Positions 1-64,000 of a DNA stretch of 64,000 bases are shown here, piece by piece. This DNA comes from Lepidodermella squamata. Taxonomy: Eukaryota > Animalia > Gastrotricha. Position numbers and translations under genes: made by a program. The stretch's first letter is position 1, and the number at the start of each line of letters is the position of its first letter. Under the pieces are notes generated by a model. It ran no database searches and had not been told where the DNA came from. It saw nothing but the letters and a program-made list of their open reading frames with translations. Location of the stretch: positions 806,001 to 870,000 of the forward strand of contig JBLDXI010000024.1 in the NCBI GenBank assembly GCA_047495785.1, written 5' to 3'.

Positions 1-160
1 ATAAAATATTGAAATTATTACGATGGCTTGTGTGTTAAGGTGATTATCATGCCATTTTCTTGATCTTTTACGCAAACAATGCCAAAATGTGCCCATCGTT
101 CACGTGAAAAATTCACGATATAACAAGCAACCTCGAGAAAGTAGATCTATAGAAGCTCAG

Positions 161-433
161 ATGTCGTTTCGAATGAATTTCCTCATTAACGGAATTGCGA
201 TAACTTGTCTCGGCGGCAGTTTGGGAGCGCTGATTGGCTATGTATCGGTCAGTGCCGCTTGTCGCGACGAGTGCGACGTATTTGTTGGGACGATCGGCTG
301 CACAGGCGGCTTCGTTATCGGCGCGTGCCTCGGCTTGTCAATACTTCTCATTCACTCGTTTTTCCATCATTTGCGGCAGCCAAATGTTGATGACCTACAT
401 TCGAGCGACCAGTCGTCATTGCAATCAGCCTGA
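161..433 (+). CDS. Small two-TM glycine-rich membrane protein, unknown function
   Basis: ATG at 161. Two Gly-rich hydrophobic helices (GIAITCLGGSLGALIGYV; GTIGCTGGFVIGACLGLSILLI) flank a CRDEC loop. AATAAA at ~527. Confidence 0.5.
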   Translation: MSFRMNFLINGIAITCLGGSLGALIGYVSVSAACRDECDVFVGTIGCTGGFVIGACLGLSILLIHSFFHHLRQPNVDDLHSSDQSSLQSA

Positions 434-775
434 CCTGCTAGAAACAATAATGTCGACAAACCTTGACCTATTTTCAATGCGCCGTGTGCTTTCAAAATAT
501 TTCCTCCACCTTAATTAAATTGAATTAATAAATTGTTATTCATCGATAAATATGTTTTATGCTTTTTCGTCATCAAAATGAGGAGGCGTAATGACACTTG
601 AGTTCAACCTGAAAAATTACATGACGTTGATCAGAAGGTGTCGAAAATGCAATAAAAAATCAAACTTAATTTGAAAGTAGGTTGGTTAAACACTTCAAGA
701 ATAATGACGCAGTGTTTACTGTTCAGAAGGGATCATAAAACGTTGACACCTTCCTACCTAGAGCTCAGCCAAGGC

Positions 776-784
776 TATATAAAA
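776..784 (+). promoter_or_regulatory. TATA box of DD3-3 copy 1 (similar boxes at 7000-7006 and 10218-10224 for copies 3 and 4)
   Basis: TATATAAAA lies ~45 nt upstream of the ATG at 822. TATA motifs also sit shortly upstream of two paralogs. Confidence 0.45.
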
Positions 785-821
785 CGCCCTTGAATTGGAT
801 TTTAGACCTAATTTTTTGGAA

Positions 822-3781
822 ATGTCAGTAATTTCAAGAGCTTTTATTCTTATTCTAGCGTCGACATCAGCTCGATGCGATGTTTATATGCATAACCCAC
901 GTGGTTCAAACGACCGGCTGAATGCTGAAGACGCGCAGCGACAAAATGCGAACCGGCTGTTCGACTCGCAGAACAACGCGAAGGGCGGGTATAACGTCGG
1001 CGAAACTACGTCACAGCGAGCGGCAACCGAGGCTGAATTCTACCGCATGTTGTACTTCCAAAGCGGGGCAAATGCGAACGAAGAGACGTACCTGCCCATC
1101 GAATGGACGAATCAGCACGGCTGCGCGACGGAAAATACCGAGCTGACGTGTAATCTCGTTGTTCAAATGCTGTGCCAGCCCGATGTCAAGGTAACGCCGC
1201 CTGAATGGGAGATTCGCGACGGCCAAACCGAGCAGACAGTTCGATTTTCGAACCCGCAAAGCAACGAAGATCTGCAACGTCAAAACCAGCGTCGAGCGAA
1301 CGATTTGAACAACGCGAATGAGGGTGTCAACGAGCCGTGGGAATGGTATAACGAGTGCTACCAACGTGAAAGAAATGTCAATCTGTTCACTGCTGAGCGG
1401 AAATTGAATACGATCAACCTGAATAACGCTCAGTATTCTTCAGCGATTTTTACGCGGCAGAATAACAACGGGAATCGACATGGCTACGAATGCCCTGAGG
1501 AAAGGGACTACTATCCGTATTTCGGCCCATCGCCCTGGAAAGATATCGCTATTTTGACGGATTCGCAGGGCGGCAGGTGCAGCTATTTCAAGTCTAACAG
1601 CTTTTCTGGGACTCGAAGCCGAGGTGTCTGTGCAGCGGCTGACGGAACCCGGCAGCCGAGCCAATATCGGTACAACAACGCAACATCCTGCGCCGCTGCT
1701 GGTTTTGCCTGGTTTCAGGTGTTCAATTTTCTCGAAAAAGCCACTCGTAAGTATAGCAAATAAATAAATAAAAAATTATTAATTTTATTGTAAACAGAAT
1801 TCACCTCGGAATCGTCTTGTACCGGAGCTTCAACCAATAAAATTAACTACATTTGGGCTGTCCCATGGGATGCCAAGAACGTCAAGACCCCGGAGTGCCT
1901 AGTTCAGATGCCTGATCCAGACTGCTCCGAGGGTCCATGGACGCGCTCGAACCATCTTGGAAACACGAAAAGTGGCGATGCACCCCGATACACATGGACG
2001 ATCCCATATTTCCCGTCTAACAAAACTCAACGATGCGTTCTCAGAGTCCGGTATAACATCACATCCGGCGACTACGACCCAATGCGAACAGACGCCAAGA
2101 AGAATCAGCCGAAAACCGACGATATTAAGCGATATTAGTAAGTTGATGAAATTCAATTTTTTCGCTATAGTAACCTGTTATTTTTTCCAGTGAAAATTTA
2201 TTCAAAAACAAGTCGCAAGAAATACGAAACTTGAAAAACATGACCGATGCTGAGAAAAATGCGGCCATTTTCAGGCTTGAGGCTGACTTGAAGGCTGAGG
2301 CTAACGCGAAACTCGCCGAATGGGTGTCGCCGATTCAGACCAATCCGAAGATTGCGATTGCTCCTGATTTCCCGAAAGTTCAGTTCGCAACAAATGCCGA
2401 TCAAATGGGCCGCGTTTTTCAAGATCGAAGCCACGTTTTCCGTTTAGCGCCTCGGCCAAGCGGTGCGGCTGGAAAACGAATTTATAACCTGAATGTGAGA
2501 GGAAAACGTGGAAATATCGTTCAGGTAAATTTTAAAAATAAATTAAATTTTTTAGAATACTTGAAATTTTATTAATTCGTTAGGCCTACCCAGCAGTTGA
2601 GTACGACTTCATTCCGAATAATTTGGTGGTCTCGAGGGACAATTTGGTTCATATTCAGGTGGATTTATTTTTACTATTTTTTGCGAATAATTTTATAAAT
2701 TTTATTTTATTTTATAATTTTATTTATTTTACGATTTTTTAATGACTTTTTCACTATAAAGTGGACGGGTTCTAACCGCGTTGTTGGAGACGGTGAAGGC
2801 CGCCAAGGAACCGATCGAAGCAACATTGTTCAAGTGGCCAATTTAGGCGCAAACTACCCCCTCCGCGCTCCTAACTTCACGCTGTCCATGTTCTCCGGGG
2901 CTAAGGTCGTGTGGACCCCATTCGATTACCCCGAACAGTTCCGCTATCTCACCGGCGGTGTAACAAGGGCGATCAAAGCCCCTGAAACTCCTCTGGCTGA
3001 GAGCAGTTACGTTAAGGCTGATAGTGAAAACTACTTGCTATACCGAAACGTCAATAATACGATAAACAAAGCGATAGAGTCGCTGCAAGGCAACGATCTT
3101 CGACGCCGAGGTGATAGCGAAACCCATACCAGCCGCAGGAGAATTCGTAAAATCGGGCTGAACGATAATAGACCAGAATCTAACACCGAGTTCTGGCAAA
3201 CTATTCTGGCGAAAAGAAAGCGCCGGGAAGCTGCCGAAGTCTACGAGGGTTCGGATTTCATTGCGGCTGAAAGAAAGCGAGGCGATGAAAACGATATATC
3301 GAATGTTGATAACTGGGACTGGACGGAGAATAATCAGCGAAGACAGGATGATGGGGATGATGGCGATCAAACTCCTACCCGAAGCCCGCCGAGATCTATC
3401 GCCAGTGCGGCTGCTACGGACAACCGGCCTTTGTCGAAAACGATCGGAAGCGACGGATATACGGATGGAAATCTTGCCCTTGCCTTGTTAACAAGCGGTT
3501 ATTACTGGTATATTTTATTCAAATTTGAATGAAATGAAAATCAATTTTTTTCCCGATATTATAGGTGTACGTTTGGAAGTGATTGTCCGGACTACATACC
3601 CAAGACGTACATAGCCCCGGCGAATGTCACGGAGAATAATTTGAATCCGACGCTGGATCAAGCTTCGCCAACTTTTCCCGGAGTGTTGCTGTCATTCAAC
3701 CCTGGCACTTACTTCTACATCAGTTCGCGAAATAACAAATTCTCAAATCGCATGCAAAAAGGCCGCCTGGAGGTTAGGTGA
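822..3781 (+). CDS. DD3-3-like secreted protein, copy 1 (6 exons)
   Basis: Signal peptide followed by family motifs [81 protein letters not shown] and C-terminal [12 protein letters not shown]. Introns at ~1747-1797, 2138-2190, 2525-2583, 2659-2761 and 3508-3564 join in frame. Confidence 0.88.
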
Positions 3782-4049
3782 AAACAGCGCCCGTCCCAAC
3801 CGTTTCGATACACAAATATTTGTAGATAGAATTTTCTATGATTTTTCAGGCAAGCCGATTTTATTAAAATCTTTCGAAAGTATTGAGATGAAAAATTGAG
3901 GAAATAAATAATTAATGAAATTTGTTGTTTTCATGTTAGAATTTCTGGCGCTACTTTAAGCCGAAAAACGTGTTCACAACTAACGGCTTAATCTCTTTCA
4001 ATACCTTTTTGAAGCCTAACGAACAGAGCATTTCGCGACAGTTTAAAAA

Positions 4050-6787
4050 ATGAAATCCCAGAAACTATTCTTGGTCGGTTTTTTGGCTTGTGGTCTTTCA
4101 CCTGTTTTGGGTGATATTTACCTTCATAACCCTCGAGGTTCGAACAATCGCTTGTCCCAGGCGACGCCGAATCGAAAAAATGCGAATCGGCTGTTCGATT
4201 CGCAGAATAACGCGAAGGGCGGCTATAACGTCGGAGAGTTAGGAGCAGACCGAGCCAATAACGAAACCCGATTCTATAAAATGATTTACTTCCAAAGTGG
4301 CGCTAGTAGCAACGAGCCGTCTTATTTGACCCTGGAAATGTCCTACCAGCATGGTTGTGGCGTTGATGAGCTGAAGTGCCGCGTTGTGGTTCAATACATG
4401 TGCCAACCTGAAACTGACCAATCGCCGACTTGGCAGATTCGGGATGGCAGTAATGAAGACACGCCAAGTTACACAGCCCCGAAAAAAGTCAGTGAAACTA
4501 ACGCGGAAATGTTATCACGGCGTAATGCAGATCTATCGAAAAGTTCAATGAACGGGCAGCACGAAAGCTGGGACTCTTACAACCACTGCTATTTCAGGAA
4601 ACGGAACGAAGGACTTTTCATCGCAGATCAGAGGATTCGAGAAAATGGTCTTGGCTACTCGGGCGCGACCTTCACCCGTCAAAATTCAAAAGGCAAACGG
4701 TACGGCTACGAATGCCCTGAAGAGCGAGATTACTACCCGTATTGGCATCCAAGTCAATGGAAAGATGCGGCGATTTTGACAGATGACGTAGCTGAATGTG
4801 ATGCTATTCGAAGGTCGAGTTTCAGCGCGAGAAACACGCTAGGCATATGCGCAAAGGCTGACAGTACTCGGCAGCTGATTGCTGAAACGGCTACTGCTTG
4901 CTTGGAATCCGGCGCCAACTGGCTGTTAGTTAACAATTATCTAGAAAAAGCGCCAGGTAAATCTAAAACAAGCCGATATTTTTTAAATATTCTATTGAAT
5001 TTCACAGCAATTAATTCGGAATCTGCATGCACTTCCAAGACAAATGATCGTTTTACTTACATTTGGGGAGTCCCGTATGACGCTGCAAATTTGACGAGGA
5101 AAGAATGCCTAGTTGCTGTTCCTGCGCCTGAATGCCAAAAGGCCCCGTTATCTCGCCCTAACCACCTTGGAATTGCCGACGGCACGGGAGAATACCCTCG
5201 ATACCAATGGACTCTGCCTCATTTCCCGTCGAAAACTAACCAAAAATGCGTTTTGCGAGTTCGCTACAACATTACGAATGGTGATTTCGATCACAGCACC
5301 ACTGATGCAGAGAGCAACTATGTGAGACCGGCTAAAATTACCAAAAAATAGTAAGCTTTCCGTTAAATTTCGAATTATATCGCCCGAACTATGTACATAT
5401 ATAGCATGGAAGAATTTCGTGATAAAGCCGCTGAAATTCGGAAGTGGCGCAACATGACTGCTAGGGCAATTCGAGGGGTAATTGAGGATTTGCGCGACGA
5501 AATGCGGCAAAAAGCGATGGATGAGATAGCGAGTAGCGCATCGCCTGTTCGCCAGAACCCTCAGGTTGCGATTTTCTCCGATTTCCCCGAAGTTCAGCTA
5601 GCTATTAACACAGATCAGGTTGGCTCTTCAATGGTCAATAATTAATACGTTTTGAGTTATTCGAATTCAGACCGGCAGAGTGTTTCAAGATCGCTCGCAT
5701 GTCTTTCGCCTTGTACCGAGACCGCCTGAAGTTCCCGCTGGCCGAACTATTTACAACTTGAACGTTCGAGGCAAACGTGGTAACATCGTTCAGGCTTACA
5801 ACGCTGTTGAATACGACTTCATACCGAATAAGCTGGACGTAACAACATCAGACTTGATTCATGTAATCATCAATTCAACTTTGCCCCTCCGCCGCCTTAT
5901 TGAATTTACAGATTCAATGGACTGGCTCGAATCACCAAGTTGGCGATGGAGAAGGCGCCCGGCAGACTGATCGTAGCAACATTGTTCAGATTGCGGATCC
6001 GTCGAAGAACTACCCACTGAAAGGGTCAAACGTTACAATGTGGAGAAATGCCAAGGTTCTGTGGACACCATTTCAAACCAGGGACCTATTCGTGGACCCG
6101 TCAGCGGGCGCCGTGCTGAACAATTTGCAACTCAATGCCATAGCAGGCCGAGCCAAGGCTCAAGCGTTTGTTAACGCCCTGAAACAAGCTATCAACGAGT
6201 AAGTTGGCCTAATTTTTGAAATCAATCGACAATAACCAGAAGTTTCAAAAAGTGGCGAAGGAAAGGTAGCACTCAGTGATGACGTACCTTCGGACGATGC
6301 TGATGATCATGATCAAGACCCAGAGAAAGATTTGGATGACAACATGCCAAATCCTGTTATGCCAATGAGGAAACGTCGCCAAGCTGCCGAATCAACCGTG
6401 TCCATCGGCCCAGGTGGGCTCAACGATAAACAGTTAGCTTTAGCACTGATGACAAGTGGATATTATTGGTAAAATAATTACAATGACAATTCAAACTGGA
6501 AAAAAATATTTTATCAGGTGCGTTGATCGAACTGGCTGTCCATCCTATATTCCGGATAATTTCGTCATGGGACTGACGAAAAAGCCGCGTTCTGATCCGC
6601 GTCTCGATGTCACCCCGGCATCATTCCAGGGCGTGCTGCTTAGCTTTAACCGCGGGACATATTACTACATGTCGACAAGGTGATGCTAAATTACAGTTAA
6701 ATGTTACTTTTTATCCAATCTTTTCGTCATTTCAGAAACAACAAATTCACAAACAGGTCGCAGAAAGGGCGAATAGTTGTCGCATGA
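4050..6787 (+). CDS. DD3-3-like secreted protein, copy 2 (8 exons)
   Basis: Same motif series as copy 1. Seven short GT-AG introns (e.g. 4957-5007, 5619-5670, 5863-5911) restore the frame. Ends [10 protein letters not shown]. Confidence 0.88.
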
Positions 6788-7073
6788 GTTTGACCTAGAA
6801 TGACGCAAAGCTATCCGTGCAATTTAATTTTCTGACAACCTTAAAAAAGATCAATTTTTCGAAAAACTAGTTTAAGCTTTTTTTGATAATAAAACCTGTT
6901 CACGGCACTTTCTGCCAGCAGTATCAACGTAGAACGCCTACAACAGCATGAGCTTTTGCATGACGTCTATTAGCATCAACCGAATCAAAACAACCACCCT
7001 ATAAAACAGTGCACGAAAGCTGCTGTTAGCTATTGAAATTCTTCCGTAAAAAGGATAACACTCACATTTTGAG

Positions 7074-9791
7074 ATGAAGCACCTGAGCTTGTTAGGTGTA
7101 ATACTGCTATCGAGCAGCGTTTTCGCCGATGTTTATTTACATAACCCTCGGGGTTCAAACGATCGGTTGTTCCTAGCAACAGGCAACCGTAAGAATGCGA
7201 ATCGTTTGTTCGATTCTCAAAACAACGCTAAGGGTGGCTACAACGTCGGCGAGGTTGGAGCTGGGCCGGCTAACAACGAGACTGAATTCTACAAAATGAT
7301 ATATTTCCAGAGCGGGGTCAACTCTGGCGAGGATTCTTACCTAACCCTGGAGGTGTCTTACCAGCACGGATGTGGCGTTGATGAGCTGGATTGCAAGGTC
7401 ATTGTTCAATACATGTGCCAAGCGGAAACTGACCAGTCAACGACGTGGCAAATTCGAGATGGCAGTAATGAAGATACCCCAACTTACACGGCACCTAAAA
7501 AAGTCGGCGAGACCGCGGCTGAAATGGCTGCCCGTCAAAGCGCTGATCTAACAAAGAGCCAGCTTAACGGCCAGCAGGAGAGTTGGGACAACTACAACAG
7601 CTGCTACTTGCGAAATCGAAATGAAGGCCTTTTCCTGGCGGACCAGCCACTTCAAAATAATGCATTAGGTTACGATAGCGCGATTTTCACAAGACAAAAC
7701 TCGAAAGGCAAGCGATATGGTTACGAATGCCCGGAAGAACGCGATTATTACCCGTATTGGCACCCGAACCAGTGGAAGGACGCGGCAATTCTCCTCGGAG
7801 ATGTAGCTGATTGTGATCGGTACAAGCGAGCTAGCTTCAGCGGGAAAAACACCTTGGGAGTTTGCGTTAAGGCGGACGGAACTCGAGACGCTAAACAACT
7901 GACAGCCGATTCCCCCGGAAACTGCACTGCTCTAGCTGGTTCCAGCTGGGTCCAGGTTTACAATTACCTCGAAAAAGCTACAGGTTAGTAAAATCATAAT
8001 CGCAAAGGCTTATTTTATAATGAATTATTCTAGCATTTACGAGCGAGGGAAGCTGCACCTCGAAATCTAATTCTAAGGTGACCTATATCTGGGGTGTCCC
8101 ATTCGACGCGGCAAATTACAACAAGAAAGAGTGTCTCGTCGCTCTACCAGTTCCAGACTGCCAGAAAGCTCCGATTTCACGCTCCAACCACCTCGGTCTT
8201 TCGGATGGTACCGGCGAGTATCCGAGATATCAATGGACCTTGCCGTACTTCCCATCGAACACAATTCAGCGATGTGTTTTAAGGGTCCGATACAATATTA
8301 CCAACGGTGATTTCGACCATGACACCACGGACGCCAAAAGCAATTTCCTTAGACCGGGAGAAGTTGCTCAAAAATAGTAAGAACTCCTCTATTTAGCGTG
8401 GGAATTTTTAGCTTTTAATTTTATAATTTTTCAGTCGAGAAATTTACCAAGCCAAGGCAGCTGTAATTCGTCAATGGAAAAACGCTACCCGACGTGAGAT
8501 AATGGATGCAATGGATGCCGCTCGGGATGAAACCAGCCGTCAGGCACAAGCTGAAATCCTGAGGGGGACATCGCCCGTTCGCCAAAATCCAAGAGTTCTT
8601 CTTTACCCGAATTTCCCAGAAGTTCAGCTCGCGATCAATACTGATCAAACTGGGCGCGTGTTCCAGGATAGGTCGCACGCTTTTCGTCTTGCGCCTCGGC
8701 CGAAAGAGGTTCCGTCTGGTCGCAAGATCTACAACTTGAACGTCCGCGGAAAGCGAGGCAACATAGTTCAGGCCTACAACGCCGTTGAATATGATTTCAT
8801 TCCGAATAATCTCGAATTGACTTCCAACGATGTCATTCATGTGAGTCTAAATTGTTCCTGGTTCAACTGATTTAACAAATTTTTTATGCAGATTCAATGG
8901 ACCGGATCTAACCATCAACCTGGAGATGGCGAGGGCAAAGCCGGAACAGATCGTAGCAATTTGGTTCAGATTCAAGATTCATCGAAAAACTACCCGCTAT
9001 CTGGCACGAATATCACCATGTGGCAAAATGCCAAGGTACATTGGACACCCTTTCAAACCCGGGGTATTCTCGTCGACCCTGGCCTGCCGACCCCGAACAA
9101 CCAGCAAGATCCTTTTTCACTGAAAAATAAAGCCGTTCGTATGGCTTCGTTCCTCAATCGCTTCATCAACGACGAGTAAGTATTGTAGCCTGATTTTCGA
9201 AGTTCAAAATTATTTAACAATGTTTTTACAGTGATTCATCTCCGAAATTAGCTGCTGAGCAGGTACCATCGGATGACGCTGACGATCATCCGCGGGATCG
9301 CGAGAAGGACCTCGATGACATGATGCCGAACCCAGTGATGCCGATGAGGCGTAAACGAGCTGCTGCCGATCCAACAACGCAAGCTCCGCCCCCGGCTGCT
9401 CAAATCGGCCCAAGTGGTCTAACGGACCAGCAAGTCGCCTTAGCCATGATGTCAAGCGGCTACTACTGGTGAGTGGACCGATATAATTTTTGATAGTCGA
9501 ATTCTTAATTTTTATCAATTTTTAAGGTGCATCGATCGCACTGGCTGCCCGAGCTACATTCCTGATAATTACGTGATGAATCTTAATAAGAAAGCGAAAC
9601 TCACCGCGAAACTTGACGAAGCACCGGCCTCGTTTCCGGGTGTTTTAGTCAGCTTCAACCGCGGCACTTATTACTACATGTCCACCAGGTAGGCAACACG
9701 CGATTTTGATTAAAATTAAGTCATACTGATTTTTTACAGGAACAACAAATTTACGAATCGATCGCAAAAGGGCAAATTTGTTGTATCATAA
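7074..9791 (+). CDS. DD3-3-like secreted protein, copy 3 (7 exons)
   Basis: Same motifs. Six introns (e.g. 7984-8033, 8841-8891). Ends [10 protein letters not shown]. Confidence 0.88.
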
Positions 9792-10243
9792 ATATTGCCG
9801 AAGCTGTTCCTGGCTTTTTTGTGACTTATTTATTCAATTTTTCAATAAAATATTTTTTCGAACAAGCCTTATAATTTTCTTGCCGTGATTACCTTATAAA
9901 ATTGAGGAATTTTCATGATGTATCCAGGTGATGACGAGAAAAAACGTGCTCGCGTGTGCAGTAAATAACTGCATTTTTTCTTATAGTCTGTTCATTTATA
10001 ACGTTGGATGAAAGAACAATAACGCACGCATGAGAAAATTAGCCGCCCTGACGCATTTCATGAGGTAACGAGCACGAGCGTGTGATGGCTAATCACCGCG
10101 AAAAAAATGCGTCATGAAACGACCCATAACCGAAGTTATAGCCGAATACGGGAAAAATGGTATGATCTCCCAATTTTGTGACGCAAACTGCTGTGAAAGC
10201 TAATAAACAATTACGGGTATATAAGGGCTAGCACCAGAGCAAA

Positions 10244-12901
10244 ATGGACAAAAAACGAGAAATGTTAACCTCAATTTTGGCAGTTGGCCTAATTTCTATT
10301 TCGTGCGTCCTCGCCGATGTGTACATGCACAACCCGCGAGGATCGAACGATCGACTGTTCGCGACAGCGGACGCCCGCCGAAACGGGAATAGATTGTTCG
10401 ATTCACAGAATAACGCCAAGGGCGGATACAACGTTGGCGAGGCTGGAGCCGGGCAGGCGGAGAATGAGTCGCAATTCTACAAAATGATCTACTTTCAAAG
10501 CGGGGCTAATACTAACGAGCCGTCTTATTTGACCCTGGAGATGTCTTACCAACATGGCTGTGGGGTCGACGAATTGGGCTGTTCAGCTATTGTTCAATAC
10601 ATGTGCCAGGCTGAGAATGATCAGTCCACTGTCTGGCAAATCCGAGATGGAAGTAACGAACTGACGCCAAACTTCACAAACCCGACCAAGGTCGAAACTG
10701 CCGAAGAAACCGCGGCTAGGCGTAAGGCTGATTTAGACGGAGCAATTGCTATGGGCCAGCAGGAAAGTTGGGACAACTACAACGCCTGTTACCTGCGGAA
10801 ACGCAATGCCGGCCTTTTCGTCGCCGATCAGCGCCCGCGCAACAACGCTCTCGGGTATTCAAGCGCGGCTTTTACCCGGCAAAACCCGACCGGTAAGCGG
10901 TATGGTTACGAATGCCCGGAAGAGCGTGATTACTACCCGTATTGGCACCCGAGCCAATGGAAAGATGCGGCGATTTTGACCGACGATACGGCAACTTGCG
11001 ACCGTTTCCGCCGGGCTAGTTTCAGCGGTAAGCAAACCTTGGGTGTCTGCGTTGGCGCCGATGGAACTCGAGATGCGAGACATTTAACGGCCGAAACTGC
11101 CGAGAATTGCACCGGGTCTGGGTACAAATGGGTCCAGGTGTATAATTACTTGGAAAAGGCGACCGGCTTCACGTCGGAGGCCGCTTGCGTTGGAAAATCA
11201 TCACCCAGGGTGACTTATTATTGGGCTGTGCCTCATGACGCGACGAATTACAACGAGAAGCAATGCTTAGTCTCTCTGCCCTACCCGGATTGCCAGAAGG
11301 CTCCGGTGTCCAGGTCTAACCACTTGGGTCTTGCTGATGGAACCGGCGAATTCCCGCGTTACCAGTGGACCCTGCCGTATTTCCCGTCTAATACCAATCA
11401 AAAATGCGTGCTTCGTATCCGTTACAACATCACAAATGGCGATTACGACCAAGATAAAACGGATTTCAAGAAAAACCAAGTCGACCCTGGCCAAGTTGCG
11501 AGAAAACAGTAAGCATGAAAAATTAAAATTAAAAAATATAAATATAAATTAAATTAAATAAATTATTTAGAAAATAGCTTAATTTTTATAAGTCAATTTT
11601 AAGATGAAATGTTAAAAATATTAGATTAATTCTCTAAAAATCGTGCTTTCTTTCCTTCCAGCCGCGATTTGCTGAATGCTGAAATCGCCAAAATCCGTCA
11701 ATGGAAGAATTCATCTGTAAATGCCGCAATTCAAAAAGCCACGGACGAAAGCAACAAAGCTGCAGCTGAAGAGATCGCGAACGGAAATTCACCTGTTCGC
11801 CAAAATGCCAGGGTCCAGCTTTACCCGAAGAGCCCTGAGCTCGCGCTGGCTATCAACACCGATCAAACTGGCCGCGTTTTCGAAGACCGATCGCATGCGT
11901 TCCGACTAGTCCCAAGGCCGAAGGAGATACCAGCCGGCCGTAAAATCTACAACCTGAACGTTCGAGGCAAGCGAGGCAATATCCAGCAAACTTTCAACGC
12001 GGTCGAATACGATTTTATGCCAAACAAGCTGGAAATCACGTCATCTGATCTGATTCACGTATTTTTTTTACGAATTTTATGAAATTAATTTTTAGGGTGA
12101 TGTATTATAGATTCAATGGACCGGCTCGAACCACCAACCAGGTGATGGTGAAGGCAAGGCTAACACAGATCGAAGCAATCTTGTTCAGATTGGCGACTAC
12201 AACAAGAGTTATCCTTTGGTTGGTAATGCTATTACAATGTGGAAAAAAGCTAAGGTCTACTGGACACCCTTCCAATCAACGTCATTGATCGTTGGTAAAG
12301 ACACAACTCTGACCAGCTCTGGAAACCAGGCTGACCCGTTCGCTCTGAAGGAAAAAGCAAACAGCCAGATGAACGCGTTGAAAACATACCTTACAGAGTA
12401 AACCTCAGAAATATTTCTTATAGGAAATATCGAATTGAATAATTTTCCAGCTCCAAGGATGGCAAGGTTCCGGATGCCCTCAGAGCTGATGCTGACATTC
12501 ACCCGGCTGACCCTGAGAAAAACCTCGATCGGGCCTTTGCCATGCGCCGTAAGCGCCAAGCAACTGCTGCCCCGACTACTACTACAACAACTACAGCTGT
12601 GCCAATGCCGCCATCAACTAAAATCGGTCCCGATGGTCTAACTGATCAACAAGTCAGCTTAGCCTTAATGACAAGCGGTTATTATTGGTGCTACGACAAG
12701 GCTGATTGCCCGAGTTACATTCCGGAATACTTTATCATGTCAACAAATGCCAAGGCCAATTTGACGGCTAAGCTAGACGAAGCTCCGGCTTCTTTCCCTG
12801 GCGTTGTTGTTAGCTTCAGCTCTGGAACGTACAACTTCATGTCGACCCGTAACAACAAATTCAGCAATCGTTCACAGAAGGGTCGCCTCATTGTTAAGTG
12901 A
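10244..12901 (+). CDS. DD3-3-like secreted protein, copy 4 (4 exons)
   Basis: Same motifs. Only three introns (~11509-11661, 12059-12110, ~12398-12450). Thr-rich linker after RRKR. The start could be 10244 or 10262. Confidence 0.88.
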
Positions 12902-13862
12902 AACGTAAAAAAACATCACTCGCCATGAGAACTCGTGCTTTGCTTGAAATACCATTGTGCTTGCGATCGATTGTGAAAAATTTGTAAAAAAAAAGTGAGA
13001 ATTATATTTCTTAATTTTGCATTCATCACTTGAATTAGAGCCACTCATCTAGCAGCAGGGCAACAAATGTGAAGAAAAATAGCCTTTAGCTACTTTACAA
13101 GTAATAAAATGGAAATCGAGACAGCTGATAATACTATTTTACTCTAGCATGCTTCTATAAGGGTGCTTAGCGATTCACCAAGACTGGGGAAAGGACAATT
13201 TGGATGATCAGTTTTAGCTCTATAGAGAAATAACAAAAGGGGGCCTTTGTTATTTACGACATGAAAAAACTCGGCATGAAATTCTATTTATATATTTATT
13301 TATGGCTACACCATTCCGACCGCCCCACCATCCCGCAAAAAATGGTTGGACTTTGACACGGAAAATCTAGCCTAGAATGTGTAATTCACATTCTGTAAAT
13401 TCAGTAACGCCGGGTAATTACGTGGGGTAAAAACCATGTTTTTTGGATTACAAATTAGTCCTATTTCAGAGAGTTATTCAAAAAATTTCATTCACGGTTA
13501 TTTTACGAATTTACCTGATTTGGGGTGATTTTTGCATAAAAATTGAAAACGAGAGGGTAATTTAGGACACTCATTTGCATTCGGAATGGGCGTTGTGAGT
13601 CTTCATTTTTTTATTGACCCTTTCGACATCTGAAGGAGCCTCGCTTGTAATATTTCTTAAAAATCAACTATTGCTCCAATCACCTTGGGATTTACGCCAT
13701 TCGAAAGCTCAAAAGACGGGGAATTTTCTGCAACAAAGTCCTCAAACTATGATTTTAGCCGCTGATTTTTAAATAATATAATTCTGGTTTCCTTATCCGT
13801 CCCTATTATCAAACTTTTGCTCCAGGTTGGTCTTTTATATAATCAAAAATAGATAAGCCTTG

Positions 13863-13882
13863 ATATCTACTATCTACTATCT
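13863..13882. repeat. Short tandem repeat, ~3 copies of TATCTAC
   Basis: atatctactatctactatct, upstream of the P450 gene. Confidence 0.5.
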
Positions 13883-13927
13883 CCTGCGACTGATATTATC
13901 ATTGTTTTCATAGTCTTGAGTTTTGAC

Positions 13928-15733
13928 ATGTTTGTCACAACAATTCTTTTCAACAGCTCCTGTGTCCTCGGAGCACTGCTCTTTCTATTTTATTTGTATC
14001 GCAAATTTTACGTCCACCGGATTTTCAAACGGCTAGGAATACCTGGGCCAGAACCTCATTGGCTGTATGGCAACACCCTGCAAGTTTTACGCGAAGATCG
14101 CCATCTGATCATCGCAAATTGGTCAGCAAAGTACGGTGATTTTTATGGAATCTACTACGGCGGGCTACCTGTACTCATCACAAAAAGTACTGAGGCCGTC
14201 GAAAAAGTATGCATAAAGCAATTTGGCGACTTCCAGGGTCACATGGTACTAACATTTCATAAGTGGAATTTTTTGCTTAAAATTGCAATTCTTACAAAAA
14301 GGTATGGCCAATCACTCCAGACGCAGATAAAGATCCGAACCATCCTCAGAGCCATCTCTTCAACTCTCAAGGCGAGACTTGGAAGCGAATTCACACCGTT
14401 TTGTTGCCTGTTTTCGCGACTGGCAAATTGAAATCCTTCATGCCTCATATCCTGTCGACACAGAAAGAATTCATAGAATATTTGGCTGAAAAAGTCAGGT
14501 AAAAATATCAAAAAATTTAGATTTATCATTTTTAGGGAGGATTTTTTAGAATTTACTTCTTTTTATAAATTGAACCATTTTTCATAATTTAAACTTGAAA
14601 CAACTGAAATTTCTGTTTTACTCTCAGCGATTATGGAGACAAACCGTTCGATATCAGAGAGGGCTATCGTTTCCTAGCCTTTGAAATCATTGGAAAAGTC
14701 GGAGTTGGCATCGATTTCCAATCAATCAAAAACAAAGGCGAAGGCAATCACATCTCACAGCATGTTCGTGCCTATTTAAGAGGCGTTGCTAGTCCGCCGT
14801 TAATTCTATACATTTCAATGATCGTAACGGAATTAGCCGGGCTAATGAAATTCCTCATCTACACGCAAATGAAGTTCGGCTCAGGGTTCTTCGGCCCAAT
14901 GCAGACGGCTAATAAAGCTGTGAAGCATATCGTCAAAGATCGCCGATCTGCCCCTCAGCCGAGCAACGATATTCTCCAGCAAATGATCGATGTTGCCAAC
15001 AACCCTGCTGCGAACAAAACCATCAGCGAGAAGGAGATAACAGCTCAATGCTTCTTATTGTTTTCAGCTGGGCATGAAACAACCGCAATTGGGCTGAGTT
15101 TGACGTCATTCCTTCTCGCTAAACACCCGGCAGTTCAGGAGAAATTGTTCGCTGAAATCGCAAAGAAATTCCCGCGTGATGCTGATGGCCAACTTCCGGA
15201 GATCGATTACGACGTAGTGATGAATCAAATTCCTTACCTCGACTGGGTATGCAAAGAATCGCTTCGTCTCTACCCTTCCTCTATGAATTTGATGACGCGC
15301 TATGTTGAAAATGATACGACGTTGTGTGGTTTAACAATTCCTAAATCGATCTGGGGCGTGCAAATCGACAACTGGAGCATTCATTACAGCTCGGACTTGT
15401 GGGGTCCGAACCCTCAAGACTTTGTTCCCGAGAGGTTTTCGCCTGAAAACTCGGCGAATCGGCCCGATTCTGCTTTCCTGACCTTTGGTTTCGGACCCAG
15501 AATTTGCTTAGGTTTGAAAATTTACGTTAAATGGTACCATCATTAATTTGATTTTATTTGAAGGAATGCGACTGGCCTATCTCACCATGAAATGTACTTT
15601 GGCCAATGTTTTGCTTCGATATAAATTGGCCGAACCAGTTGGAGGCTTCCCAGGCGGGACTGTGAAGTTTACGTCTCGAAATGGAGTAATCGGCATCGAC
15701 GAAGTCCCAATTAGACTTCTTCCGAGAAATTGA
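13928..15733 (+). CDS. Cytochrome P450, CYP3 clan-like (4 exons)
   Basis: N-terminal anchor plus GIPGPEP, I-helix AGHETT, K-helix ESLR, PERF, and heme motif FGFGPRICLG(M). Introns at ~14246-14301, 14499-14627 and ~15512-15563. Confidence 0.93.
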
Positions 15734-15854
15734 TCGATGATAAAAATGATTCGAGTAAACACAATTTGTTCAAATTTTATTGCCGCCCAATGAACAGGCC
15801 ATTTTTTGAAACAACAACCATCAAATCTCAACAACTCATATAGGTATAATTCAA

Positions 15855-16418
15855 TCATACGGCGAGGAGGGCGAGAATCACCAGAGAAATCGAGCTCAAG
15901 CCAAAGACTTGGCTAGCTGAGTTGCAGTATTTGCCGTCGCAATAGCACGTTTCAGTCATGCTGTTGGCACCATGAACGACTTTACATCCCACCTTAAAAA
16001 AGGTGGACGTAGCACAACGTCGCGATACGACACCAATTCTTTTGGAAATTTGGAAGAAATATAAAATACGCGGGATTTAAGATAAAACATACTTGTATTG
16101 GAATTTGGAGCCATAGCCGTCTTCTTCGCTTCGAATGTAGTCATTCTCCCAGGTCGTCACTTTGACGCATCGTTCGGTGTCATTGCAGGAAACAATGCGA
16201 GGCTGATCCTGTTGACCAACTTTATCGTAGGTCATATTCACTAGGTTCTTCAACTTCCAGGGTTTATAGTTGCAGGCTTCAATTAAATCCAATTGCTTCG
16301 TTGTGTTGAAATCAGTTGAATTCATCGGGATGAACGAATTGCACTGGTAGCAGACTGCAATAGCTTCGGCGCCGGTGAGCAAAACGCATGCAACAATTGC
16401 AAAATTAACAATATTCAT
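15855..16418 (-). CDS. Ly6/three-finger (quiver/sleepless-like) GPI-anchored protein (2 exons)
   Basis: Signal peptide and CYQC. After one intron (~16092-16039) the frame continues IGVVSRRCATSTFFKVGCKVVHGANSMTETCYCDGKYCNSAS plus a hydrophobic GPI-type tail. Confidence 0.8.
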
Positions 16419-17091
16419 GTTTAAGCAATAGATTTCTAGAAATTTGTGAAACTTCTGAATTAAATGATATTCACAACTTTGGTGGTCAGCCTCACTTGAA
16501 GTGAAGAACGAGTGACTTATTTCTGTTCAACGGTTTTTTTATGCGAGCGATGACTCAAAGATGCACCAGGAGGACGCACAACGCATCATGCTCGTGTATA
16601 ATATTATTAGTGACCACTTTTATTGCCCTGTTTGTGTGTGGCGTGTCATTTTATGAATGAACGCGTTCGACAATTTCTGGCGGGATTACGCTAGAATAAG
16701 TAAGCCCTCACGTGAGGTTGGTTATCTACCCCAACAAACCATCCGCTCCACTTTTTATTTCATTTATTCCGAGTACCTAATAAAAGGTAAAACCTTGGTT
16801 CGGCCAATTTGAATTGTTACAATTAGCTACAACTTACAAGACATCATTATAAATCGGAATTCATACATTATTCAGAGTATATCGAAGTTGTTTTTCTCGC
16901 AGTTACTACCAAATTCAGTATTGAGCTATGCAGCCAGCGCGAAAAATCGAATCTGGATAAAAAACGGTTCTCTCTGCTGCACTTTGCAAATAAGCAAATA
17001 GCACGTATATGGAACTCAAGGCTTGACAGAAAAATTCGCTTGAGGCCACCTTATAGCTTGAGAGAAATCTTTCATTAGGCTAGCTGTGGAC

Positions 17092-17374
17092 ATGCCTCCA
17101 ACAGGAGAGCCAGAGCGCGCATCAGCGATGGAAAATGCCACGTCAGGTCAACCTAAACTGACAATAAAACGAAAACGGCTCTCTTCAGCGCATAAAACAT
17201 CAGAAAATCAGGTGAGAACTCCGCAAACGACAGATTTTCGGCAATTTTATCAATTTTTTTTTAATTTAGCTACTGTCAGTAGTAAGGAAAGACAACAGCG
17301 TCCACTTTATCAGTTGGAAACGAAAGCTGCAACGTGAATTTTTCAGCACCGCAAAATTGGTAAAAACTTCGTGA
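17092..17374 (+). CDS. Possible small basic protein (~74 aa, 2 exons), unknown
   Basis: ATG at 17092, canonical-looking intron ~17211-17269 in frame, KRKR motif, AATAAA at ~17447. No recognisable domain. Confidence 0.3.
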
Positions 17375-17473
17375 CATCAGACAATAATCAGCGATTTTGG
17401 CGTGGTTACCTGCTTTATTTTCAAGATATCTCAATCACAAAATTGAATAAAAACAAAGTTTTGCTGTTTTTTA

Positions 17474-18475
17474 TCAATGGTTTTGAGTAGTTTTACGAGA
17501 GCCGAAGGTTAATGTAACCAAGTTGAGAAAGCCTAGTAAACACGTGACGATGGAACTAGCCAGGTAGAACAAATTCGGCGTTCCATTCAGGTAAGCCGAG
17601 ACGAAAGCGAAGGCGAAATGCCACCAAAAGTTGGCGAAGCAAACTAGAATCCCTAGGTAAATACTAGCGAGTCGAAACCTCGTGGTCGCCAGCTTGATGG
17701 CCGGCAGCGCCAGGCCTAGAGTGATGAAAGTTGAAATAGCGGCAGGTAGCAGGCGTAACCAGCCGTCGAGAACATCGGAAATCATCTCACCATCGCCGGA
17801 AGGTTTCGAAATTTGAGAAGTATTGTTGCAATCCGGGCACATTTTCCCGAACGCCCTAACAGCTAACAACCAGCCCTGAACAATATTAGGCAATGCTAGG
17901 CAAGTACAGGCGACGAATGACGTCACAGAAACGCTGAGGAAAAGGCCGCCGTTCGGCGTATTGCTCGGCATACAGTCTGCAATGCAATCGCTATCGAAAC
18001 TAGACGAGTTGCTAATCAATTGAATCGCCAATTCGGCATCTTTCTGCTGCAAAGCCGCTTTTAGGTACTGAACACATCGCAAGGCATTCAGCAGGAGAAG
18101 GGCGGTGAAAATCGAGCTGAACGTCAATGATAGGTAATCGATTTCATGGCTTTGATCAAGCGATTTTAGGTAGGTAACCAGCGCGTGCCACAACGCGTTT
18201 TCAGCGCAAATTGCGCCGTTGAAAATGAACGTGAATTGGGGCCGATCGCAGCTTCGACTAATCGCGGCATATGTTAGGATAACGGAGAGAACAAGGTCGC
18301 CCGCCATCAGGGCGTAAATTATTGGATCGCGATTGAGGCCGAGGCCGATGGCGGAAATCAGCGTGAAGCAAATCACGCATGTTGCGGTGGTCACTGTCAT
18401 GACTGTCGTTTTTTGCCTATCTTCCTCTCCGCGGTCACTATTACCATCGCAACTGATAGGATTGACCGACGCCAT
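17474..18475 (-). CDS. Intronless 8-TM orphan protein built from two 4-TM modules
   Basis: Long ORF with eight hydrophobic segments. The two halves share motifs (ENALWH / ANFWWH; LTYAAI / LALPAI). Confidence 0.7.
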   Translation of the reverse strand: MASVNPISCDGNSDRGEEDRQKTTVMTVTTATCVICFTLISAIGLGLNRDPIIYALMAGDLVLSVILTYAAISRSCDRPQFTFIFNGAICAENALWHALVTYLKSLDQSHEIDYLSLTFSSIFTALLLLNALRCVQYLKAALQQKDAELAIQLISNSSSFDSDCIADCMPSNTPNGGLFLSVSVTSFVACTCLALPNIVQGWLLAVRAFGKMCPDCNNTSQISKPSGDGEMISDVLDGWLRLLPAAISTFITLGLALPAIKLATTRFRLASIYLGILVCFANFWWHFAFAFVSAYLNGTPNLFYLASSIVTCLLGFLNLVTLTFGSRKTTQNH

Positions 18476-18910
18476 GTTATAATTCCGCCGAGATTTCTCG
18501 TACAGGTAGTTTTGAGAGGAAGAAACAGCTGGAGGGATGATAAAAGCAGCTCGCAATTTGTTGAGTTTAGCTTGTTAATTATTCATCATTCCAAGCGCGA
18601 TCAAGCACCAGGAAAATGATTTATTGATTTCACAAAAAACATGAATGCACCTGCATCTATAGAATCGCGTTTCTGATCGCATTAGAAAAAAATGAGGCAG
18701 AAGTACGTCATACTCTTTGTATTAGTAAATTGCATTATTTAGCCCACATATAATGCTCAACAACAGTCATTGTTGTTTTCGGTGCAGCAGGCTATTATAC
18801 CAACTATTTAGTCTGCAGAGGAGCAACGATGAATTATTCACTACCATGCCTGGATGCTAGAGTGTGTTTTTGTGTTCAAAAAATAACGATATCGATAGTA
18901 TTTCGGCCAG

Positions 18911-19468
18911 CTACAACGGGTTCAACAGACCTCCAGCGACAATATCGATCATTCCCTTGAAAAAAACGATAGGATATAATTGAATTTTTTCAACTATCGA
19001 ACTAACCATTCCTGAGGTCATTGTAACCGCGAGAAGATGCAGCGGAAATAAGAAATCGGCTCCATGAGGGAACTTTAAACAGCTGATGACCAGGTACCAA
19101 ATCATGTTTAGCAAGCAGAAGCCGCCGTAGTACGAGACGTATAACGTTTTGCGTTTGACGTAATCCGCCATTTTGAATCGCCTCGTTTCCTTGAAAGGTT
19201 GCGACATGATTTTGAGCGCGTACCTGAACAAAGCTGCGTTAACGACCAGCGAAATGAAAGCGGGTACGAGCAGCCTGCCGATTGCAAACGCGTAGTCGTA
19301 GCCGATGCAATCGAGCAGAGTGCCGTCGATTGAGATATAATTTGCGGGGATATAAGCGCGAACTGCGGTGAACTTGACCCCGAGTATGACATGAGCAAAG
19401 GCGAAGCAAGAGCAGATTGAAAACGAAGCCGAAACCAGGGCAATAGATTTCAAATGCGTTTTATCCAT
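18911..19468 (-). CDS. Intronless single 4-TM module orphan protein
   Basis: Starts MDKTHL. SFSIC, LLVPAFISL and LNMIWY match the module in 17474-18475. An alternative ATG lies at 19531. Confidence 0.65.
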   Translation of the reverse strand: MDKTHLKSIALVSASFSICSCFAFAHVILGVKFTAVRAYIPANYISIDGTLLDCIGYDYAFAIGRLLVPAFISLVVNAALFRYALKIMSQPFKETRRFKMADYVKRKTLYVSYYGGFCLLNMIWYLVISCLKFPHGADFLFPLHLLAVTMTSGMVSSIVEKIQLYPIVFFKGMIDIVAGGLLNPL

Positions 19469-19520
19469 TTCAGATTTTTTATTGCTATAAAATAAGTGGA
19501 AAATTAGTGACAACCAAACT

Positions 19521-20246
19521 TTAAGGCGCATTTTTTAAAGATTTAAAAGCCAACACGATGTAAGCTGCTAGAATCAAGCTAATTCCTAAACAATAGGCTC
19601 CTTGGGCGTGAAGGATCGGCGCTCGAACGAAACCGATAGCTATTGCGATGAAAATGTTCCAGAGCAGGCAAAACGAAACCGGAACAAGGTTTAGCCCCAA
19701 GTCTTGCTGAAATTTCCAACGAGTCAATGTATCAGGCGGTCGGCAACAAGCGACAATAGTCGATCGAAGCGACAATGCAGAGAAAGCTGCTACTGCAATG
19801 GCGCCAGCGATTATTTTGAATGACATGCTATCGGGCACAGCGAAGTCGCGATAGGAATTAGTTAGAGCTTTTTTAAACTCTTCGATCTGCCCTTCTGTCA
19901 GGCCAGTGTCGACAATTTCAGAGCGCCGAATGTAACTTGTCCCAACTACCAAATCGTCACTATCGGGCTGGGTTGGATCTATTACAGCATCAGGGTTCTT
20001 ATAAGCAGTAAAAGAGCCTTCTACAGTAACCAACATCCGGCCTCGAACGTCCTCGTCTGGCTTCTTCACCAAAGGCCGGTGGCGAATGAAGGAGCAGCAG
20101 TTGTAGGCATTCACGGCGATACCGATGAACACAAAGGACAGGACTGAAGTGAATGAAATGACTGACAGGATCAAAAGAATATCGTGGTATTTCGATAGCG
20201 TATTCGATTGTTGCGGGCTTTTAAGGCCGTTAGGAGCAGCAGGCAT
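19521..20246 (-). CDS. Intronless 4-TM orphan protein with large first loop
   Basis: 241-aa ORF: TM1, a ~95-aa loop, then three TMs. Same layout as its neighbours, with a weaker motif match. Confidence 0.65.
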   Translation of the reverse strand: MPAAPNGLKSPQQSNTLSKYHDILLILSVISFTSVLSFVFIGIAVNAYNCCSFIRHRPLVKKPDEDVRGRMLVTVEGSFTAYKNPDAVIDPTQPDSDDLVVGTSYIRRSEIVDTGLTEGQIEEFKKALTNSYRDFAVPDSMSFKIIAGAIAVAAFSALSLRSTIVACCRPPDTLTRWKFQQDLGLNLVPVSFCLLWNIFIAIAIGFVRAPILHAQGAYCLGISLILAAYIVLAFKSLKNAP

Positions 20247-20396
20247 TTCTAGCTAACATAGCAATGGCGCATTTTTCATAATTCACACAAACTTTTAAGC
20301 CAGATTTTTTTGAAAAAAATAGGTCAGTGTGCGCACTGATTGCGCACGCGAAGTGCGCTCAAACCGTGATATGCGCAGCAATCTATTAGTTAGTGT

Positions 20397-21381
20397 ATGA
20401 GTATGCATTTTGTTAAACAGTGTCATAAACAGCTTATGGATCAAGTTCGATCATTTCTATCTGGCGGCAGTTCGAATTCCTTGCCGTCTCACTCTCAACT
20501 ATCGCAAGAAATGGCTGCCGAGCTGAGGCGTACCCAAATCGAACTGTCGCTTCTCAAGCGTGAAAATGAACGCAATCGCGAGCATCTCCTTGAACAGAGC
20601 AAACCATTTTCTGAGCCGTCAAGTAGTAGCAGTCAAAAGCCATCGGCGTTGAAATGCACTTGCTGCCCGATACATTCGCCAGCTAGGCCGGAGTTTCCGA
20701 CTGATCCTCATCTGTTGTCTTCTGCTTATGATCCTAGCCGAAACTTTGCCGGAAACCCGCCTTGGCACGGCGGTGTGCCATGTCACGATAGAAATACGAT
20801 CTACGATCAAAATCTCGCTTATGGACCATCCGTTGGAGCTTGTCGCATGCCCTGCCATCATATGGTAAGTTGGGTTAAAACTTTTATTATTTGCTAAAAA
20901 TTCGGCTATTTCAGAGTATGAGCGGAGTCCCGTCAGTTAATCGAACTTGCTATGGATCCAATATTTCTGCCGGACTTCAACCTGTTGCTGATAATTATCG
21001 AGGGCCTGTTACTCGGCAGCAAGAAGGCGCTGTTGTTCCATTTCGCGGGAAGCAACAGGTATGTATGCATTTGGTCGCTTGGATGGAATTTATTGAATCA
21101 TTGCTCAGATTTCCGACTCGTGGAACGAATTGCTTACGAAACTTGGCCTGCCTCCGATCTCCCTTGAGAACACGAAAGTGAGTTATGATGAAAAAGTTCG
21201 TAAGATGCCATACGTTTTTTTGTGTAGCATGAAAGCGAGATCAGTGATGCGTCAGAGGCCGATGCGCTCCGGCGGAGGAATCAAGTAAGGTTATTGTAGA
21301 TCCCATTTCAGGTGTTTTAAATCGTGTGTATTCTAGGCTGCAGCTCTGTTCGGCATGACACTGGGACAACAACATTATTGA
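20397..21381 (+). CDS. Low-complexity protein with short coiled coil (5 exons), unknown; may splice onto the downstream homeobox gene
   Basis: Four ~50-nt phase-0 introns (~20864-20914, 21059-21108, 21178-21227, 21285-21336) give a continuous frame ending GQQHY*. Confidence 0.6.
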
Positions 21382-21456
21382 CTTGATCATACTCTGCCTC
21401 AATGTGTTATGAAATATTTGAATTGTAGGATTTTTCGTTTTTTTTTTAGCTTATAG

Positions 21457-22665
21457 ATGAGTAACTTTTTCGGAGGTTGTGGGCCTTATCACGGCTCAAT
21501 GAATTGTAGCTGCATGATAATGACTCAGCACGTGACAACGGCAAACTACCCGTTTCACCCTGCGCCTAACATGCACGCCATGAATCGATTCGATTTCGGT
21601 GCCATGAGCCATTTCCACCCTGGAGCGAATCCTTACCAACACCACCACCAACAGCAGCAGCCACTTTGCTGCGGAGGATCGTCCGGATATGACCACAGTA
21701 TGGCAATGTCCCGTTATCCGGCTAACAACTACCTACCGCCGCCTCAGCAACCTCACTTTATGCCGCCAACTGGGGGTTCAAGCTTGATAACTGAACACGA
21801 AAACTTGCTACAACTTCTAAAGGAAAGCAACAGGCTGAAGGTGATGCTACTCCAGGAACAAATCCGGGCTAAAATCCTGCCGCCAGTTGAAGAAATAGCT
21901 CGAATTGCCGCACCTGAACCCGCTGTAGTTAAGGAGGAGACGATTTCAGCGAGCCAAGCTGAATCAGAGACAAGCCGTTCTGCTGTCAACCAGGCCGTTG
22001 TTACCCTTGCTGCCAATAGCGAAATCGTTCCGCCTGCTCCCGAGCCCAGCGTCGCTGAAGCTACGGAACCTACTCCGGCTATAGTATGAAAGAAGCTGTA
22101 CTGATCGTGAAATGATATTTGATGTTTTATAGAGACGTAGACCGCGGCGTAGGTCAACTTCCCAGGCCAAGCAAGAGACACCTACGAGGTCCGTGAAAAA
22201 CCTGACGCGCTCTGATCTGTTGGTCCTTGAAGAGGTAAGGCTTCTTTAATTCCTTTCAGATACCATATGTAACTATTTTTCAGGCATTTCTGTTGGACCG
22301 AACTCCAAGTCGCCGCGAACGGAAGAAATTAGCCCAGCGACTTCGCCTGTCTTCGCAACAAATTGACGAATGGTTCGAACGGGCTCGTAACAAAACGCAG
22401 CCTGCTGAACCTATTCACGAAGCACCTATTTTCGACGAAGTACAGCTAGCGGAACCTATCAAGATCAAGGTAATAGACATACTACTAATGCAGATGGTTT
22501 ATTTTGATTTTACTTCAGCATGGCAGAAAGCGGTCGAAGAAATCGAGGAAAGCGGCTGATCCTACGGTTAAAATGGAAAATCTTGATGTGCCGGTTGAGG
22601 GGAGCGCTGCAAACCCTGTAGAAATCACCTCGGCTGCTGAAAATCACGAGATTGAAGTTATTTGA
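21457..22665 (+). CDS. Atypical homeodomain protein (4 exons)
   Basis: Spliced sequence LTRSDLLVLEEAFLLDRTPSRRERKKLAQRLRLSSQQIDEWFERARNK fits the three homeodomain helices. Basic NLS-like RRRPRRR. His/Gln/Pro-rich N-terminus. Confidence 0.72.
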
Positions 22666-23014
22666 ACATGATTCAGGACTCTGTGCTGTGATTATAATTT
22701 GCTTGAGAATAAATCATCGATAGTTTGGGAAATATCTTTTTTTTATCGCGCAAGAGGAGTCAAATTGACATTAGATGTATTTATGGTCATGGCCGTTTAC
22801 GCGTAATGCTGCGGGTTCCAAATAGGAATCCTTACGGGACTCTTTTTATGGTGCCAAGAAACCATTAAGCCTCCAGGGATGTGTCGTCATCTTATTCGAT
22901 TGTAACGAAAGGACAAATCGCTGATTTTTGGGTCATTTAGATGTCCCAAATGGTTTCATTGAATAAACTTGATAGCGATTGCAGTTTGAACACGCATCAA
23001 AATGTGAATGAGTA

Positions 23015-24043
23015 ATGGCAACTAACGTTTGTATAGCTACCCTTGGCTTGCTGCTAATAATCTGGAAGGCTACTCCGCTACAATTGGATTGTTACTCGTA
23101 TGAAACAGACGCTTTGGACTTGAATCCGTCGCCAACTTTACCACCCGAAGCTCGGAAGCTGAGATGTGCAGAAAATCAAGTTTGTGTGGTAAGTAAAGTC
23201 AAATCGCTATAGCTAACCAAACAAGCTTCCTTTATTATGTCATAGAAAACCTTCCTGCAAATTACTCATCTCCACAACGCAAAAACGAGCGGCAGGAGAA
23301 AGAAGCACAAAAGATCCGATAATGTCACTCAAGCTTACATCTGGGGGTGCCTATCCCTTAAGGAACTCATCAGTCCTGTTCCACTGCAGTGCGGTGATAT
23401 ATTCGAAACGTCTTATGGCGATCGAATTGCCAATGGCGACGGGGCTGTCTATTACTTCTTCACCCATTGCACTTGCTGCTCTGACCTATGCAATTCGAAT
23501 GTGATGGACGCAAATGAGTGCTCGCGAGCACCGAAATTCTCGAAGCAATGCCATGCACATACGGCTGTAAGTATAATTTCTCTCGTTTACAACTGATTAA
23601 ACGTTCGCTTTTGATAGGCTCCATCGACAAAATACCTGCCGAAGGACTCCATCACCATACCTTGCACAGCCTCTCAGCATTGTTATGTAAGAAAATAACA
23701 TTGGAATAATGGTTAAACCTTCGATATTTCTACGTAGAAATACATGACCCTTAACGATTTTATCTGGAGCTACTACGCCTGGGGTTGTACCAGCATTCCA
23801 CGGGGTAGCTGTGACACATCTTTCAGCCACGAGTTTATCCCAGCTGTTGGGAAATCTAAAAAAGTTTGCCCATGCTGTGGGGACCTATGCAATGGACCGA
23901 GAATGGACCCGATTCGAGCCAACTCGTCGAATTGTGAAATCATACCCGAGCTGAAGCCGACCATTACTTCAGCTTATGTTGTTTCCGGTATTATGATTAC
24001 GCTTCTTATAGGCAGCCTCACTGGATTAGGCATTGCGATGTAA
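23015..24043 (+). CDS. Two-domain Ly6/uPAR-like protein with C-terminal hydrophobic anchor (4 exons)
   Basis: Signal peptide. Two repeats each contain (Y/A)xWGC and end CxCCxDLCN. Three in-frame introns. Hydrophobic tail. Confidence 0.78.
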
Positions 24044-24262
24044 GTGAACAAAATAACCATTATTTTTCTAAAATTTAATTTCGTGATTTATTCAAACAGA
24101 TATATTTTGGATCGATTGAGGGCGAAATTAAAAAAAGCGAGCTTGGATGAACCGGAAATTGTTTTCGATGCGTTAAAACATTGCACGAACGAATAAATCA
24201 ATTGTTTGAAAATTATAAAAAACCACACCTGTTTTTGATTATTTTTTGTTTAAAAAAGATTG

Positions 24263-25549
24263 TCAAACATTTGCCTTGTCCAATATTATAGCAATCGCTC
24301 GCTTGCCAAGAATTTCGATTTTCCGACGGTGCAGCACTGCTTTGAAATAGTCGTAGAAAGCGAATATTGCCAGTGTAACCGATGTAAGGCCGAAAAAGCA
24401 GCCGTGAATAATCGAATGAACACTTATAGCCAGCTCATTGTCATCCGCCCAAAAGAAGAAGCCGATCAACAAGAAAGCTAAGGCAAGAGTTGCTTCCATA
24501 ACCATCATAATTAAGCGGTGGACAAATCGTTTCAGATCGTCAGATTTGATTTTCACGACAAGTTCGCACTTGGCGATTGCCCAAAATCCAGAGGGCAGCG
24601 TCATGCCGAGGACAATAAATTGCGCGTAGTTGAACTGTTGAAATTTTGCGAAAAGCTCGCAGTCGAATGACAAAATGATGATTAGAACATTAACGGCAAG
24701 GTAGGCGCTTGATTGGATGAAGGGGTTCGACCCAGCGACAAAGTTGGCGCAGGAGCCGCATTGACTGCATTCTTCCTCGTTACTAAGGCAAGAATCGGTT
24801 TTTGTCGAAGTTCGAATCGATTTTATCATAATGCAAAAAGCGAGGCTTATACCGAAGAACACGATCCAGCCTAAAATCATGACTGTGATGAACGCGTTGT
24901 CATACTTCTGATCACCGCTAGACAGGTCGTGGTTGATTGCGTTTTGGAAATAGGCGAGGAAAATCGTCAATTGAATAAAATTTGCGGCTGTGACTCGAAA
25001 CGAAACATCCCCAGCCGAGGACAGGGTGGACAGATCGCGGAAGACCAGCCAAACAAAACGGAGGTTGGCTAGGAATGACGACAGCAGCAAACAAGCCCCG
25101 AAAATTTGGGAGGGCCAAACGGGAGCGACAATCTGCTCGCAAATTGACGCAATCAAAACTGGGTCACAGTACGATGCAGTTCCGCATGAATTATTTCTCG
25201 ATGTTGACTGACAGGCGATTGGTGATAACTCGAATGCTGTTTCGCCCATTGCAACGAAAATCGCGAATAGAAGGAGGCATATAGTAGCTGATAGTAAGGC
25301 TAGGAAAACTACTAGTAACCGAATAGGAAGACTTAGGGTAGGCTTCGTAATATCATCGGCACTGTCGGCGCTTGGGTGTATTTTATGGCTAGCCATTTCG
25401 TCGATTTTCTCTACTGCTGGCAAAGTGAAATAAATTGCTTCATCTGTGAAGCCGCTAACAATTTTGCGTTCCGGAAATTCACAACTCGATTCGTTGCCGT
25501 CATCGGTAGAAGGTATTACGCGAACGATGGCGCCCTTATCGAAAGCCAT
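24263..25549 (-). CDS. Intronless ~8-TM orphan protein
   Basis: Long ORF with eight hydrophobic segments and a Cys-rich first loop. Shares LxPIxC, LAY(F/L)QNAIN, SxPxFxQ and W.(A/D)D..E.A...HS with 25810-26865. Confidence 0.72.
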   Translation of the reverse strand: MAFDKGAIVRVIPSTDDGNESSCEFPERKIVSGFTDEAIYFTLPAVEKIDEMASHKIHPSADSADDITKPTLSLPIRLLVVFLALLSATICLLLFAIFVAMGETAFELSPIACQSTSRNNSCGTASYCDPVLIASICEQIVAPVWPSQIFGACLLLSSFLANLRFVWLVFRDLSTLSSAGDVSFRVTAANFIQLTIFLAYFQNAINHDLSSGDQKYDNAFITVMILGWIVFFGISLAFCIMIKSIRTSTKTDSCLSNEEECSQCGSCANFVAGSNPFIQSSAYLAVNVLIIILSFDCELFAKFQQFNYAQFIVLGMTLPSGFWAIAKCELVVKIKSDDLKRFVHRLIMMVMEATLALAFLLIGFFFWADDNELAISVHSIIHGCFFGLTSVTLAIFAFYDYFKAVLHRRKIEILGKRAIAIILDKANV

Positions 25550-25809
25550 TTTGTTATATAGTTTCGCCCTCAGCATTCAGCACACACCGGAAGCTGATGG
25601 CTACTTCATATAGGAACAATCGAAAATGTGTGCGTTAATAATTAACCAGCTTTCCGAGATGCGAAAAAACGCGCCGTTTTAGGGATTGGCGCGTCAAAAT
25701 TGTAAAACAAGCTAATCCTTAACTGCACGCTTTATATTATGTATTACAACATAGGTACTTTTGTTTTTTAATTAAAAAATAATCATATGAACAGCCAATT
25801 TATTCATGT

Positions 25810-26865
25810 TCATTCAGCATCAGATTTTTGCTTAATCATAGCGATCAGCTGAATGACGGCGAGTGACCCCGACAAAATCGACTGTAGCCCGCTGTGAAGG
25901 TAAAAAGCAGCCTGCTCGCCACTGTCTGCTGTCCAAGCGAATTGGGCGTAGAGACCGAACGCGGCCGAAGAAATCGCCAGTAGAGCTAAATGAGACCAAG
26001 CTCTTCGCTTCGGAAAATGTTTGTCAATTACGAAGAAAATTGTCGGTAGAAATACGCCGACTACAAGGACCATTAACAGGTTTTTGTCGTAGAAATCGTT
26101 GGCTAGAACGGCAAGATTGTTCGATAGACTGAAAATCAAGCAGTTGAATGAAATGAAGAGAATCGTCTGCAGGAAACACGGCGAATCAGCTATGTAGTAG
26201 ACGAAATAATTGCGGCTCGTCATGTGACATTTGCAGGCCACCTCGCTATTTTTTGACTTGGTCAACAAAAAAACTCCGCCGAGTCGTGGGTCGAAGCTCA
26301 AAATAGTTATGAATCCGATCAATAGGATAACAGAGATAGTCAGACAAAACACAGAAGTTGTTTGAAAAGTTGTCTCATTTTCGGAGTTGATGGCGTTTTG
26401 AAGATAAGCCAAATTAATGCAAAATTCGACGTAGATTGCGGATAACGCGCCTCGGAAGGTGATGATCGATCGGAGCAGTTCAGCCTCAGGTGGCATTATT
26501 TTAATGAAAGCCCGGTAAATCGTGAACATGGCCGATATTAATGCTAGCAAATGGCAGTAAGCATTCAGGATATGGACTCGCAAAGGAACGACGGCTTTTT
26601 CGCCGTTCGGACACATCCATTGAGTCATTGTTGTAGCGTTGTCCCCGCATGATATCGGCAGCAGCGACAGAGCTCTTTGCCCGAATAGCACGTATATAAC
26701 GATTTGAGCTATAGCTACGGCAAGAGCGACAGTTGCGAACAACCTGACAGCAATTTTGGTCCGCGTGTCCACCTTAAGGTTGTTTGGTATCTCGGCAGTT
26801 GGGATTAGTTCAGATTTACTGCCGAAATCAACGCTAACCGAGACCAGATCAGACTTTGACTGCAT
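25810..26865 (-). CDS. Intronless ~8-TM orphan protein, paralog of 24263-25549
   Basis: 351-aa ORF with the shared motifs listed for 24263-25549. Confidence 0.72.
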   Translation of the reverse strand: MQSKSDLVSVSVDFGSKSELIPTAEIPNNLKVDTRTKIAVRLFATVALAVAIAQIVIYVLFGQRALSLLPISCGDNATTMTQWMCPNGEKAVVPLRVHILNAYCHLLALISAMFTIYRAFIKIMPPEAELLRSIITFRGALSAIYVEFCINLAYLQNAINSENETTFQTTSVFCLTISVILLIGFITILSFDPRLGGVFLLTKSKNSEVACKCHMTSRNYFVYYIADSPCFLQTILFISFNCLIFSLSNNLAVLANDFYDKNLLMVLVVGVFLPTIFFVIDKHFPKRRAWSHLALLAISSAAFGLYAQFAWTADSGEQAAFYLHSGLQSILSGSLAVIQLIAMIKQKSDAE

Positions 26866-28113
26866 TACGTTCTTCTTTTGATTTTGATAAAAAACGTCTA
26901 AATCTGCAACGTGTTTTTTTAGGCGCGGAAATTGTTAAAACAACCTCGCGGTGAAATGCGTGGGATTTTTGTATAATAAGGCTGATGCACTAGGCAAATA
27001 ATGATGAGTGAACACACAGCTCAAGGTTTTATCGCATGCGCACGGCAAAAAAATCGATTCACAGCGCGATTTTTGAGCGTCAAAGCTGTGCGAGATAAGA
27101 ACATTATAAAGCTATTACTGTGCTGAAATCATTTAAAGCAACACCAAGCTTAATGGTATTCTCAAGTTTGTATGTGTCGCCTTGCGTGTATTTCCTTACA
27201 CGCGTCTCGTAAGTGCGCGATGAGAGTAATTTTTTCAGTCACCGGGTGCAATATGATCATATAGTACATATTACAGGACAACTATCAGGTGTCTAAAAGG
27301 CGCGCCTCTTCGCCTATTGAAACGACACCACAATTAGCGGCAGTGCGGGGGAAACTCAGTCGATGTTTTGAAAAATAATTGAATTAAAAATTGCGGTTCT
27401 CAAAGGTGCAGTGGGCGTTGCATCAAATAAAATGGCAAGAAGCACTAATGCAAGCAAGACACATCATTGCAAAACACGACTGGAATTTCCGGCTGCATAC
27501 ATGCAATTCAATACCATATGCTTCTATAAGGCTGGGCTGTCTGAAGTATAAAAAAATATGAACATCGACCTGAAGCAAGAGTAAAACGGAGGTTTCGCTG
27601 AGAGATCACTGCTATTACCTTTGTTTACCATACAGATTAATTTTTCATTGGCATTTTTCCACCTTTTATATAATTTTTCTGCTTCGAACATGTGGCATAT
27701 GCTTGCGGCTCTCAATTTGTACGGTGGTCTTACACTGAACTTTGAGGATAATGCTTGTTTACATAGCGAAGATAAACACCAAATACTACATATGCTCTCG
27801 AGTTATCATGTTGACAAAGATAATGGGGGAGCTGCTGCTCAAACTACCATTTAATAAATTGCTGAATATTGCTGAAATAAATAACAGAATTTGTTAATTT
27901 GTAGCCCTAAACGCGGTAAATAAAAGTGGATCATCGTAAAGGTAAATGGGTAGTTCTGAACCAATAAGAGACATTAGGCAGACGCAGCGGATATACAAAT
28001 CCTCATAAAATCGCGACATGTTTGCAGATGATCAGAGCGGCTACTTGATCATGGCCAGCCCCAATTGGCTAGCTTAATCGCTGAGTTTACTAGAAACAGG
28101 AAAGCGACTTCCC

Positions 28114-29606
28114 ATGATGCAAACTTCAACCGCTGAGAAAGATGAACCTCAGGCTAATCGGCTGCCTGGGTCGACCAACGTTGATGACCTGTTAGACTTG
28201 GCTCGGGACCATGGAGTATCGAAATCTTTCGAACGGCGAAATGCCGAGTTAACGTCCGAGTTGCCAATCATATCTGCATTCAAGTACTATTTCCTGAGAA
28301 ACGACAACTGCAAGACCACTCGAAGGACGGCTGGAAACTGGAGTAATGAATCATACCATGATAGAATGTCTTCATAATTCACGTTACAAATTATATTTCA
28401 GTCAGCGTTGTGAGCTTTTATTTCACTTTCTACATCGTCGTTGTTCTGCCTCTTCTGCCGATTGGCGTACTTTACCGATACCTACGTCTTGACATTGTCC
28501 ACCCACACCACTCAAGAATGATCCTTCAGGAGCCAGGTAGTTCAGGATTCACGAAATTTTGAAATAAGATTTCCCCATTTCATCATAGGCCTAAACTTTC
28601 GCCCCTATCCGGTACAACCTGGCGATGACGGGAATAACAAAACCTGGGGTACCTTGGTTCAGTTCAATAGATTCGATCGAGACCGATTTCAACGTTACAT
28701 CTGGAATATCGACTCTGTCGTAAATAGTTAGGTTTAACTTTAAGCTTCAACAAATTTACCACTTCAATTGTTTCTATCTTACATAGAATATGAGGCTCAT
28801 CGAGAGCGTAAAATGCTAAACGAACGTGAAGACGTAACTTGGTCAAAGGTAAGCATTTCCAGATTATTAAATAGATACCTGAGATATGATAATATTTTAC
28901 ACCTCAGTGGTGTACTTTCGAAAATCCAGCCGACTCAACCCACGGATGCATTCTAAATGCTAAGGTATAAGCTGAACTCTAAATTATAGACTGCTGAATT
29001 GATGATTTTCTTACAGGGGTTTGGGACGTATTGCTACCGAAACATGGAATATGGCTTTCCAGACGGACAGCCTTGCTTTTTGATCAGGGTTAACAAAGTT
29101 TACGGTTGGATGCCAGAACCCTATCAAACTTACGAAGAACTAATCGAAGCTGGGTTCCCGGAGGAAGTCATGGATCCTAGTAACTTTGACCATCGATACA
29201 TGCCGATCACTTGCGGCGGAGAGACAGATGTTGACACAGAGTTGCTTGGTCCCGTCGACTACATTTACCCCTTCGAGTCTGGAAAGAATGGTATTCCGAC
29301 GTATTTCTTCCCATATTTGAATCAAATCAACTACAGATCACCAGGTAAATATTGAATATCAGAAAGCTTTGCTAAGGTCGTAATGCACAAATTGAAGGGA
29401 TTATGGTCAACTTCTGGAATGTTACTACGAGTGTTGTGATCCAAATCCGATGTCTCTTGTGGGCTCGCAACGTGCCCCACATCCGTGACGGAGGTGCTCA
29501 TGGTCGGCTTCGAGGCTCGGTACATTTCGAGCTGATGGTGGACAACGGAATGATGTACCGTCATGACATGCCAGAAGAATCAGATGAATGGGTTGCGACC
29601 CACTGA
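28114..29606 (+). CDS. Na+/K+-ATPase beta subunit (nervana-like), copy A, 7 exons
   Basis: RTAGNW before a single TM, EPGLNFRP, YGFPDGQPCFLIRVNKVYGWMPE, YFFPYLNQINYRSP, IRCLLWARN, RGSVHFELMVD. Confidence 0.9.
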
Positions 29607-30056
29607 TTTCGATACATTTTTATATAGTATAGCATATAGCATATAGCTCTATGCGTTCCAGATTGCGATGATATACATAAATTGATACATACATCAAGAA
29701 TACTACACTACATGGGATGCTCTCGAACTATCATGTTGACAAAGATACAAGGGCAGCTGCTCAAACTACCATCTACTACAAATTAATATTGTGGAAATAA
29801 ATAAAATTGTAAATTTGTTATTTTGTTATTTTGTAACCTAAAACGCAATTGTGCGGCGATCATATGAGTGATATGGTAAATAAAAGTGGATGATTATTAA
29901 GTTGATGGGCCGTTCTGAACCAACAAGAGACATTTAGCAGACGCAGCGGATATACATGTTTGCAGATGAGCGGAGCGGCTACTTGATAATGACCAGCCCT
30001 AATAGTAAAATAGGCTAGCCCATACTTCCTAGAACCATCAAAAGCAAGATTCCACC

Positions 30057-31532
30057 ATGTCAAATTTGATCGCCGAGAAAGATGTGCCGCTAATAAGCCG
30101 TTCGCCTGTTATCACTGATCAAAAAGACCTATTGGACTTGGCTCGGGACCGTGGAGATTCCGGGTCTCTCAATCGGACCAATACCGAGTTATCGTCCGAG
30201 TTACCAATCATATCTGCATTCAAGTTCTATTTCTTGAGCGACAAAAACAATAAGACCAATCGAAGGACGGCTGGAAATTGGAGTAATGCACCAGTTCCTG
30301 CTAAAACAAATTTATAATGCTCGTTTTTTCAGTCAGTGTTGTTAGTTTTTATTTCACTTTCTACATCGTCGTTCTTCTGCCCCTTCTACCGATTGGCGTT
30401 CTTTATCGATACCTGCGTTTGGACATTGTCCACCCACACCACTCAAGAATGATCCTGCAAGAACCAGGTCTGAACGGCGTTCCTGCTATTCGATTTAACG
30501 TGATGCCATTATTTCGTAGGCCTTAACTTCCGCCCATATCCGGTACAATATGGTGATGACCAGGACAACAAAACGTGGGGCACCTTGATCCAATTTAATC
30601 GGTATGACCGCCACCGGTTTCAAAAATATATCTGGAATATCGACTCGGTCGTGAACAGTTAGCTTTAACCATCATATAATGTTTCACTTCAATTTTAATC
30701 TCTGTAAATAGAATACGAAGCCCATCGAGAGCGTAAGGTACTAAACGAGCGTGAAGACGTAACCTGGTCAAAGGTAAGCAAGCCCACATTAATAATGCAG
30801 CCGGTTTAATGAGCTTTACCTCAGTGGTGTACGTTCGAAAATCCAGCTGACGCAACGCACGCCTGCATTTTGAATGCTAAGGTTTAGATTCTGAACTGAC
30901 TGGGTAGACTCTAAATTTAACTGGCTAAATTGCTTCTCTTACAGGGCTTTGGGACATACTGCTACCGAAACATGGAATATGGCTTTCCAGACGGACAGCC
31001 TTGCTTTTTGATCAGGGTTAACAAAGTTTACGGTTGGATGCCAGAACCCTATCAAACTTACGAAGAACTAATCGAAGCTGGGTTCCCGGAGGAAGTCATG
31101 GATCCTAGTAACTTTGACCATCGATACATGCCGATCACTTGCGGCGGAGAGACAGATGTTGACACAGAGTTGCTTGGTCCCGTCGACTACATTTACCCCT
31201 TCGAGTCTGGAAAGAATGGAATACCAACGTATTTCTTCCCATATTTAAATCAAATCAACTACAGGTCGCCGGGTAAGAATTTCAAGGAATAAGTATTCCT
31301 CTATAGTTATGTGAATCTTCAAGGAATTATGGTCAACTTCTGGAATGTTACTACGAGTGTTGTGATCCGAATCCGATGTCTCCTGTGGGCTCGCAACGTG
31401 CCCCACATCAGTGACGGAGGGGCTCATGGTCGTCTTCGAGGCGCGGTGCATTTTGAGCTGATGGTGGACAATGGAATGATGTACCGACATGACATGCCAG
31501 AAGAACCGGATGATTGGTTAGCGACCCACTGA
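30057..31532 (+). CDS. Na+/K+-ATPase beta subunit, copy B, 7 exons
   Basis: Same motifs and same intron positions as copy A. Confidence 0.9.
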
Positions 31533-32065
31533 TTTCGATTCACTGCTCAGCATTAGCAGATTATAGTATCTTCGAAAATTTCAAATAAAAAATGGTTATG
31601 GCATGGGATCTTCGACGAAAGCTGAGCTTAGGAATAGAAAACTGTGTGCATAGACATCATATGTCAGGTTAATCTGATCTCTATGTTATAGCGAAGGAGT
31701 TTTGTTCTCGTTGGAACTGGGAGCATGTCTTCTCAAGTTTTGCTGAACGATTACTGCACCTCCTATTGTTTTCCTATCGCTTTAGATTGTGTGTGAAACT
31801 TCGCGAAGGAAGGTTTCCTGTGTTCTCTTTAGCCTTAATTTTAATAATTAGCTACAAGATGAACAAACACGCAACATGAGTAACCCCGGGCGAACTCCAT
31901 GTTTATTTCATTATGTGGCCACTGTTTTATTGCGTGCCAGTTGAGCGCGCTGGCAACAAAATGCTGTGAGCCCATGTCTACTGCATAGCTATATAATAGA
32001 TTATCTGATGAGATGTACATGAGATAATTTTGTCGCTGTGAAGTTACTTCACGACGTCAAACTAG

Positions 32066-32350
32066 ATGTCGCTGAAAATTATCATCTCAACGACGATCGC
32101 AATCGGAATTTACGTGATTTTCTTGTCTTTCACTTACTTCATCCTTGAGAGCTATTACGTAACACCTGACGTCATGGAAACGTTTAGCGGCAATAAACTC
32201 AGTAAATCTTATCAACTGTTTACTAGTTTTCCTATTGATGAACGAATTTTAGGTATTGTTTTCTTCAAGACTTCGATGCGAATCCTGAGTTTTGCAGCTA
32301 CCGTATTTTTTGGACTCATGTCCCGCAGATTTCTCCTTACAGCCCAATGA
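32066..32350 (+). pseudogene. K2P-channel-like 5' fragment (M1 exon) interrupted by a LINE
   Basis: SLKIIISTTIAIGIYVIFLSFTYFILES resembles DVKLFLLISIAIGVYVILGALLFQFIES of the K2P at 34264, with a phase-1 donor at the equivalent position. No pore exons follow. Confidence 0.5.
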
Positions 32351-33450
32351 CATATCGACGTGAAAGAAAACTTTTTTCTACCAATAAAATGTGCTCCTTG
32401 ATCGAAATACTTGCTTTCGTTAACGAAATGACTTGAAAACCGACACAAACTCAAACTTAATGCTGACAAAACTCAGGTAATTCGCTTCTCCTTGGCCGAC
32501 GAAGACAATGAAATCAAAATCGAGTTTGACGGTAATGTGCTGCCCTGGCTCCCGGAAATAACCTATCTTGGTGTAACATTCGATAAAAAACTAAATTTTA
32601 ACAGTCTTGTTCAAAAATTACAGCATAAGGTGTCGGGCAGAATTACCTGTTTGCGCCGACTGTGTAGCAATGGAATAAACATGGCCACAAGGCAAGCCCT
32701 GACGGTCTTTAAGGCCACCATCAGATCGGCTATGGAACACGGCTGCGAATCCTACATCGGCATGTCTGATGACAACATGAAAATTTTGCAGCGCACTCAA
32801 AACCAAGCTCTAAAAATATGTTTGAGAAAACCTAGGCTTTGCGGCATAGAGCAACTGCACAGTGACGCCAGAATCGACATGTTTCGAGCACGCATCATCG
32901 AACGAACAGTCAAAACGATTAATCGAGCCATTCGAGTGGGGACCGACGCGGGTATTGACGCTCGCAATTTACTACAACATCAGCCTCTCTTACCATCCAG
33001 AATATCTATTATCACTCCACTCGATGTCATTCGCTCGCGACTAGAAGCTTGAGTACAGAAGAGAACGCGAATTATTTGATGCATGTTGTAAATACATTTT
33101 GTAAATACAAGTTAGAAAAATGTATGACGCGAATATTACTCAAAACTATCGTTGGCGATCGCCTTATTTACAAAATACATACTGAATACTGACATGCGAA
33201 TTACGACAATACTGCCACTCATAACCTTCATGTTCACCTATAATCTCATTGTATTATACTACTGCTATATCTGTTTTGCTATGCTTAATTTTATGACTTA
33301 AATGCCACAATTTGCTGTATACTGCTTTTTCTCTTTACTGTGCCAACCTTTTTTTTGTATATACTACTACGCTACTACGCCACTTCATTCACAAACACGA
33401 TCGAAAAGAATAATCACTCAAGCTCGAAAAATAATTATAAAAAAAATGGT

Positions 33451-33637
33451 ATGGCTTCACTCGCTCTCTGGGGCCCGGCGCGTGGAATGCAGGGTCAGTT
33501 TCTGCCGAGCGGGCTAAAATGCCTCCTTCAGCGAAGGTTGTGTTGTCAGCCGGTGGGCTAGCGCAACCTTCGCGTAAGCAGAGGCTGATTCTGGGTGACC
33601 AGTTGTCCCCGGGACCTGCGAGGTAGGGTGAGGTCAT
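33451..33637 (+). ncRNA. Structured RNA element at the LINE 3' end (or an independent SINE-like unit)
   Basis: Nested helices 33451-33461/33627-33637, 33467-33473/33607-33613, 33491-33505/33578-33592 and 33531-33545/33559-33573, with G-U wobbles on the + strand. Confidence 0.55.
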
Positions 33638-33646
33638 CACACACAA

Positions 33647-33693
33647 ATAATAATAATAACAATAATAATTATTATAATAATTATTACAAATAA
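33647..33693 (+). repeat. (TAA)n-like microsatellite tail
   Basis: ataataataataacaataataattattataataattattacaaataa. Confidence 0.75.
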
Positions 33694-34263
33694 TATACCG
33701 AACAGACATGTGCTTAGTGATATGAAAACTGAACAACCTCTCTATCGTACGATCTCCTGTTTCACCTCCTCCTCTCATTTTATCCTTTCTGAACAAACAC
33801 AAATTGTACTTGAAGCCACGTAGAGAAAGAACCTACTACTACCCAAAACACAATCTTACGATTATAAATATCTACGGATGTATAAAATCGTGGCCGAAAC
33901 CAAATAAAGCAGTATTTAAAAAAAAATGACTTGAAAATTGTCGACCGAGTGAGCCCTTCTGACGCATTAACATTGCAAAAAGTGCGCAAGAGTGCGTCAT
34001 TGGCTATATGGGCCTTTGTGCTTCACAATAAAATAACTTGAAAACGCTCTTACACCGGCTTCAACAGGTGTTTTGTTACCAGCAACAAGCGCAAAGGTTT
34101 TGACAGCACAGACATATACCAGCGAGGTTGAGAATATAAAATAAGTTGCTCATGTTATACGTTGTGCGCTTTCCACAATGGCGACGTTGTGATAACATAG
34201 AGGATTATCTCAGCTGCGGTTTTTTTGCGTGTCGTAGTTTTTCCAGTTGATGGTCTAACCGAC

Positions 34264-35909
34264 ATGGATGTAAAGCTGTTTCTGCTGATAAGCATCGCCA
34301 TCGGAGTTTATGTTATTCTTGGCGCTCTTCTTTTCCAGTTCATCGAAAGCAGGAACGAGCCACCGGTTCAGAATCTCAAAGGAGCAAGCCAAATTTTGAG
34401 TAAGCTCCTTAATTCAGCACCTTTAACTTCAGAAGATATCATAGTTGATTAAGGTGGAAATCTTACTTTGGAGCAGTTCCTAAATGATCTCTTGCACAGA
34501 ATCGCTCTGCCCAACCCAGGATGGACTGTGACTTTACACCTGAATGGCGAAGCTATTGCGAGTGACCAACTTTACATTTGTTCTCGGCCAAGGACATCAA
34601 ACAGAACTAACATCGAGATCAAAAGACCTGCTAACGATTCACTTATTGAAGTCTACGTCGAACGTCACAAGTACAACTGGAGCCTTTACGAAGCTGTATT
34701 TTTCGCCGAGATGTTGATTACATCTATAGGTTACGGCCATATAGTTCCTGTTACCGAGGCTGGTCGCCTGTTAACATGTTTGTACTCAGTCATCGGCATC
34801 CCAATCATGGCTGTCTGGGCGACGGCGATCGGCGAGTTTGTCAAGGTCATGTCGAAGCGATTGCGGGTTAAGATTAACCTGTCCAAGGAAAGGCAGCCTC
34901 TCTACCTCATAGCTGAAATAACCTTCGTCATATCCGCGGGTTCCTTCATCTTCATTTTCCTACCAGCGATGCTTTTTTCTTACATGGATGGCTGGTCCTA
35001 TGTTGAAGCTGTGTATTGTAAGCACGAAAGGATTTGGTGTAGCATTATCCTAAACACGTGTTATTCCTGTGTAGATTGCGTGATAACCCTGTCAACGATT
35101 GGCTTGGGAGATTTCGTTGCTGGTGAGCCGTCTTAAATTTGTGTTTGGTTTTACCCAAAAACTCTGTTTATATAGGTCTCGGAAGAGCCGAAAGCACCCC
35201 GGTGTGGTACCAGATTTTCATTAATTGCTGGTTATTTGTAGGACTTGGTTGGCTCTCGATGATAATCACGCTGGCAATGAGCTTGTTCCGGAAAAAGGCG
35301 AAAAATGTTGTAGCTCAGCTGAAAACTGAGCTGAAAAAATTAGGCGATCAACCGATGAGAATCGCTAAACTGCGGAGGACAGTTTCAGGAAGGCGGCAAG
35401 TTGAAATAATGTTGCCCAACTCTGCGTCGCACCAGCACTTCATTAGCGCGCAAAATACCTCAAATCGTCATTTATTGCTGAGTGATGGTAATAATAACCC
35501 TACTATTACGCTGGACCTATGCGAAAGTCCTACAACTAGACCGCGGTCAGGAATGCTTATTCGCAACTACTCTGACGCCGGTCATCGCCGATCTTCGTCA
35601 AATCACTCGAGCGAGCACTCGTCCTCCCTAATACATATTCACCTGCAGCCGATTAAAGAGAATAGGATGTATCGAAAACCTGATTGGCACGTTGGGGGTG
35701 ACGAATCCTTAGTGAAGCGGGCGTTTCTTCATCCAACGAGTTATCAGCGATCCGTCAGTCATCAGCCAAATGCATACATTAAAGAAACATTGCCGCCAAA
35801 TCGACATGCCAGCAACGCTAATTCATTTATATATGTTAGCGATTTAGGCGTTGTTGAAAGCATCTCGTCCTCCTATGAGGTGTTGAGACCTCGGAGTAAA
35901 AGCCATTGA
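34264..35909 (+). CDS. Two-pore-domain K+ channel (K2P/KCNK family), 4 exons
   Basis: M1 GALLFQFIE, pore 1 ITSIGYGHIVP, GRLLTCLYSVIGIP, WSYVEAVY, pore 2 TLSTIGLGDFVA, long Ser-rich tail. Introns at ~34400-34453, 35018-35074 and 35122-35175. Confidence 0.92.
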
Positions 35910-36059
35910 ACAATTTGTTATTTATTTACATCATACGGAGTGTTTTTGAGTATGATTCTCTAAAGGGTATTATAATTGCTCAAAAAATGTGCGGATTTTT
36001 TTAGCTACAGACGTTGTGCCAATAGTGATAGGATTTCATTCTATAGCTTGGTATAATGA

Positions 36060-36534
36060 TTAGTTGTATCCCTGAAGAAGACTGCCAAGATCGTCGACGC
36101 GCTCATCAACCATATCGCGGGCCGCAAGCTTCGCCCACAGGTAGAACGGCTGAGCGTTGACGTTCTTGCAAATGGCAGGCGACAACAGTTGGCTGCATCG
36201 CTGCAACTTGCGCTCGCGCTCCTTCTGCAGCACCTCACGCAGCGCATCCGTAACAGCTTCCTCCTTGCCCTTTTTCAACATATCCATCAGCTTCACTATA
36301 TGAAACGTCCAGTTATAGAGGGCTAAATAGGCCAATCCTATACTTACTTGTCATGTTCTTCTCTCGCATCGTCTTTGACCCGGCTTGCTGCATTATGCTT
36401 TTCCACGACTCTTTGTTCGACTCGACATCGGCAGAGGTCGCAACGGTCGGGGCTACGTCGGCTTGTGCATCGGCGAAACTAACAGCGACAACAAAGCCAA
36501 AGAGAGCAACTAAAATCATCTCGAATCGGTTCAT
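36060..36534 (-). CDS. Secreted prohormone-like protein, QPFYLWA family copy A (2 exons)
   Basis: Signal peptide, phase-1 intron, then ...ERERKLQRCSQLLSPAICKNVNAQPFYLWAKLAARDMV. Confidence 0.75.
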
Positions 36535-37072
36535 ATTTTTCAGGTTTTGGATATATGTATTAAAAAGAACAAGAAAAGTAAATAGGTGCGTTCCTCCAGT
36601 TGTGCTGATTTTTGGCCTTATCAAGTGGCGGTAATTTAATCCTTACGCATGACAGACCTATACCCTGCGTTGGAGGAGTAATGTGGAATAAAAAAACAAG
36701 AAATCAAAAGGGAGTCTGGCATATGCTATATGGCCTAATTGATTCTCAAATATTGTTCCTCATCAAATATACGAGGGCGTACGAAAATTGCATTCCTCCG
36801 CCTGATCCGTGATATATTGCCAGGAGTCAAATAGGTGATTTTCGGAGGCTTCCCCGCGCAGTAAATTCCATTACCATCCAGTTGCAGATCTAGTTATCAC
36901 CCTTCATCCGATTATAATCCGTCTGTGGAATTCACTTTTTTCCCGGAAAAAAATCGAGATTGTTCGAAAAGAGAGTGAGCCATCCTACGACATAATTAGT
37001 TTTATTTGGAATATTTACTCGAAAAAAAATAAATCCTTATATCTATGAAATTACAATGAAGGGAAACGTGAT

Positions 37073-37837
37073 CTATTGAGTGTTATCTTTGTCTTTAAAT
37101 TTATCCTCGAATAGCTTGTGAAGAGCTATGAGAAACGTGTCAAATTGATGATAACGCCGCTCCTCCGCCTTCTCCATGATATCGATAAGTCTGTTGACCA
37201 ATCGACTCTCGGCGTCGGTCATTGGCGTTTCGTCATCTGTGGTCTTCGGCTGTTTGGCGACAGATTCATCCTCCGCAGAACTAGGACGCTTTTGCCCGGA
37301 TGTGATGACGCCAGGCGCTGGGACGTTCATAGTGTTCTCGACTTTGATGACGGTGAACGGCGGGTGATTTTTGTTCTCTTGCGTTCGCAGTTCGACTATT
37401 TTGTTAAGACAATGGAACCACGCGACGACAGGGTTGCCACCCGTGTGCTTTGTCAACTCTTCAGCCATGCGTTTATAAATCATTTGGTGGGGCGCGTTCG
37501 GCTTGGCGAGCTCATGCTTCACCACGTCATACATAGCGATGAGTCGGGTGACCATCTCAGGCGACCAACTGATTGAGGGCAGCATAGTTGGGGCGGCATT
37601 GTTCGGCTCTTGCGCTGCAGTTCGCCACTCAACCCTGACATTTGGTAGCTGCGAAACAGGGGTCGGCGGTCGGATCCGAGACTGCTCTGGCTGCGGGCCA
37701 GCAGTCAGGTGACTCGGGGGCCAAGGGACACCGCTGGGTCTTGCGCCGGGTGGATGCTGCTGTTGCTGTTCAACAATCCAATCCTTATAATGCTGCTTCA
37801 TGGTATTCATCCAATGCTCAAACTGCGGCTTCTCCAT
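37073..37837 (-). CDS. Myb/SANT-like (trihelix/MADF-type) DNA-binding protein, intronless
   Basis: WSPEMVTRLIAMY...IYKRMAEEL...CLNKIVELR pattern, KRP..K..K NLS-like segment, C-terminal amphipathic helix. Confidence 0.65.
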   Translation of the reverse strand: MEKPQFEHWMNTMKQHYKDWIVEQQQQHPPGARPSGVPWPPSHLTAGPQPEQSRIRPPTPVSQLPNVRVEWRTAAQEPNNAAPTMLPSISWSPEMVTRLIAMYDVVKHELAKPNAPHQMIYKRMAEELTKHTGGNPVVAWFHCLNKIVELRTQENKNHPPFTVIKVENTMNVPAPGVITSGQKRPSSAEDESVAKQPKTTDDETPMTDAESRLVNRLIDIMEKAEERRYHQFDTFLIALHKLFEDKFKDKDNTQ

Positions 37838-38238
37838 TTTTAGTGAATATTGACAAAAAACAATGGGTAAGTCGAGTAAAATTAACAAAGTGATGAGTAT
37901 GATGTAAGATGCGTGACTTCATCGGGCGGTGGTGTTTGAACAGAGAGCCGCGCGCGCGTTGTTCCTTAAAAGCAAATAAACACCCAACTCTTATCAAATC
38001 GACTAATAGACTTTGAACAGGTGATTAGTCAAGTAAGCAGCGGTAATGACGGCGATGCCTTGAGTCATCATTGCCCTCCCTTGTTGGAACAGGCGATGTG
38101 AACTCAAGTTATTTTTTTAATATGAAACAAGCGGCGTTATCATGTGGTCGCGCTATCGATCAGCTAAATAAAAAAATGCGTGCTTTATTTAACAGGAATT
38201 AACGGGTGATGCTAATTTTTATTTTATTATCTCATGTA

Positions 38239-38658
38239 TTAATAAGAAACTTTTTTCTGTCCGTTGAGTTGCGCTCGAATAAGCTCCTGTATCGGATCTT
38301 TCGTCATTTGTTTCGCCGCCATTTTCGCCCATAAGTAGAAAGGCTGTGAGTTGGCGTTGTTACAAATCACCGGCGACAGTACCTCGGCGCATTTTCGAAA
38401 TCGCCGATCCCGCTCCACGGCCATGACCTCACGAAACAGCGCCCGAACAGCTACGTCATCGCCATTTTCCAACATCGCATGCATTTGTCCTGGGAAAAAT
38501 TACGTCAATTAGACAATTAATAAATAGCGCTCTTTTTCGGTTCGCATACTTGCGATGTTTACTTTGACGTCGCTGGCTTCGTTTCGTTTCGGCGTTGATG
38601 CGATAGGATCAACTAGCAAGATTATGATGACCGAAATAAGGGACCTCATTTGTTTCAT
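38239..38658 (-). CDS. QPFYLWA family copy B (2 exons)
   Basis: MKQMRSLISVIIILLVDPIAS signal, phase-1 intron, ERDRRFRKCAEVLSPVICNNANSQPFYLWAKMAAK. Confidence 0.75.
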
Positions 38659-38814
38659 AAATTCAAGTAAAATAAGTGAGTGAAAAATTGAAGGAAACTT
38701 TCTACTACGTCACATTTATATAATATACGTTTTTTTACTATTTTCGTACGAAGCGAGAAAAAAACCATCGGTAATATGAGGGTTGTTCAAAAATGTGTGT
38801 GGTGAAAAGTGAGA

Positions 38815-39342
38815 TTAATCATTATAATTGTAGCTGTTCGTTCGTTTAGCTCGATTGGCTAAAAAGTTGCGATCGACGGGCACACGGACAATGTTCTGCG
38901 CCGCCACAAGAGCCCATAGATAGAACGGCTGCGGGCTGGCGTTCTTGCAGATCGTAGGCGACAATATTTCGACGCACTTGAGATAGCGGCGTTTTCGCTC
39001 GCGCGCATACACTCCGCGTAGAACTTCCGTCGCTCGAGTGGTATCGCCGCTTTCCAGCATTTGCATGACCCGCTCTGAAAGGCAAAATGGGCAGTACAGA
39101 AATTTAATATAAAATATATCTTCGGGATATTAATCTCGGACATAATATTTTTCAATTTTTTTTATACGGCGGAGTAGTAGTTAAAGTGACTGACTCATAG
39201 TATCACGGTCATCCATGAGATCGTTATTTTCAATAAATTCACGGCTGCTCGCTGCAGCTGCTTGATGATAATGAAAACTACCGATCGTCATAAGGGTAGC
39301 TAAGCAAACAGCGCATAACGCCGCTGGTGTTGTGTGAAACAT
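38815..39342 (-). CDS. QPFYLWA family copy C (2 exons)
   Basis: MFHTTPAALCAVCLATLMTIGS signal, phase-1 intron, ERKRRYLKCVEILSPTICKNASPQPFYLWALVAAQ. Confidence 0.75.
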
Positions 39343-41506
39343 TTCCGCGCGTGAAGTTGGAAAAATATTTTGCAGATGGAATATGATGTCAAATATAAGA
39401 CAGAAAAAAGTTGGCTGACTCTCAAGGAGTGTATTTATGTGCGCTCTAAGTACGAAAGTGCGTGGGGAAAGTAGAACGCGCGCTTGACTGCGCTTTTGCA
39501 TGGTACATAGGTGAACGCGGGTGGCCATATCATAAACCTTTTGGTATCATCGTCATCTTCATGCGTGAATTATTCCCACTGGTTAGCCGAAATTTCACGC
39601 GTTTTCATGCACTCGGTACATTTCTGTGTACGTATTTTGATGAAAAGTCAATTCGTCAACGAAATGAAATGCCGTATTTGTTCCAATAATTGCCCACTCG
39701 CTAATAATTACCCATCCCTAATAGTAGCCCAGGTTTAAGGGCCAGGTTTGTTGGAAAGCAAGAAAGATGAACACCAAAAATCAATTTTCGTATTTTTCGA
39801 GATTGAAATTTTAGTAGTCCGGGCTGCTATAGGAACATATACGGTAGCCCCGTTATTTTGGCTCTAACACTTTCTGGCGCCTATGCCATCGATCCCGTCC
39901 TCGTTTTGTATCGATTGCCATTATAAGCCGATACAGTTTCTTGAAATTTTATTGGGAAAATCAATAAAAATGCGTTTTTATGGACGATGATGGCTTTCAA
40001 ATGACACCTGTATTAATGAATCAGCCGTTGTGAGAATTTTGGAGCTTTAGAGACACCTGAGAATTGGGGATAACTTGTCCAATTTTCACTTGTCAAATGT
40101 TGACTGAAATTTCACCACGCACACCGATGAATCATCGTCCTAGTTTTCTTCAAATGACCCATACTTGAGGTAATAACGATGCTACGTACTAAGGTTTCAT
40201 GGTTTCAAGATTCAAGATTCAAGGTTTACCTCACGATTTCCACTTTTTATGCTGATATTACCAATTTTATTTTTGACCTCATTAATTGAAAATTTACGTT
40301 TATTTTCATAATAGAAGGCAAACATCGCTAACTTGCTTGAAGCGAAGATCGTGGTGCTCTTTTTTACCTCTTACCGGCGCTTAAACCGAAATACTCGCTG
40401 CTAGCAGCACCAGCGATCCAGAACCTAATGCTAATTGCTAATTCTCCAATAGACTGAATCTCTGAAAGTACCAATGGCAGCCATTACCCTCTTAGATATT
40501 TCCTCGGTCAGACTCCATTCAAAATTGTTAAATAATGAACAATGAACGAAATGCAATAATTAACACCTGAAAAAGGCAACCATTTCAATGAAACCCGTTA
40601 ACATTTTTAGTCTATACTTGGAAAAACTACTCTCACGATAATAATACAAATTTAACATTCCAAATACACAGCGTGAAGTTATTGAAAGCTATTGGTTATT
40701 GGCACGGGAGCAATAAATCAACTATCCTCATTGGGGTGATTCATAAACTGCTCGGGGCTCATTAAGCACTCTTACGATTAGCACTCTCGCCTTACGATCG
40801 TAATTCTTAATAGATTATGTAATCGACCTACGCACAATTTCAAATCTGCTTTGTGACAAATGATTCATTTTCGGCATTTTGCGAGGTTATTCACTCGGCA
40901 TAAAATAACACATGGGACCTTCCCAGCTGCGAGGTCCTCACGAATGGCCCGAATCCAGATGCCATTGGAATCAGGACCCCGGGAAACGTGTAAAATGTAA
41001 AAAAACAGGGGTCAGTTTTTGACCCGAATCGAATAACCCTAAATTAAGCTATATATTGCAAATATATCAGTGGGCGTGCAGGGCGAGTCAGATCGAAATT
41101 GTTTCATCAATATTTCAAACTACTCTGAAATTTGTCTAACGAACTAGTCAACCGTCTGCGTGTGACTTTTGTCCTGTTGACATAATATTATGAGATTCTA
41201 TGAACCTTTTCAATATGTTTTGTCCTGATCAGTCTCAAATGTTTCCTTATGCCATCAAGTCACCTTGACCTAGTGCTGTCCTTAGGCCACTTCCATAAGT
41301 CACGTACTTCAAGTAATTTAACGAGAGACATTTAAAAATTGGGTTATATGCATTCATAAGCCATCTTATTATATTATTCATTTATTTATTTCTTCATTAC
41401 ATTCTTCATTTCCGGCGTTAGACACCTGTTTAAACACAACGGGTCGGAAGTATGAATATATATATACTATGGTGTAATCGATTTCGTGAATGGAAAAACA
41501 AACTAA

Positions 41507-41910
41507 TCAACGTCTTCGGTACGGCCGATTGACAATGTCCCGGGCAGCCATTTGCGCCCAAAGGTAAAACGGCTGAACGTTAGTCTGCGTGCACATTAAG
41601 GGAGAATTGAAAATTTCGACGCACTCGCGCAATCGCCGCTGCTTGTTTTGTGCCAGGATTTTTTCCAAAATTTCTGCCACCTGTTGCACCTCGCCGTTGT
41701 CAATCATTTTCATTAAGCGCCCTGATGTAAAAAATTCGATTAATTAACTATTTTTTCTCGGTCCCATGATGACTTACTTGCTAATGCATTTTCGTATGGG
41801 TTTCGCAGGTGGTTGATATCTCTTGACAGATGATTAGCTGGCATCGCTTCGTTCGACCACGCTAACATTATTAGCGAAAGCATGACGACAGCAAAAGATG
41901 CAGCTCCCAT
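41507..41910 (-). CDS. QPFYLWA family copy D (2 exons)
   Basis: MGAASFAVVMLSLIMLAWS signal, phase-1 intron, NKQRRLRECVEIFNSPLMCTQTNVQPFYLWAQMAARDIV. Confidence 0.75.
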
Positions 41911-42270
41911 AATTTTCGAAAAATAACAACTACTACTAGTCAAAGAAAGACTTATATCACTCTCTCGGTGTACTTGATTGTATTGATTGGCGAAGAAAGC
42001 CGGATTTTATCAGTCTTGAAAAGTGTCTGGATATTATAATAGGAAATAAAATTTCCGGTGACACCACCCCACACGCCATATTTGAATGGCGATTATTCTT
42101 CTTATAGCCTAAAGCAGTTTACGTCGGCGGTAATAATAGCCATCGCCTATCGCACCGGAGTCGTCATTTCGATTTATTTCTAAATTTAGCCCACAAGAAG
42201 GTTTATTTCTGTAAATCGCTCAGTTATTACGTGCGTTATTCAATAAAAAAAATTATGACATTATCGGCGC

Positions 42271-43086
42271 TTAAAATGTCCCTTTGCGCTCAATAAATTG
42301 TGATTCACCAAATTTCGACGGGCCGATTTGCCACATTTTAGCGACTAAGCTCAACACGCTTTGATCCTCCTTATGATGAGCGAAATCAGGGTAATTCGGT
42401 AGTAGATCACCTTCTTCCTTAAGCATCAGTCGATCATCTCTCGAATACGTCATCCATTCCAGAACGAATTTAATGCTATCAAAGGTTTTTCGAAAAACAA
42501 GAAAGTTCGAAGATAATTGGTCAGAATCCGCGCATTTCCTCTCGTTTTCACATCCGATTATTACGAAATTTCCTGCAGGTGAATTTCGTGACTCAGGCTC
42601 GCCAGAGCTAAACAACATAACAGAGGCGTTTTGCACCAACATTTCTTTGAAAATTAGTCCAACGTTGCTGATAAATTGGCTTTCAAGGTCGATATAAGCC
42701 ACAAAGTCACCCTTTGAGACATTAGGATTGTAAACTAAGGCGTGAAAAATCGTATATGGCTTCCATACTGGGACTCGATCTAACAGGTTTGCAGCTTGAG
42801 ATTTGAAGAGATCAGATAAATTTTGCCTATCGATGACTATTAAAGAATCAAAGCCGAAATGAATAGCGTTTTCCCGCAATTTTTCGATAGTATTCGAGTC
42901 CATAGTCAAATTATGGGTGTAAGTAACGAGGTGTTTCCTAATATTGCCTCTGGCCAAGTCATGTATTGGGACCAAATATGAGCAAGCCAGGCGGTATAGT
43001 ATCGAATAAATGACAACACTTGCAGCGATGAAGACAATTCCGGCTGAGCTGTTGAAGTTTTGCATTCGCTGAACAAAGGACATATG
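42271..43086 (-). CDS. Intronless type-II membrane putative glycosyltransferase (WKP...YxD...H[RK]xDQS family, DUF1647-like/bacterial-type)
   Basis: N-terminal TM, VWKPYTI, GDFVAYID, KFVLEW..Y..DDRL, NYPDFAHHKEDQSVLSLVAK. The start Met is uncertain. Confidence 0.62.
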   Translation of the reverse strand, partial: HMSFVQRMQNFNSSAGIVFIAASVVIYSILYRLACSYLVPIHDLARGNIRKHLVTYTHNLTMDSNTIEKLRENAIHFGFDSLIVIDRQNLSDLFKSQAANLLDRVPVWKPYTIFHALVYNPNVSKGDFVAYIDLESQFISNVGLIFKEMLVQNASVMLFSSGEPESRNSPAGNFVIIGCENERKCADSDQLSSNFLVFRKTFDSIKFVLEWMTYSRDDRLMLKEEGDLLPNYPDFAHHKEDQSVLSLVAKMWQIGPSKFGESQFIERKGTF

Positions 43087-43543
43087 CATTTGAGTATTAC
43101 AGTAAAGGTAGCGCAGTAACGCGCAACATTTTGTACTCAAGGATTGTCTTGTTATAGTGCGATTTTACAAAAAAGGTTATGCAATTGAGAATGGACGTGC
43201 ATGAGCCTATTCTGACAAAGGACTTAAGTATAAAAAGTTCAATTAATTTAATTTCCTTATTAATATATTATTAATTATTATTTAATTTAATCGATTTATT
43301 AATTTATTATTAATTTATCAATTTTTTTGACATTTTTTAATTAAATGACCTGCTTTTATTATACCTATTATTTTCTATGAATAATTCTTTATTTGCGTTG
43401 GAGCCTCATCGATAAAGAAAAACTACCAAGAACTAAGAATGAAGCTGCGATAAAAATCTGAGATAAGTCAACTGAGTTTTTCGAGATACGGAGTGACACA
43501 ATCCACGCCTATGATTTCTTTTATTATATTATTTTTATGAACC

Positions 43544-44455
43544 ATGAACAATAATGCAGACTTAATAAAAGCTGCTGAAAGTTACACAGTAGATGATCGG
43601 CAATTCGCGAGACGGCAAAATTTCAGTGTGCCGATAGAAAATGCGCCGGTTGCTTACAACGTCGGCTATGGGACATCTCTACCTCAAGTTCTCGAAAATC
43701 CGAGCCAGCGCATTTTAGCAGCACAAGACATTTCGGCAGCACAAGACCATAGAGTGGCTGGGCAGCGAAAATTACGTATTCGAAAATGCATTGAATTTCT
43801 CATTTTAACGGTAAACAAATCATGATAACTAATTCAGTTTGTTAAATTTTGGCGATTTCAAGATTCTAGATTCGGCCCTTCTAGTCGTAGCCTGTCAATT
43901 TGTGACGTGCAAATTCGAGGAGGTTCAGCCGCATAACAACAGCAACTCCTCGAACACAACAATTCTGGGGCTTGCCGATGAATACATTGATTATTTTCGA
44001 TATTCGCCCACACCTCTTCCACTCATAACGGCTTGCCTGTTGTTACCAATTGATATTGTGGTATTTTTCGTCTATCTCTGCCGGCGGCCGATAGGCTCTG
44101 AAGTTGGAACAGCTCTCAATGTGGTAAGATTTTTGAAATTCCTGAAATTTTCGAATTTCGAGAATTTTTTGTATCAAGGCCGAATCAGCCCTTGGCTACG
44201 GCGCTATCGCATGCACGTTGTTCATGTTGCCCGTGGTTATGGGTGTCCTTTACGAAACTTCGGACAATAAAAAAATCACCGGCTGCAGCGTAACATCCTT
44301 CGACCTACTCATGACCTACTACATCATCTGCCTGGTATGTGAATCTCTTTTATTTCGCGGAAAATCTGAGGTTCAATTTTTTGCAGTGCATTGTTGTTGC
44401 GATCGTCATAGTTCGGATTTATCGCTGTCGGACTTACCCTAGAGCAAAGGATTAG
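43544..44455 (+). CDS. Four-TM membrane protein, unknown (4 exons)
   Basis: Phase-0 introns ~43811-43862, 44123-44178 and 44335-44386 join four hydrophobic segments. N-glycosylation sequons in the first loop. Confidence 0.6.
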
Positions 44456-44636
44456 CACCTGATTTTTTCGAAATTTTTAACGTTATTAAATAAAATATTT
44501 GATTCGACGATGAAGCGAGGTTTTAATTTCCATGACGAATTCTGAGTTAATTAGCATATTATAGCGATACCATTGCGCGATGTTAAATTAATGATGAGAC
44601 CAATTGCCACTCATTGATTTTTATTTCGACAAAAAA

Positions 44637-46263
44637 ATGGCGTTTAATTTTATTTTGGTGTTGATTTTGTCTACTGCGGCCGCCGCGTTAGCTTCCGAGC
44701 AGCCAGCCGACGGAACAAACGACATTTTACAGAGCTGGAATGCCGTGCCAGCGACCGATATTTGCATGGCGAACAGCCAAGTTCGGGACAGACGCGACGT
44801 TTACCCAGACCCGGCCGACTGCCACCAGTACATCCAGTGCTTCTACCTTAACGAAACTCTCGCCGTCGGAATTCGCCGACTCTGCCCGGCCGGCACCTTC
44901 TGGCGCGAGATGGTTGCAGCCTGTCTGCCAGAAGGCCCAGCTCAATGTTCCGACTACTGCATGAACAACGACACTGTCCAGGCGAAAGGCTGTTACGCTG
45001 GGCCTGGCTGCCGGCAGTACTTCACCTGCTCCCACGGCGCTAGCTATGCAATGTGCTGCCCTGATGGCACGGAATTCGACGCCGCAACTTGCAGCTGCGA
45101 GAATTCGGAAACGTGCACCGAACCGTGCCGAATTCAATCATCCGCGCCCGAGACGACAACGGTCAAGCCGTCGCAAATGATGAATGATACTGTTTGCCAG
45201 GACTCGTGGGGCACGTACCTATCCATCGTTCCGAATGAACCTAGCGCGTTTCGAATGATCGATGGCTCTGAGACAACGTACCCGGTCATGTACTGCCCGA
45301 ATGGTCTTGGCTTCGATTTGTCAAGCTGTGCCTGTAGCATAGTTCTGGAGGGCAATCTTCAAAGCAGTGTTGGCCCTCAGGAGAGCCGTCGGGCGATTCT
45401 TTACCTGCCATTCGATAGTGATACGGCTGATCACTCAACGCAGCGGTTTTACACGTCGCTGTACGATGGCGCTGACCGCGATGCGAGCACGGCTGCAGAA
45501 GGTTCTGGTTCATTGAACACAAATGGCGGCTTTCTGTCGGTTCCAGGCTTGAAAAATTACGACAGTGGAAACGCAGGGTCATGGTGCGCATTTTTCAAGT
45601 GAGTTTCAAACATTTCGATTTCCATAAAATTTTATTATTTTAATTTAATTAAATTTATTAACTCTTTTTAAAATTTAAAATTTTATTAATTAATTTTAAT
45701 TTTAATTCAATTTTTTTCAGAATGCAGGGAAATACCTGCACCTCGCCCCAGGCAATTTTGTCGAACAACATGGATCCTCGTTCTAAGGACTACACGTTTT
45801 CTATGGGTGTTCGGCCTGAAAACACGTTTGTTGGCCGGATCCACTTGGCCCAGCCGGGAAATCAAGATAAGACCATTCGAACTCAAATCACTGGAACGAG
45901 ACCCGATGGCTGGAATCACGCTTGCATGGTTTTCGATGGCAACCATTTGCAGTTATGGCTGAATGGGGTAAATTAAATTAATTAATTAAAATTTAAATTT
46001 AATTTACTAATTTATTTAATATTTCTTTTATTAATTTATGAATTTTAATATATTTTCAGGAAATGAAGGAGCAGGTGGACGGTGGCGGGTACATGTGGAT
46101 TTCTCATGCTCCAGTCATGGTTGGCTTTGACCCAGCCGTCTCACCTTTCCGAGGCAACATCGACGAGGTGCTGATCACAACTTTCGCGATGACCGCTCGC
46201 GAGGTTGAAGCTCACCGAAATGGCGATCGTGAATTTCTGCGACAGCGTGGATTTTTCGAATGA
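44637..46263 (+). CDS. Secreted chitin-binding (CBM14/peritrophin-A) repeats plus C-terminal LamG/ConA-like domain; Pif-like
   Basis: Signal peptide, PDPADCHQYIQC...CPAGTFW, CRQYFTC...CPDGTEFD, CPNGLGFD. LamG motifs LYLPFD, WNHACMVFDG..LQLWLNG and FRGNIDEV. Confidence 0.82.
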
Positions 46264-46395
46264 AAATGCCCTACATTTGACAGCTATAAATCGCATTATT
46301 TTTTGAACAACGAGAAATAAATTATCAGCTATATTTTACTACAACAATTTAATTACAATTCGAAGTGATTTTTTATTTCAAAAATTCGATAGCAA

Positions 46396-47427
46396 TCAAT
46401 AGCGTTTTGATCTACGATGACTCAAATAATAAGGATCCATAACCGGGCGTATGTCTTTGGTCGGAAACAGCTTCTGAACCGTGATGCTGAAAGAGAAGCT
46501 CGCCATGATAAAAGCCGTAAAACCATTCATCACGCCAATTGCCGCGTAATTAATCGCTGAAAATTGCGCCACCTCAAAATTTGAGTTCATGCGAGGAAAA
46601 ATTCGAATCAGCAAAAACGACATGGCTGAAACAGATAATGTCGTCCACCATAAATTGACGAGTTCGCAATATTTTCCTCGAGTTCGGTAGATTTTTCCGT
46701 TATTTCTTGCTGATTTCGAGAAATAAATACCAGGTAGACATAGCGCCATTCCAATCAATGATAAAACAAAAGCGGGCATGATTACAGAGTTGAATGAAAA
46801 TCTCGAAGAAATATCAAGTTCCAGGGCCAATAAATCGCTGAAATTAAGAATTGCAATTAATGACCCGGAGAATACTGAGATCAGCAAAATGAAGTGAGGT
46901 AGAATGAAACGTTGTGATGAGCTGATTGTTGTAAAAACCGCGGCAAATCGTCGAAAAATCAAGACAATAACTAGAGCAACACCTCTCCCGACAGCCATCG
47001 TAGCAGCTAAGGCGATTAGCGTCGAATTTTTGAAGTCAAGAGTTCGGAAAAATGGCCCGAATTTTAGGGTTAGCGCAATAATCAGAGCGCATGAAATGAC
47101 GGCATCGATTGCGGCTGAGTAAAATTCGAAATCGGAGAAGGCAAGCGCGAGGAGGCTGGCACCAAAGCCGAATCCAACGATCGCATAGCCTGAAACAATT
47201 AGAGAGCTGGTGAATTGATGGCAGATTGCTGTCATCTCGACGCTGCTGATATTTCGAACTTGGCCGAGTGCCTGGCAAGAGTCGGTCGTTACTGACGACG
47301 GAGCGACGAGGAAACTGGCGCCGAAAAACAGTGTGAGAAGTAGGGAACAGGTAGCAAAACTAGCTGTTAACTGATCAGGATAAATCTTGACGACTTCGTA
47401 GTCCTGAATTTCCCATCCCGATGGCAT
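46396..47427 (-). CDS. Intronless ~8-TM orphan protein related to the 4-TM module family
   Basis: The second half has IMPAFVLSLIGMALCLPGI and VNLWW, matching the LPAI and NxxW motifs. Confidence 0.68.
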   Translation of the reverse strand: MPSGWEIQDYEVVKIYPDQLTASFATCSLLLTLFFGASFLVAPSSVTTDSCQALGQVRNISSVEMTAICHQFTSSLIVSGYAIVGFGFGASLLALAFSDFEFYSAAIDAVISCALIIALTLKFGPFFRTLDFKNSTLIALAATMAVGRGVALVIVLIFRRFAAVFTTISSSQRFILPHFILLISVFSGSLIAILNFSDLLALELDISSRFSFNSVIMPAFVLSLIGMALCLPGIYFSKSARNNGKIYRTRGKYCELVNLWWTTLSVSAMSFLLIRIFPRMNSNFEVAQFSAINYAAIGVMNGFTAFIMASFSFSITVQKLFPTKDIRPVMDPYYLSHRRSKRY

Positions 47428-48641
47428 TATGCTTAAAACCTAAATTTCAAACGGATCGCGTTTAGCAATAGGGAAATCGATGAAAAATCAAGGTAAAATG
47501 TGTAATAATCAAATTTTAATAGTGCAAGTTTTTTGTTCGTTAATCTTTGCTTGTTTTCGGCGTGGTTGGAAGCGCCACGCGATCTCACCACTAATAAACA
47601 AAATGGCCACACCTCGCACGATGGGTCAGCGAAAACACTGTCTGTGCGTAATGATTAATGATCCGAGAAAACAGCTCGAAAATGTGTTGTTATCAAAATA
47701 TTTGTTTACAGTATCATCTTCTCATCAAGCATTGACTGTAGCGTGGGGCAGTGTTGAAATGGGGTAAAATTTCGACTTCGCGAATTTTTAGCAGAAGAAG
47801 CTACATAGGTAATTCAACATAGCATTCGCTATAGATCTCTCTTCGAAGATTGCAAAGGAAAAAACGAAGATGAGGAAGCTTTCACAGTAATGAAATCGAT
47901 GAGAAACTCGAATTGGGTTAATTTGAATTACAGCTAAGAAAAAAAAAGCGCAAGAGAAATTAGTTCATGTTTTCAACCTTGTGTTTTTAATCGATTTATC
48001 TCATTAATTGCTTTGCAGGGAAATTCCATGTCGATTCGAACGGCGACCTAACCATGTTGAGTACTCTAAAAACTAATAATAATAATTTCAGAACATTATG
48101 ACGCGAACGAGTAATAAAAAGCATCATCTTCATGCACGAACTGGCACGCTTAACCTGTAAATAAGGAATCTACTTCAGAATCTGCTTCGAAATTAAAAAT
48201 TGCGCTTCTATAAAACCTCGGAAATCCTGATCCCTTTATCGGCCACACAAAGAGATGGCGAAAAGGCAAAGTCTATAAGGTTCCGTTAATTGATTTTACA
48301 ATTCCTTACTCTGCTCCTTCCGATGATTAGGTGTTCCCCATTTATGTTCATTTCATATAAGATTCTTGAATATCGGTTATCGGCGCGATGCTGTTATCTT
48401 TTTATGAATACAAAGAGTCTTTACGGACTTCTGGTACGATTGTTGGCGGAAGGGCGCTTTATTGCCCTATTAAAATTCCTAATTATTCGGAATCGCTGAG
48501 AAGAGTGCGTTTCGAAAAATATAATTAATCGATTTCACCAACATATAAACCCGGAAAAATCAGCTGAATACATCATCAATCGCACTTTCGCAGTTATTCG
48601 ATCTCATCTTCACTCGCAAGCATTTCGACGTTGCTCTGAAA

Positions 48642-49257
48642 ATGAAATTTTCATCATTCGCCACCCTTTGCCTAGTCTCCGCCATCGTTATCATTGCTAC
48701 GTTGGCTAGCCAAGCTTCTGGTATTACTTAAGAGTAGTCATCTCCAGGTTTTTATGTTAATGATCTTCTTTTTTTCTAAAGCTGGTGAACGGCCGCGTCA
48801 TCGAGGCGTAGATTTGCGCAAAATGCACAAGGAAATTTTCAAGTCGTCGGAGAGTAAAGAACCAAGCCGCCCCCGTCAACCGAAACGCCACGTCCGCATC
48901 CGCCATTTCCCGACCAAGGACAGCAAATCGAAGCAGCGGGACAGCAAGCCTAAGAACAAGCGCCGTCATCAAGAAAAGCCGAAGAAGCAGCAGCACCGCC
49001 CGGCGTCATCGGCCAGCCATAGCGGCAGCTGGGACCACCGCCAGCAGCGTCACCACGACAAGAACAAGAACCGCAACGTCAACATCATCAAGATGAAGCC
49101 GTACTTCAACAAGCCGCACCACAACAAGCACCACGGACCAGCCTTCCACCAGCCGTACCCGTGGTACCCCCACTACTTCCCCAAGTCTACTCCAGCTCCA
49201 ACTCCGATGGGTTCGGCTGGGTTCCAGCCAATTCGCTTCCCATTTTTCATCCAATAA
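48642..49257 (+). CDS. Secreted cationic Lys/Arg/His-rich low-complexity protein (2 exons)
   Basis: TATA at ~48545, signal peptide MKFSSFATLCLVSAIVIIATLASQAS, intron ~48721-48781, Cys-free basic mature region, aromatic/Pro-rich C-terminus. Confidence 0.75.
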
Positions 49258-49393
49258 AAACTTGATATTGGCTGATAACTAAACTGAAAAGCAGATAATT
49301 TATCCTAAAAGTGTCTGTCTCGATTGCAAAATAAAAACATAATTTATCTTGAATTCCGAACCAAGTTTTATTGATTTAAATCACGTTTAAATG

Positions 49394-50222
49394 TCAATTA
49401 TTCGAATCTGTTTCCGCTAGCCGGTTCGATGTATCGCCGTAGTATTCATGAATTATTACAGATGTTGTTCTCTTGACCAATTTTCCATCAGAGGGCTTCT
49501 GGCTGCCAAGCAGTGGGGATCGAGTCAAACTTTCAATTACTTCCTCTTGATTATTGGAATCGGTTGATTTTTGATCGGCGACAGAAATTGGCTGGAAACT
49601 ATTTGGTCTTGTTATCGGCTTCTTATCGGGTTTACTTTCCCCATCTTTTTCAGGTGATGTGATTGATGGGATTGACGGCACGCCGTAAATACTCGCGGCA
49701 ACATTCACAGCGACGCCAACGAGCCGTGGTACAGCGGTTAGTAAAGTCTTAGCCAAGCCAGCGAAAAATTCGATGAGACGACCTTCGACTCCTTCAATTT
49801 CTTGATAAACGCAATCCAGCACTACTTTGCACTCAATTTCAGCTGAACTAGCCCATTCGGATAGATTATTCCTGTAAAAAATTAATTTAAATTTTTTAAT
49901 AATAGGTGAATAAAAATTAATTTACAAATCATCGTATTTAAGGTGGTCGAATTGAGCTATTTTGTCTAGGTTTAAAATCAAAATTCTCGCATCGCTTGAG
50001 AGCTGATTGAAAACCGCGCGAAGTTTTGGTGGAATTTCCAACTCGTCATCGTTCAGCAGCTCATCGAGCCGTTTGTGAACCTGTCGAGCGGCGTGGGCCA
50101 GTTCATTCCGCTGCGCCTGATTGTCCGGATGTTGTTCAACGGCGCGTAACAAGTGGTGAAATTGCTCGAGTGGCCGTTGAATGCGTTTCTTCAAGACTTT
50201 GCCTAGAGAGCTTCCCATCGCA
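49394..50222 (-). CDS. Helical protein of unknown function with possible N-myristoylation (2 exons)
   Basis: MGSSLGK start. Intron ~49924-49872 joins the two ORF fragments in frame. Confidence 0.55.
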
Positions 50223-50369
50223 ATGAAAAAATGCACGATATAGATAACAGGTATATTATACACTCGATTTTTTTCTTTAATGGCAACATGGTGATTACTA
50301 CAGCGCATCCGATTTTTTGTTTTTCTCGTGTGTAACGAATGTTCGAGAAAGAACTGATGCTTCATATGC

Positions 50370-51093
50370 TCATTTGATTGACATCAAATCAGGCCTAGCA
50401 CTTTTTGCTACTCGAAAGTCGGTATAGCTGTTATTAAGGCTGCAATCTATCCTAGCCATTGAAGATTGAGATTTTCGAACGCCAGTCGAAAATAACTGGC
50501 TTAGACGTCGGGGTGAAGCTAATGCGGGCATCGTGGCTTGTTGGCTCTTTTCTGGCTCATCCACTTGGAGTTTGATTTTGCGTATTTTTGCAGATCTTGC
50601 CCTATTCAGCATTTCGTACTTTTTAACACGCACAAGTTCCAATGAATCATCAGCCTTGCAATAACAGTCGGTGCAATGAGACTCCCATTCCTCTCCAATC
50701 GGCACTGTCGACGCTCGATGTATGATTTTCCGTTCTTCCAAATCGGGAATATAGCCATCCTTAAATGTAAAATTTTATTTTAAGGAAGAATGATTTTTCT
50801 TAAATAACCCTTGTCATGTGCGATGTTGATGAAATGTGTCGCTCTAGATTTCTCTCCATTTCCCTCAGCCGAATAGCAGAATTTAGGTCATCCCTGCGTT
50901 GTTTTAAGGTCAGACGTTTGACCTCGTCGGCTAATGACTTGTTCAAATGCTCACTCCTAGCAGCACGGTACAATAAATTATACCTCTGCGAATTGTGGCT
51001 GAAAGGCTTCGGCAGCGGCCATATTTCTAAGAACAAACTCTTGAAAAATGTATCTTCAGATAAACGCTTCGAAAAAACAGGCACAGAAGACAT
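50370..51093 (-). CDS. Basic coiled-coil protein, unknown (2 exons)
   Basis: Phase-0 intron ~50808-50760 joins ORFs 50800-51093 and 50370-50741. Confidence 0.5.
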
Positions 51094-51171
51094 TGAAAAT
51101 ATAACAAATGGGTGAGATTTATTTGTATGAGAGAGATCAAAAGCTTTGACATCAATAATTAATAAAGTTTT

Positions 51172-51924
51172 TTAAAATTTCGTGTCGCAAGCGCTGCAAA
51201 AATTCGCGAATATTAAGGCTGCTACGGCGAGAATGCCGCTGATGAGGCAGGCGATCAAGCGGAACGCCTCCTCTTTTCCGATAAAGTCGCTCGTCTCCCA
51301 GGAGATGCCCGTCACAGTGGCATACCACGCAAGGTTCAGGAACGCCGCGAAAAAGCTCGCCAAACACGCGAAATAATACGTTCTTTTCGTAGCTTTCGGC
51401 GGAATCCGAAGCGATAAAATAATGGCGGGAATGCCGTGGGCACAGGTAAGTAGTATCGAAGCGATCCCAGGCAATAACTGCGACAAACCACTCAAACGAC
51501 GCGCATCCTCCATCCTTTTGATTGTTTGACTAAAGTTAAACGGCGAAGACAAATTTTGAGGATTATTAACCGAAGGAGTTGTCACGTATTTGTTCTGAAA
51601 TTTCTTGACGGCTGCGAGGAACGGCGTTGCGTTGCTGTTAATCGAAGCGCTGCCTGTTTCGACGCTGAAAAGAGCCAGGCAGACTAGAACAACGAGGCAC
51701 GTGACTGAGACTGAGACAGCGTTTTGTTGCAGAACCGCCATTTTGATATTAGGCACAATTTCGACGTCTTCAGCGGTGAAAATTTCGACCTGGGGCACAT
51801 GGCCGTTTTTATGGATGCTGTTCAAACTTTGCGCCAAGTTGGTGTTGTAGCCGGCCAGTTGATTCTCCTGCCGAACTTCAACTATCTCAGGCGATTGAAT
51901 TATCCGACCTTCGGCCGAAAACAT
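51172..51924 (-). CDS. Intronless single 4-TM module orphan protein
   Basis: MFSAEG start, LLPGIASILL..GIPAIIL and FLNLAWY motifs. Confidence 0.68.
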   Translation of the reverse strand: MFSAEGRIIQSPEIVEVRQENQLAGYNTNLAQSLNSIHKNGHVPQVEIFTAEDVEIVPNIKMAVLQQNAVSVSVTCLVVLVCLALFSVETGSASINSNATPFLAAVKKFQNKYVTTPSVNNPQNLSSPFNFSQTIKRMEDARRLSGLSQLLPGIASILLTCAHGIPAIILSLRIPPKATKRTYYFACLASFFAAFLNLAWYATVTGISWETSDFIGKEEAFRLIACLISGILAVAALIFANFCSACDTKF

Positions 51925-51974
51925 TATAAAAAATCTAAAAAAACCCAGAAAAATAATGAAAAAATCGTGATTTA

Positions 51975-52589
51975 TTATAGGCAAATAAGCCCGACTATAT
52001 CGCAAATCATTAAGATGGCGATGATTATTGAGACCATCAAACAAGGATATTCTTTGCTGTAACTGACACTCATTTGCAAGGTGTCCCAATCGTACCAATG
52101 CATCGCAGCTTCAGTTGCATGCCAAACGAGGTTAGACCCACACAGGATTGCAATCATTAAAATCGCAGATTTACTCGCCCCTTCCGGCCCGAATGGCTCT
52201 GACCTGACGATGGTCAGTCCTATAGCTGGGAGTCCGAGACATAGGCAGATGATGATGCTCGTCGAGGCGAGTATCATCTCGCGAACCGCGCTGTTTCGTT
52301 CGAACCGCATTACGGCGCAGACTAGGGTAAAATTTGGATCGTCAGCCATTTCTTTCAAGGTTGAGGCTGGGCACACTTGGTCGTAGGCGCTGATGGCACC
52401 TGCACTAACGGCGAAGTAGACTAGAGCGAAGCAGAAAACGGCACTGAATGACGCGACGGTTAACGCTAAGATAGCATTGTCCCGGCGGGTTCGAAATGCG
52501 AAAATCTTCGAGCTAGCTCGCGTTTTACGCTTGACTTCAGGCGGCGCCTCTTCGATGCCAAACTCACTCTCGCTTTCGAATGAACTCAT
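51975..52589 (-). CDS. Intronless single 4-TM module orphan protein
   Basis: SFSAVFCFAL, CLGLPAIGL and SNLVWH motifs. Confidence 0.68.
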   Translation of the reverse strand: MSSFESESEFGIEEAPPEVKRKTRASSKIFAFRTRRDNAILALTVASFSAVFCFALVYFAVSAGAISAYDQVCPASTLKEMADDPNFTLVCAVMRFERNSAVREMILASTSIIICLCLGLPAIGLTIVRSEPFGPEGASKSAILMIAILCGSNLVWHATEAAMHWYDWDTLQMSVSYSKEYPCLMVSIIIAILMICDIVGLICL

Positions 52590-53826
52590 TTCAAATTTCA
52601 ATTATAATTATGATTTTTTTTGATAGAGACGAGATGACCTTACCACTCCACCTCTAGGTGCTGTATTTGTTTTGGCGGGTAATTTTCCAACGCCGTGATG
52701 TGATTCATTTTCCATTTAGCATAAAGTCAACACGGGCGAAAAGCACGGCATACCAGTAAATACAAAATAGCGAGTTGATAACTGTGGTACAAAGCAAATA
52801 AAGCATGGAAATTTACTGACTTGCGGGTAAAATTATTATCATAACATATGAAAAATGAACTCAGGCGAGAGTATGAAAAAGTTAGATTATGTCACATGCG
52901 CGGAAGCTCATCGAAATAAAGTTGATATAATGGCTAAAACTGTTTAACAACCAGGGCCGACAAGTAATTGAAATGAGTCACAATCTAATTATTGAAATTT
53001 AGAAATTCAAATGTGGGTCATTCCAAGTCAATACGACCGAGATTCAAAATCGACCACATTTTCTCGGCAAAAGTCATATAATATCGGGATACAATTATGA
53101 TGAAAGATCCAAATGGGCATGCGTCTTATATCATCTAGCACCTCGGTAACGATTCCTAGTATGATATTTCAAATTCCGAAGGTCGTAGGGAAAGTAGCTA
53201 CTTAGCCCCCTCCCCATTCTCCCCTCCATCGCATCATGTTTCGCGATGATCTATGAACACTCGGGTTGGGCCGTCAGTCGAACTGAAGATCCATTTAACA
53301 GGCAACTTCAGTGAATTTTGGCTGAAGTAGGATCCTCGAGGTACGTTGGGTACGTTTGGGAATTTTCAGCCCCGAATTTCCCTGACTAAAGAGTCCCCCT
53401 AAGGTTTTTTTGGGGTTTCTTGCCTGGACCTCTCAAGGTAATATGGACCTGAACCTCCTGTACTTAAGACACTGTCCTAAACGCTCTTCCGTTTTAGCTA
53501 TCGAAGCTGTTTGAGCTGAAACCTCCGCAATGTAGCCGAGAGCTAACTTTTTGACCTTTCGCGAAGAATTCTTGAGAAATTGACATCCACAATACATTTT
53601 GAAATGTTCAACACCAGCTTTGAAAGTACAATAAGCAAAGTTCGAGTCACGACTTTAGCATTTGCATCAAATTTATTGCGGGAATTCCTGCACCTTGTAA
53701 ACTTATTAACATACACCAGTGTATAGCATCTACAAGTATCTAACTTCTAGGGCTTCTCTGCGGTTAGATAAAACTGTCAATTCTCCATTGAAGGGCTGCA
53801 GTTTAGTTGTTGTTAGGGGGAGGAAT

Positions 53827-54695
53827 CTAATTCTGATCGTGGTGCTCGCCGGAGTGCTGGTGGGAGTGCTCGCCAGAGTGTTCACCAGAGTGTTCACCGG
53901 AAATGTCGAAGTTTTCGGCGAATTCGATGGCGACCTCAGCGGCGACACGGAAAGCGTGCTGGCCAGGTCCGCATTCGGGGTGCTGTTCCCTGAAGACGTC
54001 CTCAGCAACGCTGAACTGGGCGTGAGCGCACTGGAGGAAGCCAACGACCTCTTCCCTGTTTTCGAAGTCCTCAGGCAGCTGGCAGTGGGGGCCAACGACC
54101 TTGTTGATGTCACAGCCGTGGAAGACGATGGCGTTCAGGGCGCCGGCAACGGACTGGACGACTCCAGCGTTGTCGGTGTTCTGGGCTGTAAATACATGGT
54201 CCATTACCGACTCGAGACTAAACAGAAAGTATTATACTTACCCTTGGCGAAGTGGTCAACAACTTCCTTGACGTGGCTGGCAACGCATTCGACGGCAGGG
54301 GTGAAGTCTTGCCTGTAAGTAACAAGATTCATCCATCATACGCGGAAGACGAAACAATCCAAAATATCATACTTGGCTTCGACCTCTTCCTCGATTTCCT
54401 TGGTCTCGCACTGGGCGAAGGCATCGTTATGGTTGAAAACTTCCTCCAAGATTTCGACGAAGATCACGTTGCCATCTAAACAATATAAGCCCGTTAATCA
54501 TGAGCGCAATTCTATGCTGGACAACTTACCGATTTGGTGGTCGTCGAATTCCTGAGAGTCGGGGATGAATTCACCGCTGTGGGAGTCGTCGCCGGATTCG
54601 TGGGCTCCAGTGTTGTTTCCGCTCTGGCGAGCGAAGGGACTGGCGCTGCAGGCGGCAACGCAGAACAGGAGGACGGCGAGCTTGAAAGAGGCCAT
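53827..54695 (-). CDS. Secreted acidic His-rich 6-Cys helical protein, copy 1 (4 exons), (SGEH)n tail
   Basis: Signal peptide, three in-frame introns, six Cys, tail SGEHSGEHSGEHSHQHSGEHH, upstream TATA at ~54760. Confidence 0.78.
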
Positions 54696-55213
54696 GGCTT
54701 TGGTATATTCGAGATTGATTGCAAAAGGAATATGAATTTTTGAATGAGAAACGGCTTGTTATATACCCTCCACATACCTAGTTTTTTCTATTACTCACGG
54801 CTCCGCTTTTTATTCAGCTGCTGTTTTGATCGTTTTTTATTTGATTTAGGCGCTGCCGTTGGTTGAGATTTGGAGTTGGCTTGCCGAGGAGCCATTAATA
54901 ATTGCTAGTTGGGAAGAAAAGTTGCAATCTCGGATGCACTAGCCAGGGACAGCTGAAAAAACGATAACTATATCTTCTGGAATATTCACGTGAAATCGCC
55001 TAATCCGATAGCTGGAAAAGAGACTTTTGGCTCGTTCAGTTTGCTTAGGTTAGGTCAAGTGCAAAAAACGACATTGCAAAAAATGAAAAATAATTTCTGA
55101 AAAGATAAAAAAATGCTATACTGCCAGACTGCTGGTATTCAGTTTCGACGATAATTGATGAAAACTCATCCGTATAGTTTCGCGAGGAAAAATTTACTGC
55201 CGATTTTTTACTG

Positions 55214-55236
55214 GTCTAACGTCTAACGTCTAACGT
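55214..55236. repeat. Short tandem repeat (GTCTAAC)x3
   Basis: gtctaacgtctaacgtctaacgt. Confidence 0.6.
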
Positions 55237-55889
55237 ATGACCATCAACGCGGGTTTCCAAGCGAAAAAATTGTAGTTATGACGGCTGAAATCAGCTCAGC
55301 TGCTAAATGCTACTAACTTCACAAGTACATACCATCCACCATTCGGCCATCTATTCGCCTCTATTCGCTTAGGGCATCCACTTCGGCTGAAATATCAGTC
55401 TGAGTGTGATGAATGAGATGAGATAGTAGAACCTTTGCTTTATTTTTCTTTTCTTTTTCTTTTCTTTTCTGTGTGAATATTAAGGTAGCCGAATTACGGG
55501 TATTAGTGTTGCAATAGCTTGAATATATGCTTGAAGACAAAATAGACCTAGGTACATTTCGAAGCGTTAGAAAATTTTCCTCCATCCCCAATTCATGATT
55601 ATTCAGAACTTACTCAGAGCAATCCGCCTGCCTCGGAACGACATAAGCCGACGAAGCTTAACAATGACAAGTGTTCTTGTGCTGTTCCCTATAAGTCTTC
55701 TTCTCATTAACGTGAAATGTGGCTATTTCACAGTGACTCGAAGATCTCCGAGCGCTCCAATAAATCCGAATATAAATATATCCAAAATCCAAATAAATGA
55801 TGCTTGAAACTATTATTTATTTCAAGTAAACATTATACTTCAAATGAGTACCCTCCACCTTTGTTCCTTTTAAAAAGTAGTTTTCATCC

Positions 55890-56574
55890 TTAATTCTTTC
55901 CGCCGTTGTTCTTCAGATGCTCTTCGCTAGCAATGTGGGCGGCGACAACGAAAGCGGCGTGGCCGCGGGCACACTCAGGGCTCTTGTCGTTTTCAATGGC
56001 ATGGATGGCGCACTGGAAGAATTCGCCCAAATCTTTACCATCGGACGGAGGCTTGCACTGATCTCCGACAACCTTGTTAAGGTCACAGTGGTTGAAGAAA
56101 AGGTCATTCAGAGCGCCAGCGACAGCGTTGACGACTTCCTCAGGAGTTGCATTGATAGCTGTTATTCACAAACGATCACATCAGTAAATGGCAATTGCGA
56201 CAGATATGTGTTTCTTACCCTTGGCGAATTCTGCGACACGTTCTGATGCATGCTGAGCAACGCATTGAACACCCTTGGTGTAATCATGGCTGTAAGAAAT
56301 AACAGGGGTTGAATGGTTTATGGCTCAAACTGCAAACTGCTTACTCTTTATCGATGGCATCGTTGACTTCAGGAGTTTCGCACTTCTGGAAAGCGCCATC
56401 GACGTTGAAGATACTATCCAGGAGTTGCATGAAAATCATGTTTCCATCGAGCGCGGGAGGATGCTCATCGCCAGAGTGAGGATGAGAGTCCTCCTCACCG
56501 CCGGTGTGACGGCCGAAAGGAGCGGCGCTGATGCAGGCAGCGGCAAAGATTAGAATTGCTATCTTGGAGAACAT
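55890..56574 (-). CDS. Secreted His-rich 6-Cys protein, copy 2 (3 exons)
   Basis: Shares DGN.IF, AF..CET, CVA.H, FAK, VAGALN, CD.NKVVG..C, F.QCA and PEC with copy 1, and shares two intron positions. Confidence 0.78.
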
Positions 56575-56921
56575 GTTTCTTCTACTGTTTATGAAGTGTG
56601 ATTTAGTTAGAGATAAGGGTGATGAAAATCTGCGCCAATGACTGCACATTTTATACCCTGTCGCAACGGCAATTTACCAGGGCTATGTTTGATCAGCAGC
56701 ATAGTTTTTGAATGATTTGTCGTCGAGATTAGGTTCGTCTTTTATTTGAACAGTCAGACTTATGTGACAGTCAGAATTTCAGCTACATGAATCCTATCGA
56801 GAACATTCCATGCGCGAACTCTTGAGCGAGTCTTGTACGGGGGTGGTTGCATTTTAACCTGATTTATTGCAAACTAGAAACTTGTACAAGCTTATCATTA
56901 TTTTTGTTTCTTTCATCGCTT

Positions 56922-59900
56922 TCAGCAATTATTGTCGCTATTCTTCTCCTCATCAAGAACTTTATGAGCAGCATCTCGCTCGATCTCATCAAACAGCTCG
57001 TGATCTGATTCCGAAAAGTCCTCTTCTGGAAATTTGTAAATGCCACCACTCTTTTATCAGGCAATGTAAGAAATAGGAATGACTTACGCATCTCTGTTTT
57101 CCAGACATAGCTTTCCTTCCGTCCCTTGACGAGGAAATGCACGATCCTGTAGATGATTTCTAGGATGCTTAGAGGAGTCGGCGCGTAGCACTTGTAGAAG
57201 GCGCTGCGAACCGAGACAAAATAATTGAATTGCGAAACTTTTATCGAACTCTCCAGCGTTTTGTCGACGATTGCAGCCAAGCTATACAATCCACTCTCTC
57301 ACGTTTGTTCGAATAATCAGTAATAAATCACTCACTTGGCCAACAGCATGTTCATCCAAGCAACATTAGTGCAGAAAACGTAAACCATGAAAAGAATGAC
57401 GGCAACAGCATTTCGCTGGGTACAGTTTGGGTCATCCTCTTCGCCATCACTCAGGGTCTTTTGCGCAAGTAAACTGGAATTCAAGTACTCGGCTGCTTTG
57501 GCGTAGACTGGATTGATCTTAGCCTTGCAGGTTCCTTCAACCATTTCGCGATCTGCATCTAAGCCAACGAAGAATAAGTTCCAAAATCTGTCGTAAATGA
57601 CTCGAAGGACGAGATCAACAAAAGCAACTGCTTTGTCCATAGTTCTGTCGGGATTCATCAATGCGTAAATTGGAGTTGCGAAGGTCACGAGCATTAGCAA
57701 GTAAATGATTAGGAAATAAACGACGGTGGGAAACTAATGAATAACAGCTCATAAAGTTAAGGATTTTCGAAATTCAAATTTCAAACCATTTTAGTTAGGG
57801 TAACAACTATAACACCCATTTCTTGGGACAAATAGAATCCTCTGAAGGTTCGAGTCCATGCCATTAAACAAGCCAAAGCGTAAGTTGTTTTCGGGACAAC
57901 ATAGAAATCATTCTCCAGGTATAGCCTTATCAACGAAAAATATATTTCAAAATACAGAATATTGAAAATTCAACCTCGTAACTAATGAAGAAGTGATAAA
58001 TGCTGAGAAAAGGACTGGGGCTATGCACATGTGGAAGTCCGCGGTGTTGATGTTGAATGGATTAAATCGAGGGAGAACTTCGCGGCAAAATATCAGAATG
58101 CCTCTCTTCCACGGGATCTTGCTTTTCGCTATCAGGACGACATCTTGCCCAGTGTTCTAATATAAGTAAAGTCTTCAAATGAGTTCAACTCGATAGTTTC
58201 AACTCACCTCGAATAAAATTTCCAGAATAATGCATGCAGACCATATAAGGATTGTTATTTCGGCCCAAGACACTTCGGATTCAAGCCGGCCCTTGAGTAT
58301 GAACCACGTAAATAGCATCAAAAATACGCCATACGATATTGCGTGAACAAAATATCTACAAATAGGGCTGCTATATAGCAGAATGTAGCTTCGAAAAAAT
58401 TGTCCAAGACGCCGAAGAGTGGGCTTATAGGGCTTCCATTTGATGCCAGCAGCGGCAGAGCTTGGAATGAATTTCACATTGAAGATGAAGAGCAAGGGTA
58501 ACAAAACACTCAAGACCACCTTTTAAACATTTGACAATTCAATCAGAGTTGCAGAATGCAATAATTGTATTACCTGGAAAGGACTTGTGAAGATAACAAT
58601 TCTTCCGTACCAAATTTGCTGCATTGTCAGTTGCACTGCTGGTTGAGCGACAAAGCCCCTACGTTTCCCGTAATTCGCTAATTCAAGTACAGTTCTATCC
58701 TGCCAAGTCGGCATCCTTCTCCTCAACAGTTTGTGTGTATAGTCAGGTTGGTTCCGATGGCACAGTTTTAGTACCGATTTAGCTCTACCGTGCCAGTCCC
58801 TGAATCCACAATCACAGTTGAATTATTCAACATTTAAGCCTGAAAGTACATACTTGGATTCAGCTTTGTACATTTCGGCCAAATCTGTCAGATTTCGCTC
58901 TTTGGCTCTGATGGAGAGAGATTTCAGGAATGTCGATGCCATCAGCGCTGTACCGATGAGATCTCGCCCATCGTGCCATATGTTCAAAGCGAACTCGCGA
59001 TGGTTCATCAAAAGTTGTAACAAGAACAGATCGCGGTACCTTGTAATGTAAAATTCCCCTGAAGTATGATCAAACATGTCGAAAGATTCGATGTCATCAT
59101 CAGAATTGGCCTCGCGATTTGAGAGAAATAAAGTATGACGACGCGCATGGTACAAGCTTTCATCGAATGGGTTCCCCATCATGCAGCCAAAGCTTTTGGC
59201 AAGGCTCTCACCAATAACTTTGAAAGTCAAGGATCGCTCAATGAGAGCTGATTTGGCCATATCAGCCAAGCGTTTTTCTTCTCCTTGGAGGTCAAATAAG
59301 ACGAACCCCATTGCCCTGGCAATATCGCGATATTTCCTCCCTCTCTGTGATCCACCTGAATTGTCCTGTAAGAAGGTAATAGATTAATTTGCACAGATTA
59401 TTCATAGAGCTTACTCGAAGGAAGTTCGTTATATTTGCATAAATATGGCCTTTAACTCTTGACAAAGTTAGAAATTCCTCCGGATTGATTAGCTTGAAAT
59501 CGCGGAGAAGGGAGAAAAATTCCCATTGACCATTCTCAATTGCTGCAAGCATCATTTTCGCTGCAGCATGACCGGCTCTTGGGTTCTGCTCAATTTCGTC
59601 AATTTTCTCCCTCAAAATACGCTCAGCCATATCGCAGCGATTCCACTGGCACGCAAGAGACAGCATGCGAACGTCATCGAACTTGTCAGAGTCAAATATG
59701 GCCCCGAGAAGTTCTTTATCTAAGCTTGCCATCTGGTCATCATCAAACACATCCACTATCCGGATCTGAAAGAAAATAGATGTTGGAAACGTATAAAATG
59801 GTGGAAGAACATTCCAACCAGCTGTTTGTCCCTCACGCAATGCTTTATGATGGCGATTTCGTTACTGATATCGTCCTCCTCAAAAGTTTTGAATGGAGCC

Positions 59901-61292
59901 TTGGCTTTAAGTGAGGCGATCATTTTCTTGAAAATCGCATGTTCTGATATCAGTTTTGTCAGCTCTCCATCGCTTGATTCCTTCCCGTGCATCATGTCGT
60001 AGGCATATGCTAAAATGTCAGCAGCGCCTCCGAATCCTTTTAGCAGAAGAGCTGGGCTTTTGACAACACCACCAACGCACATTTCGACAGCTTTGAGAAC
60101 GCGAGGACTTCCACCGATTACCAGAGTTACGTAAGGCAGGCCTTTCTCGTCGTCGCCTTTCAGCTTCGATTGACACATGTAGTCAATGAACTCCATTCGG
60201 AACAGCTGCTCCTCATCGTACAGGGGCTGAAGGGTTCCGTTATCAATGAGAAGGATGAAGTTGTGCCCCGCGTTCAGCTGGCTCAGTCTTCTATCTCGCA
60301 CCCCCATTCGGTAACAACTCGGCCGGTCGACGTTGATCGGCGATTCAAAGCATTCAGTGTTGTCCAACATTCTGAACGGAGCAATCGCCAGGCATGTTGG
60401 ATTCGACCCTAATCGACGAGCCTTCGCGCAAGAATTCCCGACCAGTTTAGCGACACCTTGATTCAACCCGTTAGTGACCAGCCATGCATTTGCGTTCGTG
60501 GCAGCGCGTGTTATTGCTTCGTGAAATTTTGTAATCATTCGATCACTTGCGCCGACTAGGTCCGTGTGCCAACCGATGATGTCGATGATGACATTTGGTC
60601 GATGCATATCCCACATTTTCGGGGAAAGCATCAGGTTGGTGAGCTCTTCAAAGTACTCAGATTTGTCACTGATCTCTCTGATAACAGGTGGATGCAAATC
60701 GAAGTTGTCTAATCCTCTGATTCTAGCAAACCAAGCTTCGCCGTGGTGTCTAGCTGATCGATTGCCGGATTCCTCATGAAACTGCAGGACACCAGTTGAC
60801 ACGTGATTCGAAAAGTTGGAAGTGTGATCCGATTTCTTTCTACCACAGATACAAACCCCTCCATCAGTCCTAGAAAAATAATAGCGAAAATGTGAAAAAT
60901 GAGAGTTTTTAAAAGGTTATTACGTCGTCTCGATTGGTAAAGCAGAACATTCCACTCTTAGCCATGAAATCCCTTCGCTTGACGGAATAAACTGCGTGCA
61001 CTCTTCTAGACGGAAAATGTCCTTTGACAGATGCTCTGAAGCAGTCCTCAATCGTGTTGGCTGTTAAGGAAAACCACTGTTAACGCTTAAAATCTCAGGT
61101 AAATTACAACTTACATTCATTATTTTTCCTGTCAACATTTGCAGCAGTTGTTGTTTTTGGCACACCACTATAAACTATTCCGTTACTATCAGAGATTTTG
61201 AGATGGAATGTTTTCATGAAGGCGAAACAACAAAGCAGCCTTACTGATAACGTAATCCGCGTGATACAACTCCGTGTATGACTCGCTCTCAT
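56922..61292 (-). CDS. TRPM-family cation channel, divergent (multi-exon; 5' end uncertain)
   Basis: MHR/SLOG motifs W.M.RPNVIIDIIG, AWLVTNGLNQGVAKLVG, LNAGHNFILLIDNG, GFGGAADILA, WNRCD.A, FVAQPAVQ...IWYG, SPICRY. Six TMs ending NMLLA. Confidence 0.88.
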
Positions 61293-61488
61293 TTTGTACC
61301 ATTAGGACACCCTGGCCTTTCTCACCGATAGTCACCCTCGAGTCATAAATTATGATTAATTTGCAGTGTACATAAGTTTCGTGCGTTCCAATGCATATAC
61401 ATTACATCTAAAGTCACAACACCGGTTTATTGTTGCTAGGTAATAATACGACTCAAGGTAAGGATAAGGTAAAGATTTATATAAAAAT

Positions 61489-61691
61489 TGTGACCGGCGG
61501 TCACTTGGCTGGCACGTGCCCGTCGCTGCACCCGTGCCAAGGGACCACCTGTCGCATCCCGCCAACCCGGAGTCGCGTGCCCTCAGGTTATATAAACTGG
61601 CCCTATGTGGCCCTGAAGGACAGTTATCTAGTTGCTACGAATAAAGCTGTTTGGTTGCTATTTTGTGTTAGTTAAACCGGGGACCCTCACA
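61489..61691 (+). repeat. 5' LTR (~203 bp)
   Basis: TGTGA...TCACA termini, internal TATAAA (~61591) and AATAAA (~61640), followed by a TGG-initiated PBS. Confidence 0.75.
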
Positions 61692-61692
61692 C

Positions 61693-61710
61693 TGGCACCG
61701 AGACCCGGAA
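61693..61710 (+). promoter_or_regulatory. Primer-binding site, resembling a tRNA-Phe PBS
   Basis: TGGCACCGAGACCCGGAA lies 1 nt after the LTR and is an imperfect match to the usual Phe PBS TGGTGCCGAAACCCGGGA. Confidence 0.6.
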
Positions 61711-61780
61711 GTTGACTGTAATCGTAGCAATTTTTTTTCTCTTTACTTGGTTGATTAAGGTTGAAGGTTGATAAAGGTTG

Positions 61781-62848
61781 ATGGCTAGCTTTCAAGGAGC
61801 TACGCTGAAAACCCTGCCCACGGAGGATTCGACCATTCCTCAGGTTGGAAAATTCGTGCTTGGCAGGCAAACGCTCACGGATTTCTTAATTGAAGCCGAG
61901 AGTGTGTGGTTGGCGCGCAAGGTCCCGCCTTTGGCGTGGATAAATGCGCTAAGGTTGGCACTCCCTGGCCAGCTCATGCTGGACATGGACCGCATAATGG
62001 TTGACGTCGACCCTCGTACTGCGTCGTACGAGACGGTCAAAAGAGCGCTGATCAAGGCGGTTGACAAGCCACCCACGAAGGAAGAACTCATCACGAAGGC
62101 GGCGACAATCAAGCAAAAGCAGAAGCAGCCGGTTGACGAACTGATCCGCGAGGTCAGGTTGTTTGGCGAGAAGTTGGTTGAACTAGAGGTGCCGCAAGCG
62201 CAAGTCGACGGGCACATGGTCGAGACACTGCGCCGAGCGCTCGCATGCCAGCGCACGCAAGAGAAACTCGCCCGGAAGGTGGTCGCAGGCACTCTAACGT
62301 GGGAAGCCGCGTGTGAGATCGCCAGAAGCCAGGAGAAGGTCGCTGAGAGCATGTCAGAAGTCAACGCCAGGACGGCGAGGGACGAGGAGTTGGAGAAATT
62401 ACGCAGCATGGTGACTGACCTGGGGTCAAAACTGCAAGCCCTGGCAGACACGAAGTCGAAGGACCAGGAGCTGATCGCGTTTCAAGACGTGAAGATTCAA
62501 CAACTTAGCCAGCTCTTACACGTCGCGCAGCAAACGAGTCGCCAGCCAATCAATTCGAACGTGGGCGCTTGGGGCGGGCCAAGTCCCAGACCGCAGCCGG
62601 AAAGCGCCAACAGGCAGCCACCAGGCACGGCGCCGGGTAGACCGACAACAAGGAGCGCGAGCAACAACAAGCCGGTCTCGGCAACGCCAAGTCGCAATTT
62701 CACAGGTTGTTACGCCTGTCGATATCAAGGTCACGTCGCGCAATACTGCCCGACCACCAAGGAAGGAGCACCGATGGACTCGTGCTACGGTTGTGGGGAG
62801 CCTGGTCACGTTCGTCGTGACTGCCCCAAGCCGAACCAAAATTTGTGA
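61781..62848 (+). CDS. gag: Gag with two CCHC zinc knuckles
   Basis: CYACRYQGHVAQYC and CYGCGEPGHVRRDC. Confidence 0.88.
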   Translation: MASFQGATLKTLPTEDSTIPQVGKFVLGRQTLTDFLIEAESVWLARKVPPLAWINALRLALPGQLMLDMDRIMVDVDPRTASYETVKRALIKAVDKPPTKEELITKAATIKQKQKQPVDELIREVRLFGEKLVELEVPQAQVDGHMVETLRRALACQRTQEKLARKVVAGTLTWEAACEIARSQEKVAESMSEVNARTARDEELEKLRSMVTDLGSKLQALADTKSKDQELIAFQDVKIQQLSQLLHVAQQTSRQPINSNVGAWGGPSPRPQPESANRQPPGTAPGRPTTRSASNNKPVSATPSRNFTGCYACRYQGHVAQYCPTTKEGAPMDSCYGCGEPGHVRRDCPKPNQNL

Positions 62849-64000
62849 AGAAGGCCCAGCAAGCCAAGGCGGGCGCTGGACCGAAGTTGGCGGGTTCAGC
62901 GCAGAAGATGGAGGAGAAGAAGGTTGAAGAGGTTGAAGGTAGAATGAAAGCAGCTGAGGTTGACAATAAGGTTGTAAATAACGGCTGGAGTGACAAATTT
63001 CCAAGAAATTTCAGTGGTTGTGTGGTAAGAAAGCTCAAGGATGGTAAATACGTCTACGCGTTAGGTGACGGCTTCAAGTGCGTTCCTTCGGATACATTCC
63101 TGGCAGTAAACGTGCTCATGAAGAACGGTCAGAAAGTCCTGACGTTGGTAGATTGCGGCTCTACGATGTCTCTGGTTAGCGAGGAGGTGGCAAAGGCGTT
63201 CAACTTGTCCGTCACCAAAGCCATCACTTACAAGCTGACCACGGCAGACAGTGGCCGTTTGAACACGATGGGTTGCGGAGAGGTGGACTTTCATCTTGGA
63301 AATTTGAAGTTCAGCCAAAATGTTCAGGTAGTTAAAAATCTCAGCTGCGGGTTGTTGCTGGGCCTTGATTTTCTCATCAGGAATCGGGCAATGGTTGATT
63401 TCCATGAAGGCAGGATCATTTTTCAGAACCGTCATAGCAGCAGCTGGAGCGTTCAGATGCCTAAGGTTGAGAAACACGGAAACGTCATGACCGTGCTCAA
63501 TGCAGAAATAGGGTGGGAGCAACCGGCTCTACCTTACCTGCGCAAAAGGTCGGAAGAATGGTTCCAGGATTGCGAAGACGACGAGCCACGAGAAGAAGGT
63601 GAAGATGATAGCGCACTATTTCCACCAGACGGGTCGAAGGTTGAAGACTTCAGCGCGGTTGAAGTAGGTAGCGAGATATCGGACGAGGCCAAGGCAAAGC
63701 TGTTCAAGCTGATTGGGGACTACAGCGACTGTTTCTCGTTCGACGGCAAGGTTAAAGAGACCAAGTCGGCAACGTTTTCGATCAAGATAACGAACCCAGC
63801 AGCAAAACCGGTCAAGGCCGAGCCGCGAAGGCGGTCCGAGAAAGACCAAGAATTCATCGCCAAGAAGTTCAAGCAACTGGAAGAACAAGGAATTGTCGTC
63901 AAAACAAACACACCCTGGATAAGCGAGGTTGTACTCGAAAAGACGAAGGATCCGGAGAATCCTAGGGTAGCAATCGATTTGACGCCGATCAACGATTTGA
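62821..64000 (+). CDS. pol: Pol (aspartic protease and start of RT), -1 frame relative to gag, partial
   Basis: Open from 62821 to the window end. Protease LVDCGSTMSLV...LLLGLDFL and RT start PVKAEPRR...QGIV...TPW.SEVV...RVAIDL..IN. Confidence 0.88.
   Translation, partial: MPQAEPKFVKKAQQAKAGAGPKLAGSAQKMEEKKVEEVEGRMKAAEVDNKVVNNGWSDKFPRNFSGCVVRKLKDGKYVYALGDGFKCVPSDTFLAVNVLMKNGQKVLTLVDCGSTMSLVSEEVAKAFNLSVTKAITYKLTTADSGRLNTMGCGEVDFHLGNLKFSQNVQVVKNLSCGLLLGLDFLIRNRAMVDFHEGRIIFQNRHSSSWSVQMPKVEKHGNVMTVLNAEIGWEQPALPYLRKRSEEWFQDCEDDEPREEGEDDSALFPPDGSKVEDFSAVEVGSEISDEAKAKLFKLIGDYSDCFSFDGKVKETKSATFSIKITNPAAKPVKAEPRRRSEKDQEFIAKKFKQLEEQGIVVKTNTPWISEVVLEKTKDPENPRVAIDLTPINDL

Follow-up and report, generated by a model that had tools for sequence, protein, structure and literature searches.

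Several described groups of secreted peptides share features with the genes reported here. Precursors of disulfide-ring neuropeptides (of the elevenin, melanin-concentrating hormone, allatostatin-C/somatostatin and calcitonin types) are small, begin with a signal peptide and carry a basic motif a short way ahead of a Cys-x(n)-Cys ring by the C-terminus. Plant alpha-hairpinins and scorpion Cs-alpha/alpha kappa-toxins are cystine-stabilised helix-loop-helix proteins, in which two CxxxC motifs form two disulfides that tie both long helices together. Defence peptides of the arminin/periculin type in Hydra and of the caenacin/NLP type in nematodes consist of a signal peptide and a cationic C-terminal part, and are lineage-restricted, present in many copies and arranged in tandem clusters. 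Aplysia attractin and the Euplotes Er pheromones are small, secreted, helical proteins with three disulfides, which are made by aquatic organisms and encoded by multigene or multiallelic families.

The family described here, whose members g1-g4 encode products of 115-140 aa, differs from each of these. It has no sequence similarity to the curated ring-peptide families, and its ring is placed inside a helical domain of about 62 residues. The predicted helix-loop-helix recalls the alpha-hairpinins and kappa-toxins, but two CxxxC motifs are absent; the only two cysteines are both placed early in the turn of the hairpin, in its first half, and as a single C-x8-10-C pair would connect the C-terminal end of helix 1 with the short helix of the loop. 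In contrast to the Hydra and nematode peptides, it is the C-terminal domain that is conserved, under purifying selection, and the N-terminal part that varies; no homology was found, and the likeness would be one of general features. The resemblance to attractin and the Er pheromones would be one of functional analogy, as the cysteine pattern differs and no sequence or fold match was found.

Four spliced genes and their products

The window is a stretch of 64,000 nucleotides from Lepidodermella squamata (contig JBLDXI010000024.1). Four paralogous two-exon genes lie at positions 36060-41910 of it, all on the minus strand:

g1, 36534-36348 / 36295-36060, minus strand: gene model, 140 aa
36535..36598, minus strand: g1 5' UTR; a SMART-type cDNA adaptor abuts 36598 in X2, placing the mRNA 5' end at about 36598
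36348..36534, minus strand: g1 exon 1, opening with the start codon at 36534 and encoding a signal peptide and a variable 40-aa linker
36296..36347, minus strand: g1 intron, 52 bp, GT..AG, phase 1; joint 36295/36348 skips 52 bases (X3)
36060..36295, minus strand: g1 exon 2; helical-hairpin domain (AlphaFold2 model), C-x8-C, QPFYLWA, stop codon
g2, 38658-38550 / 38489-38239, minus strand: gene model, 119 aa
38550..38658, minus strand: g2 exon 1; signal peptide and short linker
38490..38549, minus strand: g2 intron, 60 bp, GT..AG, phase 1; joint 38488/38549 (cut +1) in X2 and X3
38239..38489, minus strand: g2 exon 2; conserved domain and stop codon
g3, 39342-39195 / 39074-38815, minus strand: gene model, 135 aa
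39195..39342, minus strand: g3 exon 1; signal peptide and linker
39075..39194, minus strand: g3 intron, 120 bp, GT..AG, phase 1; joint 39074/39195 skips 120 bases (X2, short side 23 letters)
38815..39074, minus strand: g3 exon 2; conserved domain and stop codon
g4, 41910-41778 / 41721-41507, minus strand: gene model, 115 aa
41778..41910, minus strand: g4 exon 1; signal peptide and linker
41722..41777, minus strand: g4 intron, 56 bp, GT..AG, phase 1; joint 41720/41777 (cut +1) in X2
41507..41721, minus strand: g4 exon 2; conserved domain with the C-x9-C variant, and stop codon

All four genes are expressed and spliced. A first-pass annotation had proposed four same-strand, two-exon genes with a phase-1 intron at a shared position, and had named the exon 1-exon 2 junctions in RNA-seq as a check. 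Gene models and spliced contigs agree on this arrangement: all four introns, which lie two to three codons 5' of the conserved block, were seen removed as modelled in cDNA-like contigs of the public runs X2 and X3. For g1, an X3 contig covers 36594-36348 and is joined to 36295, and loose ends in X2 agree with the spliced form; the g3 mRNA begins at about 39374, where SMART cDNA adaptor sequence abuts. The X2 and X3 contigs come from another organism or strain and differ from g1-g4 at eight positions, seven of them synonymous and one an R>K change; those in g2 exon 2 are all synonymous. Contig depth in a cDNA-like run was about 650-740 for g1 and about 20-30 for the neighbouring gene, such depth being a poor measure.

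The exon-2 products are 39-48% identical to one another (BLASTP E 1e-19 to 1e-24) and the exon-1 products have no detectable mutual similarity, which bears out the earlier description of a conserved exon 2 behind an unrelated exon 1. A signal peptide had also been assigned to each gene, and a strongly hydrophobic stretch (Kyte-Doolittle 2.5-3.3) does occur among the 20 N-terminal residues of every one of the four proteins, signal-peptide calls here being heuristic and made from N-terminal hydrophobicity. Hydropathy revealed no second hydrophobic segment in these proteins. The signal-peptide-like N-terminus supports the view that the g1-g4 products are small, secreted proteins. Invariant columns include both cysteines and QPFYLWA. 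The cysteines form the ring spacing first described, C-x8-C, in three genes, but C-x9-C in g4; similarly QPFYLWA, taken to be invariant, is so in the four window genes, but is merely the local version of a family-wide FYxWA. Basic clusters (RERK, RDRR, RKRR and KQRR) are found in all four genes three residues N-terminal of the first cysteine, as had been noted.

A large family without described relatives

A family profile built on the conserved exon was searched against the 121-Mb animal genome. The four-gene profile gave at least 150 matches and a 56-sequence profile gave 146 at E<=1e-12, so that what had been called a four-gene family is represented in the window by four members among at least 146 copies. 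Only 4 of the 146 contain an internal stop, nearly all being open, and the copies occur in tandem clusters on many contigs. There were 322 candidates at first look. At about 150-300 copies, the family is probably among the largest gene families of the organism.

A signal-peptide-like start was present, by the same heuristic, in 69 of 75 sampled copies, 14 of them single-exon and 55 two-exon, the latter mostly with a phase-1 intron of about 50-60 bp right before the domain. Their usual layout is a signal peptide, a variable linker and a cationic domain of about 62 residues; in single-exon members the mature protein consists almost wholly of the domain. Family-wide, only the two cysteines are invariant, with F, W and two Ala conserved at 90% or more, and the hallmark is R-[L/M]-x-K-C ... 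S-x-A-I-C-x-N ... F-Y-x-W-A-x3-A-x2-I-M, with the cysteine pair spaced C-x8-10-C. Mean net charge in the 75 members is about +3.4 in the N half and +2.1 in the C half, or about +5.5 over the domain. An upstream motif search of 66 family promoters found no shared regulatory motif, weak TATA-like enrichment alone being seen.

Relatives elsewhere comprise 149 cluster representatives, and those on contigs of other animals keep the layout of a signal peptide followed by the C-terminal domain. The 30 clusters that were checked occur only on metagenome or read-assembly contigs, and none is in NCBI or UniRef. In the exhaustive search, four large hits close to the threshold (P0134, P0140, P0145 and P0146) proved to be unrelated prokaryotic proteins and were rejected as false positives. 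A word-based protein search returned one match, P0001, and with a 50-sequence alignment only eight, none of these being a named protein. A scan of JGI metagenome contigs with QPFYLWA[KLQ] gave 44 pattern matches and no relatives.

The first-pass annotation had been unable to match the products to calcitonin, elevenin, CCHamide or insulin-like peptides, and profile and fold searches likewise assign exon 2 to no known family. For the four exon-2 products and 50 relatives, Pfam gave nothing above threshold (PSK_trans_fac, VapB and DUF5854 being sub-threshold noise); NCBIfam gave no match, and a PDB sequence profile search none at E<=1. Foldseek against the PDB also returned none, a shape search of the ESM Atlas yielded generic helical pieces alone (TM up to 0.57), a wide VIA-align search reached Z<=4.3 with generic coiled coils and hairpins, and an ESM Atlas search by features was uninformative. 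The string PFYLWA was not found in any paper in a literature search, and a search for rotifer secreted family expansions brought up nothing relevant. The arthropod cuticle domain PF00379 and the nematode TTR-52 domain PF01060 were likewise missed in this genome, a weak result because the search missed its own controls too, and an Atlas search with the K2P channel encoded nearby did not point to a phylum. The genes thus belong to a very large, undescribed, lineage-restricted family of small proteins that are probably secreted and have a predicted helix-loop-helix fold.

Predicted fold, selection and proposed mode of action

The AlphaFold2 model of the g1 exon-2 product (pLDDT 86.7, pTM 0.54) has helices at residues 11-36 and 48-74, a confident prediction of a helical hairpin. 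QPFYLWA opens the last helix of the model, and the A-x3-A spacing would suit helix-helix packing at least as well as a receptor-binding surface. The pTM is low, and a two-helix hairpin is weak ground on which to assign a function. Along the first helix, as we read the profile, the hydrophobic stripe switches face half way.

The family is under purifying selection. Pairwise dN/dS between close paralogs was 0.03-0.46, and pooling gave 0.24 in the N-terminal helix that precedes the basic site, against 0.11 in the C-terminal part. For the signal peptide and linker of three single-exon pairs the value was 0.20, which did not separate the readings discussed below. The exon-1 linkers are unrelated to one another. 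The upstream helix is constrained, but less so than the part downstream; its dN/dS and its conserved hydrophobic periodicity speak against a freely drifting pro-region.

The reading that we prefer, with moderate confidence, is that g1-g4 encode intact, disulfide-stapled secreted mini-proteins that act extracellularly through a binding partner. The precursor would begin with a signal peptide, followed by a variable linker (10-70 residues) and the cationic domain of about 62 residues, the domain folding as helix, short loop helix and helix and stapled by one disulfide between the two invariant cysteines. The domain would leave the cell essentially intact and bind its partner outside, as a ligand or effector, and the family would have multiplied and diversified by repeated tandem duplication. 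Secretion, the disulfide, the intact state and extracellular partner binding are all steps that we infer. In a four-cysteine subfamily (for example P0077 and P0131) one additional cysteine precedes the basic site and a second is found in the tail, so that the segment ahead of the site may well be part of the mature fold. A counter-point is that conservation is clearly stronger downstream of basic column 27, as would also be expected of a processed C-terminal peptide.

Such processing was the original proposal, in which cleavage at the basic cluster releases a ring peptide of 40-50 aa. In its present form, a furin/PC-type convertase would cut after the cluster to yield a single-disulfide neuropeptide, hormone or water-borne pheromone of about 36-52 residues, the upstream helix being a pro-region. 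We regard this as possible but doubtful. In all four window genes the sites fit R/K-x-K/R-R/K three residues ahead of the first cysteine, so that convertase cleavage is possible in g1-g4 themselves; among 75 members 88% have a basic residue at P1 (column 27), the strongly conserved residues all fall on the C-terminal side of this position, RRR closes g4 and the g3 tail contains KR, and the exon-1 regions are unrelated, like pro-regions. However, only 48% of the 75 members carry a dibasic pair there, and 63% carry a dibasic or RxxR motif of any kind; in a helix segment so rich in Arg and Lys, basic pairs arise from composition. The site (residues 25-29) is predicted to lie in the middle of the continuous helix 11-36 (pLDDT 93-97) and not in an exposed linker, the upstream helix is itself under purifying selection, and the close QPFYLWA-type relatives P0036 and P0045, from other organisms, have no site. 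Release of the ring peptide as first described is therefore unsupported. Described ring-peptide precursors are also encoded by one or a few paralogs; here the basic site is half conserved across the family, g1-g4 have no amidation signal, and there are 150-300 paralogs, a number that no known neuropeptide family comes near.

Host defence, by cationic amphipathic helical effectors acting against microbes or parasites and secreted from epithelia or glands, is an unlikely alternative in spite of several points of agreement. The products are predicted to be small and secreted, the mature region is cationic in both halves, and the family is taxon-restricted, very large and expanded in tandem, as in other taxon-restricted families of immune peptides. 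Nevertheless, the elevated dN/dS of diversifying defence peptides was not found in the mature region, where selection is purifying, and hundreds of paralogs, in more than one species, have retained the aromatic motif, as would be expected with a fixed partner or fold more than in an arms race.

A more elaborate scheme, which we consider decidedly unlikely, makes the family a new class of extracellular signals in a microscopic aquatic animal, with hundreds of helical-hairpin ligands sharing FYxWA...A..IM as an invariant aromatic motif through which they dock to one class of receptors. Specificity would come from the variable helix and linker, the ligands might for instance be cues released into the water that signal crowding or act in mating or kin recognition, and a subset including g1-g4 would be furin-matured. 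Very unlikely, finally, is a bulk structural role in egg envelope, cuticle or lorica, mucus or adhesive, with self-assembling helices, to which the very high copy number, the apparently high depth of the g1 contig (a poor measure) and the surface for intermolecular packing left by the stripe changing face would be suited, but repeats and low-complexity composition, which characterise matrix proteins, are missing here, no assembly motif is evident in the variable linkers, and a two-copy homodimer prediction gave no support either way.

Significance of the family

The intact mini-protein reading and its alternatives concern a family that has no name, no Pfam model and no solved or predicted structural relative. 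Its expression, its intact copies and the purifying selection on them mean that it is a heavy investment for the animal. It provides a new domain model with which small-invertebrate genomes and eukaryotic metagenome contigs can be annotated, a 62-residue mini-protein tractable for structural and binding work, and a test case for the origin and expansion of taxon-restricted secreted families. Should the products prove to be processed signals or pheromones, they would also offer a way into the poorly known chemical communication of such animals.

Structure and expression of the four genes

The four paralogous genes, g1 to g4, were modelled by joining each conserved minus-strand open frame to an upstream exon starting with ATG.

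Gene models of g1 to g4 (window coordinates)
g1: minus strand; exon 1 36534-36348, intron of 52 bp, exon 2 36295-36060; 140 amino acids
g2: minus strand; exon 1 38658-38550, intron of 60 bp, exon 2 38489-38239; 119 amino acids
g3: minus strand; exon 1 39342-39195, intron of 120 bp, exon 2 39074-38815; 135 amino acids
g4: minus strand; exon 1 41910-41778, intron of 56 bp, exon 2 41721-41507; 115 amino acids

The complete models bear out the first-pass annotation in its description of four same-strand, two-exon genes with a phase-1 intron at a common position. All four introns are GT..AG and phase 1, and lie 2-3 codons ahead of the conserved block. The exon-2 products matched one another in pairwise BLASTP with E values of 1e-19 to 1e-24, and both cysteines, S-P and QPFYLWA are invariant in an alignment of the four. 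The exon-1 products gave no mutual BLASTP match even at E 10; each has a strongly hydrophobic start and no second hydrophobic stretch. The C-x8-C ring described previously is present in g1, g2 and g3, but the spacing in g4 is C-x9-C.

Three public sequencing runs were compared with window positions 36000-41960 (5961 bases). In cDNA-like contigs from runs X2 and/or X3, the introns of all four genes were spliced out at the modelled coordinates, with CT..AC joints on the plus strand corresponding to GT..AG on the minus. The exon 1-exon 2 junctions, which had been proposed as a check on the models, are thus present for every gene. SMART-type cDNA adaptor sequence in X2 abuts 36598 and 39374, indicating that X2 is cDNA and that these positions are the mRNA 5′ ends of g1 and g3 respectively. 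The organism code of X2 differs from that of the best DNA-matching run, and X2 contigs showed eight coding differences from g1 and g2, seven of them synonymous and one an R>K change in the signal peptide. Near g2 and g3 (38653-38984), X2 contigs show several joints between opposite strands, probably hairpin artefacts of how the cDNA was assembled and not a biological signal.

A two-pore-type potassium channel gene (34468-35909, plus strand; Ion_trans_2, E 7e-21), whose C-terminal exon ORF ends at 35909, directly adjoins the cluster on its upstream side. On the downstream side, an ORF at 44604-45602 (plus strand) encodes a chitin-binding peritrophin-A domain (CBM_14, E 8e-12). Between g1 and g2 lies an intronless ORF unrelated to the family (37073-37840, minus strand), with a Myb/SANT-like DNA-binding match too weak to pass the cut-off (PF13837, E 0.023). 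X2 cDNA-like contigs over 37207-37790 suggest that this ORF is expressed. Between g3 and g4, at 39582-39979, the depth of DNA run X1, summed over its contigs, rises from about 100 to 745-2222, and loose X1 contig ends are numerous at 39795-39846. The likely source is a high-copy repeat or a piece of a mobile element.

Family size and relatives

The 121-Mb animal genome to which the window belongs was searched with a profile built from the exon-2 products of g1-g4, giving at least 150 scored matches among 247 candidates. Neither the arthropod R&R cuticle domain nor the nematode TTR-52 domain was detected in this genome, a weak negative since the control searches were silent as well. With a 56-sequence profile, at least 146 matches were obtained at E ≤ 1e-12 (322 candidates, 150 of them scored), and 4 of the 146 contained an internal stop. 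The matches form tandem clusters on many contigs, including C3, C42, C54, C29, C19, C9, C13, C15, C25/C26, C32 and C33. The same gene pair is found on C25 (2197001-2207000) and C26 (481001-491000), with proteins 97-100% identical and dS of 0.20-0.34; these may be strongly constrained old duplicates, or haplotypes that diverged and were assembled separately. A like pattern, with identical scores, was seen for C15:359823 and C105:34743. The supposed four-gene family is therefore part of one with at least 146 copies in its own genome, a copy number that is approximate because near-identical pairs on separate contigs could be either old duplicates or uncollapsed haplotypes.

About 190 kb of family-cluster DNA contained 78 non-redundant domains. 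A heuristic model builder found a signal-peptide-like start in 69 of the 75 copies with enough upstream sequence. Fourteen of these 69 are single-exon and 55 two-exon, and most two-exon copies have a phase-1 intron of about 50-60 bp directly ahead of the domain. In single-exon members, very little of the mature protein lies outside the domain.

When 1.84 billion representatives were searched exhaustively with a family profile, 149 proteins matched at E ≤ 1e-3, of which 32 reached E ≤ 1e-10. Almost all of the relatives are 50-250 amino acids long and carry the domain C-terminally, after a signal-peptide-like start; a handful of large proteins close to the threshold were rejected as unrelated prokaryotic proteins. 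All 30 clusters looked up came solely from metagenome assemblies in ENA or read assemblies in Logan, and none had a named protein or NCBI/UniRef record. The longer contigs carrying relatives are of animal origin; neighbouring genes on them encode Integrator subunit 1, ribosomal protein uS5 and a Cys-loop receptor. A divergent four-Cys subfamily of 150-180 amino acids (cluster representatives P0077, P0078, P0084, P0085, P0092, P0104, P0131 and similar) derives from AT-rich environmental animal contigs. It has one extra Cys, located a few residues before the basic position, and another in the C-terminal tail, giving the signature C-Y-x-R-F-Q-R-C-S ... F-C-A-S ... F-Y-x-W-A-R ... I-M-N-G ... K-C-S-P. 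On contig L042 this subfamily occurs in tandem, in candidate adjoining ORFs of 165 and 161 amino acids. Searches of Pfam, NCBIfam and PDB sequences gave no match to the family, in agreement with the first-pass annotation, and the motif string was absent from the literature searched.

Conservation and predicted structure of the domain

The family consensus is R-[L/M]-x-K-C-x3-[L/F]-x-S-x-A-I-C-x-N-x(2-5)-F-Y-[L/I]-W-A-x3-A-x2-I-M-x-G. Only the two cysteines are invariant throughout; F, W and two Ala are conserved at 90% or more. QPFYLWA, earlier regarded as invariant, is so across g1-g4, but family-wide it marks only a 'long-loop' subfamily with two additional residues ahead of the F, located in the window, on C54, C9, C13, C32 and C31, and on part of C29. 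The domain is cationic, with a mean net charge of about +3.4 in columns 1-27 of the profile and about +2.1 in columns 28-63.

The g1 exon-2 product was modelled with AlphaFold2 using a 56-sequence alignment (mean pLDDT 86.7, pTM 0.54). Helices were predicted at residues 2-7, 11-36, 39-42 and 48-74. In the model Cys33 closes the long first helix, Cys42 closes the short loop helix, and QPFYLWA opens the last helix, with its Pro the likely N-cap. Conserved hydrophobic positions of helix 1 change face between columns 12-19 and 28-35, and only the second half of this helix can pack against the last helix in short members. The structure searches that had been suggested assigned no known fold family: Foldseek gave zero matches in the PDB, an Atlas shape search generic helical fragments, and a wide VIA-align search coiled coils of all kinds (Z ≤ 4.3), with nothing specific in either of the latter.

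Close paralog pairs had dN/dS values of 0.03-0.46. Omega pooled over 12 independent pairs was 0.24 in the N-terminal helix (columns 3-27), against 0.11 in columns 28-63, and dN/dS was 0.20 for the signal peptide and linker of three single-exon pairs. These low values indicate that the family copies are maintained genes, and that constraint extends to the segment ahead of the basic cluster.

Intact protein or processed peptide

The original observation is confirmed and greatly extended. The secreted protein would stay intact as a mini-protein, a reading to which we give roughly an even chance. The first-pass annotation proposed instead a prohormone, cut by a convertase at the basic cluster to release a ring peptide. 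The P1 residue (column 27) is basic in 88% of members, but only 48% of 75 members have a dibasic pair at the site and 63% a dibasic or RxxR motif, and the helix around it is generally rich in Arg and Lys. Although g1-g4 match a furin-like R/K-x-K/R-R/K motif, close relatives of the QPF type, P0036 and P0045 among them, have no basic cluster, and in the g1 model the cluster (residues 25-29) is helical, halfway along the first helix. The strongly conserved residues all lie downstream of P1, yet the upstream helix is also under purifying selection. Copy number is far above that of known neuropeptide families, all of which are, to our knowledge, far smaller than this one. The earlier interpretation is supported in part: a secreted family lacking a known assignment stands, but convertase release of a ring peptide is on balance less likely; we consider it rather improbable.

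The data also permit a role as cationic host-defence effectors, to which we give a small chance, or as bulk structural components, to which we give a very small one. These two readings address biological role and are not fully separate from that of the intact mini-protein. Most likely, g1-g4 belong to a family that is restricted to one lineage and has expanded massively there, its small secreted proteins being built on a disulfide-stapled helix-loop-helix domain. The protein family is new; its general kind, a taxon-restricted expansion of secreted mini-proteins, is familiar.
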